Source: Pelomyxa schiedti (lineage: Eukaryota; Protista; Evosea). From it: 64,000 nt of DNA. Below, piece by piece: positions 1 through 64,000 of the stretch (position 1 is the first letter of the stretch; each line of letters starts with the position of its first letter). A model generated the notes under the pieces. It was not told the DNA's origin. It saw nothing but the letters and a program-made list of their open reading frames with translations, and searched no databases. The DNA is taken from contig JAHLWZ010000579.1 of NCBI GenBank assembly GCA_020536535.1, positions 62,001-126,000 on the forward strand, read 5' to 3'. The position numbers and the translations under genes were made by a program.

Positions 1-2590
1 CCACAAAAGTAACTGGTCCCTTTCGGAATTAGCATTATTAATCATCCCTATTGGCAGGACAAACCATAACTGCTGAGATGTAATCAGAAGGTGGTTCCTG
101 CTGCGTGATTTTGGATTTCTCTAAACTCCACACCCGGTGGTGTGGATTGAGCACCACGGTTTCGATCCAGCCAGTTGGTAAAGTCTAGTTCAGGGTAAGT
201 GCGTTAAATAATGAGAGTTATGGTTCACTTTGATAATATCAATAGTGAACGTCAATGCTTTAGTGGTTGCTTCTGTGTCGCACACTATGAGTGAGGGGGT
301 GGGATAAAGCGAGTGTAGCTGGAAGCAGTGGGAATGTTCTGATGACTGTTTTGTGCAAATGGCAAGGCAGTCACTGAAAAGAAGAAGTACAACTGGAATT
401 GTAACGCTCAAACCAACCTGCCAACATAGTTATTTTCACATTAGCTGTGACAGGGAAAAAACATCATGGTTTTGCATTAGAAGCATCTCTCCTTGTTTAA
501 ACATTCGACGGGCAGGATTATTGGGAATTGATTCGTGTCTGTTGCGGGTGGATATAGATTGAACAAACAGCATGGCAGAATAAAATTCCTCTGCGCGTTG
601 GGCATCCACAACAAGTCCAGCAAGGCTGTCGAGCGCTTGCTTTCCCTAAAACCGTTGTAAAGAGGAAGGAACGGTTACTTTCATTTTACCTGTCGGCAGC
701 TATCAGGGAAGACTTGCCCAGGAGAAGGTAGAAGGTACCTCTAACTTGAACTTAGTTTTTAAGGGGAAAGAATGGCATACTTTTTTGTATAGTTTTCCGT
801 AGTCGATGGAAGCACATCGCCCAATATCGGAGGCAACAAGTAATTCAAATTGGGCTGTTAAAACATCGATGAGCTGCGGAAGTCTCCGGACACTTATTCC
901 AAGCATGTCCCATATCTGATCCTGATAAGAGATTTTACGTAGTAACCAAACTATTACCGTAAGTTTATTGGCTTGAGGGTCTTCAGTTTTAGAATCAACA
1001 AGAGCAGCTATTTTTAGGTTGTTCTGCATAAGAGTGGAAAGCTTCATGATAAAGATCATCTGTCCTCCTATGTACTTCTTGTATGCAACAAAAAGATTTG
1101 GAAATAGTGCATAGTTCTAGGGAAGAGGTCACAGGCTGAAGAAAGTAATAAAAACAAACAGCTGCAAGTGGTTGAGCTAACAATCTTCTATCACGCAAGT
1201 GAACCACAAATTGTGACTGTGCGTCAATTAGCTGTTTCAAATCAGCGAGAGCATCAGGGAACAGACTACTAGGGGGTGACGCAGGTGTAGTATTTGGCGT
1301 AGTGGGAGACGATTCAAGTGAAATCAGGGAAAGTAAAGGCTGTAGATACACGTCTCTAAGTTGATCTATTTTTAAATGAACATTATATCTACTTCAGGCT
1401 GGCTTTACTAAGAATTTTGAGAAAGGTTTCCTCTCCTTCAATTATAGATTCCTCAAGATTTTCCAGAGTACTTCGATACGCCTGAGAGTGGTGTGAAGCT
1501 CCACAGAAAATAGTATTGAAGAGTACATATTGGTGTCGCCTTGGTGATGTCATAGAGATTTCTTTGGCTCGTGTACTGACTGCTGCAGTATCGCAGAATT
1601 CTGACTTATCAGCGCGAGAATCTCTTCGATGCCTGCATTACAATCACTTACTTTCAGGCGCATGAGAGAAACATGCCTATGAGGCAATTCGGGAGGTATT
1701 TCAGTTTTGTCACCATGGGAGTCTCGGCGGTGTTTTGTTGGAAGGTTTCCTGTTGGACGCCTTGTGTGATGAGGCAATTTAGTTTCACCGATATTTGACT
1801 GAGCTTCAGAGGGTAAGGACTGTGCCGTGTCCTCAGTGGAATTATGAGGCACGTGATCAGGTGAAACACGAGGTGATGGCTCTTCTATTAGGTGAGGTGA
1901 GGGGCTTGTGGATGACGATCGTTGGAGACAAGATGCAGAAATGGCTACATTGCAGCGGGAGAGGAGAGAAGAATCTGAATAGGAAGCAATTATGTGTGCA
2001 GGTACAAGTGAGTCCTGGTTGTTATCAGGTGTGTCAAGTGGGGATTCCGGATCATCCTGTTCAGTGGCGTTTGTTGTTATACTAGTGGATTCCTCGGTGT
2101 AATTATCACTCTGTTCCTAGTTGAGAAAGATCATGTTAAAGTGAAAAGAGATTATAACATGATGTGAAGTCTGGTCAAAATCGGCACTGAAACTTTCAGA
2201 CGAGTCAATGGGATCAAAATGTCTTGGTACTGATCCGCGGTGTCTGTGGCGGGCAGGAATTGGTGGTGCAATATTCTGTTCCACGGGCAGGGCATCCAAG
2301 GGTTCCTCCTGTGCCGGTTCGGTGGCGACAGGCTCCTCCGCTGCCGGTTCTTCCGTTTCCGGCTCTTCCACTGGCGATTCCTCTGCCCCCGGCTCCTCTG
2401 CTGCCGGCTCTTCTGTTGTCTCTTCTGTTGTCTCCTCTGTTGCATTAGGCTCCTCTTGTGGTTCTTCCCACGTCTCTGTTTCTGGCTCAGGGTCTCCCTG
2501 TTCCCCTTGTTCTACGGAGGGAGTTTCTGACTGTTCCCTGTCATCGGTTTCAATTGGCGGCGATGAGGATGGGCTAGACGATTGACTCAT
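1..2590 (-). CDS. Multi-exon protein with acidic Glu/Pro-rich N-terminus and probable divergent RhoGEF DH-PH module; 3' end runs off the window
   Basis: ATG at 2590 (MSQSSSPSSS..EEPAAEEP). Later exons give YLQPL..., ISVRRLPQLIDVL...DYGKL (DH-like: PVQRIPRYxLLL...DY) and VVLLLFSDCLAICTK (typical of the PH domain after DH). Similarity judged by eye. Confidence 0.5.
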
Positions 2591-3775
2591 GTCGTTGCAG
2601 TGTTAACACAGATCCGCGTGTAAAACAGCGAATGAAACACGGTGCGTCACGCAAGCACAGCTGGGTAGGTAAGTTGGGTTTTTTTTGTTGGTGTGGTGTA
2701 ATATGGAGGATCTAGATCTTCCGGTGTACAATCGGACTACGAACGAGGTGTTTTCTTGCGGAACCCAGCAACACCCTTTTTTTTCTTTCTTTTTTGGCTG
2801 ATCAACGGGCTTTGTTTTTTCGCTTTTCACCGGGCACTTTTCGTTTCCTTTGATCTCGATTTATTCGAACAAAAAAGAATCTCTCCGATCTATGGTGGGC
2901 GACATTAGTCCCCTGGCGTTATTTGCATGTGTATTGGGCTTAAGATCTTCTCCCCTTGAAATCTCCCCCCCAATCGCCAGACGAAGTTCGCGAAGAACCA
3001 GCGAATGTGGTGAAATTCGGCTCGAGTGTGATCCTGTATTTGTCCAGAATTATACAGTGACCACCAGACACGATTTCCCCCTTTTTTGGTGGCTGATTTT
3101 CTGGCCACGATCCACTTCTTTCGTAGCCTTCAAACTGTTTTTTTTATTTGGTGTTAGGGGGAGCTGTTCATTTGCTTCTTTTTGTGTGTGAGTGTGTTGC
3201 ATACTTCAAGAAGCCTTGTCGTATTGTTATATGTGCCCCTGACCCATTCGGTCTCCCTTTCTCTACATGAGTCAACAAACCATTGTATCTCCCCTTTTGT
3301 TTTTGTTGTTGGTTAACAAATTTTACATCACTGGTTAGGGGTATCACCATCGACAGTCAAGTCGTCGCCAGTTCCTTGTATGAAACGAAGGAATGCCGTG
3401 AAAGGGCACCTGGAGCTCCCCTCTCGCGTCCACTCCCCAACCAGTACAAGCTTCTAAAGAACAAATACCCATGGTAATGACAGTTACGACGAAATGCGAA
3501 TTGTGGGTAAAGAGAAAACTACCTCGTCAACAGCCGGCAAACCGTCCCCTCGCCTCAACATTCTTTTTAGACCCGAAGTCTACTCAAGGAAACAATCGCG
3601 TTTCGTTCATGTGAAATCCTCCCTTCTACATGTGCCAAAGGTTGTTGTGGCAAGCAATCTGGAGTTTGACAAGATGACCGGGTCTGTCATTGGAATTAAA
3701 AAATCCAGCGGAGGGTATTCAAGTCCACAAAGTTCAAGAGATCTTTCATTCCGAACATTTATCGGCCCAAGGAAA

Positions 3776-5464
<1,689 letters not shown>

Positions 5465-5563
5465 TCATCCCACTTTCAGAGGTGGGGAAAAAGCACAAAA
5501 CAAAAAAAAATAATTTTTCTCGTTTATACTACAATCACAGAATAAATAGTGGTGGCGTCATAT

Positions 5564-6912
5564 TCACAGTGCCTGTGATAGGACGTTGTTGAACAGCCAT
5601 AGTGTTGGCTTGATGATCATTGTCTCCAGACTTGGCTTGGAAGTGCGTGAAAAGAGAAGCAAGTTCTCTCCCACTTTAACGTGGCCAGAGGTCACTGCAT
5701 CAAAGAGATTTGAGGGAAGACCGCAGCAGCCTTTGTCAGTGAGCTCTAGTTGAGGCTCGTACAGACGGCTTACTGGAATCCCTGCATTCTGCGTGGGTTA
5801 GTTTTTTGTTGGTGGAAGAGGGAGGCATATATGATACCTTGCAGAAGAGGGACGGTGCCCAGTCAATTGGAGAGTGTGAAACTGCGGAGGCGATTCTATC
5901 CCCAGTAATATTGGTTTGTGTGTAAATCTTATTGAATATTCGCTGGCAGCTTTTTGTCGTGCACTCTCCGAGAGCATGGAAAACCGGGTCATCAAGAATC
6001 TCTATAGAAGGGCTGGAATCCCTGCTCAGTACAGGGCTGTATGTAATGGGCCGAGGGCTAAGTCCTCTGGAGGGACTGGAATTCGGACTGGGTATTCTGA
6101 CTTCATTGACTGTAGAATATGGGACTGTTGTTAGCAAAGGCCATAACAAAGGGAATGGCATACAGTTTTCCGATGTCCAACCAATCATGCCGCATTCAGG
6201 CTCTGCAACGCAGATCATTGCAGCCACAGCGCAGTCAGCAGAATTAGGCTGTGATGGATCGGCACTATGAGACGCTGCGATAATTATCCGGCGATATGAA
6301 CCAGAAGCCACCATGTTGGTTGCGGTGAGGAGTTTAGTAAGAAACGATGATGAAGTGTTTCCTATATTCACAGTGCTTTGCATCATATTTAGCCTATCAT
6401 GAAGGGAACTCTCTGCCAGAGGGAGGAAGACAACCCTACAATGAGCTGCTGTACAAAGGAATAAGCTCGCTACCTTGAGTCTGGGTTCCAATGATCAAAT
6501 CAACATCAGTTTTTTGTGTGTCTCCAGAAGCAAGTAACATACAGACAGCCATTGCTTCAGCATCTTGCCCTGTCATTCTCTTCCCATCTATGGAGTTGGG
6601 ATCCAGAGGAAACCTCCTTCCCACAACCTAATTAATTACCTATCAGAAGGGTTCGTAAACTATCAACAACAAACCTGTGTGGAGTCTGGAAGAAAGATGA
6701 CTGAACCAGGCCATGTCAAAGTTCTTTCGATGTGATGAGCATATTCCACAGGCAGTCTGGTGCCTCTGTATACGCGAATAAGAGCCCTAGAAAAAAAAAA
6801 AAGGAATATACCGAATTTCCTCTGCAATGATTGGTGCCAGTGACTGTGGGAGGGACTGGCCAGGATGGTACACAGAGAGACCAACCAAACCGATAGAAGG
6901 AGATTGCAACAT
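5564..6912 (-). CDS. Thiolase-fold, 3-oxoacyl-ACP synthase III (FabH/KAS III)-like protein with altered catalytic residues
   Basis: Spliced model: MLQSPSIGLVGLSVYHPG...GRRFPL...DVDLIIGTQT...NIGNTSSSFLTKLLTATNMVASGSYRRIIIAAS...ADCAVAAMI...IASAVSHSP...AGIPVSRL...TDKGCCGLPSNLFDAVTSGHVKVGENLLLF follows the FabH motif order. Confidence 0.7.
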
Positions 6913-7225
6913 GGCTATTGTATGCTTGCTTTCTTGGTTTGTTGGGGTGTTTGTTGGTTGTTGTGTTTCTTTCTTTTATATTACAGTAACACCCTGGCTT
7001 GAAAAAACCGGAATTTTAGTAAAATCGACAATCGAAATTACGTTCCGCCGTGTTCATTATGCGAAACACACATTCTTAGATGTGTGCCTGGTTTTTTCCT
7101 GGTTCTTCTTTTTTGGCCAACAAGGGAAAAAGCTCGGAACAATTTACAGACCTTCAGGTGAATAGATAGAACATTTTATGGTTTTCTGCAACCTGCCGCG
7201 AATGGGTTGGGCTGGTTGTCCCGAG

Positions 7226-7401
7226 TCACGGCGGTTGTTGTGTTGCAGTCGGCTGTGTAGTTACGGGATTGTCAGACAGGGCCCTATGATGGTGCCTGGG
7301 ATTGGGCTGTTGCGGAGACAGTCCGTTGTTGGTGGTGTGGTTGTTGTCCAGAGCCATATGAGCCCCGTGATGGTGTGCGTGTTGTTGCAGTTGGTTGTTG
7401 C

Positions 7402-7438
<37 letters not shown>

Positions 7439-10400
7439 GCCCGTGCCCGTGCCCGTGCCCGTGCCCGTGCCCGTGCCTGTGCCTGTGGCGAACGAGGAGG
7501 GGGGCATGCCTGGGGACCCAGGCTTGGCGCTGGCGTGGCGGGCTCTGGGGGGGTGGTCCGCTGGGTGGACAGCGGGGCTCCCTGGGGGGTCCAGCGGGGG
7601 TGGCGGCGCGAACTCCCCGGTGTGGGGCCGGCGTTGCGGGGGGGCTCTTTGGTGCCTGTTGCTGTTGCCGCTGCCGCTGCTGTTGCTGTTGCTGGGGTTC
7701 TGTACAGGGGTGGGTGTGGGTGTCTGTGTGCTGCCGCCGTCCGCGGAGGGCGGCGGCTGGTGCCGAGAATTAATTACAGAGTCGGGGGGTGTTGTTTTCA
7801 CAGAGGCCCGCTTGGGGCCCTCGGCGGTGCCGTTCCCTTCCAGCGGCTGGGAGGGGCTTTCTTGCCCTTTTGTTGGGGATAAGGCCGCAGCGGTGGGGTC
7901 CCGCTGCAACTCGGGGGGGCCTCTTGCCGGAACTTTGTGTGGCTTCGCGGCATGAGGGGGCCTGCTGTTGATGGGTGCCATTTGTGGGGTGTGGTGTTGT
8001 GAGTGGTACTGTGGAGAGGTATTATCTGGCGGGGGGTTCTCACTTGGTGGGGAAATTGGGTCACTGAAGGATGGCGGTTCATCTGAGGGAGGGTCAATGC
8101 ACGACGGTGAAGGTGGTGAGTCTGGGTTTTGAGTACGAACTTTTCTGGGCTGTTTGATATTTTCGGGTGAAGATGCTGCGGAGGAAGGTGATTTATGGGG
8201 GGTTGAAGGGTTGTTGTTGGAAGGGTGCATTGGCGGAGTGGAGGGTGTCATAGCTTCGGTTTTTGCGTGTGCTCTTCGACTTAGCTCCAATTGTACTTTT
8301 TGTTCCTGGTAATGTCAATGTGGAAAACGATTCACTGGTCAAGGTACATGGTGCAATTTGTCAATATCTAATCGAACAGTGCTGGCTTGGTTTTTCAGTC
8401 TTTCTACTTCAAGTTCTTTTTTTAGCCTTTCAATTTCGAGATCCTTGAGAAAATGAGTGTTCATTATGCTCCTTCCAATACCTTGGAATGCACAGTCGCT
8501 CGAAGCTGGTCCAATTCAATACGATTCAACAAAGCAGTTTGCTTTATCTCTGCTCGCAGTAGTTGAACAAGTTTGTCCAGTGGTACACTTTGGGTACCAC
8601 GACCACTGATATCAGGACTTGTTGCACTTTCTACTGGTGTTGCAGAAGTCAAGCAGCCTGGTGAATTGCTACTTGGAGGCTGGTGAGATAATGCAGCATT
8701 ACTGGAAGCTGTTTCGGGTTCCAGCTCAGAGCATCTATTTCCGACCTTCTGAGCTTCGATAACTGCTGGGTACCTACACCACATTAGGTTCTTTCACGTA
8801 CTTTCCATAGCATACAATGAACTCCAGTTGGTTAATAAAAGTTTGACAACGGTGACACAGGGATCACTTTCGGCAAAGACTAGTGTTGGGTTCATAGACT
8901 GGATCTTTGGCCTAGTTTAAGTATATAACGATGATGGATACAGGTTGTTTAGTGGCATTCAGTTTACACTGGTGTTGAATGGGAGGGAAAAAAAGAGAAA
9001 AAAGTACCTCATTAAGCATGGATAAAATACAGAGGCGAGATTATCAAAACCCATTCTATTACGAGCTTTGTGGGCGTCGACCTATCATATAAAGAACATT
9101 TTAGTTGCTAGATATAGTAACGAACTAAACCTTGGCTAAAAATGTAAATAGATGATTCAGAAGATTAAGGTGATGATCAGGGAGTGTTGCCAATGTTGCT
9201 ATAAGTTCAGTGAAAGCTTTTTGCTTGTCTTCAATAGCAGAAACTTGCTTAAATCGATTATAGCAAACATAGGTGAGAAGAGGTTCTGGAAGGTCACGTA
9301 GATATCTACCATTATCAGAAAGAGGGGATTGTGGTCTCCCTTACCTTTTCAATAAGGAAGGAGCCAAATGGGGTTCATCTGTAGATAGTTCTACTGGAAC
9401 TCGGTGGTCGTATTTTGCCATGGCCTCTTTATTTTGGAGGTAGTCACCACTTAACCGGAATATCTGGAGAGTGGTAGCATGAAGTGCTGGAGTGAAGGGT
9501 GCTTACCCCTTCAACATCAAGAAGCTTTTCTTCAATGAATTGCGTTGTATGAAGAACTACATGAGGGATATCTTTCCCATCGGCCTCCAAGACCTCTTGC
9601 AGACTTCTACCAAATACCTTGCTTAAATGACTTACAGGACAAATAAAAAAAGTAGAGATACTTTTTTTGTTCCCATCGCAGTTTCCATATTCTTGACATA
9701 GTGAGATAATAAAAAATCGAAGACACCAAAGCCTGTGAAACCATAAGACATACATAGTTTAAGGAAAGTGGCTTATTTACAATTCAGAATTGCCTTGTTG
9801 TTCATTGCTCTTTCTTTGAAAACATTGAGTGGAATCTCTGACTCGTTGGCAGCATATATCTATTGGAATTAGGTTGTCAAAGAAGGTAATACAGAAGAGT
9901 ACTTTAGTGGCAAGAGCTTCTCGCAAAGAAATGAATTCATCCTACATTGTGTTAAAAAAAAAGAAAAGAAAAATGAAAGATAATATTTCTGTTGAGTCGA
10001 GGACAATTTTTGTGTGTGTATTTCTACCTGCCTTTTGGAACACCCCGCCAGCAACTTTCAACAAAAAATTCCCTACTTCCGTTACGACAGTTTTTACTTC
10101 ATCTTTGCTGACTTGCTGGTCTTCATTAAGATCGAAAAGGCGAAAGGTCATATCAAGCTGGTCATCAAGAGTCCCTCGGGTAACTACGCAAAGAAATAGT
10201 TAGGAAGAGAAACAAAAGTCTGAAAATGAAGTAGGAAGGGTACTTATGTTGAGGGCAAGAGCAAATTCAAAGTAGTCAATGGTTCCATCCCGCTTTTTGT
10301 CAAGTACACGAAATGTGTGAGTGAATAAAAACTCACTACGCATGTACGGAAATAGAGTACGGGCTTCCTCTTTAGATATAAACCTGTAAATTATATTCAA

Positions 10401-10953
10401 TAAAATAAAAAAAAAAAACAGAGAAGCCAATGGGAAATAGAAATGAAGCCCTTTTAGCAAGATAGGAAGTTAGCAATGAATACCCAGAAGGGGCCGCGAG
10501 CATAAAGCTGTCCCATAAGTACCTCATCTCGTCCTTGCTGAATGCCATGGGAATCCCCTCAGGTTGCTCCGCATGGGCCTTTCCCTTTTGCCCGCCGATG
10601 CCGCCAACTGCGCCGACACCGCCACTTCCCGATGATGGGACCTGCTCCAAAACGAGGCAGAACGGCACGAGGGCCGTCTCGAAGGCCTTCTCACGCTTCG
10701 ATGTCAAGGCGTCGGGTTGACCGACGTTGGTATTAGATCCGAGGCTAAAAGAACCTCCTCTGAGGCTGCTTAGTTTCCCGAACGACATCGACATGGCACG
10801 GGCCACCCTGACGCCGCCAGGATTATGGGAGTGGCTGCTCGCGCTGGTGCTTGTCGCACTTGTAGTAGATGACGGCGCAGACGTGGAGGGAACAGACCCA
10901 TAAGTCGCTGCGCCACCGCTGGTGGTGATGGACGTTGATGGCTGTTGCCCCAT
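7226..10953 (-). CDS. N-myristoylated NCS/frequenin-like EF-hand domain fused to RhoGAP, coiled coil and long Pro/His/Gln-rich tail
   Basis: MGQQPS (MGxxxS); FSKDEMRYLWDSFMLAAPSG; EF-hands DKKRDGTIDYFEF and DLNEDQQVSKDEV with TRGTLDDQLDMTFRLF; RhoGAP VFGRSL..IPHVV..EG|IFRLSG (Arg finger), LPEPLLT, NRMGFDNLASVF; last exon is ORF 7226..8290. Confidence 0.85.
7402..7486. repeat. Coding hexanucleotide microsatellite (GTGCCY)n encoding a Thr-Gly dipeptide run on the minus strand
   Basis: tgcctgtgcctg...gtgcccgtgccc...gtgcct, about 14 units; reads TGTGTG... in ORF 7226..8290. Confidence 0.95.
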
Positions 10954-11268
10954 TTCGTTCGACCAAATGGTCGGGGAAAAACGTTTTTCACAGAAGTGAG
11001 TGTTTTTCTTGCACTTGAAAAATGATCAATTCATTGGGTGGCGTTCACCCATTTATTGACAATAAATACTAGTTGTGTGGTGACATTCCACTGGTTTTGT
11101 ACAGGGCAAAGGGATGGACTTAAGGGGTCATTCAGGTTGCCATCAGTAGTTGTAGGGGAGGTGCACATGCCGAAGGACATGTTTGTTTTCACAAAGGAGC
11201 GGTAAGCTGGGATGAAGAGTTCATCCAGTTGTGATTGTAGCGGGGGTGGTTGTGGTTGTGCTTGTCCT

Positions 11269-12016
11269 TCACATAATACTACACCTTGACTTGATGAAGT
11301 GCCGTTTGTAAGACAGCAAGAATTGTAACTGCTTGTTGTTTATTGCCCCTGGTCGCCGTGCTCTCACAAAGGAAATTGCCTCGTCCGGAGCCAGGCCATT
11401 CTCAATCAAAGCAACAGCAACTAAAGTGGGAGCTCTAATCTTGAGTGAACATTCAAGGAAAAACCTAATATTGTATGTACCTTCCAAGTCCAGTGACACA
11501 GTGCACTGCTATTGTTTGTGAAGGCTCCCCATGGTTGAAAATGCTTGTAACAAGTTCCATCCATTTTCCCAGGACTTCTGCTGGTGGGTTGCACCCGTTT
11601 GGAAAATCAAATTTCTGCATTAACAGTTAAGGAAAAAAAAAAAAAGAAGGAAATGGAAAGAGTGTACATGGACAGTGAAGCCAAGTTCAGCCATATGTCT
11701 GGTACTGTAGGTTTTTTCACACACCCGCACAATATGTGTAATATTATGTGCTTTGAACTCCTTGAATTAAGTTAGGCCACACGTGAAACAAGTGAATCCT
11801 TACATCTGCATAGGCTGCTAATAGCCCCTCAGATGGTGCATCGCATATCAAAAACGACAGAGAAGCAGTTTCTATCAAGGTGCTCTGATGAGGTCTCCTC
11901 AAAAGACCGCTTTGGACTGATGAATGAGAAATGATTGTTTGCCCAGCTGACACAGCCACCCCACCAATAGATCTCACACCCGTCCCCACGTGCATCGTCT
12001 CCACCTCTGCTCTCAT
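11269..12016 (-). CDS. PTP4A: PRL/PTP4A-family prenylated protein tyrosine phosphatase
   Basis: FLICDAPS, IAVHCVTGLGR|APTLVAVALIENG, EAISFVRARRPGAINNKQLQFL, C-terminal CaaX CSIM. The start could be the second Met. Confidence 0.93.
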
Positions 12017-12367
12017 CCTTGTCCTTGCAGTTTGTGATTTATTTTTTTATTGTGATAAACCCTCTTCTCGTTTTTTATCAAGTACTGGCCGGGAAACTGT
12101 TTCTTCTTTTTCTTTGACAAGTTGGTCACTACTCGCCTGGCATTTTCTGCCGGGAAAATCGCTGTCCAGATTGCGAGGCTCAACATGAGCCCCTGAGATC
12201 CGGACAAAGTGCACACCAACAACGCATCATCGAGCGTGGATTTGCGTCGTTCGGCGGTCCCAGGAGTTCGAGATTGGGAGTCAGGGGACTGAGGCGGGAA
12301 AAATGATGGATCAGCCAATTGCCGATTTCCAGGAAAGCGATCACCGGCCGTTTGAGTTAACAAAAAG

Positions 12368-14656
12368 ATGAGCGGCGGCGATGAAGCGATAAGAAAAGCC
12401 GTTCACGGTGTGCAATACCTCGTAGGTATGCATGGCATCCCATAAGTGTGTTCTCCGCAGTGAAGTAAGTTTTCGTAGGATTGCAAGTGGGATCTCGAGT
12501 GCTTAGTTTCGTTTTAAACGTTGCCATAACTCGATTTGTTAGCCAAGAAGTCTTTGGGGTATGTATTTTATTTTTTTTTTTTTTTTTTTGCCTCTCCATT
12601 CTCCTTTTCCTGTACTTACAAAATTGTAGGTTTTTAGTTTACAACACCAGCTGCTTCTATCATTGGTCCTTTTCTTAAGTAGAGAAGGTGTACGCCGAGC
12701 GTGCCTTCGTGTTTCTTCTTCTCAAGCACCACCTGCTGTGTAAGAATCCGTATATCAGCCATATATCAACTCTAACCAAACCTCTAGACAAATGAAACAG
12801 GTTGTAAATTTGGCCTGGCTTGCTGTTCCCTTGGGTAAGAGGATTTGGGTTACAAACATTTCTCTTTAACCGATACTCACAGGTCTCATCATCATGCCCT
12901 GTGTTTGCTTTTCCTTTGTTGTGAGAGCAACTGAAGAAGAACTGTCCCTTCCCCACTATTACACCTCGATTTGGTTATATGGTACACTTGCATCGAATTT
13001 AAATCTTTTCTTATTTTTCGTTCCCCCTCGGAATGCAGGTGTTGGGGCTTTGTTGGAATTGCTTAGTGAACCTATGTACTGTGTTGGTCAGCACCTTTTA
13101 AACTACAAGGCGAGAATGTATGTGGAAACTATAGGCGTTCTGGCAAGATGTATTTTCACTTATATTTTGGCAGTGCATTTCCAGGTGTGGCAGTGCAATT
13201 TCCCCTAAACCATGAACCAACTTTCTTTTTCTTCAGCTTGGACTGTTGTCATTTGCCTTTGCCCAAATGCTTTATGGCATTGTTCTGGTAGTGGGCTATT
13301 ATGTCTATTTGGTGTGGTTTGCTCCCCATGCAACTGCTACACGGTTCTCTTTTATGCCACATCTGCTTCCTGGGCGGAGGTAACTACTTCTCACTTGGAT
13401 GTATTGCTAATTTTCGGATATAAGCTACGTGAGTTACTCACTATTGCACTACACTGCCGTTTTCACATGGCAATCTTTACAAAAACTTGTTCTCACTGAG
13501 GGTGATAAGCTTGTATTGTGGTTATCTGAGTCCCTCGTCAACCAAAGTATCTTCTCGGTTGTCAACAATTTAGGTTTGCCAATTTAAGAATACCTCACTT
13601 TTGCTCAATGTACCTTTTGTCTCTGAAAATAGGATCCCTTGTGGCCCGGTTTTTGTTTCAGCCTGTGGAAGAAGTCTGCGCTAATTTATTTGCACGGCTT
13701 GCTTCTGCTGGTTGTGTCTACTTGATTTAGGAACGATTGCTAACTTCTCTTAGATGATCAAGCCAACATCCAGAAAGCTTATCGGGTGTTGAGACTATTG
13801 TTACGGCTTATGATTGTAACAGGTACCTGCAATTCGGGATTTATCTCTCATAATGATGTGCTTTACTTTAAGGGCTCTTTTTCACCTGTTTTGGGCCAAA
13901 TTACAGTCACACCCTAATTGATATCCTATATACTTCAAAATACTCGATGACGGCGGCTCCAATGGTTCTTGCTTGGTATTGCTTTTATGTGTTAGTCATT
14001 GCCGTAAATGGTTTGCCCCACTTCCCCTCTTCTTACTCCAACATGGAAATTAGGTGTGACTGAGGCTTTTGTACATAACGTTGCAACGCAACATCAGCTA
14101 CGCCAGCTGAATTTTTGGTTGATAGCTTTTTCAGTTTTTTACGTGGTGCTCGCAGTTTTCCTGGTTCGTATCTGTGGAGCTGGAACGGTTGGCCTTGTTT
14201 GGGCCAATTGTGCAAACATGCTAATGAGAATTTCATTTGCATACTGGTTCATCAGAAACTTCTTCCAAGTACTTTTTTTTTTTTTTTGTTTTGTATATTG
14301 GCAACAGAATTAACCCAAATAAACAACAGAAACACAACATTTTACCTCCACTCTCTGTGAGAAGTGTACTCCCTCATCGCAGAGTTTGCATTGCCTTTGC
14401 TTGTGCATTTGTAACCACCTATGCACTTGGAAAGGCTATTCTTCCCATACCCCCTACGCAATCACTGCCAGCGTTGGCCCTTCACACTGGTGTTGGGGCT
14501 GTATTTGCTGGAATTGTAATGCTCACATTGTAAGCTTCTATTCCCCCCCTCCCATTCAATCACATGCACCACCACTAAAACCCCCTCCCATTCAATAGGT
14601 ATTTATATGAAATGCCACTTCTGATGGAAGTCTATGACCTATGGCGGTCTCACTAA
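12368..14656 (+). CDS. RFT1: RFT1 (Man5GlcNAc2-PP-dolichol translocation protein)
   Basis: LQVGSRVLSFVLN, LFLSREGVRRACLR, ELLSEPMY, KLVLTEGDK, NNLGSLVARFLFQPVEE, AVNGVTEAFV, GLVWANCANMLMRI; stop 14654-14656. Confidence 0.95.
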
Positions 14657-15072
14657 TTCAAAGGGAAAAACCGCAACAACGACGGGGAAAAGGAAAAAAA
14701 AAAAAGGAAACATCCATCCACTTTGGGGAATCCGTCCACACTTTGGATGGGGAAAGCGGAGATGGGGAAAAAAAAGTTGTCAACAACCCCAATCACTGTA
14801 CATAGAGGCAGAAGGCAAAGTGGAAAAATATCAAAATCAAAATTATTTCAGATTTCGTTTGTTGGCTACGAAGCGGCAATTAAGGGGGCAGGGGCGAAAA
14901 TCCAAGTAGTAGTAGGGGTGTCCCACAATGCACAACTGCAAGTCACGATCGAAAAAGTTTGCAAACTTTTTCCAACTTGAGAAGTTGACCTGGTATGGCA
15001 CGCAAAAAGTTGGTGTGTCTTTACCTTGTTTCCTCCCTTTCTTTCTATTCTATGACCTTGACCTTGTGCACA

Positions 15073-17544
15073 ATGGCTTGGTCGTTTTTTTCTTTCTCTA
15101 TCTACACTACGTATATGTAAGACATTTTTTTATTTCCTTTGGGTTTTTTTTTTTGTCTAAAGACAATGTTGGGCAGTAAAAATCAAGGATACTCGAGCGG
15201 CAATTATATATTGGCTTCTTGTGGCGGGTGCAATATTTGCTGTATTGTTTTGGTTCATCTATTGGGAGTCTGGGTGGGCTGTGTGGGATACAATGGAGGG
15301 CACTTCGAAAACTTTTGTCAGTCTGGTAGGTTTTTATACTGTCACTTTTTTATTCATCTCTTAACATTGTATTTATTTTTTTTTTTTTTGCTTCTTCTTT
15401 CCTCGGTCAGTCCTAATATTCATCCACCATTAGCCTGATAACCAGTATCTCACACTCCAGTCAGTCCAAGACAGCTGCAATTCCATATGTGCTGGGAAGG
15501 TAAATTTCATGTGGAAACCTGTTAATAACACCAAAAGAGTGCATGCCTATGTGAGTTCCAGGACTCAGCAGACCTTGTGTACCCGGAAGAACAAGAAACA
15601 GCAATGTTCGTGGCAACAAGGTTATTTGGCTTCGGTATGAAGTTATTTGCTAACTTCACCCAGAGTCAATATTACTATGAACCAGATACTGAACCCTTCT
15701 CCTTGTTCTGGCTTCTCTTCAGTTTGTTGTGTGTCACCTGCACCGAGTTTAATGGCGTTAACATTCGTTTCAGCACAACAATGGATTGGTGGGACACAAA
15801 AATCTATCGAATTTCCTCTGATAGATAAGTTTAAGGTCCACCAACATTGCTTGTTTTCCTAAAACTGAATTTTCTTTAGTTCTCGGCCTACACTGAGGCA
15901 ATAGCACCTCATTTTTTTATTCTCGATGGTGAAAAGTGGCAAGTACAATCTGAAGATCTATGGGGACAAGTTATTGGACCTACAGGCATGGTCCTCCCAC
16001 TGAAATTGGCCAGTCTGACTCTGCACTCTTTCTAAGGTCATGTTGTGCAGGATATTCCTCGGGGAGAAATTGATTTTATCGACATGGATGTTTTACTATC
16101 AGCAGCTGGAGTCGATCACGCCAAGCAACGGGAGGATGGAGGCCTTTTGAGAGTGGAAATAACTTTTGGGGATTGTAAAAGCTTGCTGTAATATTTTCGT
16201 ATATATAAGGCCGTAAGTAACAACTTACAGTGTAGATAAGTCCTCCCGTAAACAATGCAAATCGTGGCGCCGACATAACAATAAGCAAATCAATTACTAC
16301 CAGTATCGTGTAACACTGATGGAAAACCCACCTTACCATGTCAAGAGAGAAGTAAGTGCCTCTTGTATTACATAACTTCAATTTTCCAAGGTCTACAACC
16401 CTGGTGACATGACTACCAGGACACTGTGGGATGCAACTGGATATAGGTTGAGAATAATTTCCCTTCGATGTTTTAATGCTTCGCAGTTTTCGAGTTGTGA
16501 TACAAGGGACACCCTTGCGTTTCAACCCATGGGCACTTTATGGCAGTCTCATTATTTTCTATATTTTCTTTTCTATATCCACGATTCTTGTGGATGGAAT
16601 TGTCTTCTTTTTACTTCCTGGTCGTCGTCTTTACCGCAGTGCTAAGTAACACACTAGCTTTCTCAGATTCCCACTGACCCAACCAAGATATTCTTCAACG
16701 AGAAATCTCCGAGATTTGAGAGCAGAAATTGCTAAAGAAAGAAATTTCAAACAAAAGTCTAATAGTCTTCGTACGTTGGTAAAAACACAAGGAATTGAGA
16801 CAGTAACTGAGACTCTCGATCAAACTGCACAAGTATCACCCTTTTTGTATATACTCATGATAACTAGTTTTTCCGTGCAGGAAACCCATTGGACCCAAGT
16901 TGAACAAGACCAACTTGTATTAGTATGTGTTGAAGTGTATTCTGAATATAGAGATTTATCAGCAGCAACCGCTCTGTCACAAAGGTTCTATTTTCTTCTG
17001 GTGGTTAATAGTACCTCACTCCAATTCCAGGTTAGTTACTCCCGAGGCAAAGCTCAAGGGTCTACTACTGTCTGACCTTTTCCAAGACGCTTACGACCTA
17101 GCAGTCACTTTACCTGACCCCGCCAGGTAAAGTAAAATCCCACTCCCCCTTTGGTTTGCATCATTTCAAGTGTTTCTCACCCAGTCGGGGGCTTTTTTTA
17201 GGTGGGTACAAATGGTGAAGCAGAATTCCACCAGCACCGCTGTCCTGCACAAATGTGAAGCATTTTTGCGCACCGGCCGCAAGCGGGCACCAACTCTTCT
17301 GCCCACACCATCATCCATGTCACTTGTTGACAAACCACTGAGCACAACAACCCCTGTATTACCAGAATCAACTCCTCCCCCATTTACTGATACAACAACA
17401 CCAGCACCAACAACAAGTACCACAACCACTACATCAACTTCAGCACCAGCAAACACCACTCCCACAACACCAGACCCCTCATTGCTATTCTCTGTTATGG
17501 AACCCACCCCCAAAGAAACAGAAACACCAGCCTCAAAATCGTAG
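15073..17544 (+). CDS. Divergent P2X receptor-family ion channel (Dictyostelium type) with long C-terminal extension
   Basis: Spliced: YTT..VKIKDTRAAIIYWLLVAGAIFAVLFWFIYWESGW (TM1), CEFQDSADLVYPEEQETAMFVATRV, IDFIDMDVLLSAAGVD, YQYRVT, RTLWDATGYRLRIIS, GTPLRFNPWALYGSLIIFYIFFSISTILVDGIVFFLLP (TM2) in P2X order. Confidence 0.8.
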
Positions 17545-17599
17545 GAATTCTCCCACATTGGGAATCAAAAAAAAAATTTTTTTGTTTGTCAAAACATTT

Positions 17600-20307
17600 T
17601 TACAATCTTCTCACAACGGGCTTTAGTTCGTCCTGCCTTCTACGCATTAACTGTCCCAGAGAAGCCTCAACATCTAAAAAAAAAAGCCCCAGAATAAGAA
17701 AATAGAAGTGCGTGGCTATTAAAAGGATGATAGAACCAACCTTTTGAGAGTGGGTAGGCTGAAGCACCCTGAGGTATATTGTGTAGCAAAGTCATAATTT
17801 CCTTATCCAGTTTCGCAACAGTACGGTACGGCCACTTGCGGGATCGAACAGCTTCTTTCCATCTCTTGCTGAGGGTTGATGTGGGTATACCTAACTTATG
17901 AGCGGCGTCCGCTTGTGGTAGTGTAAGGTATTCGGTGATGTCAACATACCTTGGGGATGAGAATAAGTTTTGGAATATATTGTTGGGTGTGGAAGTGTAA
18001 GGTGAAAGAAGGAATAAATACTTGTGACCGGGCTGTGAAGCAACGTGTAGAGCAGGGGAAGCACTTCCAAATGGTTCCAGTGAGTTTTCTGGTGGAGGTG
18101 CCATTTCTTCAGATTCCTGCATTAGCTAAGAGAAATTCAATTGAGTGTTTTCACTTACATCAATATCAGCCCGAGAAGAAGAGCGGGACCTACGGCGTGA
18201 CCGAGAACGGGAAGCTTGTCTTGGGCTCATATTCATCAAATATCTATCTTGCAAGGAAGAACCTGTGTACTTGTTAATATAACTAAACATAACAATACTG
18301 AGGTGTTAACCTCAGTATACTGAATAGAGAGGAGAGACATACTATCTCTTATGGCGATAGACATGTCCTGAATCATGGGAGCGGATGAGGGTGTTGTTGT
18401 GCTCGAGTGTACAACCGGAGGTAACTCTATAGAATTCGAGTTCTGTTGTCCTAGATTTCCGCTGGCGGGACTATGCTGAGTTGGAGATAACGACCCCGAG
18501 TTAGCCCTTTGTGCCGGTATTCCAGGCGGATTCTGGTATACTGGGGGTACCATGGAAACACCAACATTAGCTCCCTGCTTTAACGGAGGAAAAAATGAGA
18601 AGTGCTTTGATAAAGACGGAAACTTACGTCAAGGGGAAGTAACCTCGATGTTGAGGAGACATTCCCAGAGCTAACCCCAACATTCATTCCCATGGCTCCG
18701 TGGGCCAAGTTGATTTGCTGAAATTGGTTTGGCAGTTGCTGTACATGTGTAGATTGGAGGAGGTTGCTAGTGCCGATTGAACCAGGAGGTAGCTGACCAC
18801 TCGACACAGTTTGAGAAGCACCCATTCCAGTAAGAACACCAGTAGGCGGGTTGGTAGTTCCAGATGGGGTTTGTGTGACCATTTGTGTTGGAGAGACGAA
18901 CGGAAGACCGGGGGACCAAGGATTTATTCCCATCAACATGCTGGGATTAACAAGTCCGAGTAGGGACTCGTCAGTAGGTAATGGTGTAGGAGATGGGACA
19001 ACTTGTGGAAGAGGGCTGTTGTTGTTAAGTGAAGTCAGAGGAATTGGTTGTGCTTGAGGAGATGCGGAATGTTGGTGTGTTTGAGGCATAGAAGGTTGGT
19101 TTCCATTAAGTACACCTGGAATGCCAGTTGAATTTGCTTGCATATGGTTTGTGTTGCGGGATACTGACATTCTTGCTGAGGGGATTGTGTTATGTGAGGG
19201 TACTGACTGACTATTCACAACTGGCGAATTTGAGGTGAGTCCTGTTGCAGAAGTGTGTGAGGGTGCTGCGGCAGCGGTGGCAAGTGCTAGCTGAAGTTGT
19301 GGGTGTGGCATGGATGAAAGATTCCTGGGTAGACCGTCTGTATTTAAAGACACATGGGGACCTTCGACAGGTGAATGTTGAGTTGAGAAGCCACCACCCT
19401 GAACTAAAGCATAAATAAGAACAAAGCCCACCCACGAGAATAGAGGATATATCCCCACAGAAGATATGTATGTATCTTTCACTCCCCCATTTTTCAAACA
19501 CCAATACTAACCTTGCTGTGAGTGAGATAGGACGACACCAGGAGAGGGAGGGGACGGCGGGCCGATTATGGGAGAAGGATTGCTTCCCAATCTGACCAAG
19601 GGTGAAATGAGACTGTGACCCACAGAGCCAGGCACTGAAATGCAATTTGGTGTTGTCCCTGATGTTTGTGGTGGTGGCTGTGGGTACCCATAATTGCCGT
19701 TCATGGGGCTCCCACCTCCACCACCTCCAGAGGTCGGAGGCGAAGCCGCGTGCATCCCACCAACAACGACACCACAACCTCCGCCGCCATAAATAGACCC
19801 AAAGGCTGCGGGCTGCTGCTGCTGTTGCTGCTGCTGCCGGGTGTCCTGCCGCGAGGGATTATGGGATTGGTTTTGGAGTAAGGCCCCTCGTTGGGCGGCC
19901 AGGAGCTGCTGCGCGCTGTTGATGTTGATGTTGATGTTGCACGAGTCCGTGTCCGAAGGGGGAGACGAGTGGCGCGAGGACGGCGCCGCGGTGTGGGTTG
20001 GGGACACCGGTGGGACCTGCGACGGCGACGGCTGCGTGATCGGAGACTGGGACTGGGAGTGGGACGACTGCGGGGAGTTGGGGTCGGCGCGCGACGGCGA
20101 CGCCGGGCACGCGAACGGCGACGAGGCGTCGCCCCCGGGGCCCGAGATCGGCGACGAGGCGGGAGACGACGACGAGCCGTTGTTGCCGCGCAGGGGCGAC
20201 GACGAGCCGACGCCGAAGCCGCCGCCTACGGGCGAATTGGCGCCGACGTTGTTGGGGCTTGTTTGTCCATGCAGACGAACGGAGCCGAGGGGGTTTTCGG
20301 CTTTCAT
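17600..20307 (-). CDS. RWP-RK domain transcription factor with long Ser/Pro/Gln low-complexity N-terminus
   Basis: DITEYLTLPQADAAHKLGIPTSTLSKRWKEAVRSRKWPYRTVAKLDKEI, then a coiled-coil ending LKPVVRRL-TAA. Confidence 0.88.
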
Positions 20308-20477
20308 GGAGTTTTCGTGTGGTTGTCCTTGGTGCGGAGGTTGGTGTGTTGTCAGGGAAATTTCCTTTGTTTTCTTTTTAGAAAAGATCCGACTAGAGAA
20401 AACTGCAATTTAGAAGAGGTTTTGTTGGTGCTTTTTTTAGCCCGACAGTGTTGGTGTGTTGTTGCTCTTCTTTGTCT

Positions 20478-22398
20478 TTACAGACAAAGAAGAATGAGTA
20501 TAAACATTGTGAATGGGAGGGTGAAATGGAGTTGTAGACAAGTGCCACTACTGTAGCAATTTGTGGTCTGTGTCCAGGTCAGTGAAGATATACTGGGGTC
20601 ACAGACAAGGCATGGATCAACAGGTGATGTGGATGTTGTGGTGATGCACACGCCGTCAATCCAGCACCGCGTGCCATCGGCGACGCACGCGCACATGTCG
20701 ACTGGCCTTGTTGGTGTGGCAATGCAAGGGCTTGTGTAGGTGTCGGTGTCGTACAGGCAGTTTTGTGAAACGTTACTAGAAAAAAGGTGAATTGGCAAAT
20801 AACCACAGGCAAAGCAGCACATACCAGGACAAGTGAGGTGAGGTGGCGTTTGGGGGTGTCCCACTGAAAAGATTGTTGGCCAAGTTCCTACGACACTTAG
20901 AGAGATAAAAGACCGACGCTACACACAATGACTCGAGATTCTTCAAGATAATTGTATTGGGGATAGTGCCACGAAACTGGTTTTCTGACAAGTCACTGTA
21001 TTTGTTCCATATTAAGACAGTGAAATTAGAAACTACACTGCACACAAAAACTTTAGGTGTGAAGACGTTGTCCAGGCGTTCGAAATTACACCAGAAAATT
21101 GGTTGTGGTCAAGATAACTAGGACTTGTAAAAAAGAAAATTACAGATGAGAGAAAAAACATGTATGTGATACTACTGAGATTAAAAACGCAGTCAGGGAC
21201 GGTTCCATAAAGCTGGTTGTTTGAAAGTATTCTACACTTGGTTTAGCAACCTCAGAAAAAAGTGGGATTCATACAGATAAACTACTTCAGATACATTGCA
21301 CACAGACGGGGGAATTGTTCCTGTGAGCAAGTTTCCGCCCAAATCCCTTAAACTTCATTAGCGGTGCTTATGTAACCCTGCAGCATACAAAGATAAAAGC
21401 CTCGTAAGAGAGAATAGTGAAGAAGGCACCGTTCCAGCTAGATTGTTCTCGGCCAACCAACTGTGAGTAGTACGTTAAAATTACTACAGAAGTGGTATAA
21501 AGCAAACATATGCTCCAAATAGGGAAGGTTTCCCAATTCACTGGGAACCGTTCCATCGAGGTTGTTCCACATAAATGATCTGTAGGCTTCATCAGGAAAA
21601 GGAAAAAAAGGTAGGGAAACTAACATTAACTCCACAGCCGACAAATTACTAACGGCTGCAGGAATCGAGCCAGTCAAAGTATTGTTCTCGAGGTTACTGC
21701 CTTGGTTATTTGGAAAAGAATCCGATATTACACACATGTATAATATAGTCGATAACATTAAAGAGGCCGGAATCGTGCCGGAAAGTCGATTGTTTAGTGA
21801 AGACCTGTGACAAAATTAATGTCGTGGATTGCTGCCTCACTGGAGAAAAAAAACCTACCAGGTAGAGACGGTCATCATTGAAGTGAAAACATCAGGTATA
21901 GAACCGGTTAAGTCGTTAAAGTCAAATTCCCTGTTCAAGACTAAGTACCGAGTAAATCTTTAGCAGCGTCAAACATTTGTTGAGCCTCCCATAAGTTTCC
22001 TATCGACGGAGGAAGGGTCCCACTCATATTACTATACGAAAGAGATCTTTTCCCAGTGTTAGGAGTGGCGGGTGCGGAAAAGCAGAAAAAAAACTCCTAC
22101 AATCCTTTGACGTGGCCGTTCGAATTGCACGTGACACCAGAGAGCGGGTGTTGACAAGGTGACGTGAAGGAACAAGGATCCAAGACCCATTTAGAAGGAG
22201 AGTTTGTGCGCTTTATATCGCACAGCGTAGAGGCTTCTTCCAACAAGGTAGATCCATCAGCCTCCAGGACGATCGCCAACACCACAAATAACAAGTAAAA
22301 CACGGACCGCCGTTCTACAGCACGCACTGACGCCAGATCTTGAGTGCGAAACGAATGAAGAGATAATTGAAACCTGAGTGCGCACGAGGCCGACGCAT
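20478..22398 (-). CDS. Secreted/surface leucine-rich-repeat protein (plant-type LRRs, Cys-rich juxtamembrane region, hydrophobic C-tail; probable GPI anchor)
   Basis: Hydrophobic leader VFYLLFVVLAIVLEA, N-cap PC..GVTCNSNGHV, repeats NxLTGSIP/NNLDGTVPSELGNL/NQFRGTIP, Cys-rich CWIDGVC..DPCLVCDP, tail FTMFILILLCL. Confidence 0.85.
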
Positions 22399-22669
22399 AA
22401 ATTGGATGATCTGTTAAAAGCAAGATAAAAATGAAAAGAAAAAATGTATCTCTTAATTGTTTTTTTTCCCTCTTTTTCTTAGACTGGATCGGCCTGTACA
22501 GTTGCACGCCCCGAGTGTTGCTCTAATTCCTCCCTTGTAACATGTGGCTGAAATAAAAAAACACCAGACCGCCGAGACTGGGCGATGACACGAAAACGAC
22601 AGCGTTCCGGTCTGTTGATTATTTTATTCAACCATGTTACAACAAAAGTGCAGTGATTCCCCTGCATGT

Positions 22670-24259
22670 TCACTCAGCCCCAGTCCAGATCTCATAAAAA
22701 CATAAAAATGCCGTTACAATCGAGTACACCTTGGTGGAGGGAGCGGTGGGTTAGAATTTTTGCACGTGGGGATCTTGGCTTGGGTCGTTGTGTAGTGCAT
22801 ACCCCTAGTATGGATGTTGCTATTCCTACGGCATAGCGTAGAACTTTGGTGCGGACAATTCGTGTGAGGTAGGCGGCGAAGGGAGTTGCTAAAGTAGATC
22901 CAATGATGAGGTAAACCACCAGGTCGTAATCACCTTTACTGCCTGTGGGTGTCATTTAGATTTCATGGGGAAAGCTGGTTTTGCGCGGAACCTATGCCCT
23001 GAATGGCGTTGCAAGCTAGGGAGCAAATTATACCACACAGGCTTATTATTGCCTCGGAAGCAGATGTTGCTGCTATTGCGTTTTTTTGTGGCCGACCGCA
23101 TATCTGTCAAAGTTAGATTTCACCCAGTTTAGGGATTGCAATGACACCATTTGGCCCGAAACCGCAATAGGTCCGTAACCTCCTCCACTTATCCCCTTGT
23201 TGAACCCCGTTATCACTCCCAGAATCGCGATTTTCCACCATCTGTAGCTTACCTAAAATCTGTGTGAACAAGATTACACTTCGTGGCACTCATACAATTA
23301 GTCTGATTGCCGTAAAGAAGATTATTATGATTCCCATGGCAAGTACCATGATTGCTATGTACAGCTTTATTGCAAATTTTTGTTTTGCGGACCAAGAATA
23401 CTTCGCGTTAATGATCGTACTAATAATACAGCCTGCAACTCCAAATACAATAAGCAACGTAACTACCTGATTATTTAATTTATGTTAGTTCCCCTACCGA
23501 GTACGTTCTCCACTCTGGATTACCTGCATATCCTTGGTGAATTTGCATTGCTTAGCTTTAGCGTAGCATTTGACAAATAAACTGGTCTCCGATTTCTGAC
23601 TTTCCACATCCAAGTCCAATTCATCAGGAGTTTTCTGAACTTCCGGTCTTGCAGAAGGGCTAGATGGGGATGATGGAATTGCGGGTGATGTTTTATCACC
23701 TGAGTCATTTGTTTCATCGACAAACGCCTCAATCTATAATGAAATGTGATGAAGGGACAACGCATGAAAAGAAGTACGGCTTCGTCTCCAAGACCCTCCA
23801 TCTCCACTTCCTTTCTTACTTCAGCTTCATAGCTTTTATCTAGCCGGAGACATTTCACTACCGATTTGGGAAGATATTTATTTGGATCGAACCCTGTCCA
23901 AATCAGAAATAAGGCAAGAGGACTACGATCCAAGGCTTACCCCAATTGAGATTCTTGAAAAGCGTATGAAAAATCGTTGCAAGTATGCCAGAAGTTAGTT
24001 CCGACACAAGTACTGACTGTACAATAGTTTTCCTTTTCAAGGAGAAGGCAGGCGTCATCAAAATTGGAACTAGTGTGGTTCCATATCCCATGCCTAGTGA
24101 ACTGTCTGTTGTACTGTGAGCGTTTTTTGAGTGGGGTTGTTGGGAATTTGCATTACCTATCAGTTCACCAAAGAAAGATAGAAAAGGAATCACCACATAA
24201 ACCCATGTGGGGTTGGTATCCTCACTCCAAGAGCCAGTAACTGCTGTGCTGTTACTCAT
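22670..24259 (-). CDS. TauE/SafE-family (TSUP) sulfite/anion exporter
   Basis: DSSLGMGYGTTLVPILM; second repeat GVITGFNKGISGGGYGP, KNAIAATSASEAII, GSTLATPFAAYLTR; multiple TM helices. Confidence 0.85.
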
Positions 24260-25247
24260 ACAAACAAAACCAAAAATTTCTTCTTTTTGTTGTGTTTGGC
24301 CTAGCCACACCAATTTCGAGACAAACCAATCAATTGATGCGATCAAAGCATCAACCAAACCGCCGGAGCGAAAGTTTCTTCCAGGAAGGCCTCACCAGTG
24401 AACGTTGCACAAACAAACTTGCACTTGAAGATCGCAATGTCCAACCAACCCAGATTAGCTCTGTCCTCCCAGTTCAGTTCACTCCCGGCAGCCCTCCCAC
24501 AATAATCCCCTCGTGTCCCCAATACGCACCACCGGTAATCTTCCAAGGACACCACACAGAAGAATCCCCCAGAATACTATCAGTCTGGCCAATAGATGTG
24601 TCTCACCATATCCTGTGCCGATCAGGACAAGAACAGGCAAGACTGAGCAGTAATCGAGAATTGTCAACAACTACGACTGCACTACATCAGCAACAAACGA
24701 GTGTCGTAGAAGAAATTGGTTGTTATGACCTCTTCTCTCTGTGTGATCCCAGTGACCATTTTCTCCTGCCTTTCCTACTTAGTTGCCCGTCAGAGCCATT
24801 CTCCAGGCACCTGTACTTCTTACCCCTCACATGTGTTAAAGCTCCCACCAACACACTGAATCAACAACTACAACACACTACCACGTCACCTTCCTCCTCC
24901 CTGTAAACAAGAGAAATGCTAGTATTCTAGCAACCCACTTTTTCCCGCAAAATCGAGTTCTTGTTGTGTGATGCGAGAGGGGTGAAAGGGTGGGTATGAT
25001 GAGTGGTCGTGGCACAGCGGGAGTTGGTTGGGCTTGGGGTTGGGTGTCAGATGCATCTACCAACAGTGGTGTCTATCCATTTGGTCAGGGCCTGCACTGC
25101 GAAATAAAACAAAAAATAGCGGGTTCCTACCGCTTGCTTCAATTTGTTTTATGATTTCAACTTCGCCAAAATCAGTTGTAGGAGAAACTTAAATCAAACG
25201 TACGTTTTATTTTAAATCCAAGGTCGTTCGTTGGGTGTCTAATTTCA

Positions 25248-28200
25248 ATGAGAATAACGGTGGCACCCAAGGGAGGTGATTTCACGTCCCTTGGTGAGGC
25301 TATTGCTCATGCACCTCCTGATGCCAATATTCTGGTTTTATCTTTTTCGTCACTGCTTTTTTTTTTTTTCCCTCACTGTAAAATGGCTTGTTTTGTTTTT
25401 GGTTTTTGGTTTTTGGTTTTTTTTGTTTTTTTTCGGGTGGGTACGACAGGTTGTACCTGGTACATATGTGGAATCCAATATGCCTATTGTGATATCAAAA
25501 TCACTGTCTATAAGTCTGGCAAGTCCAACTGCACAGTGCAGAGGAAATGGATGCTCTGCAATAATTGTGCCATATGTAAATACCAAGTACGTGCACCTGA
25601 GGGACTGTTGTAGAAATTACCTTAGTGATGATTAATTATTGGTTTTGTCATATAAATGCTTCTTAGGGCTCCAGCAGGAGAAGCTCTGGTTGCAACTTTA
25701 ATGAGATCCAGTAGTCGTCGCATTACCAAGTCATCTTCACTTGCCTCCAGTAATGACTTACAGGGATTCATTACCACGGTTTGTGAGCCTGAAGGGTCCA
25801 GTGTTGTGACAGAAAGTGAATTTCCTCTTGAGGTTGAATATCGACGCAGGCCCATACTTTGTTGTTTTACCTTGTCACCAGCTTCCAATTGGAGTGTTCC
25901 AATTCAAGCTCAAAGATCGGCAGCATGCACCTGTGGGCCACCCCCTTCAAGAAACTTGGGTTCTCACGAATAAGACTGATTTACATTACCGGATGATGTT
26001 TATTTCTGATTCTAATGATAAGTTTGACTTGCAGTTTAAGCCAGAGTCAAGAAAAATGAAACCAGTGTGCCTCTTCCTTCTTATCAGTATAAAAACAGCC
26101 CATTGCTTATCCTAACAAGGGTCAAAAAGCAGCTGTTACGGTTACACTTATTCTTAAGTGCACAACTGAATTGAGGCGTAACATTCCAGTCATTGTGGAA
26201 GGTTTTCCTGAGTTACATGTGGGGAATCTAAGTTTGCTTCAAATAAAGGGTCACAGGTGCCTAGACAGCACGTGTACATTCCACTGAGAATTGGCTCACA
26301 GATCACGACTAAGCTGGATTTTGATGAGATAACAATGGGAGATAACCCTATTTGTGAAGATGAGCTAGCTGGTACATACCCAGGAACTTGGCGGTCCAGC
26401 AAGGTTACTCTCCCTATAGTCTTCACCTACCAACAGTAACTAGGTACAAGTAAAACTATTGAAAATACAAAATCCAGATGAAATCGCACTTCGCGATTTC
26501 ATGAGAACAGTCGAGTTAATGGACCAACTTAGTTGCTCGTCATTGATCAGTAACTCCAAGCAAAATACCCACACTGTAACAACACTTTAGAATTTCTTGG
26601 TGCTTCCTCTTCACCGGGAAAAATATGTATTGTTTTTGAACATGCTGCATGTGGTTCTCTTGAATCAGTTATTGCCCATAAAGTAGTTCCTGAAGCCTTC
26701 AAGAAAAGAGTTGTCACTGATATCGCCCATGGTCAGTTGCCATACTTTAATGACTCCGTTTTACTAAGTATTTGGTTAGGGATGGATTTTCTCCACAAGC
26801 ATGGTTCTTCCTATCATTTGCATTGCAACTCATGAAGCAACCCCATTAGGAGTAGTACACCATAAGCTTTCTCCTGTGACCGTGCTGATTACCTCTCTGG
26901 ATCATGAGTCTTCCACAGTTGCAAAGCTGAGGTGAATAGTCCTCAACCCAAGCCTGTGAAGTAATATCAAATAATGCATGTCAGTGAATTTGGATTTCCA
27001 CGGAGAGGACCTGATGAGCCTGATGGCTATTCTGTGGAAGCGAATACAATATCCTTTTAGTCATTGTACATGCCCATTTTATTTCCTTGACCTCCAACAC
27101 ATTTATACTGCTCCTGAGTTGTTTCGAGACAGAGCACCTTTTGAATACCCAGCCGATGTCTACAGGCACCTGATGAGGTCAACAACCAACTCACTAACTT
27201 CTTTCCATTACTATCAGTTTTGCTATGGTGCTTTATTTCCTTTTCAAAGGTGAACATCCATTTTGTGACCCTCACTTTGCTTCAGCAAAAGGTACATAAC
27301 CAAGGAATTGATACCTGCTTGGTTCACCTCTTTAGATATTGAAAGTTTTTTGGAAGAAGGAAAACGCTTACCTCTTGATTTTCCTTGTCCTCCCTTGTTG
27401 AAAAATCTCATAACTGAATGTTGGGCAGAGGATCCCCTATCACGGCCTGGTGGTTGAACACATTTTTTCCTCCCTTTAACACCTCTCAGATTTTCCAGCA
27501 ATTGTCAAAGAATTAGACCCAGAAAGAGGTTGCGTGAGATATTCTGCTAGTGAGCTTTCTGCACCACCTGATAATCGCTTGCTTGTTGTTAAAAACTGCA
27601 AGGTTGAAATCAAAGGTCATTCTTCCCTTTTTTTTTGAAAATTACACTCACTCAAAGGGATTGAATTTCGCGGACCTGTGCATGTTAATAACTCAGGCTC
27701 ACTCAGTATGGAGCAATGCTGCTTACCCTCAGTGGCTGCCACTGGCAGAGGCACACACATGTCATTACTTCAGTGTACCGTAGATCCCACTAAGTATGGT
27801 ACGGTATTTTATTGTGCTTTTTTCCTTTGCATTGGTTTTCATGTATCATAGGAGTGAATGCCCAATCGTCTTCCGTCAAGTATTTTTTTCGCCCTTCATA
27901 CCACTTCTCACTTTAATAGATTCAGTGAATATGCAGCAGGGACTTTAGACTTAAGCAGTATCTACACTGTTTTTAAACCAACGTTTTGACTTCGCATCAT
28001 AAGATGTATCGGCTTGCTCAATATCAGGCACAGGTATTGAAGTCAGTGGATTTGCTGAGCCCACAATAAGAGCTTGCTCGATAAGATATGGGCAAGTTGG
28101 TGTCTCTTTCTGGAAAAATGGGAATGGAGTGTATGTCCACCTCCGCCTTTCATTCTCGTTGATATAGTACCCTCTCAGTATCGAGAACTGTTGTATAAGC

Positions 28201-31112
28201 GATACTGGCTTAGCTGGAATAGAAGTAGCACGTGCTAGTGCACCGACAATTAGGGGTTGCAGTATATGTAGTTCAAGGGGGTTTGGAATCACCTTGCATG
28301 ATAGTGGCAAGGGCACCATAACTTCTTGTAATATTTATTCGAACATGAGGGAAGGAGTTGATGTAAGGACTCTTTTGCAGTAATATAGTAACATCAGTAA
28401 GGTACATAGGACTAGTCAAGCTGTATTAGTAAGTAGTTATGTACATCACAATGCAAAAACTGGAGTGCATTTGATCGGTTCAAAATGTGAGATTACAGGG
28501 TGTCATATATTTTCTGTATGTCCTAGTGTTCCTACTACCAATAGTCTCACAAGTATTTTCTTTTGTAGAATGAACTCGCAGGAGTAAGAACATCACATTC
28601 CAAACTTAACATGTGTCAATGTTGGATACAAGGAAACAAGCTCCCCGGGCTTGTTATTTTGCGAGATTCTAAGGCTCATGTAACAAATTGTTGTTTCAGA
28701 GCAGGTGAACAGTCTGGGTGTGCAACCGCGTGTTTCTCTCTATCTGTCTTAATAACTGGTTCTTGTAGTATCTTTTTCTGTAATGGTGGCCATGGGTCTG
28801 TCGAGAAGTGCACTATCTCAAGCAACAGTCTGGCTGGGGTTGAAATTTCTACAGACTCGGATCCAGACATTCGCCACTGTATAATTGATTCCAACAAGTA
28901 TGGTGTTCACTATAGAGACAGAGGTAGTACCCCTTCCTTCCAAATCTGCTAAAGTTTGAAGGGCTTGGCCATCTGGAGAACTGTACAATCATACGTAACA
29001 GCAGTAGCAATATCCGCGTCTTTGATGAAAGTGAGCCTTTTATTCGGGCCTGTCGAGTATTTGAAAGTGGGGGTGTGGGAATACGCTTCAGTAATTGTGG
29101 GAGTGGCGCGATCTTGGAGAACTGCGACATAGCGGCGAGCAATGCATCAAATGTAGAGATAATTGGGAACTGTAGCCCCACAATAAGGTCCTGTCAAATA
29201 CATGACGGGAACGAAACAGGACTGAGATTTGATAAAGAAGCCAGTGGTATGGTTGAACTGTGCACGATTTTTCGCAATTGCTTAGAAGGAATAAGTGTAC
29301 GTAACTTGGCATACCCTCTTATTAGGAAGTGTCTTATTGTAGAAGGGCTGCAGGTTGCTACATTACACGATTTACTTTGCTTAACGATTGCTATCTAACA
29401 GAGCGGAATAGTATTGCACTCGTGTGGGTCCTCCACTTTAATAGACAACTGTGAAATTCATTCCAATACAACCTCTGGTATAGAATTAAGTAAAAATAGG
29501 TTTGTATAATCAATGGTTCCTTCTTAATTCCCCAATAGTGCTCCTATTATCCGGGGATGCAACATTCATGAATGCCTTTTTGCTGGTGTCCAGTACTTAG
29601 ACGAATCAGGTGGCTCTCTTCTGGAGTGCAAAATATCCAACAATGGAACACCCATGAGACCTCAACCTGGAATTGAGGTTCCTAGTATGGGCGGGCCAAT
29701 TATCAAAAATTGCGTGATTGACGGGAGTGCAATAAGTACCAAGAGCACCCAGGAGACACCCCGACCAAACTTGAGGATAGCGCAAGTCATTTTCACACCA
29801 GGTGAAATTGCTGCTTCAACAGACAACTACAATGAAAGTCGCAAATTGGGGGAAGGTGCCCATGGTAAGGACAATAGCTGAATGATCGTTACCATTTATT
29901 TTGTACATTAGGTATCGTTTTTAGAGGTGTTCTGCACGGAACTCCTGTGGCAGTTAAGGTTATGGATAGCAAACTGCGGTCCAGTGTGAAAAAAGGATTT
30001 GAATATGAAGTTCAACTTCTCAGCACATTTAGGTAGTAAACAGGAAAAAGAAGAATAATAACACCAGACATAGGCACAGAAACCTGGTCCCACTTTTAGG
30101 CTGTTGCAGTGGTGAACCACTGGCTCTCGTTTATGACTTAATGGAAGGTGGGGCCCTTAAACCTCTATTGAAGCAAGCTCGGCGTTCTTTTGCAAAAGGT
30201 GTTTTATTTCTTTTGTGGGTGGCTTTCTGAGAGGTTTTACTAGATCAATCTGATTTACTTCCATGGAAGCAGAGACTTAATATTGCAATTGGATGTGCAC
30301 GTGGTCTCTTATTCCTACATGCAACAACAAAACCTCCTGGTATTCTTCTCTTGTTGTATGATCCATATCTCACCTTCTTTGCAGTGATTCACCGTGATTT
30401 CAAAAGTGCAAATGTATGGCCTACTTACTTTTTCCTTCTTGGACACACAATGTCTAGGTGCTCCTCGACAGGCACCGAGAACCCAGAATTGGTGATTTTG
30501 GTCTGGCACGTCTTCTGCCAGAAAACACTCAAACAGGGAATTCTGCTGGAACTCCAGGATATGTATGATACCGCCCTCTTCACCACAGATTTTTCAATGA
30601 AAAAAAAAAAAAAATTAAGATATGCCCTGAATATGACGCCCATGGCACACTCACAACAAAGGTTGTCCCTTCTTCTCCAGCTGTCCAACTGATTTCAACC
30701 AGGTGGATGTGTACAGTTTTGGAGTGGTTCTTATGGAACTTCTTACCGGGATGCCGGCACTGTTGTATGATAAAGACGACAACGGAGATGTAATTGAAGA
30801 CTCCGAAATGCCGCTCCCTGAATGGGTGGCATATAACATTGCACGGGGTATGAAACGAACCCCCGAAAATCCCCTTAGCGCAATACTACAACCGAACTGG
30901 CCTGTCGATGTGAGTGATTATTCACTAGCACATATCCTCTCACTTACAATTCCTAGATTGCTGTTAGTTTGTACAATGTAGCCCGGCAGTGCCTCGTTTC
31001 AGAGCAAGATAAAAGGGTCTCTATGGCTGATGTTCTCGCCACGCTTGAGGTCATTGAACTTACTGCTACGGAATATGTTGGTGCCACAAACGAGAGTGAG
31101 ACTGGTGAATAA
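25248..31112 (+). CDS. Large cytosolic protein: right-handed beta-helix interrupted by an Ig-like + pseudokinase module, then C-terminal IRAK/Pelle/RLK-like kinase
   Basis: MRITVAPKGGDFTSLGEAI..VVPGTYVE (beta-helix cap); ITTKLDFDEI..VVHHKL..AKLSEFG..YTAPE (pseudokinase); many GIEV..A.PTI..C.I repeats; FTPGEIAASTDNYNESRKLGEGAHG..VAVK..HRNLVPLLG..HRDFKSAN..DFGLAR..GTPGY (active kinase). The frame continues from the first kinase into the beta-helix at 27490-27660. Confidence 0.82.
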
Positions 31113-31249
31113 CCAATCTTCTGTAAACAAAACCGGAAACCGCTGGCAATAAGCACATCGACATCAAAACGAAAAGACAAGAGGGCACTCAAAAAAATGA
31201 TTTTGTTATTTTTGAGGATCTTTTTGGCTAATACATTTTACTGTTGTGC

Positions 31250-34200
31250 TTAGGGTTTTAGTACCAAGTCCGTTGAGTTTTTCATTGCTGTAAAGACAAG
31301 AGATGGCCTAGTTTTCACGCGGAACAGGATTCCTTCTCCAGTGAAAAATCCCCATGATTTTTTCCCGTATTCCAGTTCAAGCTGAAAGTATTTTTAGAGG
31401 ATTAGAAAAAGAGAAAAAGTGATACCACAAATTCCGGGTCACCATTGGCTATCAGCGACTCTGAAACAAGTGGTCAGTTTTTTGCTCTGGTTTTTTTTTT
31501 TTGTACCTAGATACGAATTCAGGTATCGGCGGGTAATTTTGATGGGATTCCCGGCTCCAAACACAATCTTGGAACTAAAAGTACCGCTTCCTTTATGGAA
31601 ATCCATTGGATTCATCATAGAGGGGCAGAGTGAAACTAGAAATATTGTTAAGTTTAAGGAGTAGATTAAGAGGAAGAAAACCAGGGTGCAGAACATGCTT
31701 GAATGTTGAGACCCAAAATGGGCCCATTGCTTTGGATAGTGCTGTCCAAAACTCATCACCAATGAATTTCAAAACAACCTGATTTACTGATAGATGCCCC
31801 GGCTTTGTTCCTTCAATGTGAACAACCATTCCAAATCGGCCTGTTTGATATTGAGGTGCCACCCTGGTCAACTTGGCCGCGCTTTTGACCTTTTGAGTGA
31901 CTAGTGCGGGGTGCCAGCTTGTTTCAGCAATAGTGTAGCCTCTGAGTACTAAAAATATCACAACCGGCACAGGGAGAATGACAGAATATGGAGAGGTCAG
32001 GAGGTAAATAATCTTCACCACAATAGAAGGGAATAGCAATGATAGAGTTGAAGTGGTGGTAGGTCTCAGCAAGTTCAATTTCAACAAATAAAATGCCACC
32101 ACGGGTGCCATAACCCATAAAGCATAAATCGGGAACAGCAATATCTCTCCAATATAGACAGTCCGACGATAGCGGAAACAGAATAAACACAAAGATACCA
32201 ATATCTTTCTATAGGCTCGCCATAATTTACCACTTATGACGTTGTCCCACATCCAGAGATAGGCAGAGGAAGGCGAGAACCATACTACGTGAACCTGAAT
32301 AACCTGCCACAATTGGGTGAGAACTTGTCGCGTAGTAGATAACCAACCTTCATAGAGACCTCCCAACTCAGAATTAACGTTGATACCACAAAGAATACCC
32401 ATGTAAGTTTCACAATGATATTAAAGTCACTCAGGTATTCAACAGACCCCAGTAGTCGTAAGAGTGCCACGGAATTGCTAGTGACACAAACAGGGAAGAA
32501 AAAGCAGACACACAAGAACACAATTGTTCCCCATACCGACTGAACAATAGAAGGAGCCTTGTTAAGTGCACGTGCCCACACAGGGGAAAAAAGGGTTGCC
32601 ACAACAGCAAATAGCACATTGGGTGTGGAAAGTATCACAGCAAGGTCATTTGCCACCACAAACGGAATGCTGAGTGCTAAAAAGATAGCAGTTTCATGCA
32701 TTTTCCAGAAGGAAAAACTGCAATCAGAGACCAATCCTTTGCTAGCGGTACTTGCACTGGACATAAACGTTGGAGATAGTGAATGCCTCCACCCAATATA
32801 GTAATACAGTGGAATTAAAGTGTAACCCAGAAGTTTAAGTGGGAGTGCCAACAGATGCGGTGACTCGTATAAACTTCGAAGAGTCAATTCAAAAATACAG
32901 TGATGATAGAGTGTCAAGGTGAGAGGGAAGGTCCCAGTTTCAAAATGTCTCTTCCGAGCCTCCAACCCTTGGAAGTAGCACTCTTGGATTAAATCGGTTG
33001 CGTGATTACTTGGAGGTTTGGCTTTCTTATAAAACAGTTTGGTCATGTAATAGCAAACTCTAAGCAATTCCAATGCATGAAAAACTGTCAAGAAGATGAA
33101 TGCTACCATCATAAGATGTGTGAGATCTAGTAGAAGTTGCTGAAAACACTGTCTAGCAGTTCGATATAGAGTTAGTGTCTTCCAGCCATAGAGTCTTGTC
33201 TTACGTTCCTTTTTGGGTTTCGCTGTAGGCTTATATACTTTATAGAAATAGGCTGCATAATGAAGAAGTGAGTGGGAGCGAAGAACAGAGACTGCGCAGA
33301 TGATTATGAGTACTGTGTGACAGTAGTCTTGAAACACAATAATAACAATGTGAAGCAAAAGCCATCTTAGTTTCATTCCAGCACGGTTCTCCTTGAAGAC
33401 AAGTGCGTGAATAAACATCGACCACCGCCAAGGTGCCACAAGTGCCAGTGGTGCTATGAGTACAAAAGGGAGATCACGGAGCCACCGCCAAAAAACTCTC
33501 ACCACCATCATGTGTTCACTATCCCCACTTTCCCATTTTCTGATTTCATGAACGAGAGATGGAATCCTCCACAAGGTGGCGACAATAATACATATCAAAA
33601 AGAAGCAGGGTATATCCTTTAACGCAAGTAAGAAGTAATCGAAAGTCAATCTCCGCCTCTCCCAAGCTGTCTCGCACTGCCAAGCAGCACGTAGCAAGAA
33701 AGGTAAACGCCATAAGGAAAGTAGTGCCAGAATTGGAAAGGGTGTATCAATGATAAGTTGGCAGAATTGTGAAAATACAATCTGATGCCAGGATACTTGT
33801 CGAGTCGGCACAGGATTTTCCTCCACTTGAATTGAAGGGGATTTTTTGGAAGCCATTTTAAAGTGCGGCACCAGGAGTGATATCAGAACAGGGACACGAT
33901 ACATAGTCAATATAATGGGAATGAGAAGCAAGAATGTTGGCAAATCTAGAGTCCATAGCAGCAGATGGTGCAGAGTCACCTGGCGCCAATGACTTCTCTT
34001 GACGCGTCGTGTTGAAGTACGAAATACATCTGATAGGAACGCATAAGCCCGCCATAGAGTAATTAGCAGTAAAATGTTTGCAGCGACAACAGGTACATCA
34101 AACATATCAACAAACAGAAGTAGAAAGTGGCGAACAGCAGTTTCCCTGCGTTTATATGCATTACTGGTGTTGTAGATATCTCTCCACATGAAAAATGCTC

Positions 34201-35707
34201 TCCAGAGGAGTAGAGTAACAATACCCCCCACAACAATGAATGGGGTATCTACTAGTAGACTTCCAAACTGAAGTAAAATTTTACTATCACATTCGCTCAA
34301 TGTATTGCATGTCCTTAAATCAGAATACAGAGATTTGAGACGGTAAACTGTCAAAATCAAAACTATCCAGGCACACAGTGCTAAAATGTCAATAAAGATA
34401 GAAACAAATTGAATCAGTGCCTCTGCTCGCCTTGCTCCAGCAACATGTCTGCCAGTAACCGCAGCCCATTCTCTGTACATGATCACAGACCGGTACATTG
34501 TCAAAGTGACGAAAATGACAAATGGAGAAACTAATAGGTCTAACAATGCCCCAGTGCCAGCAGAAACGCAATGTCCCCGCATAGAATAGATATCACCAGT
34601 GTGAAAAACGGACTCAAAAAGGGATGACCATCTCCAGGGAGTAAGGAGAGCCAGAGAAGAAAATGAGAAAGCTGCCACGTCAATAGCACCTTGAATGGTG
34701 TGATGCAGAATGATCTTCCGCGGCAATAAGTCCTCCCTGAATCGAGGACAGATCTCAGAGGGCCACGCCTACCATATTTGGTAAACAGTTTTGTTTTAAT
34801 CAACTGAAGAGGGGAATCACAGAAATTGTCTGGTGGTAAGCCCTTGACCATCTCCACGGAACCATCAAGATCACCGATATAAGCAAAGCTACATCAAATA
34901 TTGCTAGTCCAAGTTCCACGCGGACCTGGGCCCTAAAACTCCGGAGATAAACCGGTTTGCCATTTGTTCCACGAAGGGACTGACTTAAACAGTAGAGATA
35001 GGAGGAGAAATGGTATAGATGGAGCACAAGAACTATAGGTACAAGAAGGGCATAAAAGAAATCCTGATGAAGATCAGTACCCAGAAGGGAAAATAAGAGA
35101 AACCAGAATCGAATCCCAGAAAAGATGACCAACAGAGAGAACACGCATATCTTTTCTATACTTAGAAAGGAATCCCGGAATTAGTGCCTGTGCGTTTGGA
35201 TCACTTGAACCAAAGTAAATTCCATACACTATACAACACCAAAATACAAGGGTCTGTCCCAATCCTTCAAAGGAGTGAATATCAAGTGAGAGCTAAAACA
35301 AAAAACTTACCAACATAGAACTCCGGGAAAAAATTTCGCAGTAGCCCAAAGACCAGAGGGTAAAGACTCCACAAAAGTGCAAACATGCAGGAAACGCACA
35401 CAGCCCTCAGTCCCACAAGTATTATCCTGCCAGATAACCCCACCCCCGTTTTTGTTTTCTCCTCAGTCCCTTTTTTCTTTGATAGCGGGCCAGTGCCGGT
35501 GAAACCGAGCCCGGCGGTGCAACTCAACGCGGCAAGGATGAGTACAATTATGGGATACGCCAGTGTCATGCAGCCGTAGCCAACCAGTCTCCCAATGGCA
35601 TGCAGAACTACAACCAACACTGGTCTGGATTCTGAATCGTCATCAGTGACGCTCGTGCGACCCTGAGGAGACTGGGCAGGTACTTCCTGCTTCCCCCTCT
35701 TCGACAT
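31250..35707 (-). CDS. Very large polytopic membrane protein with ~12 tandem D-x-P...(T/P)-x-(W/Y)-R hydrophobic repeats; function unknown
   Basis: ORFs 35282..35707, 34800..35144, 32285..34726 and 31593..32402 joined by short introns; final exon ends ...DLVLKP-TAA at 31250. Confidence 0.7.
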
Positions 35708-35843
35708 CGCAGTTTTTTTCCTTTTTTTTCTTGTTGGCGATGCTTAGACGAATTGATGAATATCTAAAATTTGTGTTTTCGCCACAAGTGTGGTAAAGTA
35801 TTAACAGATAGAAGATAGGGTTGGTGTTGAGGTGGGTTGTTTG

Positions 35844-37373
35844 TTAAAATTGGTTGGCAGCAGTTTCCAGTGCCTGGTTCTCAAAAGAGGCCCGCAGAAT
35901 TTCTCGTATGATTTCCTGTTGTTCACTGTAATCATCATTTTGTTCACTCTCAGATGACTGTGGATTGGTGTTGATTCTGAATACAACCTCTCCTTGAGCA
36001 AGAAGGCCCCTTCCTGTGATGATGTACTTCACTCCACACACTGGTGAAATTGGGCTCTTAACAATTACGAGCAACCTACCTTTATTTTTGGTTGCTTGTT
36101 TGTGAGCAGTGTGACAACATCATAGGTTTAGGGGATTGCTTACTTTCATTTGCTGGGGAGAGTGCTACTTTGGGGGTAAAGTACTGCAATGTAATGCGAT
36201 GATTGACGCAATAATACCATGCGACGCCCAGTGAAGGTACCACCGCATCATTTTTAGTGGTGACTTGGTTGATCAGAACCACCGCAACATTTAGGGCAGC
36301 GGAAAGATATTTGAGTTGTGAGGCCACTTGTCCAAGAAGCCCTGCACAAGTAACAGGAGTGAGCCACAATAGGTTGAACTGGCACTCAAACTTTGACGAC
36401 GCACAGCAGAGCTATTATAGTCAAATGAACGGAATAACACCGCGATGGAGTCGACAACAAGAAGTGCAACTTGGTTGTCAACAATAGTGTCATCAAGTTT
36501 CCCAAGTCTAAGAAGACAGTACAATGAATTTCCTTTCAAGGGGGAAGAAATTTACTGCTCCATGAATCCATCTGCCGTGGTAGGATGGTAGAGTATGACC
36601 CGGTTAAGAAGTTCACGAAAACTAGTATCATCAAGTGCCAGTTCCGGTTTCATTTCTTTTATAATTTCACTTAACCTTTTTTGTTTGTTTAAAGTGTGAA
36701 GTTAGTACCAAACTGGAATTCTATAGGTGTAAACCTTGTTGGAGATAAGGTTCCCTCAGCATCAAAATATATAACACTACTACCTAAACCACCAAGCTCT
36801 GGTGGCAGAATTGTAGTCGCCGTTAGCATATGAGCAAACTGAGTCTTTCCTACTCCAGCTGGCCCAACAATCTGACACATGGAAAAAATCGAAGAGTGAG
36901 TAATAATGTTCATAGTGCTATTGATACCTCAGTGATGGAACAGGCAGGAATACCACCATGGAGCACTACGTCCACTGGCGCAATATTAGTAGGAATGAAC
37001 TTGAATCTGGGGGAGGCAGCAACTATCTCTGCTATCTTTGTCACTTAGAAAAAATAGTATCCACCAAAAGAAGGTACAAACAGTGTTACAAGGGGGTGCC
37101 TCTTTTAAAGCACACTTCCGTATCAACTCTCCCACAATCGCAGTGGGCAAATCAAGTGTCTGCACTAGCTCCCATTCACTCCATTGCAACACATCCTGGC
37201 AAGAAGTAAAAAAAAGAAAAAAAAAAAGTAAATCCTAACAACAACAAAACAAAAAAAAAGGGGAACGTGAGACAGACTGCACATGTATTTAAGTTCTTGA
37301 GATGACATCGCTCCAACACACTGAGGGGCAGCCCAGTCCTATCAATGCTACGTCGCGGTCTCCCTTCGTACAT
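35844..37373 (-). CDS. RAD51B: RAD51 paralogue, most like RAD51B
   Basis: HhH N-terminus, LHGGIPACSITEIVGPAGVGKTQF (Walker A), VIYFDAE, LLVVDSIA (Walker B), VVLINQV, PSLGVAWYYCVNHRI, IVKSP. Confidence 0.88.
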
Positions 37374-37502
37374 ATAGTACCCCCGACCCGAATTCCAAGC
37401 TAACAGATCGGATCTGTTAGTGGAGGCTAAAAAAACGCTTGGTTTTTTGTTTTTTTGTTTGTTTGTTTTCTTCATAGTGGTGAATTACAATGGGGATGTT
37501 TC

Positions 37503-39090
37503 TCACATCAGGCAGCAGTTGTTGCCATCATCTTTCTTTGTGGAGGTAGTGGTTGAGGTTGATGGTGAGGAATGGCTGGGATAGCACTCGTTGATTACAC
37601 ATTGCCAGTGCAGTGACAATTTGTTGAAAGCTCCTGGGTCCTCTTTTTCCTTAGTGTTGGTGAGTTTGTAGGAAGAAAGGAATGAATGGAACGAATTCTA
37701 ATTCCCACACCAGGACGCGGAACTCAAATGCAGTGTTTCCTGAGAGTACTCGGCTTTCTTCACTCCAATCAAATAGAGCGGGGCTGGTGCCGGGGCACTG
37801 GTGCATTTTTTAAAATTTAGTTATATGATATAACCAGAGATTATTACTATATAATAATGGATTATTAGAAAATAAGAATTGAAGCGTAGAACCCATGGAT
37901 TTAATTCCACAAGCCACACAGCATTGGTGTGCGGGTTATAGGCAAAATCAGCAACATAGGTGTCGAATGGTACTCGTTCACATACAACCCCGTTGAAGAA
38001 TTCCAGAATCCTCGATTTGATTTGCTCTTTCTGAATTTGGTATCAGTGTTTAATCAATATAAGTACTTGGGGTGCACACATTGGCCACAACACCAGGCAC
38101 AAAACAGAACTTGTAGTAGTGTGAGAGTGCCGTCATCTTCCTGTTATATATAAATGCCCGGAACTCATATTCAGGATACAGCTCTTGCCACTCCCGTACC
38201 ACAAAATTAATTTTCCAAGGGTCGGTTGGAGGAATGACTTCCAATTGGTGCTGAAGGTGCTTTTGAACTCTCTCACTAAGCTTAGTTAATATGAATGAGT
38301 TACTCTGAGTGTCTTTTACCTTCGCTTAAACATCAACATTGCTTCAGCACCAGTTGTTACTCTGCACGCCCTGTAAATTGCTCTGTTCAGCTCTATCACG
38401 GCCAGTGAGGGAGAGACGGAGAGGTCAGGTAAGGGGCCCAAAGTACTCAAAGAGTTCTTTAGATGTTCACAGACTTCCTTGCTCTTGAATTTTGTGGCAT
38501 CTTTTGGGCTGAGTTGCTAAATATCTTCGGTCCTCGTGAAACATGAAGGAAAACCTGAGGGTAGAGAGCCTCACAAAAGCTGCACCAGCTTTTAATGACC
38601 TTATTGCAGCTTCAATCTTTGCCTCCATCTATAAAAATGCCACGTTATTGGAATATCACGAAACAAGATACAGCAATCCTTTCATATACTAAAGAGAAAT
38701 ACAAAACCCACTTCAGCAATTACAGGCTCCACTTGTACGAGTCAGTAAAGTAAATGAATACCTCGCACATAAAATACAAAAATATGGGAGGTTTGAAATA
38801 CAAACCTGTGACTGGAGAGGATGAGCTAGAACTAGGTTGATTCTGCCACCGTAGAATGGCCCCAGCATCATCCCTGCTTAACGGAATCACCACAGACCTG
38901 AATGTAACATCCCCAACAACATCTATCCACCCCTCCACATTGGCAAGTCCTAGGGAAACAAAAAAAGTTGTTGTTGGAGAGAAGCAAAAATGCTGAGGCC
39001 CTAGAGGGCAAAAAAACAGCAAATTTGCTGTACAAGGCACGTTACGTTGGTGGTTGGTAACGAACCTGATTCCTCTGTTGCTACTTTCAT
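37503..39090 (-). CDS. Cdc123/D123-like ATP-grasp protein ending in CaaX (CCLM)
   Basis: VTFRSVVIPL, FVRL..SPKDA, VVREWQELYPEYEFRAFIYNRKMTALSHY, WLVELNPW, ALFDW, FEFRVL|EKEDP...GNNCCLM-TGA. Confidence 0.8.
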
Positions 39091-39206
39091 TTGAGTTTAC
39101 TGCCTTTTCAGGGGGGAATGAATGGACTTGGGTGTGTTTTATTCGATTCTTGGGTTTTTATTATGGAGAAAGGTACAAGTGGTGGACTGGCCATTGAGGA
39201 CTGAGG

Positions 39207-40527
39207 TTAGAGTTGCCCTACTGACGCGAGACGGGCAAGTTCGAGAGCGCCGTGAATACCAGCATTCCCGCCAAAGCGGGATTTAACAATGTAGTTGTTA
39301 ATTGCATCTGTTTGCGTAAGTTAGGAACTAGGGGGTTGGTGTTTGGTAGATGGGACATACTGGTAGTCACTGCCGGGGAGTCAATGTAGCCACTCAGGAG
39401 ATGTGTTACTTTCCGGCGAATTGCGGGTAGTAGTAGCTCTCGGTTCATGATTCCACCTCCAAGAACAATGACACATGGTGAGACAGTAAGCACCAAAGTA
39501 GCGCACATGTGTGCCAAGTAGTGCCTGTTCAACTCTTAGCCATTTTATAATACTGTTGTCCCTTACGCGACGTGATCCCAGTCTGGGTGTGTATCTGGGA
39601 CATTTTGGAGGTTTGCTTGGTCAACTTGGAATCTCTCAGCCAATGCGTGACTAGCTACCATTGCTTCAACACATGGAACTTCTTTGTGGAAGGGGCAGCA
39701 CCCTGGGTAAGTGTCACCAACTGCTCGTGGGGTGCTTAAAAAGAGGTTAGGCGCCAGTTATGAGTACATCTTGTTATCCACACACAACATATGACCCATC
39801 TCTGGATGGAGCAGACCATGAACTGGGTGCCCGTCAACTACAATGCCAACTCCCACACCAGTACCCACAGTAATGTAAGCACAGCTTGTCAGGCTACGCA
39901 ACCTGTTCACCATAAGAATTCAAAAACATACAATGGAGAAAGGCAGTACGGAGGGGGTATGTGGCCTCCATGTGTAACCTCATTGAGAGCAGCAGCATTA
40001 ACATCGGTGTCAAATCGCACAGGAACAGTTTCAAACCCCACAGTAAGGAGCTTTAGAAGGTTCACATTCCTCCAAGAGGTCTTCGGTGTTGTTGTAATGT
40101 ACCCAAACCTTTCAGTACGATTAAAAAGCAGTCAAGCAACCAACACCCACATTGGGGATGACCCGCAAGGATCAATTGGGCCAAAGGAAGCAACACCCAA
40201 GCACTCAAACGGTTGGTGCTCTCTCAACCTAAAATTGTGAAACCACAGGCATAGAACATGCACATACAAATAAAAAAAAGTTACCACGCATTTATCTTGA
40301 CCAAGACATCAGCCGGGCCGCCTCCCTCGGTCGCAAATGTCGCTTTTTCAACGATTCTCCACGCAGGATGTGCCAAAACATCACTCGTAGATCCCGTCTC
40401 GCCGACTGTCATAGTTTCCGCTATTGCGACGCGTATGCTCTGTCCCCTTTGTTATGTAAACATCATGCAGTGAAGATCTAAAAACGGCCTACCCTGTCTC
40501 GACACCAGCAAACCTCTTCCGCATCAT
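39207..40527 (-). CDS. ROK-family fructokinase (ScrK-like)
   Basis: [65 protein letters not shown] (Zn site), IVLGGGIM. Confidence 0.93.
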
Positions 40528-40741
40528 TGTTTTTCCTTTTTTTTCTTTTTCTGTTTCTGCTTTTTTGTTTGATGGCCTCGTCGTTTGAGAGGGCAGGCAA
40601 AAAGATTTTTTTTTTTTGTTGGTTCAATGGCTTTTAGGCCACTGGCTAATTGTATGTCGGAGGGATGTTATGAAGATACATGGAAGGTTTTGGGTATGGG
40701 TTGTTATGGGATGGCGGGACGAAGGATCGAGGTAAAGTCGG

Positions 40742-42445
40742 TTAGTGTTTGCCAAAGCCAGAATCGACACAGGCCTGGTAGTCATCATAAATGGCTGTAG
40801 TCTTGGAACACAGTGATTCCACCCAGCACTCTGTTCCGCATTCGCATGGCGTGGCATCTGGGTTCCCTTGGTTGAATATCAACCACATTCTCTGGAATTC
40901 TCCGCAGTCACTCTGCACCAGGGAAAGAACGTCGGCCCAGGATGACGGTGAAAGGTCCTTCATCCCGTAGTATTCAAGCGGAGAGTAGAGCTTGTGCCAT
41001 ATGACCTCGCCGGCGTCCTCGGATTCATAAGGGTCGTAATAGAATTGATCCCAATCGAGGATTTCTTTGCTGGTGTCATCATACTTGTATCTACGCACTG
41101 AAGGGAACACGTCCGTGAGAGTAGTCAAAGACGGAGATATGTAAGCCACTTCTTGATCTGTGTCGGTCCTATGTGGGATTCAATTTTATTATCCTGTAAC
41201 CTCATAGGGTATTGTGGCGTACGTGTATACTAGTCGAAGGTCATCTCTGTGAGCATGCCCAGCAAGCCGAGCAACAATAACGTCTGAATATGTGTGGTAG
41301 AGGTTCAACATTCTCACTTCCCAACTTGGAATGGTATCAGGTAACTTGGAGTCCCACACTATTCCTGGATGATGGTGACCAAAGAGAATGACCTTTGGGT
41401 GAGGTGAGCGCCAGAATAAACTTATGAAGAGGGAATTAAGGCACCTTCTCTCCGTCAACTCTGGCTTGAGTAAGAGTATCATCTAACCACTGCCACTGGC
41501 CAGCAGGATCCCAATTTTCATCTGTTCTGTTTGCGTACCTACGACTGTCAGGGGAAGAAAATAATAAAACAAGCACATACTCATCCCACCAATCAAACCA
41601 GTTTGTGTTCATTGTAACCTAGACGCAATATAACTTAGTTTAGAAATGTATGTAATTCGGTGGAAGTGCATACCAAACGAAGGCCTGGTTCCACAAGAAC
41701 TGTATAGTAAGCTCCTTTCCTAACTGTCACCAAGGCATCATCAGGAAGCCAGTACCGCCACCTGTTTTTGGGTTGATTAGAAAATTAGCTCGAGAACAAT
41801 GTTACGGACAAGGCTGTAATGTTGGAGAGCATCCAATCGCAATCAGGGGGAGGTGCCCACATTGTCAGTGGGTGGTAATCATGGTTTCCAACACAAGGGA
41901 AAACCCTGTTTTTTTGTTTTTTGGTTTTTAAAATTACAAAATTTTAATTTTTAAAAACCGCTACAGTAGAGAGTGTGCGCTAGAAAGAGGGGGGGGGAAA
42001 AAAAAAAAAACCTCCTATCAGGCATAGCCTGCTGAAACGTAATAACAGCTTCCTCAATAGTCTCGAGGGTCCTTAGGACCGTCTGCTTCGCAATCTGCGA
42101 GCCCGTGGAGTCCATCGTCCACAAGATGAAGGAGTCGTCGCTGCCGTCGCCGGCGACGAACGACAGGGCCTCCTCCCAGGCGGCCAGCGGCAGGTGGCAC
42201 TTGAAGGCGCCCCAGCGCCCCGCCGTCACGTTCTCGTAGCCGTCGCTCGGGATGCTGTGCTGCTGGCAGCACTGCAGCTGCTTGCACACGGCCGCCGACC
42301 CGGCGACGTAGTCGGGGTCCAGGTGGGTGTCCGAGAACTGCCAGAACTGCGCGCCCGCCGCAAGGCGCAATAATGGGAGGAGGACGAAGGAGAGGAGGAG
42401 GGCCACCGGCGAAGATGGTGGCGACGAGGGGTGACGACCCGGCAT
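40742..42445 (-). CDS. Secreted acid sphingomyelinase-like (SMPDL3-type) metallophosphoesterase
   Basis: Signal peptide, FWQFSDTHLDPDY, WTMDS, GNHD, FGHHHPG, AGHAHRDD, SPSLT, Cys-rich C-terminal domain. Confidence 0.92.
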
Positions 42446-42666
42446 GGGCGTGGTTGTTGGTGTGAAAAACGCGGTGATCTTTGTTGTTAATTTGTTTGTT
42501 TGATATTTGGGGAAAATCGTTCAATCTTGTGTGATTTTCGGTGAGAAAAAACGCCGAAACTAGAAGAGAAGTTTCGTGGATGAGAGGCACTAATGAGTAC
42601 AACAACCAGACACTTTGTGCTTACTTGTTTGGATGATTGAATTTTTTTAAAATTACACTCTATTGC

Positions 42667-45020
42667 TTATCTGCCGCTTTGGTGAAGAACATGACACAGT
42701 GTGCAAGTCAGGAACATTACACAGAACACCACAATGACAAGTACAACAAGCATGATAACTGCAAGTGCGGAGGGAGTGAGATTGGTGAAAGGTAAATAAA
42801 TAGGGAGTGCCTTTTTGGCGGAATGAGAGTCGAGGTTGCATTCTGTGAACTTGCTTGGCCATTTCTACTGTTGCCCCAAGAGTCTCCATGAGCAAGGCAT
42901 CCTTGTCAACAAACATTAGTTTGGATACTTGTTGCCCATTCCTGTACTACAAGTTATTTGGTTATTCCTGTTCTTGGAGCAAACCTCAATTTTAAATCAA
43001 AAGGAGACTCAACAACGGCATTAGGGAAGATTTCCTTGACTTCTTGGGCTATAACACCATGCCTTGTTTGCTTGGTCCCGTCCACTTCTTCCTTTTAGGG
43101 TATTAATGTTAGCAAACAAAAGAGAGCCAGATACAATTGTATCGGCCAACCTTCATATTGTATTCATAGAGTTTGACTTGCGATAGCTTTTCTAATTGGC
43201 CAGATGTATCTAGAAGTTTTACATTCTCTTTTATTCTCACATCTTTTTTTTTGGTTTAAAAGGGATAAGTGGGTGTTGTGAAACAAAACCTGAAGTCTGG
43301 TGCACAGTCCCAGTAAGGGCAATGTTACCCATCACCGTGAGGGCTTCGGATGGGTGCTTGGTATTGATGCCAACTTTTCCAACAAAATTTGTGGTTTTGG
43401 GGGCACTCAGATCTATCCAGTATTACTCTCAAATTGTGAGATTTCGTACTCAACCTGTCTCCTCTGCACATAATTTAAGTGGAACGGACTTCACTGTGTC
43501 ACTTGACTCCTGAAGGGTTTGTCAGCATAAATTATTAATTAAAACCAAAGGACCTTCAGTTTCGGAGAGTACTTCCCTGGGTGATTGCCTCTAACAATGA
43601 GGGAATCAGAAATCTTAGATAAAAGAGCGACGGTGGATGCTTTGGTGTGCACTGTGAGTGTTATGATAAGCTGGAAGTATTCTTGCTGAGGAGAAATTAG
43701 GGAAAAAATAGGAGTAGTCATTCCACCTTTTTGTTATCCGAGTTATGTGAGGTAGCTTTAGCGAAGTATAGCTTGGGCAAGATGCACTTATAAAATTGTT
43801 AATGTTAGACATGTAGGCACTTCAAAGTTACCCTCTGCCCTTGAACACAAGAGAATACACAAGGCGACTTTTGTTGTCTGTCCCTTGTGACAGTAGAGTA
43901 GTGTAGTTCCACCTGCAATTTCCTTACTCAATTCAAATCGGCAGTTCGTTTATACCTTCTTGAGTGGGGAAGAGTCGGCAACAACAGCTGTTACACAGTA
44001 CGATAAAGATTCTATCTGTTCTAATTTGTCATTGTTCAAAATGTACCTAGATAGGACTAATGTTTTGAAAACAGTCAGAAAACGAAAACTAACTGTGCTA
44101 CAGAGTTTCTATCCTCCAAAATAAATGTACAGCTAAGTTTAAGTTGATTTCGTCTGTAGTGAATGAACGAGTTCATTTCTGAACTGAAGTGGTACCCCTC
44201 AGATTCAATTATAATGTCATAGCTCCTAAGTGAAATGAACTGCGTAAAGGAGTTGATAGAAGTACGTTGGTTTACAAAGTGAGTCATATAATACAAAAGT
44301 TGAAGGTGCCAAAAGTGTCCATGATAGAGAATTTGGTGAGTTGGGTGTTCTGACTTCTTCAGCTGATCTTTTTTTCCCTGCGAGGGTGGGGGATCTTACA
44401 ATGCTGGGAGGGGTACAATTTTGAGGCGAGTCTGTTGGTACTGGAACTGAAATTGATGTAGTGAAGGTAGGGATCTTTTTCGTTTTAATTCCAAATATAG
44501 ATTGTGTTGCAGTGAGTCCCAACCTGGTTTTGACCTGTGCCTTCAACTACTATGATTAGTTTTTCCCTCCAAGAGTGGGTCCATACCATAGGTGAGTTCG
44601 TCTCCAGGTGAGACAAGTGGTGCATACATAGGCCAATTTGCAGCCCCAAGCAAGTGATTGGCGAAGGAGTTGCTTGACGTTTGCGGTTCGCAGCACGTGA
44701 TAGGTGTTTGATGCAACTGAGTTAAAAATTGCGTTGGGGCCCGCTCGCCCTGTTGTGACAGGCACGCATTAATGGCGTTCTGTTGAGTCTCACCACCAAA
44801 CGCGAAACCATAGAGCTGAGTTATGGCCTCCGAGTCGCTAAGATACGTTCCTGTCGTAGACACGGGTGCACCCTCCCTGAAGCAAAGTTGGTTTTTTTTC
44901 TTTTATGGTTTTGTGACAATGAAACTGGTAGGACGTGTGATCCGGGGATTGGTGTCATACGTACGTGTCACCGAGAATTAACGTCTCTCCCACAACGCCG
45001 CCGCGGTCAGACGCTGTCAT
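42667..45020 (-). CDS. MYRF: MYRF/MrfA-like membrane-tethered transcription factor: NDT80 DNA-binding domain + intramolecular chaperone autocleavage (peptidase S74) domain + coiled coil + TM
   Basis: EYFQLIITLTVHT..DSLIVRGNHPGKY (NDT80); GKVGINTKHPSEALTVMGNI..TS|DVRIKEN (Ser-Lys dyad); GVIAQEVKEIFPNAV; VDKDALLMETLGATVEMAK; TM VIMLVVLVIVVFCVMFL. Confidence 0.9.
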
Positions 45021-45301
45021 TTTTGTCACAGTGATGTTATGTTGGAGATTTGCTCTTTTTGTGAGAGAAATCCCTTACTCTAACAGCTTTTACTTGCTGT
45101 GGAAAGTCGGCGAAATGTTAAGTACATATCCTCATGGCCTTATCTGGCTTGCCCCACTCTTCATCTCGTGGGCACGCCATAGAGAACAATGCGTGAGAGT
45201 GTTAGAGTGATGTGAGGCCCCAGGTGGAACGAACAAGTTTCAATGGACACTCTCACATTCGTTTGGTTTCTTGGCGGGGGTAACAGATTTTCGAGTTGGT
45301 G

Positions 45302-46504
45302 ATGCGTGCTGTTGAGCGGTTGTTGGTAGTTGTTGGAGTTGTAATTGGGTCGGGTGTCATTGTGGGAGGAGATGTTGTCGGGATGGTGGTTATTCCCCAT
45401 GGAGGGATAGCCATTGACCCAACGCAGTTCGATGGAAACGAGACTCAGATGGAACTGGCTTGGGAGATAAATTCTGCTTGCACCGATGTGGGACAGTCAG
45501 TAGTATTCTGAACCTGGAATCCTTAATTTTTTTTATTTTTTTTGGATTGTTTCTTCTTTGGGGGATACTTAAATCTTTGAGTAGGAACGTGCACTAATAC
45601 CAAGTATGATTCTAACGGGATGTGGTATTGCAGGATGATTTTGTCTATGAAACCTGATGTTATTGTGCTGGACACACCTCATGGAGTGGCAAATGACAAT
45701 AACTTTGCGTTTTACCTCAATTCTCATGGCTACGGATCGGCTGCCACCGAGGGTGGATATGCGGAGTACTGCATGTCAGTACCCCTTGATTCGACAACTG
45801 CTCAACAGCTCTTGGACTCCCTTTATTCATTGGTATCCAAAGGGGAACCTTCTAACTGATTTGTTATACATACTGCCAGAAATTGAATGTCTCTGGGATG
45901 ACTGCTTTTGGGTCTGATTCCAGTTTTCCTTTACATGCCGGGGAGATTATACCACTTTGGTTTGAGCGCGTTGAGGTGATTGATGCCAGCGCCGGCCTAC
46001 CGACCACACCTTGTGGCGTTGTTGTTATTTCACAACCAACGAGGAGGCTAACAGACCCTGTGGGAATGATACCTGAGCTGCTTACCCTTGGAAATTCATT
46101 GTACGATTCTCTCAGGGCATCTCCCTTGCGCGTAGTAGTGATCATAAGTGGTACTTATACCCACTTCCAACCTAACACCCACATAGTAACCGGAACCCAA
46201 AACACAAAAAGGGGACCTTGCCCATACACATGACGCAACTGGACCCTATGGATACAGCCCCACTGCAGAGCCATTTGATGAGGCCTGTGGGCAATGGGTT
46301 GAAAAGCAAGACCGAGACCAATTGTTGGATGTTGCTGCAGGACTGGTAGAGGAAGCCCTGTGCTGTGGGTTCACTGGATTCTGTATCCTGCAAGGTATGC
46401 TGGACAAGTCACTGTCCCTTGGGGAACAGTGGGATTCACACCTGTTCGCTAATGGAGCACCTTCATACTATGGAATGATGGTGGGATCCTTTGTCAAGGT
46501 CTGA
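45302..46504 (+). CDS. LigB/Memo-like (class III extradiol dioxygenase fold) protein with N-terminal signal peptide
   Basis: VVIPHG, KPDVIVLDTPHG, GEIIPLWF, VVVIISGDLAHTH..GPYGY..AEPFD, CGFTG, PSYYGMMV. Confidence 0.8.
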
Positions 46505-46881
46505 TGTGTGCCCTCAACCCAATTGCAACCTTGTCCAGGAACAAAAATTTGAATCAAAGTTAAACAGTCCGGAAAACAAAAATTGAAAGGCCGACAAGCG
46601 GAGATGTTTTGTGGTAGTTAACCAGAGAAAACCCAATGGACACTGCTCTTATGGGCTGCGAATCATGAGGCATCTTCACCAAACGAACGTTCACGATGGA
46701 AAGGGCCAAAATTGCGTATGACTAATTGTTTGTTGCATTTTTTTACCCCAAATCCATTCCCCTGCATTGCTTGCATTTCTATGCGTTTTTCCGTCAGTGC
46801 ACTTAACAGAGACACTACGGTCCCTAGTCCGATCTCGCACCCTGTTTATCTTTTCTCACTGATACGTAGAGTCAAGCCTGC

Positions 46882-48529
46882 ATGTCGAAACCGGTACACA
46901 GCGATAGGAGCGACCGCAACGAATCTGACGATGTGTCATTGAGAGATGCCGAAGCGGAAGACAACGTCGCGGACGAGAAAGAAAACAAGGGCACCGAGGA
47001 AAGTAACAGCGATGTCGATGTAGATGGAGATGAGAATGATGAAAACGGGGACGAAGAAGAGGAGGAGGATGAAGATGAGAGCGAGAAAAAGAGCAAGAAT
47101 AAAAATAAGAATGGGGGCGAGGGCGAAGAGAAAGGAATTGATGAAGATTCTTGTAGTAAGAGATACGCTGCCCGACGCAGAAACACTCCCCGTGAACAAT
47201 GGAAGAGAGAGGAGGAAGAGATGAGGGAGAGCGTGCTCTTTTCGTATGTGTTGCTGCTTCATTTGGCTCTTTGTCTTCACTAACAGTGATTACTGCAGAT
47301 ACAGGCCGCGGCCACGACCTCAGTGCGAAACCCTCTTGTCGGCTCAAGACCAGTTTCTTGCCTTTCTCATGGCGTCACACAAGAGATGCGGAGTTGGGAG
47401 CCCTGCCCACGTTATGTGTGCGAACACCACTTTGCTGAAAGACCTCTGTGACATCTGGGTGAACAACAGAGGCACTCGCTTACAGAAGTTCGCAATTATA
47501 GTGTCGCCGCAACAGTCTATTGGCGTTCCACTGGGTGCCTTTGCCCATTGGTTCTTTGAATGTCAAATATCTCGTGCCCTGGGTGGAATCACTTTGAAAG
47601 AGCAGTTTTGGTTGAAATTGTGCCGAGCAAGAAAAACAAGGGACTTCATTGATACAACCACACACAAAGATGGGACCACAAGCATCTATTTTGAACCTGA
47701 GCCTTATGGTAACTATGGCGCACACTACAGGCTACTCATGACACACGTTAGAGCCGATTTCATGAATGATGTATTTTACAAATGGACCACAAACTGGAAG
47801 TGGTGGGTAAACAACGTCAGCAAGGACAACTGTGCCACTGTGGCAATTGAGAACCTTTTTGACCTGGAACCAGAGAAGAATCGCAGAGTCGTGACACTCC
47901 CAATCAAAGGATCCATCATTGACGTCAGATTCAACCACGCCAACGTTGACGAGGCTTATGTTATTTTCAACAACCCATCTGACAGTAAAGGAGACACTGG
48001 TCCTGAAAGTGGGCTCACAACTACCACATTTGCTGTCATTGACTTGGCGAAAATACATCAAACGGGAGAGCTTGTATTGTTGAGTGAAACAAGGTGTTCC
48101 TTTCCTGGGAAATACAAGGACTCCCTCATTTTCAGGCAACAAACAGGTGCCGGTACTTACATTGTGCAATCCAGGGAGGAGGAGAAGCAATATGATACTA
48201 TATTTGTTGTGGACGGAACAACCGGGGAACTGCAGAACCTCACATGCGGAACAAGTCTCGACGCGGTGACCAATACCGTTTTTCAAGTGGGGATGCAAAG
48301 CTTCTTCACGCTCAACCGGAACCAAGTCCCAGTTGATTTGTGGAATGTTGAGGCAGAAGGAGCCATCACACCCTTGCGCTACGTTGAGCTCATGAATCCT
48401 GGGGATGAGGAGGAGGTAGGTGGCTTGGCTGTCAGCTGCGACAGAACCTACACCATTCAAGTTGCTGTCAAGCAAAAAGGAGCCCCAACCCGTGTACTTG
48501 CTCGCTTTCCATTGACTAAGCTCTCCTGA
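46882..48529 (+). CDS. Uncharacterised protein: acidic N-terminus, 'HxRCG' module, beta-rich (propeller-like) C-terminus
   Basis: ORF 46882.. joins ORF ..48529 through a phase-2 intron (gtatgt...ctaacag, ~47244-47287); contains SAQDQFLAFLMASHKRCGVGSPA. Confidence 0.75.
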
Positions 48530-48752
48530 AGGTATCCCAGAGCACTCTCCACAATACGTATGTTATATTAACGGGATATCAGGCAAACAAAAAGGGCATC
48601 TACGTTTCAGCAAGTCTAGCCTTTATCTGAACCCCCCCCCCCCCGCACAGTGAGCGTAAAGGGGAAAAAATAAACCTTTGTTGCTTTTTTCCAGATCCGA
48701 ATTTTGCTTTTTTAAAGGGAAACAAAAAACCTATTCAACTCGGAAGCGGTGG

Positions 48753-51088
48753 ATGATGGCGTCGCTAACGAAACACGTACGAAAAGAAGCATAGAATTTA
48801 AAATTAAGCACGAGCACAAATGAACCGTTTGTTTCTCTTTTTCTTTTTAATTTTGTATGGTAGTTGCATAGATCGCACACTCCGGAACAACAACAAGCTA
48901 TTATTGCTGGGCCTCCTGAAATTAGGCGCGAGGATATTATTTTCAACCCTGCAACTGACAAACTTGGGGGAGGTGCATATGGCGATGTCTATAAAGGTCT
49001 GTACAATATACGGCATATATAAAACCTGATTCTTTTGTAGCAATTGTTGCTGGCATCCCTGTAGCTGTAAAAGTGCCAAAGAAGCAACTGTGGAGCACCC
49101 CAGCGGAGTTGGCTGCCTTTAGAGAGGAAGTCAGAATGCTCAAGTTGGACCAATTCTTTTTTTTTTTTTTAATCTAATTCACCACAGGAGTATCTTCCAT
49201 ACCAACGTTGTACTTTACATGGGTATGATAATCATGGTCCCTCCTGCTTTTCATTGATATCTAGGTGCGTGCACGATGGAGAATAACGTAATGATTGTCC
49301 TCGAGAAGATGCTTTGTGATGCGGAAAAAATTCTTCACAATCCTGCACATGTGCCTGTAGAATTGCAGAAGTATGTACAAGGCGGGCTTTCTCTTCCAAA
49401 CAAGCTCAAAATGGCTCATGACACTGTAAGTTTGATTTTGTTTTCAACGTTCTCACATGTACCAACACTTAGGCTCTTGGTATTGCATGGTTGCACAATA
49501 TTGCGCATGTTGTTCACAGGTAAATCCCTTCAACAAGAGTTCTGATTTATGTTCTTTTTCAGAGATCTTAAACCTGCCAATTTACTACTTGATGCTTACT
49601 TTAATGTGAAAGTATGTAATATTCTTGTGAGTTACTTTTCACTTCCTTTTTCTACCTTTAGGTGTCTGATTTCGGTTTCAGTCAGTTCTTCCAACCAGGG
49701 AAAAACAGCATTTCCACCAAAGAACCTGTAAAAGGAACAAGTTGTCTAGCGTTGCTCTTTATCTTAGCATTTAATACCTTTTTTTAGAGCTCTACTTAGC
49801 TCCAGAGGTATGGCATTCTACACCTGCTTCTACTGCATCCGACGTGTATTCTCTACTCCTTTTAGATAGAACACTCATAAGTATAGGTATGCATTTGGTC
49901 TGATGTTATGGGAAATGTATACCGAGGAGGAGCTGTTCAGTTCCTATTCCGAAGTTGAACCGTTCTACAATGACATTATCGTTAATGGGCTACGCCCCAC
50001 AATCCCGCCCACTGTGCCTCACCCCCATGCCACTAATCCACCACCTCCTGTCCCCACTTTGCCGTCATTGGTAAACTACTATCCAGAGATTCCCTCTTGA
50101 CCTTACTTAGGTGACTTTAATTACATCCTGTTGGGATGCTAATCCAGCCAAGGTCATTCCCTTTTTTTCATTTTACATCTAAATTCTACTTTCAGAGGCC
50201 CAATATCTCGCAAGTCCTCGAGCAGTTGGAGACAGTTATGATAGAAAGTGAAATAACCTCACCACTTGCCCGTGCCTTCTGGAAAAAGCACTTTGGCTCA
50301 CTTAGTGGGGCTACGACTGGTCTTCAAGTGATGGTTCCTTGGGACCGTTTTGCCGCCGTTGTAGCAGCCGAGTCTCATGTACCAGTTTCCAGTTTCAGGG
50401 ATATGTCCCAGATAGCATGTGGTATGAATGTGAGAGCTCTTTTTTTTCGTCTTATTCACCATTGCACAGCTACAGAAGATACTGCTGCCGTCACCATGTC
50501 GCGATTTGATCTGCTGGAGAAGTGGTTTGGACCTTTTTGGCTTCCGGCAAACGTACACCTTCTGCAAGAGGTATGCCCCCAACATTACTACAAAACCCTC
50601 CTAATGAACGGCAGATGAATACGCTGGCAAATCAATCGTACTCACGTGCCTGTGGCTTTTTCTTCTCTTTCTAACCAGTCTTCAGGTGGTTTGCACCATT
50701 CGCTTGCAAGGAGGATTCTGATGCGTGGTTGACTTCACGTGCACATGGAACCTTCATTGTACGGCTGAGTACCAATGCACCAACAAGCTACCCTGTCACA
50801 ATCTCCAGGCGCCAAGGCACTGAAACATTCCACAGAAGGTTTGTTCGTTTACAAACCACCTCCTTACTCATCTTCATTCTCAAACAAACAAACAAACAAA
50901 ATAGAGTGAAGCGAATCAGCTATGACAATGTTCCACAGAGGTACTCATATGACACAGAGCTATCCCCAACACCACTGGCATATGCCACACTCCCACAATT
51001 GGTTGCGGAGCTACAGCGCCTTGGTGAGGTCACAATCCATTGCCCTCAGTGTGCTGTTGGTGGGGGTTACCAGCACTCCCGTTCCTAA
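48753..51088 (+). CDS. Shk-type TKL protein kinase with C-terminal SH2 domain
   Basis: GPPEIRREDI..LGGGAYGDVYK, VAVK, HTNVVLYMGAC, HRDLKPANLL, VSDFG, LAPE, DVY..AFG; ARAFWKKHF linker; SH2 WF..GTFIVRLS. This is the Dictyostelium ShkA-E architecture. Confidence 0.9.
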
Positions 51089-51180
51089 GTCCCTCGCCTC
51101 AGTCTTGTTTGTGTTTTGTCAAGAGATTTATCAATTCTTTCAAATTTATTGTTCGTTGAATTTGCCCAATTTTGATGATC

Positions 51181-53087
51181 ATGGGAGATTACGCCGACTA
51201 CGTGGACACCTTGTTGGCGCGAGTTGAGGATGTTTTTTCGTTGTTGAGTGACAGGAGGTGTTCATCCTTTTCTTTTACATGTGCTTTTTTTTTCGGCTCC
51301 GTTTATGTGAGTGGTTGCATTGTACATTAGGCCAAGTCCCACAATAATGTTTTAGGGAAACACTTGCTGTGATAAAGGAGACCACTGCAGATAACTTCTG
51401 GGGTGTGGACATCAGCACATCGTCGGCTTTTTTTGTCAGTATTTGTGAGGCACTACTTGAAGTGGCGTTCCCACAAATTCAGCAACAACAGCCGATACAG
51501 TCGGCATCAGCTGCCAAACCAAAATCAAAGGGGGGTCGTTCTGCTGCAGTTGCATGTGTGCCATTTTTCACCAGGGCGAGGCAGGCACTCGAATCTGTAC
51601 AGTACAACGATCTGGCCAATTTGTTGAGGCAGTGGGAGAATCAGCCAATTCAGCCCACGCCGGACGAGTCCAGAGCCCGGCTGAGCCTGCTAGGTATTAT
51701 GACGTCACGTCCATCCCGTTTTGGGATTTTCCACTGGGTTTTCTCACTCGACTCATGGAAATTGGAATTTAGAATTTTTGGTGTCTGAGGCACAGGCAGA
51801 GATGCTCCTGCGATCAGAAAAACCAGTCAGTACTCAACAGGTTTGTTGTGTCATATCATATCATACCATACCCCCAGCCCCCTTCTCTTTCCCCCCACAC
51901 CGCACACCTCAGTTTCCGACAATGGAGTGGTTGTTCAGGATCCCCTGAGTGATTGTAAGAGTAGAATAGCCAATTCAATTCAGCTATCTCACACTGCATC
52001 GACTCCATTATTTGAAGTTCTAAGTGCAGCAAATGCAACGGTAGGAACCTTTTTTTTTGTTTGAAAAAAATAAGAAATAACGAGGATTAGGTCTCCGAAG
52101 TACTGAAGAGATATCCCCAGTATCTAGGACCATGTTTGATTAACCCAACCTCATATTCACAGATGGAACAGGTATGGTTTGTTGGGAATCCTTCATACCC
52201 CAACTGAACAACAGGATAAAATTACTGTTGTAGCCAAAGCTATGAGTGATGACTACCATCTACGCAGCGAAGGTATCTATCTACTTTCCTTTCAAACTCT
52301 TAGATGAAACAGTGCTCCTAAAAAGATGTGAAGTTACTCTACAAAGTTTTCTGTGGTCTCCAAAGGGAAAGGTTCACTCGACTCTAATCGATTTTATCTC
52401 ACTTCGGCATAGGAAAATGAAGTTCAAATTACCGCTCTTGTTCAGAAATTACACTCTATAAAACATCCTACAAATACTTCATTCGCTGATGTATTGTGTG
52501 CCCATGCCTATTTGACCTCCCTTCCCAAAGTGGGAGCAAATAAGGATCTACACAAAAAGTCCATTCTCAGAAATCTTATCATTGGAGAGGTACTTCTAGT
52601 GTATACCTTGTCTCTCTGTTCAACTAGAAGTTAGGTACCCGACCGAGGTGGTAGACCACAGGAAACTCAACCTGACCTGCGGGATATTTTTCCCTACTCC
52701 AGTGGAGGAGCCAGAACTTCTGCCGTGCGATCAGGGAGGCCCCTGCACCAACAACAAACACAACCACCCCAGTACATACCACCCCCACAGCAACAACATC
52801 AACAGCATCAGGTACCGCCCCCTCAAATGTACCAATCTCAACCCCAACCTCAACCACAATCCCACAACCATCAGCCCACCATTATCATCACCAAGACCAC
52901 ACAGGGAGGTGGTGCCCCCACGATCAGCCGAGTGCAAGGAGGGTGGAAAACTGGAGGAGGGGGTGGGAGTGCAACAAACACAACCACCGCGTACCAACCA
53001 AATACCAATCCAGGATGGGGCTATGGTGGCGGCGGCTCAGCCAACTATGGCAGAGGAAGAGGTAGAGGAAGGGGCAGGGGCTGGTGA
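51181..53087 (+). CDS. FAM98: FAM98 family protein (tRNA-ligase complex subunit) with Q/P-rich and RGG tail
   Basis: DYHLRSEVLLKRCEVTLQSFLWS and IIGE|VPDRGGRP signatures; C-terminal GRGRGRGRGRGW. Confidence 0.88.
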
Positions 53088-53379
53088 TTACTGGTTGAAT
53101 AAGCGGGAAGAAACAAGTTCTTCTTGCGTCATTTTAGGTTCCATTCTCGATATCCATTCTGTTATCCAGAGCACACCACCCAAGGAAGCCAAAAAAAAAA
53201 AAGAAGTCTTCTTTGCTCCCATCAGAATTTCTATTTTTCTATTCATGCCGAGAACCACCAACCAACGCAAATTGCCTGCTCGGCAAGTTGCGCTTCCCGA
53301 ACCCTGCTCATAACGGTTCAGCCGTCAACCACTGACATCTCATAAACAAAACCAAAAAAATCCCCACGCGCAAGCAACC

Positions 53380-54590
53380 ATGATCGACCCCACGACGACA
53401 TCCGCCAGCACCACCAGGATTGGCCCGCCTCCTCTGCCCGAGCTGGGCGTCGCGACGCGGCTCAGCGCGAGCTCGCAGTACATCTCGTTCGCGCTGTGCC
53501 TGAGCCCGCGCGCGGGGGCCCGCAGCGCGGCGGGCCTGCTCACGCCGCCGCTGGTGCACTACATCGCGAGGAAGTACGTCCTCGGGGGGCGCCACGTCGC
53601 GCTCAAGTTCTACGTGCCCGGGCGCCCCGAGCTCGGCCGCGCCGAGGACACGCTGTACGTCTCGCTGTTCGTGTCGCCGACGCTGGGCGTGACCCGCGGG
53701 TGTCCCGCGTCCCCGGCGACGTGCTCGGGTGGATCGACGAGCGCACCGCCATCGTGATGCTGGAGATGCGCGTCAGGATCTGGGACGTCGACGAGGCCAG
53801 GTTCGTGCACTCGATGCAGTACTCTCCCACAATCAGCCTGCAGCAGTTTGTGTGCAACAAGCGGTGGATCGTGTGCGTCGACCGGGCCACCCGCCGCCTC
53901 TTCATCTGGAAGGTTTCGCCCGGTGGCGGCGGCAGCAGCAGATCCCCGGTCCCGGTCGAACCCCCAGTCTCGGCCGAGATCTTCCCGCCGTGGGACGAGG
54001 CCAAGCTGCACTTCACGGCCACCGAGGACGGAATCTCCACGTGCGACGAGCTGTCGATTCTGCTAAAGGACACCGAGGCCACCAAAGGCTGGTACCTGCA
54101 GAAACTGGACCTTTCCAGGGCCTTTGGCGAGGCCGACGCGTCGTCGGCTGTGTGCCTGCCGATAATCTGCCACGACAACACACCCAACAGGGAAATCCTG
54201 CCGTGCAACAAGACTCTGGTGGCCAAGGGGACTCTGATTGTGCCGTTCCTGAACCCTGACACGACCTCGGCTTACTTGATAAACGTGGACAAGAACAAAG
54301 CCAGGCGCGTGCCGAACATTTCGGTGATTCATTGCATAGACATCACGCACTTTGGCTTGGTGCCCACCACGAACACCAGCTCCCTGGTTGTGTACCACAC
54401 GCACACGTACCCCACGCCGACGTTCACCCACAAAATCCCTGGGAATTACCGCTGTGGGCACGGGTTTATATACCACCATCAGAGGACTTCTACGCACAAT
54501 CAAGTAATGCAAGTTATAGACGCCACATCCGGCACCGTGGTACTTACCCTCTCAGGCTTCATCCTGCAGTTCTTTGTGTATGTTTATTAG
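53380..54590 (+). pseudogene. Intronless 'HxRCG-module' family gene with an apparent 1-nt frameshift near 53698 (pseudogene or sequencing error)
   Basis: ORF 53380..53757 is protein-like up to VSPTLGVTRG; ORF 53496..54590 is protein-like from VSRVPGDVLGWIDE. Adding one G to the GGG at 53698-53700 joins them. Confidence 0.6.
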
Positions 54591-54686
54591 CGCGTGTAAA
54601 GTAATTAATTACCTGTTTTGGATACTCTGTTACTTGCGTACACCCAAAAGAGAAAAAAACCTTTTGGAAGAAAAAAAAACCAATCA

Positions 54687-57600
54687 ATGTCCACCTGCAA
54701 TACAACAACAGGAAGTCCCCCCACAGAAACAACCAAGGGCAGTGGTTCAAGAGGGCTTACAATTTCAAAGAAGCTGGGCTATGTGGTCACAAACTTTGGG
54801 CTGGAATTCGCGGCTAGTGTGTGGGGCCTGTTTTGCATTCATTTTATGACAGATGTGGCTGGGTTGAGTGCGGCCAAGGCTGGATGGGTGTGTGGGGGTG
54901 TTTCTTGCTTTACTACTCTATGTTTCTACAACGAGGGTGGTTTTTTCATAGTGTTCTGATTCCAAACCTTCTTTTTTGGGGTGCTTCAAAAGGTCAATAT
55001 GTTGTATAGGTGGTGGGGTAGGACCTTTCATTGCCTGTAAAACTGTAATTTACTTGGTCTACAGATGCTCTGAATGACCCGATTGTGGCACAGATGTCTG
55101 ATCACACTCATCACAGGATGGGAAGGAGGAGACCCTATATGATGTATCTTATTTTTTAACATTACTTCAATTCCACTTACTTGGTTATCCATTCCACAAT
55201 TCAGGTACATGGCTGTTCCTTACGGCATCTTGTGGTTCATCAATTGGTTTGTACCAAGTTCGAGTCAATGGGCCCTGTTTTGGTGGTTCCTACTCATTCA
55301 ACTGGTATTCAATATGCTTTCTTTTTTTGATAATCTAAGTGTAAAAATGTAGGGTTCCGACTTAGCTTTTACGTGTATCAATGTGCCTCATCTCGCACTC
55401 CTTAATGATCTTACCGACGACTATAAAGAGCGATTTCAAGTAAACACATTGCGTATAGTAGCTTCTGTGTGTGGCCAAGTGACCTCTTTTGTCATGGTGG
55501 CAATTCTTACCTCACTTATAACCAATGTATCAAGGCGATTTCAGGTTTGATTACCCTTCTATGGCAACTATATCCTTGTGGATTATAACATGAAAGAAAG
55601 GTGATTGGGCTATTTGTGTGCGTAGTGATTATTGTATGTGTAGAGACAAGTGTCTATTGTACCGCCGGAGCTGCGCACTCCCAACCACCTGTAGAGCAAA
55701 CCCCAGCTCATTCGATGTGGATTCTTAACAGCTTGATAACAATGGGAAGATCGATGAAACTCTTGCTATCTGTGCAAGAGTACAGAGTGACTCTTGGTTC
55801 GTATTATTATAGTCTTTCCGAGAATGAAATAACGTCAGCAAGGGATTTACGTTTTGAGTTCCGTCTGTATGCAACTCTCTCTTGTCATGGTTCCCTATTT
55901 CCTTCAGGTTTCTTTTTGGTTGTTCACTGTTTGGATTTCACTTATTGCTCTTCTTCTGTAACACAGAAGTTCATGTGGCTTCCAATGATCGAGACAGTGA
56001 AGATTTCCATTATAACCCTAGTATTTGCGCTTATTGCAGCAGTCACAATTCTTCGGTTGCTAAAGAGAGTTGATAAACGAACCCTTTATTTTGCCAGTGC
56101 TTCTGCCTGGGTGCTGTTCTACATCCTTGGATTTTTCTTAGTGGGAAGAGTAAGCACTTCCATCTGAGTGAAGTATCTCACTCACGACAGACAAACTATT
56201 GGACGGTCCTCTTCCTAATCCCCCTTCTGGGAACTGGCACCGCTGCCACCTTCTTAATTCCCTTTTCAATGTTAAATGACAGTGCCGATTATGTAGAACT
56301 ACATACTGGGAAGAGAATGGATGCACTGGCATTTGGCTTAGCGCATGCCTCTCAAAAATTCACTCTTGGCTGTGCTGTGTTCATTTTTGAGACTGTTCTG
56401 GCAGTGAATGGATACAGCCCCAATGACTACCATGTATTTTCTAACTCCTTTTTGCGTCTCTCACGTCAGATCAAAGAATGCAGAAGATGTCCCAGTTAGA
56501 GTTTTATGGGCAATTAAGCTTATGTTCACACTTTTCCCTCTCGGGTTACTCACAACTGCACTTGTGGTGAACATTTTCAACCGAATAAGTGCTGTATCTC
56601 ATGAAGCTGTTCTACAGCAACTGAAGCACGATAGTGAAAAAGGGTCACTACAGGGTAACCATTTTACTTGTATTCATTTCTGATTTTATAAGGGAGGAGT
56701 ATTGGTTCTCCACCTTTCATTACATACTTCCTTTTGGATGGTGTACGTTCCGATATCTTTAGTCAAGAACTAGATGCTGGCAATTTGCCTAACCTCAGAG
56801 AACTTATTCATAGTGGTACGTTTGTGCGAAATGGAATCACTGCAGTCCCAAGGTTTCCTTCAAAAATTGTTTGTTTTTCCCTTACCTTCTTGGTTAGTAT
56901 CACTGGATACGCCTTTATCCCCCATATCACTGGTCAGGATGCTGCGGCTAGTGGGGTTCTAGGATTGCGCTGGTTCAATCGGCAATTAGCCATTGGGAAT
57001 GTTAGGTCGTATGTGGGCAAGACAAATGTCAACATGGATTTGGACCTATCTAACCGCTTGGTGACTGTATTCGAGCACCATGTGAATCAGCACTCGACAA
57101 CATTTCAGAGCTGTATGAAGATCCCACTTTACCCATTACTCATGGGAAATATCAGATATGACCCGTGGAGCTGAAGTTATCAATCATTTTGGATGGCCTG
57201 TGACAACAGCGAAATACATTGGCCATCATTGGCTGTTCAATATTCTGAGCAAGATTCCTTTTGTATGCAAAAACTGGTTCAGCTATGAGTCCTTTATTAT
57301 AGATGAAGCTATCAAAGGTGAAGGGTATGCATCCTACAATTCACACTGACTCAAAAGTAGATCTTGCTCAACAACCTAAAGTTCAGTGGATAACTCTCGC
57401 TAGTCCAGATGGCGTTGTCCATATGGAAGGGGTAACAAAGAAATACCGAGACCTTTTGGTGCACCTTGATACAGAGAGTGTGTAGAAGTAACTGGTGTTT
57501 ATTGTACTAACTTGCGCAGTTGGAAGGTACCGAAAAGCTAGCAAACAGTTAGGCCAAGAGGAATCACGAATTTACTGTGTAATAAGGTCGCCATACCTCC

Positions 57601-58783
57601 TAAGCACCTCACAGCTAAACCCTCCCAGTGACCATGGAATGAGTGATGTTCATCATAATATTGAAGTCACATCAGAATTACAGGTGAATTGTTTACTGAG
57701 AAGTATTTAAAAATAAAAAAACCGCTAGGCACACTATAGTTTCCGTGCATTCCGTTGTACACCATCCACAAATATTCTCAGCAGCAATCTTGACACACCT
57801 TGTGCCTTTTATAATAACTTTGACGTGATCAACTGCATTAATGGGAACCTTATGAGTTTCTTGTACTTCAAGCATCCAACATTGGGGTGGAGGCATTCCC
57901 CAGAATATCAGCATTTACTTGCTTACCCCGCACCAAATGGAGAACTGGTTTTTTCTTTCACATGGAAATGCGAAATCATAACGCATAGTCAGGTCAATCT
58001 ACCAGAAGTGTTCTTGAAAACTCCCGGAATTCGATTTGTTCTGTTGAGGGCATCTTCACCTCTCACCGTTCTTCTCCTAAGTATACATGGGAAGGCAGAG
58101 GTATGTCAACTTTACTATGGCGAAATTAACTCGCCTAGCTAAGTTCTCCTGATGGTATATCTTTTTCCTACACTGTGGAGTCGGAAGATCCACTACAAGA
58201 GGGAACTAAACCATATCCACTGTCTAACACTGGCCTGTGAGTAGATGCAACCGCCGTTTTGATGTGAAAATTTCACTAATATCTGGGCAGCCATCACATC
58301 AGGGAGTGGTTAGCCAGTACTTATGATTCAGCTTTTCCCTTGGCACCCTGCAGACTTTGGAGATTGTTTTTCAATTCCTATGCACAGACAGGTTTCATTC
58401 CCTTCTTCTCCTTATCAGTTTCCAGCATAGTTATTTACTTTGCTGAAAATTCAAAAAAAGGTGACATCGTGCTCGTGGCTTCCGATCTCTACGATTTTGG
58501 AGAAAATTATGAAGTTTTCACTGGGAACTACCGTGGTGGACATGGTGGAATCTCACACGAGCAACTGTGCGTGCCATTTATCCTCAGCGGCCCTGGAGTA
58601 AAACCAGGGGTAGTTCTGGACACAGCACTGGCAGAAGATGTGGGACAAACTGTGCTGCATCTGTTGGGATGTACAATAAGTGAGATATCTCTGCCCCCTT
58701 TTTTTTATTCTCCCTCTCAACTACTACTAGACAGCAACCCTGAAGCCGGCGTTGTACTCTCCCCAGCCCTGGAACACAATTAA
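54687..58783 (+). CDS. GPH/MelB-type MFS transporter fused to an alkaline-phosphatase-superfamily nucleotide pyrophosphatase/phosphodiesterase domain
   Basis: KKLGY..FMTDVAGLSAAKAG, DALNDPIVAQMSD..GRRRPY, SMLNDSADYVELHTGKRMDA (GPH); then YFLLDGVR, LPNL, AVPSITG (Thr nucleophile), DGVVH, SDHG, GDIVL, GGHGG, VPFILSGPG, DVGQTVLHLLG (NPP). Linked by a phase-1 intron at ~56655-56692. Confidence 0.85.
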
Positions 58784-58923
58784 ATGCCTTTTTAATGCTA
58801 GTTTGTTGGTTTCGTTAAAACACGTTTGCTTTGGCATAATTACCAACTTTTTGCTTCTTTTTTTCAGCACAGTTGTGTGAAACACACAATTAAACTCATC
58901 CCTTGCTCCATCTTAGCACAGAA

Positions 58924-59688
58924 TCAAGGATATCTCGCTGCCAAGATTCCAACGAATCTCTCCACAACATCAATGTTTTGAATTGGAACGTACTGCGGAT
59001 CATGTTCAAGAAGGAGTGCATGGTATTGTCGGTAATGAAGAAACTTTACGGCAGTTACTTCAGTTGCCTGAAGTCTCATTGTGCTTATGTCAAGTCCATC
59101 CATTTGCAAAAGATACACATCAACCCATTCCTGGGGAAAAAGTTGGTGTGTGAGGCCTGTTGGAGGGAAGGTTTACCTTGTTGATAAATGTACCACCGTT
59201 CAGTACAAAACTCTGGAAATGTGTAAATAGCAGCTCGAGCTTGGAACCATCAACAACGAGGCCAAGCTCCTCTTCCAATTCCCTCAACGCACTCTCTCTG
59301 CTATCATCCCCAGCGGAGATGTGTCCAGCTTGTGACCAACTGTAAATAACCGGAACGGTACAATGGCATTGTGCACTATGGGTCACACCTTACCTGAGGA
59401 TATATCCCACATTCCAGGAAAGGAATCTTTCTTCCAATGCCTCTGCTGCAACAATAGGTTTCCCTTGCTGCATTTTGCAATTGTTACAACAATGTTGCGA
59501 AAGCTCATTCGCGAATAGCATTTTTTTCATTTGGGAATGGGTCGGTGGCGGCATCACCTGTCCACTATCCAGGTGTGCACGACTCTGTGTGGTCTCCCTT
59601 CCTTGTGGGCCTGCGATCTCGTCACAACTCGCCCCGTTTTTGCCCCTGTCGTCTCGTCCAACTCATCAAAGCACTCTTCGGTGGCCAT
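58924..59688 (-). CDS. Nudix hydrolase (IDI-like subgroup)
   Basis: AHKEGRPHRVVHTWI, LLLQQRHWKKDSFPGMWDISS|AGHISAGDDSRESALRELEEELGL (Nudix box), LQATEV. Confidence 0.92.
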
Positions 59689-59947
59689 TTCTCTGTACAA
59701 TCACAGATTCGGCCTCGGCTTCGCGTATCTCTGCTGTGATAAGTAGCACAAGTTACCATCTTCGTAATATCCGAACAGAACAAAGAGTTGGTGAGTTGGG
59801 TAGTCACAAGTAGTACTGAGTTGGAATTTTCTGAACTCGGCTTCATAAAGCGGAATTTTCGCAAGAAAAGCTTTCTTTCACAATTAATTTAAAATAAAAA
59901 CACAACAACACACGCAATACACGCTTCGCTTCTTGATTGCTACTACA

Positions 59948-60676
59948 ATGGAGAACAACAACAACGAGACGTCATCGATGAGCGACCTACTTACTGAGTA
60001 CGCAATCCAAGAAAATGGATCTTTCTTGAGTTCTAACTTTCAATCCTCGTGTTGTCAACAACACGCAACAGCAGCAAACAAACAACATCAATGTCGTGAC
60101 TCTACTTCATCTACAAGTTCCCCTACGACATGTTGTTTCGTTTCCGATAGAAAGTTTGCTGATGGACGGTTGTTGAAACAACCCGAAGGATTCGACGACA
60201 AGAATGACAACACCGCTTCCGAATGCGGTAATTGCAACTGCTTTCCTGGTACTTGTTCAAGTTCTTCCTCAACAACAATGAGCTGTAGCAGCAGCCAAGC
60301 TAACAACGAGGTTATTTGCTATACAATTCCAGACTTCGTTGCAATAAGAAAATCACTGTGCGACGCTGCGGCGCTTGCTTCTCTTTCTAAAGAACTGGAC
60401 AGCTTGTGGGTATCACCTTCCCACACCAAAGCTCCAACACCAACACCAACAACTATCGGTGAGAATATCGCCGAGAGCAGAAGCAGCAATCACCACGCAG
60501 AAAAAAACAGTCACCTTATGATGAATCACCCACGCATTCAACAAACAAAACCGGTGTCACCCTACCAACCAAGTGCCGCACCTCAGAGGAGAATACGGCG
60601 CTACTGCAACCTTGAAGTCAATGACTTCCCCAGCAATGACCTCCCGGCATTGGAATGTTGTTGCACAAATCATTGA
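59948..60676 (+). CDS. Intronless Ser/Cys/Asn-rich hypothetical protein
   Basis: Open frame of about 242 codons from ATG 59948, flanked by AT-rich spacers; no recognised domain. Confidence 0.55.
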   Translation: MENNNNETSSMSDLLTEYAIQENGSFLSSNFQSSCCQQHATAANKQHQCRDSTSSTSSPTTCCFVSDRKFADGRLLKQPEGFDDKNDNTASECGNCNCFPGTCSSSSSTTMSCSSSQANNEVICYTIPDFVAIRKSLCDAAALASLSKELDSLWVSPSHTKAPTPTPTTIGENIAESRSSNHHAEKNSHLMMNHPRIQQTKPVSPYQPSAAPQRRIRRYCNLEVNDFPSNDLPALECCCTNH

Positions 60677-60860
60677 CACTCTTCAATGATTCAAACCAGA
60701 CCAACCACATCCCAAACAACAGGGGTGTGCCACTGTATTGTATTTTTATCCAAAAAACCAAAGAAATTAAAACAAAATAAACCCAAGTAAAACTTGAAGG
60801 AACCTTTTCTTTTCGTTCACGCGTTTTCCGGTTTTTTCGAAGGTGTCACTACTGTTGGGA

Positions 60861-62373
60861 ATGTTTGTGGTTCCAGCACTGAGAGGTGTTGTGTCACTGG
60901 ACGCGGAAGTGTTACAATTCCGCAGAGTTATTACATTTCTGTGTGGTTACCACCCGCGATGCGGCTCGAACAGGTTTTTCAATTTAGTTTCTATTTTACT
61001 CCAGGTGACCGACTTGAAAGTTGGGTCTGGAACCTGCCTCCTCATTGTGCACAAAGAGTCGTGGCTCTATTGGGAATATTGCCAACCTGTACTTTTTTTT
61101 TAACCCCTTTGCGTTCATTTTCGTCACCCTTTAAGGTCAGGCGTGGGTTGAATTCCAAGACGCTGTCAATGTGAAATGTGTGGTTGTTTGTCAACACAAT
61201 ACATCATCCCCCATTAATTAAAGCCTAGACATCCTTCAAAAACATCCATACGAACAAGATTCAACAAAGCAGACCCTATATTGGTACTACTCAGAATCTC
61301 ATATTTTTAAAAATACCTATCCTTTTTTATTTTTCCTAGGAGGGAGACAGCCAGTACCAGTCTTTCAAGACGTTCCCTATCAGTACTCACCACTTTCGTG
61401 TCCACCACTCTCCGTGATACCCTTGCGGATTGCGTTTGTTGGGGATTCCTTGGTTGGAAAGGTTTTGTGGAGTGTTTAGCTTAACCTCTCACTATCACAC
61501 AGACATCTATATTGTATTCCTTCACCAACAATTGCTTCCCAGGTTTTTTACATTTTAGAGACAAATAAAGCCCACTGAAGTCCACTAAGATGACTATGTG
61601 GGCACTACATTTGATTCTTTCTCGACTAATCTAGTCTATCACGGGACTTGTAAAAATTTACTGGTATAACCTTACAAACTGGCGTTCTAACATCAATTAC
61701 ACCAGATGCTTGACACAAGTGGTGCAAAGGGAAAAAACGAATTTAGATTACGAAGTACCACCATTTCCTCCTCAACTCCCTCCCTCCTATTTTGCCCGAA
61801 ACTAATTACCAGGCTATGCATGTGCACAATGTGTTGTTCTTTGTTTCAATTGTGTTGATAGAGAATCTCTCGAAAGCTGCAAAAATTTCTGGTACAACGA
61901 AGTCATTGAATATTGCCCAAGTATGTAGCCGGTTCTCCCCCCCCTTTTTTTTCTGCATTGATTCTCCAAGATGTACCCAGACTTCTTGTGGCAACGAAAT
62001 ATGGTACACTTTTTCCCCTCACAATCTTATACTAACTATAGACCCTTTCAAATAGACATCCCAACACTTCATGAGCCAAATGGCCCCCCAATGGTTTCAA
62101 AGGATACAATTGAAGCTACTTCCAAACAGATGGGCTGCTTCTCTACCCAATGTGGCTTTTCTGAAAGAACTATTTCTTCTCTCTGATAATTCGCTCTAGA
62201 TTGCAGTGCCTGGACACAGGAAGGCCTGATAGGTACATTTCACACAATTCTCTCCCGCATTGGTGTGTGAGTTGCAATCGATGCAATTGTACTCACATTT
62301 TGCCAGGCTCCTAAGTCAAGTTCGCGCCTCGAGCTGCAAATCTAGTTTGGCCATAGCGGAAGTGCTGGGATAA
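60861..62373 (+). CDS. Atypical Rho-family GTPase with N-terminal 'HPRCG' module; no CaaX
   Basis: Spliced: ..ITFLCGYHPRCGSN|SWVWNLPPHCAQRVVALLG..; LRIAFVGDSLVGK|T (G1), DDYVGTTFDSF (switch I), LDTSGA (G3), VATKY|D (G4), CSAWTQEGL (G5). The last splice and stop are uncertain (62345 or 62373). Confidence 0.78.
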
Positions 62374-62503
62374 TCAACAACCACACCTTTGTCCAAAAAA
62401 GTTAGTTCAACTAAAAGAACTTTCTTTTAGTTTCGCTTTGGTTTGGTTGTTGTGATCATCAAACCACCAGGCCCCTCAAGCACAACCAATAATACACACA
62501 AAC

Positions 62504-63399
62504 ATGTCACTTGGAGACGTTGCTTCTGCGGCCGTTTCGGTAGCGGGGATGGTGCTGGGCGCAGGGAAGGACAAGTACCCACAGCCGTGCTTCCGAGACC
62601 TTGGGGGTCCCTCGTGCAAGTTCAGGCTGAAATTCAGGGCTGGAATGAGCACAAAAGTGAAGAGTTGGGTGGACAACTGTTGAAAGTCTTCTCGTTTGGG
62701 TGCCCTGCAAATGTGTTTGTGCCTGCCTGGTTTATAAATACCGAAGAGGAAGTGGGGAGGAGAAGAATTGTGAGGAGTTCCCAGTGGAAAGGGCAGTGGG
62801 GGACTCCCACCAACTAACAAATGACTCAGATATAAAACCAAAAAGAGTTTCCATCTGCCACACATACTCTACAAATCCTGAGGGAAGCGTGTGGGCCTTC
62901 ATAGTTCAGGTTCTTTCTAAAAATCATCATCAAGTGATAATGATTGTGACCCTCCCTCACAGTGCCTGGGGATTGATGGATCATACGTGCAAATGAAACC
63001 GCTGAAAAAGCGGCCCTCCAATTGGAAATTGGTGCACGTCAATACCCTTGATGCCCAAACAACGTACGAAAAAATCCCCTTTTCCGTTCCCTCCTCCCAC
63101 AATCCCAACCCAACCCACAAACTAAGTTCCCACCAAGATACGAGAGACTGAAGCCCGAGGAGGAAGAGGACGACGATGACGACGAGGACGAAGGCGACGA
63201 CGGCGACGACGGCGACTACGACGCAGACACAGCAGCGCCCACATTCGACGTGAGTGGCGGCGGAAGCGGCGGCGGGGGAGGAGGCGGTGGTGGAGGCTCC
63301 GACAACGGGTGCTGCTCGTGCTGTGATTGTGGCGGTGGCGACTCCTCGTGTTGTGATTGTGGGTCGTGCTGCTGTGATTGTGACTGCACAATCCTGTGA
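62504..63399 (+). CDS. Small Cys-rich protein with acidic and poly-Gly tracts ending in CaaX (CTIL); absent from the ORF track as a unit
   Basis: Last exon (after actaag at 63126): FPPRYERLKPEEEEDDDDDEDEGDD...GGGGGSDNGCCSCCDCGGGDSSCCDCGSCCCDCDCTIL-TGA. Upstream exons can be joined in phase from ATG 62504 (less certain). Confidence 0.65.
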
Positions 63400-63612
63400 A
63401 AAAACTGTTCGTTGTATTGGAAGCTCAGCCTTAGTGAATACCTTTCAAAAAAAAAGCTTGCCTGCCAAACTGGACGTCGTTTGAACGGTGATGATTCACC
63501 CGACGTGAATTTCTCTTATGCGAACAAAAAAGGAAGAAAACCCAAAGGATTGAGGGTTTCCATACCACTCCAACTAAAAACTAACGACAAACACAACCAC
63601 CATATAAGCAAC

Positions 63613-64000
63613 ATGTCAGGCTCAGCAGACATTGAGATGCAGAGGGTCGCGGACCCAGACGACGAGCGAGGTGCCGTTGCAGTCTCCATCGCCACGGCCT
63701 CGTCGCCCTCGCTTCGCCACGGCAGCACTGCAAGCAGCAGCAGCGTGGGCATCGTCGTCTCGGCTGTTCCCACGAGCCACGCCCACGTTCACCGCCACGA
63801 GCACAGGAGGCACGGGCACGGACACGGGCACGAGCACGAGCACGGCAGGGACGGGCACGGCAGGGGGCACAGACACCGCCACGCCTCGGACTACGATGAC
63901 AGGTTCCCAACTGTAAAAATAACAAAATCTACATTGTGGGAAGGCACTCAGTGCGGAATTCAAACAAACATAAACACATAAAAACAACAAATACATGAGA
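63613..64000 (+). CDS. 5' part of a gene with a His-rich N-terminal tract (possible metal transporter/binding protein); truncated by the window end
   Basis: MSGSADIEMQRV...HAHVHRHEHRRHGHGHGHEHEHGRDGHGRGHRHRH; GC-rich first exon followed by AT-rich intron-like sequence. Confidence 0.55.

Follow-up and report, generated by a model that had tools for sequence, protein, structure and literature searches.

The proteins closest to those described here are adaptors and receptors of cullin-RING ubiquitin ligases. F-box proteins (SCF) consist of WD40, LRR, ankyrin or propeller domains to which a short helical tag is attached, and have undergone large lineage expansions. ASB and WSB proteins have their tag C-terminal, behind ankyrin or WD40 repeats; in the DCAFs (DDB1-Cul4) a helical tag precedes a propeller. 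Ligase receptors typically show massive expansion with variable tails, combined with use by parasites.

The partner domains of F-box and BTB proteins are covered in PMC4327156, and precedents among cullin-ligase adaptors are provided by F-box, PRANC and AnkB proteins (PMC2916131, PMC6232478). Legionella AnkB is an effector that combines an F-box, ankyrin repeats and CaaX (PMC2916131). A poxviral F-box reduced to helix 1 retains Skp1 binding (PMC4353913), and cryptic viral BC boxes are also known (PMC6232478). RhoBTB and Dictyostelium RacA are atypical Rho/Rac GTPases with a cullin-recruiting element (PMC8305917).

A sequence-only reading of 64,000 nucleotides of Pelomyxa schiedti DNA (the window) had picked out a segment common to three genes and compared it with such adaptors. 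The three segments lie where that reading placed them, and the module they define is confirmed as a real feature. The motif has no description in the databases and literature searched. The genes and modules are as follows.

46882..48529, + strand: gene 1 (Pelo_7301); acidic N-terminal exon 46882-47243, intron 47244-47298, then module and predicted divergent beta-propeller
47339..47467, + strand: module copy 1, within gene 1; helix, HxRCGxxSP turn, short helix, amphipathic helix
53380..54590, + strand: gene 2; intronless, module and predicted beta-propeller of the same family as gene 1
53464..53586, + strand: module copy 2, within gene 2; matched by a held-out HMM
60861..62344, + strand: gene 3; 13 exons, about 302 aa, module and putative atypical Rho/Rac-like GTPase
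60915..61075, + strand: module copy 3, within gene 3; interrupted by intron 60974-61020, which is also present in paralogue L067

The module and its three genes

The module is predicted to fold autonomously as a helical unit of about 40 residues. AF2 on copy 1 alone gives a pLDDT of 91, with helices at 4-14, 25-29 and 32-42. Conservation is strongest at the H, R, G and S residues. That genes 1 and 2 share the module is borne out by the held-out HMM, a profile from which genes 2 and 3 were withheld and which matches gene 2 with E=1.5e-8. In gene 3 only the half of the module in the first exon can be scored when the profile is run against the window (12 bits, E=0.018), but on contig C423 there is a paralogue, L067, that shares with gene 3 the module, the first two introns in position and phase, the linker and the GTPase.

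It is not so that the module sits on three otherwise different proteins. An HMM of the family tail, with the module left out, gives E=4e-24 with gene 1 and E=7e-16 with gene 2 and does not match their reversed sequences, so the two genes are paralogues with homologous tails. The tail is in all likelihood a beta-propeller, as judged by an AF2 model of one family member (pLDDT 90) in which helices are followed by an all-beta domain and which matches beta-propellers by Foldseek (E about 1e-9) and VIA (Z 13-15). In gene 2 the ORF of the module and that of the propeller are separated by one frameshift, near 53690-53700, which is either an assembly error or the mark of a pseudogene.

Gene 3 is modelled as an exon chain in phase from 60861 to a stop at 62344, joined by GT-AG introns of about 41-58 nt (exon 9 starts at 61813). 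An RNA contig confirms the last four introns and ends short of the module and of the junction at 60974-61020. Read exon by exon, the sequence of the GTPase shows a P-loop (G1), a G3 in which Ala replaces the catalytic Gln, and G4/G5-like motifs; there is no CaaX. In an exon-by-exon search one exon matches Pfam Ras with E=0.007, below the cut-off. The proposed fusion of module and Rho GTPase is supported by this in-phase model and by its recurrence in a second gene, L067, with the same introns. As in RhoBTB and Dictyostelium RacA, an atypical Rho/Rac GTPase without CaaX would be joined to a putative cullin-recruiting element. The analogy with RhoBTB that had been drawn extends no further, however: the two BTB domains that follow the Rho domain of RhoBTB are absent from gene 3, whose exon chain stops right after the GTPase, the module is N-terminal, and the protein is about 302 aa long.

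Copies in Pelomyxa and beyond

The P. schiedti assembly comprises 52.4 Mb in 5,337 scaffolds with 19,876 proteins (PMC8887013), and the genome searched here amounted to 52,367,397 bases in 5,337 contigs. The segment of gene 1, used as query, found at least 150 matches. A profile of 66 sequences produced 1,617 first-look candidates genome-wide, the 150th best still scoring 60 bits, whereas other short profiles produced 4-9 candidates each in the same genome, a measure of the background. On that basis I estimate about 1,500 copies of the module, some of which may be alleles or fragments. A large genome-wide family had been suspected, and there is one. With about 1,500 copies per 52 Mb, the chance of finding three together is about 0.01 for 15.5 kb and 0.28 for the 64-kb window; three copies in the window are therefore unremarkable and only mildly clustered within 15 kb. 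The idea of a local three-gene system was rejected, the neighbors being unrelated and the density near the genome background.

Most Pelomyxa copies are N-terminal to a single divergent family of predicted beta-propellers, and the usual member consists of the module and a tail of about 340 residues. The family is mostly intronless and lies in tandem arrays that include broken copies. A divergent copy of the module (L068) precedes what appears, by eye, to be a spliced propeller of the NHL type. Single Pfam matches in Pelomyxa gene models (Sel1, IF4E, Macro, kinase and others) were excluded as partners of the module because they may come from fused neighbors.

Outside Pelomyxa, a profile search over 1.84 billion representative proteins yielded a few matches, located on bacterial contigs, and word-indexed searches for homologues found the module only in Pelomyxa or in bacterial ankyrin proteins. 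I infer that the bacteria are Dependentiae, since the ATP synthase marker of one contig links it to Babeliales/Dependentiae genomes. Six of 261 genomes of that phylum contain the module, with 28 matches in total. Most of the carriers have ankyrin or WD40 repeats, a start that resembles a signal peptide and the module close to the C-terminus, and 8 of 32 bacterial ORFs have a CaaX-like end (Cxxx). The bacterial and Pelomyxa modules are homologous by profile comparison: hhalign aligns the two profiles with a probability of 98.6% (E=9e-16), and in the reciprocal search the bacterial profile recovers the module of gene 1 (E=2.9e-7).

A C-terminal position on ankyrin proteins is also found in the PRANC domains of poxviruses and Orientia, which are truncated F-boxes. 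The likeness to Legionella AnkB is broader: a bacterial ankyrin or WD40 protein, a eukaryote-type tag, a CaaX-like end and bacteria that presumably dwell in protists. The bacterial proteins differ from AnkB in that their tag stands at the C-terminus and is no canonical F-box, their N-terminus resembles a signal peptide and their phylum is another.

A pattern scan of metagenomes found 54 distinct copies, 35 of them within 50 aa of the C-terminus; about 20 further matches belonged to a bacterial protein family that is unrelated and has a CPxC motif, and were discarded. In the 54 copies the module is joined to ankyrin, RCC1, WD40, LRR or actin, among others, and in many cases to an orphan domain. 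One module-LRR protein clusters at 90% with a protein of the cryptophyte Teleaulax amphioxeia. Other copies lie on gene-dense, intron-free contigs rich in orphans, with genes for TBP, ubiquitin, RING and MYND proteins. I read these contigs as large eukaryotic DNA viruses; scans of IMG/VR were empty.

With bacteria, a cryptophyte and virus-like contigs also carrying it, the module cannot be called lineage-specific, as the sequence-only reading had it. That reading's picture of a constant module on variable interaction domains does hold, the partners being propeller, Rho, ankyrin, WD40, RCC1 and LRR. The module is independent of position, N-terminal in Pelomyxa and usually C-terminal elsewhere, and the folds to which it is attached are unrelated; it may stand at either end of a protein and sometimes occurs twice in one.

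Likeness to the F-box

Is the module simply an F-box, SOCS box or BTB domain in disguise? Comparisons of the HHpred/Foldseek type gave no Pfam or PDB match to any of these. None of 97 module sequences (66+31) matches F-box, F-box-like, PRANC, SOCS or BTB in Pfam, and no family or fold for the module came from NCBIfam, PDB sequences, Foldseek (PDB, BFVD), VIA-align or the ESM Atlas. The best Z in a fold search was 3.6, with no F-box among the top 50, such searches being weak for 47 residues.

There is nonetheless some likeness to F-box helix 1, and it lies in the module's last helix. The hydrophobic spacing of helix 1 (L-P-x-E-h-h-x-x-I) is present in bacterial and metagenome copies, and the non-Pelomyxa profile aligns with helix 1 and its preceding loop over 19 columns, with an hhalign probability of 10% that exceeds those of all 100 column shuffles (the F-box profile had about 10 sequences). 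The Pelomyxa profile gives no helix 1 alignment with that F-box profile, and the helix 1 proline is found in 4-27% of modules as against 82% of F-boxes. The likeness that had been noted is weak and confined to copies from outside Pelomyxa. F-box helices 2-3 (V-C-x-x-W) are absent, for the module terminates after the part resembling helix 1; a circularly permuted F-box was tried, and again helix 1 alone aligned. The module has instead an extra upstream helix and the HxRxGxxS turn, foreign to the F-box, and it is these that carry the strongest conservation.

Weak likeness to the F-box does not exclude docking on Skp1, since the poxviral F-box that consists of helix 1 alone does bind it. Canonical F-boxes number at least 148 in Pelomyxa, whose genome also has four genes for Skp1 and 7-9 cullin loci. 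By the tests run, the module falls outside the F-box and SOCS families, but it probably works like them.

What the module may do

The tag is conserved, its partners are variable, it may stand at either end of the chain, and it has been expanded in the host and is carried by parasites. It is therefore plausible that it has one conserved host partner. I propose that the partner is an adaptor of a cullin-RING ubiquitin ligase and consider it probable that the module is a docking tag for such a ligase. Skp1 is the favored adaptor, a choice I make more tentatively. The second half of the module would act as an F-box of helix 1 only, the conserved first helix and HxRxG turn would stand in for the missing F-box helices, and the attached domain (propeller, ankyrin, WD40, RCC1, LRR or Rho) would select the substrate. 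Pelomyxa would have expanded the module into a very large repertoire of receptors, and parasites of protists would mimic it. The analysis shows how the module is distributed and conserved, in what architectures it occurs and what fold is predicted for it; the binding partner, ubiquitination, secretion, prenylation and mimicry are what I infer. The broadest form of the proposal is doubtful. In it the module would be an unrecognized cullin-RING receptor motif, distinct from F-box, SOCS/BC, BTB and DCAF and found in distant protists; it would make up several percent of the genes in one amoeba, and both intracellular bacteria and large DNA viruses of protists would have copied it.

An alternative view, which I think unlikely, is that the module docks on a shared hub that has nothing to do with ubiquitin (a chaperone, a phosphatase, or a component of trafficking or membranes) and so localizes diverse proteins. 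The conserved core, HxRxGxxS, is unlike any known cullin-adaptor motif, and in metagenomes the module is often joined to an orphan domain and not to a repeat scaffold, both of which speak for a hub. Against a hub, the partners that can be recognized are mostly classic substrate-binding repeats, and some 1,500 copies with variable tails, used also by intracellular parasites, are what one usually sees in ligase receptors.

Within the cullin proposal itself there is the sub-case, quite unlikely in my judgment, that the adaptor is Elongin B/C-Cul2/5 (the module being like a SOCS/BC box) or DDB1-Cul4 (the module being like the helix-loop-helix H-box) and not Skp1. A tag of about 40 aa that follows ankyrin or WD40 repeats at the C-terminus recalls the SOCS/BC-box proteins (ASB, WSB and poxviral ANK/BC), the tag before a propeller recalls the DCAFs in architecture only, and the precedent of cryptic viral BC boxes (PMC6232478) also favors this sub-case. 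The BC-box pattern ([TSP]-L-x3-[CSA]-x3-hydrophobic), however, is not enriched over shuffles: it occurs in 3/66, 1/31 and 8/52 modules where 9.5, 3.2 and 5.2 are expected. The SOCS_box profile has no match either, and a Skp1_POZ search of Pelomyxa found the four Skp1 genes and no Elongin C, although exons split by introns could escape such a search. The relation to SOCS boxes, raised together with the F-box in the sequence-only reading, finds no support in the SOCS/BC-box tests.

Median identity in Pelomyxa is 42% in the module and 25% in the tail, and pooled dN/dS is 0.31 and 0.43, respectively (14 independent pairs, none with an overall dN/dS above 1), so of the two the module is under stronger purifying selection. 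This argues against the very unlikely possibility that the module is a structural cap or a passenger with no common partner, spread by gene duplication, retrotransposition and horizontal transfer, as a mostly intronless, tandem family with broken copies might suggest; so do its predicted ability to fold alone and its presence on unrelated folds, at either end and sometimes in duplicate.

The tag is only 40 residues long, so its partner should be identifiable by one pull-down, whichever hypothesis is true. If the module docks on a cullin ligase, then a single motif would give a function to about 1,500 unannotated genes of Pelomyxa. Dependentiae have secreted ankyrin and WD40 proteins whose role has been stated to be unknown (PMC6561590), and for some of them the same docking, if true, would provide a testable mechanism.

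Cullin and Skp1 genes of Pelomyxa

In the Pelomyxa schiedti assembly, cullin loci lie on contigs C497, C527, C987, C16, C128, C554, C1309, C187 and C632; seven of these loci are clear and the other two weak. The assembly also holds four Skp1 genes, which form two pairs, the members of each closely related.

Other genes in the window

Three further regions of the window are these:

48760-51090, + strand: multi-exon tyrosine-kinase-like gene
54690-58783, + strand: apparent MFS sugar-transporter exons, then an alkaline-phosphatase/phosphodiesterase-like region
59120-59750, - strand: NUDIX hydrolase gene (Pfam, E=3e-5)

The kinase-like gene gave no Pfam match when its exons were scanned singly; by eye, it looks to end in a C-terminal SH2 domain of the Shk type. 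Exon-wise scans of the transporter/phosphatase-like region likewise gave no match, and its two parts are possibly a single fused gene.

Contigs outside the window

The 40-residue HxRxGxxS module lies centrally in an orthologous gene common to related virus-like metagenome contigs (L138, L151, L169, L170, L175, L187, L196 and L203), several of which have an orphan ORF of 670-760 aa nearby. In marine metagenome contig L144 (1373-2842, - strand), the module is followed C-terminally by a complete, divergent actin fold, which matches Pfam Actin at E=2e-93.

The bacterial contig L087 carries one gene of note here:

13100-14080, - strand: ATP synthase c-subunit, 326 aa

It is made up of tandem fused units, and a c-subunit gene of this type is also found in Babeliales/Dependentiae genomes.
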